A stretch of DNA of 10,754 bases from Planctomycetota bacterium (GCA_038227875.1 JBBRPR010000118.1:1-10754); one strand, 5' to 3'; counted from the first letter of the stretch, positions 1-10,754 are shown. The notes: generated from the letters alone by a model not told the origin. Made by a program: numbers and translations.

Positions 1-320
1 CCGAGAGTTCTTCAGCCAGCAAAAGCAAACGAACTCATGCCGATGAGTTGCTGCTGCGCGGGACAGTTTTCAACGAGCGCGGATTGGCGATGCGGGAAGT
101 AAAGCTGCGCATCCGGCGAGCCAATGAGAAAAAGAGTCACTGGGAAACGCATACGAATTCCAGGGGAGAGTTTGCAATTCGCGTGCCGCCCGGATCAGAT
201 TACGAAATGCAGGCGGCGAGCAAAGGGTTTGAAACGCAGACGCGAGCGATAAGCGCCAAAGACAGCAGCGGCGACGAAAAGATTATTTTCCATCTGAAGC
301 CTGCAGAAGGAGGCAAGTGA
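1..320 (+). CDS. Carboxypeptidase regulatory-like domain protein, 5'-partial
   Basis: The frame is open from the window edge (codons from position 3) to TGA at 318-320. The pattern LRGTV...V.LRI...T.TNSRGEFAIRVPPG.DYEMQA..KGFETQTR.I is typical of carboxypeptidase-regulatory-like beta-sandwich domains. The stop overlaps the next start (GTGA). Confidence 0.8.
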   Translation, partial: ESSSASKSKRTHADELLLRGTVFNERGLAMREVKLRIRRANEKKSHWETHTNSRGEFAIRVPPGSDYEMQAASKGFETQTRAISAKDSSGDEKIIFHLKPAEGGK

Positions 321-682
321 TGAAGACCTGGCGTCAAGTGGTTGGACTGGCTGTGGCGCTTTCCTTCTTTGCGGCGTTCGTGGCAGCGCAGGAAGCCAAG
401 AAAGAATCGCAACTGCGCAGCGTGCACGGCATTGTGACCGACAAAGCGGAAACTCCCCTGCCCACGGGCGTGGTGTTTCTGAAGAACACACGCAACAACG
501 CGGTGCGCAGTTACATCGCGGACGAAACGGGAAGTTACAAGTTCAGCGGTTTAGATCCGAATATAGATTACGAAATCCATGCGGAGAAAGACGGCGCCAA
601 GTCCCCTACCCGCGCGATCTCCAGTTTTGAAAGCCGCAAGGAAGTGGTGGTCAATCTGAAAATTGACACCAAGAAAAGCTGA
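317..682 (+). CDS. Exported carboxypeptidase regulatory-like domain protein
   Basis: Signal-peptide-like N-terminus (KTWRQVVGLAVALSFFAAFVAAQ), then VHGIVTD...V.LKN...ADETGSYKFSGL....YEIHAEKDG. AGGAGG precedes the GTG/ATG start, and the gene is translationally coupled to the upstream one. Confidence 0.88.
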   Translation: MMKTWRQVVGLAVALSFFAAFVAAQEAKKESQLRSVHGIVTDKAETPLPTGVVFLKNTRNNAVRSYIADETGSYKFSGLDPNIDYEIHAEKDGAKSPTRAISSFESRKEVVVNLKIDTKKS

Positions 683-718
683 TCGCGGATCGCTGAAGAA
701 ACCTGGATACAAGTAGTG

Positions 719-758
719 AAATAAAAAACGCGCCGAAAAAACGGCGCGTTTTTTATTT
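719..758. terminator. Bidirectional intrinsic terminator
   Basis: Perfect 17-bp inverted repeat AAATAAAAAACGCGCCG (719-735) / CGGCGCGTTTTTTATTT (742-758) with a 6-nt loop. It gives a GC stem plus U-tract on both strands and lies between convergent genes. Confidence 0.92.
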
Positions 759-773
759 GCTCTACTTTCCGGG

Positions 774-2378
774 CTATTGCTGGGGCTGCTGGCCGCCGAT
801 CTGTGTACCGATCACTTCTCCACTCACGATAATTTCCACGCGGCGATTTTTCTGGCGCCCCGCGGCGGTGGTGTTCTCGGCGATAGGATTGTCTTCGCCC
901 AGGCCGGCAGCGGAGATGGAGTTCGTATCCAAACCTTGCTGGACGAGGTAATCGCGCACCGTACCGGCGCGCTGCTCAGATAGCTTCTGATTGAACGACG
1001 CAGTTCCGGTGGAGTCGGTGTGACCTTCCACCTGCAGACGTAACCCTGGGTAGGCTAGAACGATTCCGGAGAGCTTCGCCAACGCTTCACGCGCGGGACT
1101 GCGCAAGGTGTACCGGCCGGTGTCAAACAAAACGTCGCCGATATTTACGACCAGGCCGCGGACGGTGTCTCGGGTCTCCAGAACGCGGTTGAATTGCTGC
1201 AGCAGCTTGGCGCGAAGCTCCTGTTTGTCACGCTCGGACTGCGCGGCGAGTTGCTGCGCTTGTTGAGCCTGGGCCTGGGCATCCTGAGCCTGCTGGGCAG
1301 ATTGCGCCGCTTGCGCAGCCGATTGCGCGGCGGCGTCACGGGCCTGCTGCTCCTGCAGCATAGCGGCCTGGCGCTGGGCGTCAGACTGCGCCCGGGCAGC
1401 GTCCGCTTCGGCGCGCGCTTTGGCTTCCTGGGCGGCTGCTACTTCAGCCTGCATACGCTGGCGGTCGGCATCGGCGCGGCCCTGGGCTTCGGCTTCCTGC
1501 GCCGCACGGGCGCGGCGGGCCTCGTCGTCAGCAGCGCGCTGCTGCTCTGAGACGTGTTCGTCTTCCTGGCGGCGCACTGCGATGTTTCGGGCGTCTTCGG
1601 CGGCCTGCGCCGCTTCCCTAGCAGCCGTGGCCACGGCTTTGTGCTGCTTGCGCAACTGGTAGTCTTCGGCGCGACGCAAAGAGTCTTCGGCCTTGGTCCA
1701 CGACTCGGGCGCATACCGCGCCGCGCCCTGGGCCTTGGCGATGCGAAGGGCGTTACGCGCTTCGTAAAGCGACAGCGGGACTTTCGAATCGGATAGGTAG
1801 CGCTCCAGACGCATGTCGTCATACGTGCCACGCTGCAAAAGTTCAAACTTGGCATCTACGCTGCTGACCGCGCCGCGGGTGTCTCCGCGGACAACGTTTT
1901 CGAGGGCGACAACTTCACTGGGATAGCTCACCGCAAAGTACGGCTCGGCGGTCACGATCATCGCGAAGGTCTGGAGATTCGTGGTGACTTGCAGCTTGCT
2001 CTTGCCGCCATCGAGCAACAGTTCGCCGAGATTGTTCGGCGTGCCCTCGGGCGAAATAGCCCACAGAACATAAGTCAGGTACGCGGAGCCGAAACTCGAG
2101 GCCGGCTCGATGTGCTCGAACTCCGCCTTGATCGCGATGCGCCCGTTCTTGGCCTCGATTTCGGCCTTACCTTCGGCGCGGGCCATGAGCGGTGTTCCCT
2201 GGAAGTCGATCTTGGTGGAACTGCGATCGCGATAGTTGACCACCTGGGTGGTCCGAGACACGCGAATGTTTATCAGCGAACCCGAGCGCGATTCCTGGGC
2301 ACGCGTGGATTGAGGCGAAGCATGGGCACCGGAAATCACAAACAGACAAAGAGTCAAAGTAAAAAGGGACTTAAACAT
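774..2378 (-). CDS. OmpA-family protein (signal peptide, N-terminal domain, Ala/Gln-rich coiled coil, C-terminal OmpA-like peptidoglycan-binding domain)
   Basis: C-terminal motifs DVLFDTG, VEGHTD, NQKLSEQRAGTV, GLGEDNPIA and NRRVEI. The start is placed at ATG 2378 (MFKSLFTLTLCLFVISGAHA), which has GAGG upstream, rather than at the ORF-track start 2426. Confidence 0.93.
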   Translation of the reverse strand: MFKSLFTLTLCLFVISGAHASPQSTRAQESRSGSLINIRVSRTTQVVNYRDRSSTKIDFQGTPLMARAEGKAEIEAKNGRIAIKAEFEHIEPASSFGSAYLTYVLWAISPEGTPNNLGELLLDGGKSKLQVTTNLQTFAMIVTAEPYFAVSYPSEVVALENVVRGDTRGAVSSVDAKFELLQRGTYDDMRLERYLSDSKVPLSLYEARNALRIAKAQGAARYAPESWTKAEDSLRRAEDYQLRKQHKAVATAAREAAQAAEDARNIAVRRQEDEHVSEQQRAADDEARRARAAQEAEAQGRADADRQRMQAEVAAAQEAKARAEADAARAQSDAQRQAAMLQEQQARDAAAQSAAQAAQSAQQAQDAQAQAQQAQQLAAQSERDKQELRAKLLQQFNRVLETRDTVRGLVVNIGDVLFDTGRYTLRSPAREALAKLSGIVLAYPGLRLQVEGHTDSTGTASFNQKLSEQRAGTVRDYLVQQGLDTNSISAAGLGEDNPIAENTTAAGRQKNRRVEIIVSGEVIGTQIGGQQPQQ

Positions 2379-2519
2379 TTTTCCTCGATTCCTGAGTGGC
2401 GAGCGATGAGGGAAGCAGAGTGACAACAGTCAATTCTAGCGGGACTACCAACCGTGACCATCGGGCAAAGCAGGTATGGCGATCAGTGAACGGCACCGTG
2501 AATCAATTCTTGAAATTAC

Positions 2520-2547
2520 TGGTGCCGGCGGAGGGAATCGAACCCAC
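2520..2547 (-). pseudogene. tRNA 3' fragment (T-arm, acceptor 3' strand, CCA); Leu- or Thr-like, isotype uncertain
   Basis: The minus strand reads GTGGG-TTCGATT-CCCTC-CGCCGGC-A-CCA. No complementary 5' acceptor strand or D-arm lies at the expected distance upstream. Confidence 0.85.
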
Positions 2548-2566
2548 GGCCCACGTTGAATCCACG

Positions 2567-2579
2567 TAAGTTATTGATT
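2567..2579 (-). promoter_or_regulatory. IHF-binding consensus site
   Basis: Minus-strand AATCAATAACTTA matches WATCAANNNNTTR exactly and lies about 20 bp from the tRNA fragment. Confidence 0.65.
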
Positions 2580-2623
2580 CTACGAACAGCCAGAAACCTC
2601 AAAACCGCCAAAAACGTGTTTCG

Positions 2624-2645
2624 CGGCTACGCGGCGGTTACGCGG
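2624..2645 (+). repeat. 11-bp tandem direct repeat, candidate integrase arm-type sites
   Basis: CGGCTACGCGG (2624-2634) and CGGTTACGCGG (2635-2645), about 80 bp from the att core. Confidence 0.55.
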
Positions 2646-2652
2646 GACTGTA

Positions 2653-2925
2653 ATGGCAAGTTGATCTGGCCCGGGTTCGTGGGTACCCGGAAATTGTTTC
2701 GCATTCGAAGACCGGCCAAGATCCCCAACGGGACTCCTATTCAGCTATAAAATCCGGCGAGCTTGCTGTAAGCCGAGCGTTTTTTAGTTCAACCACGCGT
2801 AGCGCTGCCTCCGGCTTGTTTTCGTTGATTTTCCGCGTTCGAGTGTACGAAGACAACTTTGAGGACTGATCGTTGGCGAACGGGTGCCGGAGACAACAAT
2901 GATTGTGGGAATACAGAGCTCGCCT
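2653..2925 (+). repeat. Dispersed structured element, copy A (candidate ncRNA or ssDNA element)
   Basis: Shares ordered blocks GGTACC (2682), CGAAGACC (2706), GCGTAGC (2797), TCCGGC (2810), GATCGTTGG (2868) and GATTGTGG (2901) with copies B and C, plus ATAAAATCCGG (2747) with copy C. Boundaries are approximate. Confidence 0.8.
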
Positions 2926-3213
2926 CCCCGGAATTGATCCGCAACCACCCTCATTTCGTTGCTCCGACGGCATAGTACGCCGTCCCTCGCGATCTTCGGC
3001 CTTGGGACCGGACGTGTTGATAGACTATCCAACTGGAGATAATGGATGTTTACGCACCCCTACATCGATCCAGACAGATGCCCCTTGGACCCAGAGGCGA
3101 AGGGCCGGAAGTCGTGCCCGAGGTGTTCCCGACCAGACAAGCCATGCTGCAATATTGTCATCGAACCCGGGAGCCAGTGACAATTAGAGGCGCAACCGCC
3201 AGGAGGTGGAATC

Positions 3214-4107
3214 ATGCAACTGGAAGATCGCAACCGACTGCAAGTGTGGTCCCGTCTCGCCGCTCTGGTTGGAATTATGTGTCTGCTGTCCGATTTTGGA
3301 CCGGCGCGGGCTCAAGCGCGGAATCACCCTGATGCCTCCGACCTAGGTGCGATAGCGCGGCAGGCAACGATCGAGATTTGTCGAAATCGAGATTCCACTG
3401 CCATTGATCGTTTCTTTTCCGAGCCGTTCGTGCAACACGATCCGAACATTGGGGACGGACTGCCCGGCCTGAGGGCTTTTGTTACCGAGCTAGCGAATTC
3501 TAGGACGACGAACATTACGATTTATCGCACGGTTGTGGATGGCGACATCGTCATGCTTCATTCGAAATACGAAGGCTGGCCCGGCTTTTCGGGGCCGGTC
3601 ATAGCGTTTGATCTTTTTCGTTTCAAGGACGGCAAAATCGTCGAACATTGGGGCGGACAAACCCCCGAGACCGGTCCCAATCCGTCCGGGCATACGCAGG
3701 TGGATGGCCCGACGGCCGTTGTTGGTCGCGAACGGACCGAAGCCAATCGCACTCTCGTTTCCGGCTTCAAGCAAGTCGTGACCGTTGAATTGCGTTTCGA
3801 TCGTGTCGGTGAGTTCATCGATGGTGATCATTACACCCAACATGCCTCCAAAGTTGGTGATGGTGGCGCACGGATGCAAGCGCGGGTCTCCGGGGTGGTG
3901 AAGCCCGGCGCTGCGCAGGTGCTGATTCCTCGACTCTACATCGCGGAAGGCAATTTCGTGCTTGCCCTCGTCGAAGCACGCACCGACCCGCCCACGGCGA
4001 ACTACGACCTTTTTCGAGTGGAGAACGGCAAGATTGTTGAGCATTGGGACGTGCTCTCTGTGATTCCGCCGCGCGATCACTGGAAGAACACCAACGGCAC
4101 CTTCTGA
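3214..4107 (+). CDS. Tandem SnoaL-like / NTF2-fold protein with probable signal peptide
   Basis: Two homologous halves: FVQHDP...DG...DGDIVMLH...FDLFRFKDGKIVEHW and YTQHAS...DG...EGNFVLAL...YDLFRVENGKIVEHWD. AGGAGG lies at 3201-3206 and the hydrophobic N-terminus ends in ARA. Confidence 0.9.
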   Translation: MQLEDRNRLQVWSRLAALVGIMCLLSDFGPARAQARNHPDASDLGAIARQATIEICRNRDSTAIDRFFSEPFVQHDPNIGDGLPGLRAFVTELANSRTTNITIYRTVVDGDIVMLHSKYEGWPGFSGPVIAFDLFRFKDGKIVEHWGGQTPETGPNPSGHTQVDGPTAVVGRERTEANRTLVSGFKQVVTVELRFDRVGEFIDGDHYTQHASKVGDGGARMQARVSGVVKPGAAQVLIPRLYIAEGNFVLALVEARTDPPTANYDLFRVENGKIVEHWDVLSVIPPRDHWKNTNGTF

Positions 4108-4483
4108 GAATCATATGGGAAAGGCAATCGGGAGTGAGTGATCTGTGGCCGAAGGGCAATTAGCCCTGCTAGTCGACACCAATCATTTAGGAGACTAAAA
4201 ACTCTTGGCCGCCGCCTTGTACGGATACAATCCTGACGGAAACCTGTCATCGCATGCGGGCTCTATCGCCCCGTGAAAAGCGTGCGCCCATCAACGAACC
4301 GGAGCTTGTTGCCAACTGGGTAGACACAATAAAAACTGCGTTCACCCCACGGTTGTGTTTCAATCGATCGGAGAATGGAGCCGTTCGGCTGTTTGAGACG
4401 GCGAACACCACATTACGCATGAAACAAATCGCCAGGTCTGGGCGTATCCTAGAGCGCGTACCTTCAGCGTCGGGGCCAAGCCG

Positions 4484-5134
4484 ATGGCGGAACTTTCTCC
4501 CGTGGCGTTCCATGCACCCACTGCGCTGCCGGCGCAGCCCTCCAGCGTTGGCACGCGAATTCGCTGGGGAATTTGTGTCCTGCTGTGCCTGGGAGTTGTA
4601 GGTGTAGCTTCGAAGTATTACTTTCGCCGGCCTGTCGGGCACTTCAACGAACATTACTGGTTGTTGCTGTCGCACATCGTTGGAGGTTCCGTCGCATTGC
4701 TCTTTGGACCGTTCCAATTTTCGCGACGGCTGCGCGATCGCAATCGTTCGCTTCACCGGCGAATGGGTCAGGTCTATCTCTTGGCTGTTGCGCTGGGTTC
4801 CCTGGCGGGATTCGCGTTGGCATTTTTCTCTGTTGGCGGTGTGGTGACCCATTTCGGCTTCGGATTTCTGGCCGTAGCGTGGTTCTTCACCGGTTGGATG
4901 GCCTATCGCTATGCCCGCGCAGGACGCATCGAAGAGCATCGCGAGTGGATGATCCGTAATTTTTCACTTTCACTGGCGGCGGTTACGCTGCGCCATTATT
5001 TGCCCTTCGCGTTGTTTGTGCTCCACTGGCCATTTTTACGCGCATACGTCCCCATTTCATGGCTATGCTGGGTCCCGAATTTAATCGTGGCCGAATGGAT
5101 CATTCGACGGCGCTGGGCTGTCGCGACAATGTAG
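4484..5134 (+). CDS. DUF2306-family membrane protein
   Basis: Multiple hydrophobic helices with family-typical motifs HIVGG.VALL.GPFQF, HRRMG.VY and HREWMIRNFSLSLAAVTLR. The exact start is uncertain. Confidence 0.87.
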   Translation: MAELSPVAFHAPTALPAQPSSVGTRIRWGICVLLCLGVVGVASKYYFRRPVGHFNEHYWLLLSHIVGGSVALLFGPFQFSRRLRDRNRSLHRRMGQVYLLAVALGSLAGFALAFFSVGGVVTHFGFGFLAVAWFFTGWMAYRYARAGRIEEHREWMIRNFSLSLAAVTLRHYLPFALFVLHWPFLRAYVPISWLCWVPNLIVAEWIIRRRWAVATM

Positions 5135-5590
5135 TGCGTGCAACCAGACCCCGCCTTCAAACGTCGCGTGTATTTCTGATGCGGATATTCACTGTTTTCA
5201 CTTATTGGCATTCAATTTTATGAACTCTGAATCTGCTCCCCAAAAACTCCAGCAACCGTCTGATTCAATGCTTACCCCTTTTTCCAACAGTGCGGGGCGG
5301 CTGTGAACATAGAAGCCTCGATCAGTTGCACCGCGTCATGCCGTGTCAAGTGGAGCGCGGCACAATTCCCGGCTTCGTAACTTTAATCGGGGATTTCCCT
5401 TTTGCCCTCGGATAGGCACACTTATACACCCCGGGGCCCATCCTATTGAACTTCTCGACTCCGCGGAACCTGATGCAGAGCCGCGAAGCTTTCTCGCTGA
5501 GCTCGAAGAGTCGATGACACCGGAGCAAAAAGGACAATTGACCGAGCCGTGGCCCGGTAGCGAACCGAAAGGCGAGGTCTCAACACGAAG

Positions 5591-5788
5591 TTAGGAATCC
5601 CGAAACGTTCGGCCCATCTCCTGAACGTTTTGGTCAAGCTCTTCTTCGGTGCTGGCGTAAGCGAGATTATGGCATCCATCAACGGAGCAATGTCGGGAAA
5701 ATCGGGTAACGTCACCAACAACGGTTGTTCCGTTTTCAAGAGGTGCCGCTGGATGGTCCGGACAAATAAGGCGAATTTGCGCATCCAT
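5591..5788 (-). CDS. Small hypothetical protein with CxxH...CxxxxC putative zinc-binding motif (65 aa)
   Basis: MDAQIRLICPDHPAAPLENG...RHCSVDGCHNLAYASTEEELDQNVQEM. GAAGG lies upstream of ATG 5788. No recognised family. Confidence 0.45.
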   Translation of the reverse strand: MDAQIRLICPDHPAAPLENGTTVVGDVTRFSRHCSVDGCHNLAYASTEEELDQNVQEMGRTFRDS

Positions 5789-5865
5789 TTTAGCGACCTT
5801 CAGACCGTCTAACATGTGAGCGCCATTATATATGTGCAACACAGAATTATCATCACCGGCCGTCT

Positions 5866-5955
5866 TTGCTCGTCTAACTTCCGACAACAATGCGTTTTCT
5901 CCTTTTGGGGATACTTCTTGTAATGGTTGAATTATGGTGGGATTTCAGCTACTGA
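5866..5955 (+). pseudogene. 5'-truncated, frameshifted copy of the small membrane protein at 7553-7738
   Basis: ARLTSDNNAF / LLLGILLVMVELWWDFSY* aligns with ARLTSHTNAFSFFLLLGLILVMVELWRDFSY*. It has an 8-nt deletion in the T/C run and lacks the N-terminal half. Confidence 0.75.
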
Positions 5956-5957
5956 CT

Positions 5958-6240
5958 TGAGAAATTAAAAAGAACGGCGGAACTGGCCGAGATCCCACTG
6001 CCGAATCATCGGTACCAAAAAATTATTCTAAATACGAAGACCTGCTTAAGCTCTCATCGGGCCCCCTCATTCTCGGTGCGGTGGGACGGTAGAACCCGCT
6101 GATCTCCCTAAAAACCGCGTAGCCCAACTTCCGGCATGATTTAGGCAAAGATCGCCTTCACGCATGTAGGAAGAGGCTCTCAGCAATCGATCGTTGGGCT
6201 ACGGATGCGGGAGACATCAAGGATTGTGGGATTACGACTG
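5958..6240 (+). repeat. Dispersed structured element, copy B
   Basis: Blocks GGTACC (6011), CGAAGACC (6035), GCGTAGC (6117), TCCGGC (6130), GATCGTTGG (6189) and GATTGTGG (6222). Perfect 11-bp inverted repeat CGTAGCCCAAC (6118-6128) / GTTGGGCTACG (6193-6203). Confidence 0.85.
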
Positions 6241-6351
6241 CGTAGTGGCGTTTCCAACGGTCGTAGGACTGCGCGACGCGAGCATCTGACAACTGAAGTA
6301 GTATGCTTTTGAGCTTTAGCGTCAACGGAACCTGCGATACGGGAGCTTTCT

Positions 6352-7434
6352 ATGGCGATCATTATTTCTAGGGATGGAAAGAATGCAAAGAGAATCGACA
6401 AGTCTGATTTCGCCGAAGAAGACCAGCTCCAACAATACATCTACGCGAATCCCGAAAGTATTCCGCTTTATGACATTAAGGAAGACATTCGCCTGCTCCT
6501 GCTAGGAAGAGAATTTCCCACTGATAGTGGACCTATCGATGCCATCGGAATTGATAAAGACGGCGACATCTACTGCGTCGAAACCAAACTCTACAAGAAT
6601 CCAGACAAGCGCCTGGTCGTCGCTCAGGTGTTGGACTACGGCGCTTCACTCTGGCGCTCGTATCAGGATTTCAGTGAATTCACCGGGTGGATGGAAAGGG
6701 AGGCAAACAAGACGTTTCGAGTAAGTGTGTCTCAGCGAATCAAAGACTTCTTTGTGATGGAGGATGACGATGTTACGAACACACTTCACGCCGTAAAGCG
6801 AAATCTCAATGCCGGCAAGATTAAATTTGTCGTCTTAATGGATCAATTGCATGATCCTCTTAAGAATTTAATCGTTTTTCTTAATCAAAGCAGCCGTTTT
6901 GATATCTACGCTGTAGAGATGGAATTCTATCAGTACGAAGCATACGAAATCATGATTCCAAGACTATTCGGTGCCGAGGTCAAGAAAGATGTCGACGCTG
7001 CGTCTCAAAGTCCGAGACGCGCGTGGGATGAAAATAGCTTTTTGACTGATCTCAAAACTAAGAATGTGACTGAATCGGACGGTTTTGCAATCAAGAAGCT
7101 GCTTAATTTTTCGCGAGATGTCGCCGACGAGCTGAGCTGGGGGACCGGCGTCACTACTGCGTCGTTCAGTGCCAAATTCCGCAAAATTGCACGCGGTTCC
7201 CTATATACGGTTAGGTCAGATGGAATTTTCATCCCTAATTTTGGTTGGTTAAGTGGTAATGAAAAGTCAGAAATGTACCGAGATGAGTTTGCTAAAGATT
7301 TGAGAAACATTCCAGGCTTGAACATCCCCGAATCTTACGAAAAATTCTATCCCGCGACCCCAGTTGCGAAATGGAGCCCTTTTGTTGATCGCATCATCCA
7401 GGCCGTGCAGCGTCTGCTTAGCATCCAAGGTTGA
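6352..7434 (+). CDS. PD-(D/E)XK nuclease of NucS/RecB-like type with an additional C-terminal domain
   Basis: Motifs E..LQ (EEDQLQ), GPID, VETK and QxxxY (AQVLDY) fall in the first ~100 aa. GGAG precedes the ATG, and the gene is visibly AT-richer than the OmpA gene. Confidence 0.85.
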   Translation: MAIIISRDGKNAKRIDKSDFAEEDQLQQYIYANPESIPLYDIKEDIRLLLLGREFPTDSGPIDAIGIDKDGDIYCVETKLYKNPDKRLVVAQVLDYGASLWRSYQDFSEFTGWMEREANKTFRVSVSQRIKDFFVMEDDDVTNTLHAVKRNLNAGKIKFVVLMDQLHDPLKNLIVFLNQSSRFDIYAVEMEFYQYEAYEIMIPRLFGAEVKKDVDAASQSPRRAWDENSFLTDLKTKNVTESDGFAIKKLLNFSRDVADELSWGTGVTTASFSAKFRKIARGSLYTVRSDGIFIPNFGWLSGNEKSEMYRDEFAKDLRNIPGLNIPESYEKFYPATPVAKWSPFVDRIIQAVQRLLSIQG

Positions 7435-7552
7435 ATGCTTAGGTAGCTTGTTTTGATAAATTGGCTTTTCCGAATTTACAATTCCGTCGCCACAGTTCAA
7501 GGCCTTAGAATAGGGCGGAGTGCTTACAACAGCCTTGGAGAGCTAAATAATA

Positions 7553-7738
7553 ATGTTCGATGCCGAAACCAAGAAGCGAAAACGAAAACCCTGGGGCTGG
7601 AAGCGGATCGCGGGTGGCGTTTGCATCGCGTTGGCGCTTGTTGCTCGTTTAACTTCCCACACCAATGCGTTCTCTTTTTTTCTCCTTTTGGGGTTAATTC
7701 TTGTAATGGTTGAATTGTGGCGGGATTTCAGTTACTGA
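7553..7738 (+). CDS. Small membrane protein (61 aa, basic N-terminus, two predicted hydrophobic segments)
   Basis: GGAG upstream; KKRKRK followed by IAGGVCIALALVA and FSFFLLLGLILVMV. Differences from the paralogous remnant at 5866-5955 include synonymous (tta/cta, ttg/tta, agt/agc) and conservative (L/I) changes, with the same stop. Confidence 0.62.
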   Translation: MFDAETKKRKRKPWGWKRIAGGVCIALALVARLTSHTNAFSFFLLLGLILVMVELWRDFSY

Positions 7739-7744
7739 CTCCAG

Positions 7745-8050
7745 AAACTCTAACGAACCTTCGGAACTGTCCGCGATCCTACTGCCGAATCATCGGTACC
7801 AAAAACATCATTTTGAATACGAAGACCAGCTAAGCCCCTCGCGGGGCCCCGTATTCACTCATAAAATCCGGTGCGGTAGGGCCGCAGATCCGAGCTAACT
7901 TCGGCAAAATGGCGTAGCCCAATTTCCGGCCATGATTTAAGGATGATTGTCTCTACCGATGTGGGAAGGGCCCTATCCGATACTGATCGTTGGCGTACGC
8001 TGAAGGAAACTTCAAGGATTGTGGATCTACGGCAGGGCTCGACTCGCCTT
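7745..8050 (+). repeat. Dispersed structured element, copy C
   Basis: Blocks GGTACC (7795), CGAAGACC (7820), ATAAAATCCGG (7861), GCGTAGC (7912), TCCGGC (7925), GATCGTTGG (7985) and GATTGTGG (8017). Together with the upstream gene end, 7641-8031 aligns with 5866-6236. Confidence 0.85.
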
Positions 8051-8814
8051 TCCGAAAAACCACTTCTCCGGTAACCCGACTTACCAAGCACTAAGAGAGT
8101 TTCTGCACAGCGTCGCGATCGATTACTTCCGAGTAGCCCGTCACTCGACCACGACCCGAGCAAGCTGTAGCCGTTGCCGGGGGAAATTGGTCTACCGCCA
8201 TTCGTTTTGTCTATGAGCGTGAATCCTGGGATCGTCTTTTTCACTGAGGTGGACCCATCATGTCGAGACCGTGTCATTGACCGCAATGTAGCCGTCCGGG
8301 ATACCAGAAGGCTTCGCAAAAGCTGCATCGGCAATCGCTTCGCACCCGTAGTGAAAGACCGGCATCATAGATGTCGAAGAGCACGACCCTGATAGAGCCC
8401 AACGTACAACATTGCCCCAGCACTGGCTGCGGCTAACGCCGTGGCAACGTAACGATCTGGCGAATGCGCTAGATGTTCTTGCATCGATCCCTTTGGCAGT
8501 CTACTGCTACCTCTCTTCGCATGATTCGCCAGCTCAAAAAGCGTTACAAAAAAACGTGCTGAGAGTTGGCATTTCTAGGACTATGCAATTCAGCTATCGG
8601 CACTTACTTGAGTGGGCGTAGAATACGCCTGAGCCAACCCGCATTGTCGGACAAATGGATTTCAAGTAGCGTTTACCCACGACGAAAGGTTGCTTACGTG
8701 AGGGCTGTCACCTACGCATCACCGAGAGTTTGATTGGAAGAAGGTTCATACCGGTGAGGCTTCGGCGCGTCCCTCTGCTCATCTACCTAATCAAGCCGAA
8801 AAGAGGAAAAGTCA

Positions 8815-9042
8815 ATGTCAGAGCATCATGACGCACCGAAAGGGCACGAACCCCACGCAATCCATGAAGAGCACGCCAAAGGGCCACACGACCCGAAAGA
8901 GATCAATCCGAAGATATCATCCGACATTGCCTATTGGTCCAAAGAGTTTGGCGTCACCGGCGACCAACTTCACGAAGCCATTCGCAGTCATGGAACGCAT
9001 GTAGAGAAAGTACGGGCTGCTCTCCACCCGAAGGCCGTCTGA
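8815..9042 (+). CDS. DUF3606-family small protein with His-rich N-terminal extension
   Basis: IN......IAYWSKEFGVTGDQLHEAIRSHGTHVEKVRAAL matches the DUF3606 pattern. AGAGG ribosome-binding site upstream. Confidence 0.82.
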   Translation: MSEHHDAPKGHEPHAIHEEHAKGPHDPKEINPKISSDIAYWSKEFGVTGDQLHEAIRSHGTHVEKVRAALHPKAV

Positions 9043-9121
9043 GACATCCTTATCATGCGTGACAGGCGGCTGAAGTATGCTCCGCAGGTAACGTCTGATC
9101 CATCGGTATACATCAAAAACA

Positions 9122-9421
9122 TCATGCGAAGCGCGCGCCCCAGAGCTGGCGGTACCTCTCGATCCATGCCGCCTCTTCTTGCAGTCCGCGTAGGCCGAGC
9201 TTGCAGGTCCGCACGCGCCCGACCTTCTCGGTGGTGACGAGCCCCGCTTGCTCCAGGACGCCTACATGCTTCTTCATGCCCGTGAGGGTCATGTGGAATT
9301 TCTCGGCAAGGGCCGTGATCGAAGCGTCTGCACGCCCGAGCTGCTCCAGGACGCCGCGTCGGGTGACGTCCGCGAGCGCGCCGAACGAGACATCGAAGCG
9401 GGTCTGGCAATACTGAACCAT
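9122..9421 (-). CDS. ArsR/SmtB-family HTH regulator, probably C-terminally truncated
   Basis: FGALADVTRRGVLEQL...SITALAEKFHMTLTGMKKHVGVLEQAGLVTTEKVGRVRTCKL is the ArsR winged HTH. The start is placed at MVQY (9421). The protein ends abruptly at WGARFA*. Confidence 0.85.
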   Translation of the reverse strand: MVQYCQTRFDVSFGALADVTRRGVLEQLGRADASITALAEKFHMTLTGMKKHVGVLEQAGLVTTEKVGRVRTCKLGLRGLQEEAAWIERYRQLWGARFA

Positions 9422-9433
9422 GCGGTTCAGTAT
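9410..9433. promoter_or_regulatory. Palindromic operator overlapping the ArsR start codon (autoregulation)
   Basis: ATACTGAACC-atgc-GGTTCAGTAT is a perfect 10-4-10 inverted repeat covering the -10 element and the ATG. Confidence 0.8.
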
Positions 9434-9457
9434 ACAACGCGGATTGACGGCATGCAA
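9429..9457 (-). promoter_or_regulatory. Sigma70-type promoter for the ArsR gene, likely giving a leaderless mRNA
   Basis: Minus strand TTGCAT (9457-9452), 17-nt spacer, TATACT (9434-9429), then 7 nt to the ATG. There is no Shine-Dalgarno sequence. Confidence 0.7.
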
Positions 9458-9765
9458 TATTAGGATGAGCGCGCCCTGCGTTGCCGGCCTGCAGCTATAC
9501 ACACGATCAACGGCACAGCGTTTACCGTCGCCACCGTCCGTATGGTCGGCAATACGGAAGTTATGACCCGTCAGGCGCTAAGTTCCGAGTGGCCCGTGAC
9601 TCGGGCGCATTCCCGAGAAGCGCCGTAGTGTAGAATCCGCCCGGCTGTTCGCCCAGGGAAATTAACCATGGCTGACAGCTGCCTGGCAACAGGAGGCTCG
9701 ATCGGATCGGGTGGACGCTCTCGCACTACGGGATCACCGCAGCGATTGGCCAATGGAGAGGCACC

Positions 9766-10754
9766 ATGTTCAAATCGGCATCGCACAAAAGCAAAATTCT
9801 GGGGGTTGTGTTTTGTCTAATCGGTTGGGCTTGGTTCTTCGCCGCTACTGCGCCGCCTGCATCGGCGCAGTTCAAAGCATGGGTCATGGCCAAGCTCCCC
9901 GACACACCCGAGGGCCTGGGAATCGATTCGAAAGGCAACATCTACGCAACTCTCTTGCACACCGGCGAAGTAATTATGCTAAAGGACGATGGTAGCTACG
10001 ATCACATCGCCTGGGTCCCGTCGAAGGAAGAGAGCGGAAAGGGGGACCTGATCGGTCTCGATCTCGACAAGGGGGACAATATTTACGTCGCGTACAAGGC
10101 CCATTCCAAATATGACGCGACGGATTTGGCGAATCCCTTTCACCCCTCGTGCCGGGACGCGACGGTGACTCGCTCTGGGGTCTATAAGATCGATGCCAAG
10201 ATGCGAAAGGTTACGGCCCTCGCCACAAAAGCGGACGGTTGGCCGTTTTGCTTTCCTGACGATGTGGCGATCGATTCGCAAGGCAACGTATACATGACCG
10301 ACCTCACCTACTCGGCTATTTGGAAGATCTCGCCGGATGGCAAGAAAGTTGATCTGTGGTCGGCCCACGCGCTGCTCAATTGGTCGCCAAGGCCCTATTC
10401 GGGAGCACCCCTCGGCGTTAACGATCTCGCCCTCGATAAACAGGAGAAGAACATCTACGCCGTCACCGATGGCGACCCAATGGTGCTCAGGATCCCGATC
10501 AAGGAGGACGGAACGGCCGGTGAACCCCAGCCCTTGCAGCCCAGCGGTTACTCGCCATTCGATGGGGTCGAGCTGGACGCAAAGGGCAACATCTATGTCT
10601 CTGAGATCTTGCGAAACGAGATCTGGGTCTTTTCGCCCGACGGTTCCCAACGCATCCTGATAGCCAACAAGATGAACGCTCCGCTGGACAACAACACAAG
10701 CCTGGTTTTGAAGCGCGACCTTCTTTGCACGGCCAACCTCGGCTTCACCCACGC
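9766..10754 (+). CDS. SMP-30/gluconolactonase/LRE-family beta-propeller protein, exported, 3'-partial
   Basis: Absent from the ORF track because there is no stop in the window. GGAGAGG precedes ATG 9766. Translation: MFKSASHKSKILGVVFCLIGWAWFFAATAPPASAQ...PEGLGIDSKGNIY...FPDDVAIDSQGNVYMTD...GVNDLALD...FDGVELDAKGNIYVSE. Confidence 0.9.
   Translation, partial: MFKSASHKSKILGVVFCLIGWAWFFAATAPPASAQFKAWVMAKLPDTPEGLGIDSKGNIYATLLHTGEVIMLKDDGSYDHIAWVPSKEESGKGDLIGLDLDKGDNIYVAYKAHSKYDATDLANPFHPSCRDATVTRSGVYKIDAKMRKVTALATKADGWPFCFPDDVAIDSQGNVYMTDLTYSAIWKISPDGKKVDLWSAHALLNWSPRPYSGAPLGVNDLALDKQEKNIYAVTDGDPMVLRIPIKEDGTAGEPQPLQPSGYSPFDGVELDAKGNIYVSEILRNEIWVFSPDGSQRILIANKMNAPLDNNTSLVLKRDLLCTANLGFTH

Follow-up and report, generated by a model that had tools for sequence, protein, structure and literature searches.

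Dispersed non-coding repeats at the far end of a tRNA-Met genomic island are most likely relic guide ("bridge") RNA genes of an IS110-family system

The repeated element of about 300 nt that is present in three copies (A, B and C) in the analysed stretch of 10,754 nt, here called the window, most likely represents the relic of a guide ("bridge") RNA gene rather than a new RNA class. With a confidence somewhat above even, we regard A, B and C as orphaned bridge-RNA-type modules that stem from an IS110-family system and can be compared to MITEPpu9: they are transposase-less and non-coding, and would be partly decayed copies of a module of ~330-350 nt from a system with an RNA-guided DEDD transposase. 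As the assembly contains no DEDD transposase domain, the window copies are probably inert relics.

An earlier note on this DNA had described the three copies, and they were confirmed on the + strand by nhmmer (Table 1). A profile of four copies, searched against the genome's 176 contigs, gave four full matches, three on the contig of the window (C118) and one on contig C76 (C76:35348-35061), with E-values from 2.7e-71 to 1.9e-87, as well as two weak partial matches (C76:35858-35944 and C112:5514-5626). Beyond the window, the genome thus holds a fourth full copy, D, on C76, a partial fifth copy, E, on C112, and one fragment, and four further homologs were found on soil metagenome contigs. While the copies stood, their previously proposed left limits did not, as the repeat extends ~30-90 nt further left; B, C and D have a left extension in common (5866-5956 in B and 7641-7738 in C). 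The six blocks that had been called invariant are all in place in A, B and C, but conservation in the metagenome homologs L039 and L034 does not extend to GCGTAGC and TCCGGC. Copy B is 91% identical to D (blastn, 5540-6229 against C76), the tail of copy C can be aligned to both L041 and the 3' part of D, and the locus of copy A, which begins with the tandem 11-mers GGCTACGCGGC and GGTTACGCGGG (2625-2646), shares its tRNA fragment, spacer and element with L041 and L039. The copies occur in at least four different left contexts, namely the tRNA island end, a small ORF, a 418-aa gene and a kinase-side locus.

Table 1. Features of the window, with positions counted from its first nucleotide.
Feature	Position	Strand	Description
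att repeat	2520..2551	-	32-nt perfect copy of the tRNA-Met(CAT) 3' end
Copy A	2625..2919	+	most diverged copy; nhmmer 2630-2919, E 2.7e-71
Variable segment 1 (VS1) of copy A	2695..2702	+	TGTTTCGC, identical in direct orientation to the 8 nt that immediately precede the element (2617-2624)
Block 4 of copy A	2795..2803	+	CGCGTAGC, reverse-complementary to GCTACGCG (2626-2633) at the left end of the same element
Copy B	5948..6243	+	nhmmer 5957-6243, E 4.2e-87
360-aa gene	6352..7434	+	between B and C; weak NucS-like nuclease signature
61-aa membrane ORF	7553..7738	+	3' end is the left flank common to B, C and D
Copy C	7731..8060	+	core 7740-8038 (nhmmer E 1.7e-83) plus tail to the insertion-sequence target site TTTCCGAAAAAC
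"Ghost" of the transposase module	8061..8078	+	first 5 nt of the module, CACTT(C), together with the last 12 nt, TCCGGTAACCCG

The kind of system is indicated by the relatives of the window copies. In three of the eight copies that retain the 3' part (L039, L034 and D), a gene for an IS110-family RNA-guided transposase lies directly downstream on the same strand. A directly upstream, co-oriented position is the usual place of the bridge RNA in the IS110 family, and because three of eight copies take it, the view that the element belongs to no known kind is unsupported. What holds of the earlier failure to recognise a known family is that the Rfam comparison proposed with it (Rfam 15) gave no match at E <= 1 over any copy. 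At the ends of the L039 and L034 contigs, the same transposase start follows the element (13 aa and 12 aa, respectively, each at 92%), and the gene downstream of D is truncated to Transposase_20, which aligns to IS621 residues 195-312. Full-length homologs of the transposase have 351 aa with PF01548 and PF02371 and are 75-93% identical among the 120 matches listed; all five that were fetched begin with M[MVL]IIGVDYHPSDQ, and protein P0001 scored 222.6 bits against NF033542 ("IS110 family RNA-guided transposase"). The transposase is abundant, with 7669 proteins at E <= 1e-10 among 8000 candidates scored. For the invariant 25-base motif of the element, none of three loci in 185,579 species genomes was true, four of ten were true in metagenomes, and viral contigs had none. 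No transposase remnant was found in the window, whose copies have either lost the transposase or never had one. The gene that follows copy B after 131 nt is unrelated: its NucS match (NCBIfam, E 2.9e-4) is far below the cut-off, a Pfam search gave no match, and it is cargo, not a transposase.

The relatives also define the ends of the transposase module. Between L039 and L034, an identity of ~98% sets in at CACTTGATTTC, 87 nt before the ATG; the sequences immediately upstream are diverged and could not be aligned. With its left end taken from L039 and its right end from D, where the terminus was placed by the loose ends of foreign contigs, the module comprises a left end of 87 nt, the transposase of 351 aa and a right end of some 245-260 nt. 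It carries the 8-bp subterminal inverted repeat TAACAATG/CATTGTTA, which lies near the boundary to the element. Given the identity boundary and the module's own ends, the element must be placed outside the mobile unit of the transposase. Its left end (GGCTAC...) also differs from that of the insertion sequence (CACTTG...). Left ends that are short, right ends that are long and subterminal inverted repeats of 7-17 bp characterize the IS1111 group, and the right end of the module has guide-like matches of its own, with AGAGATGT copying the subterminal right end and GAAACAC copying the target in L039. Directly behind copy C, at the site where L039 holds the intact module, we found a "ghost" of this module (Table 1). 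Its TCCGGTAACCCG is an exact 12-nt match to the right terminus of the insertion sequence of D, a score reached in none of 300 shuffles, and it is common to the tails of C and L041 and this right end; in A and B it was looked for and not found. The tail site TTTCYCGAAA|CACTT is occupied in L039 and bears a ghost in C, L041 and D, and the left flanks at the three insertion points differ (...CTCGAAA in L039, ...GCCAATT in L034 and ...ATTACGC in D).

Two variable segments of the element match the DNA at junctions. In copy A, VS1, which lies between GGTACC and CGAAGACC, has the relation to the left flank expected of a left-target guide, and block 4, at the position of GCGTAGC, has the relation to the element's left end expected of a right-donor guide (Table 1). 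The outer junction of copy A has two 8-nt matches to the variable segments (null p = 0.014), that of L041 has three matches of at least 7 nt (p = 0.011), and the inner junction of L039 has matches of 9, 8, 7 and 7 nt (p = 0.015), with match windows that were picked after inspection of the data, and with A and L041 representing one locus in two relatives. The outer flank of L039, which it has in common with A, showed no guide-like match, and neither did the own left junctions of B, C and D. In class I copies, block 4 reads GCGTAGC, the reverse complement of GGCTACGC, whereas L039 and L034 have GAAATCA(A) there, which is reverse-complementary to TTGATTTC at the left end of the transposase module, over 8 nt in L034. 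The positions of the guide-like segments are at odds with the loop order of IS621. By inference, the + strand of the module most likely gives rise to a bridge-RNA-type guide RNA that a transposase of this family would use. In such an RNA, the conserved blocks would be the scaffold bound by the transposase and the two variable segments the guides, VS1 as a copy of the left target plus core in the DNA that precedes the mobile unit, and block 4 as the complement of the right donor at the unit's start. A full set of bridge-RNA guides would include two more, a copy of the left donor plus core and a complement of core plus right target; the matches observed are of the left-target and right-donor kinds.

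The same observations can be accommodated by another explanation, which we consider a serious but clearly less probable one. The element could be an unrelated dispersed repeat, such as a miniature transposable element or an island-family structured RNA, with a tail that is the preferred target of an IS1111-type insertion sequence with its own right-end guide RNA, and the transposase linkage would then reflect targeting, not partnership. The abrupt onset of identity 87 nt upstream of the ATG would be expected, as would an insertion sequence with a short left end, a right end of ~245-260 nt and a subterminal inverted repeat of 8 bp, and guide-like matches within the right end of D. The single tail site that is occupied in L039 and a ghost in C, L041 and D, and the rarity of the element next to an abundant transposase, point in the same direction. 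However, three insertion points with three left flanks would be odd for a single guide, block 4 of the two occupied elements is complementary to the left end of the insertion sequence, and both A and L041 have matches at the outer junction of their own copy. The right-end matches are also individually weak, with ~0.1 such match expected by chance as estimated from window sizes. A more speculative reading, to which we give a minor share of our confidence, is a split RNA-guided transposon, in which the guide RNA gene would exist independently as a miniature element bounded by ends of its own, and a separate transposase module would home into its tail and so rebuild the pair, block 4 having been reprogrammed from GGCTACGC to TTGATTTC.

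The setting of the copies bears on a further alternative. The att repeat is 100% identical over 32 nt (blastn-short) to C112:10346-10377, which is tRNA-Met according to ARAGORN and is adjoined on C112 by genes for a tyrosine integrase, a PrimPol and a resolvase; Rfam gave a weak tmRNA/tRNA-like match at 2520-2566. It forms the distal att repeat of a tRNA-Met-integrated genomic island, whose integrase end is on contig C112 and at whose far end A, B and C are located. A distance of 66 nt separates copy A from the att core, and the 61-aa membrane ORF is complete before C only. An island regulatory cassette of operator, promoter and structured 5' leader, repeated before operons and with the 11-mers as candidate binding sites of a regulator or integrase, would fit this proximity of A to the att core, the tandem 11-mers at the left end (2625-2646 in A, and GGCTACTATTG twice in L034) and the same-strand genes after A, B and E. 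We consider it improbable, as C and L041 have no nearby co-oriented downstream gene, and the insertion-sequence terminus in common and the junction matches would be left unexplained.

That the element is non-coding and part of mobile DNA is supported by several analyses. No ORF across any copy was found in the window, which bears out the earlier note on this point, and the variable columns show no codon periodicity (24/37, 24/36 and 23/35 by codon position). The note's caveat that, in a repaired frame (..YED..DRW..DCG), the copies might be decayed pseudogenes of a protein-coding gene is effectively refuted by this lack of periodicity and of any protein match: one frame across the element is open for 159 aa in L039, but it had no match in a Pfam search, no DEDD domain was matched at the element copies, B and D differ non-synonymously in the caveat frame, and copy C has a frameshift within its best-conserved stretch.

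Conserved pairing on the + strand with some compensatory changes fits an RNA, as had been proposed. The RNAalifold consensus of seven sequences has 35 pairs, derived from the same alignment that was used to test the pairing, in which 87.7% of cells are paired as compared to 42-48% with partners slid; compensatory changes occur in 9 of the 35 pairs, and the observed measures were reached by 0-4 of 500 shuffles. The folding energies are ordinary, with a weak consensus energy of -10.5 kcal/mol for the whole element and -4.9 kcal/mol for the 3' domain, and non-significant z-scores of single-copy minimum free energies on the + strand (-1.98 to +1.46). The claim of pairing kept across the copies received moderate support. 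In detail, the C-G to T-A change of the outer stem between B and C is as described, with D as a T.G intermediate, the small hairpin was found in its three forms (UCCC/GGGA, GCUC/GGGC and GCCCC/GGGGC), and the 11-bp helix of B is not retained in A, L039 and L034. Invariant G.U pairs in helix 6 back the suggested folding preference of the + strand. A function as single-stranded DNA, such as an ssi/sso or Frpo-like hairpin in island transfer or replication, is without support and very unlikely: the island is mobile and encodes a PrimPol, and the element has several hairpins, but nothing is specific to this reading, the invariant G.U (G.T) pairs and the transposase linkage point to RNA, and the parts examined contain no relaxase or rolling-circle replication gene.

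Taken over all analyses, linkage, upstream position, junction matches, TCCGGTAACCCG, pairing, lack of coding and dispersal speak in favour of a bridge-RNA-type module. Against it stand the location of the element outside the mobile unit, the IS1111-like nature of that unit and the rarity of the element versus the abundance of the transposase, as well as the misfit with the IS621 order, the lack of a match in B, C and D, the post hoc windows, the z-scores and Rfam.

A bridge-RNA-type module invites comparison with the IS621-type bridge RNA of the IS110 group (PMC11208160, PMC11208158). As in that system, the element precedes an IS110-family transposase gene on the same strand in L039, L034 and D, and it would likewise be a structured RNA, in which the variable segments would match the left target directly and the right donor as complement, with the core as part of the match. 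It differs in its length of ~300 nt versus 177 nt, in guide-like segments whose order and position depart from the layout of stem, guide, stem loop and guide, twice over, in its position outside the ends of the transposase unit, and in having no Rfam match. IS1111-group elements carry their seekRNA or bridge RNA in the right end and target host repeats (PMC11208160, PMC12288879), and the neighbouring transposase module resembles them in its short left and long right ends, its subterminal inverted repeat and its fixed site in a repeated element. This likeness applies to the neighbouring insertion sequence, not to the repeat itself, which would then be a target only. With the expanded IS110 loci with tandem units (Hu et al. 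2026 preprint, 10.64898/2026.08.14.744561), our loci share repeated non-coding units beside transposases, half donor matches at boundaries and cargo between units, but the window contains no transposase, and its units are 1.8-3.3 kb apart and not in tandem. A close parallel is the MITEPpu9/ssr9 module of ISPpu9, an IS110-family element of Pseudomonas putida, which is a transposase-less module with a small-RNA gene (PMC12288879). There, ssr9 is encoded behind the transposase gene and does not serve as the bridge RNA, whereas the module described here lies upstream, has ~330 nt and guide-like matches, and is known from sequence alone; a likeness in sequence would not be expected. Both are transposase-less and IS110-associated, with copies beside the transposase gene and alone elsewhere. 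The Pseudomonas module also has end sequences in common with its insertion sequence and transposes in a modular way with nested ends (PMC12288879), to which the right terminus of C and L041 and the nested ends proposed here may correspond. In the relatives L039, L034 and D, a separately mobile transposase module lies directly downstream of the element, and the arrangement would therefore be that of a modular system, as in ISPpu9/MITEPpu9.

The three repeats that the earlier note had described in the window are real, and they are non-coding and part of IS110-family mobile DNA. The window makes up the entire contig C118 (10,754 bp). A search profile built from four copies and run over the 9.3-Mb assembly (nhmmer) recovered four full copies of the element, of which A, B and C lie in the window, each a full profile match with all six previously described blocks in place, and D lies on contig C76. 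Weak partial matches are an A-like fragment on C76 and, on contig C112, copy E, of which only the first domain is recognisable; this decayed first-domain copy (C112:5528-5605) sits between a small helix-turn-helix gene and a PrimPol gene of the island discussed below. D is a mosaic, being 91% B-like across 700 nt and C-like at its 3′ end, and C76 is a patchwork of the window segments 2782-2831, 7511-7610 and 5540-6229. B, C and D have in common an extra left stretch of about 90 nt, which is the 3′ end of a small membrane ORF. When window regions 5540-5956 and 7511-7738 were compared with C76:35350-35871, this ORF was found to be 61 aa long before C and to be broken in copies B and D, where an insert of about 330 nt bears an antisense 99-aa ORF (5591-5890) of no family. 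Tandem 11-mers mark the left end of the element in A (2625-2646; GGCTACGCGGC and GGTTACGCGGG) and in the metagenome contig L034 (GGCTACTATTG twice), and their final five bases vary between loci and agree within one locus.

Element copies and neighbouring features in the window and on other contigs of the assembly
Feature	Position	Strand	Remark
Perfect copy of the last 32 nt of the tRNA-Met(CAT) gene	2520-2551	-	gene on C112
Copy A, full	2630-2919	+	profile search
Copy B, full	5957-6243	+	profile search
360-aa gene between B and C	6352-7434	+	no Pfam family; weak NucS-like nuclease signal
Copy C, full	7740-8038	+	profile search
Copy D, full	C76:35348-35061	-	profile search
A-like fragment	C76:35858-35944		weak partial profile match
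Copy E, first domain only	C112:5514-5626		weak partial profile match

The caveat that the repeats could be decayed pseudogenes is not supported, as no open frame runs across A to D, the variable columns of the well-aligned 3′ domain are even by codon position (24/37, 24/36 and 23/35; eight sequences), and the single long open frame of the metagenome contig L039 has no Pfam match. The element is thus not protein, and it is weakly RNA. Rfam 15 gave no match at E ≤ 1 for any copy. RNAalifold gives the element as a whole a weak consensus energy of -10.5 kcal/mol and the 3′ domain one of -4.9, and single-copy MFE z-scores on the + strand range from -1.98 to +1.46. Pair counts give a stronger signal: in the consensus structure, 87.7% of the cells are paired, as against 42-48% with partners slid by 1-3 columns, and compensatory changes occur in 9 of 35 pairs, the observed values being reached by 0-4 of 500 shuffles. 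For the 3′ domain alone, 92.6% of the cells are paired; here four of the five measures are matched or exceeded in 25-33 of 500 shuffles, and further pair types in 171 of 500. The few sequences used for the pair counts are also those from which this structure was built, so that an RNA structure has moderate support only. The + strand is favoured by invariant G.U pairs, and outer-stem duplex energies of cognate versus non-cognate pairings gave no clear cognate advantage except in B, C and D. The proposed ssDNA reading is not supported, and what had been called a novel structured RNA has, under either of the main readings, a mundane home in known mobile DNA.

D is directly followed, on its own strand, by a 223-aa frame whose single domain is Transposase_20 and which aligns with residues 195-312 of the IS621 transposase. 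Its full-length relatives have 351 aa and both IS110 domains; over D's part, identity is 75-93% for the best 120, and E ≤ 1e-10 is reached by 7669 of the 8000 candidates scored. All five full-length relatives that were read start with M[MVL]IIGVDYHPSDQ, and a start of this type is found 3′ of the element in L039 and L034, close to the contig ends. In contigs of four other studies, D's gene is continued upstream as ...LAMNEGQRRK, and therefore it must have been cut at C76:35015. The window holds no transposase remnant (best tblastn E-value 1.3), and no DEDD-domain match was found anywhere in the assembly, which is 88% complete. A search for the full-length insertion sequence gave matches of at most 44% identity in the class, only the present assembly in the phylum sample (1 of 401 genomes), none in viral contigs, and four matches of merely 31-33% identity in plasmids. 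D's element part (L016:11024-11500, in the locus covering this region of C76) received no coverage from four read runs at ≥85% likeness, which is not evidence of absence. That the element is the transposase's decayed DEDD domain, an idea that started from its position where D's missing N-terminus would be, was rejected, as PF01548 finds nothing there and there is no codon signal.

The surroundings of the copies belong to a genomic island. On C112, a tyrosine integrase, a PrimPol protein and a resolvase adjoin the tRNA-Met(CAT) gene, and the island genes of that contig (region with the tRNA gene, C112:8933-10420) also include a PIN-domain gene. Given the tRNA 3′ copy in the window and the integrase beside the tRNA gene, the window from about 2567 is the far end of a tRNA-Met-integrated island, of which the 32-nt copy is the distal att repeat; the island thus covers at least two contigs. 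Copy A begins 73 nt from this repeat, and to the left of the island are chromosomal genes for an OmpA-family protein and carboxypeptidase-regulatory-like proteins. A tmRNA-like Rfam match that abuts A is no tmRNA, as the true tmRNA is on C116 and the piece is the tRNA-Met fragment. The 360-aa gene starts 131 nt past the GATTGTGG block of B, and the transposase starts 129 nt past that of L039. Between convergent genes, a perfect 17-nt inverted repeat followed by T runs (719-758), on which weak chance Rfam matches accumulate, is an ordinary bidirectional terminator.

Outside the assembly, copy B had no BLAST match in the 16 further genomes of the family. A wider scan used a pattern of 25 bases invariant across all copies, and the loci were then judged by nhmmer: species genomes gave three loci, none of them true, viral contigs gave none, and of ten loci in metagenome contigs four were true, namely L041, L039, L034 and L037 (3′ half). 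L041 is A's locus in a relative, as it shares with A the OmpA gene, the tRNA fragment, the spacer and the element. In L039 the tRNA fragment, spacer and element recur in another chromosomal context, and the left flanks of L034 and L037 are different again.

The comparison of L039 with L034 also defines the left end of the transposase unit, as the two contigs show just two mismatches between CACTTGATTTC, 87 nt 5′ of the ATG, and the contig ends, and cannot be aligned immediately upstream of it. This identity boundary rules against the leading idea at first, that the element is itself the left end of the insertion sequence. Compared with the tails of A, B, C, D, L041 and L037, the 87-nt left end shows no significant resemblance (p ≥ 0.1 in 6/6); a miniature element that ends on the right with GAGTTTGC-like motifs or with the second GGCTAC of L041 was rejected on this tail result and because a sequence alignment accounts for it in another way. 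The right end of D's insertion sequence lies about 245-260 nt past the stop codon, as judged from the loose ends of foreign contigs, and TAACAATG, located close to the left end in L039, has a mirror counterpart close to the right end in D, CATTGTTA. The short left end, the long right end and the 8-bp subterminal inverted repeat correspond to the arrangement described for the IS1111 group, in which the right end holds the guide RNA (PMC11208160). The main rival explanation draws on this layout: an IS1111-type insertion sequence that is self-sufficient would merely use the element as its preferred landing site. Guide-like matches do occur in D's right end: AGAGATGT directly repeats the end's own subterminal sequence, and GAAACAC repeats the target of L039; we estimate each to be at about chance level. 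We regard the landing-site explanation as the less likely of the two main readings. That the entire right end of D is homologous to the element was also considered and rejected, as nhmmer finds nothing and only the terminal 12-18 nt match. Foreign contigs join across 67-161 nt of the right end in several ways (L016:10150-10430, on C76, 3′ of the truncated transposase), so that natural copies differ by large right-end deletions.

These last 12-18 nt of D's insertion sequence occur in the tails of C (8067-8078) and L041, with scores reached by 0 of 300 shuffles for C and p = 0.01 for L041. In C, the match is preceded by CACTT, the first five nucleotides of the insertion sequence, at the junction TTTCYCGAAA/CACTT, the site that bears the intact unit in L039; C, L041 and the 3′ part of D thus seem to carry a "ghost" of the transposase unit. 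Furthermore, two segments that vary between conserved blocks appear to behave like guides, with the junction-match windows picked after inspection of the data. In A, the 8 nt directly left of the element (2617-2624) recur as TGTTTCGC (2695-2702), and the element's first bases (2626-2633) return in reverse complement as CGCGTAGC (2795-2802); two matches of at least 8 nt are seen in 1.4% of random windows. L041, from the same locus as A, has three matches of at least 7 nt (p = 0.011). L039, whose outer flank is as in A, has no match there, and its segments match the inner junction with the transposase unit (9, 8, 7 and 7 nt; p = 0.015). At the block-4 position, L039 and L034 have GAAATCA(A), which is reverse-complementary to TTGATTTC, the left end of the unit. 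B, C and D have no match to their own left junctions. On these sequence comparisons, we lean towards reading the element as a free-standing module for a putative bridge-RNA-type guide, with A, B and C as orphan, probably inert copies.

If the element is such a guide module, this would be a natural IS110-family system in which guide-RNA and transposase modules move separately, with guide-RNA genes left behind as orphans in a genomic island of an uncultured bacterium from soil, and it would bear on bridge-RNA evolution, on re-targeting and on the question of trans action by guide RNAs. If it is a landing site, we are dealing with an ordinary site-specific insertion sequence that strikes a host repeat. 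The closest described analogue of the element is the modular ISPpu9/MITEPpu9 arrangement (PMC12288879), and expanded IS110 loci with repeated non-coding units are also close to it (10.64898/2026.08.14.744561).
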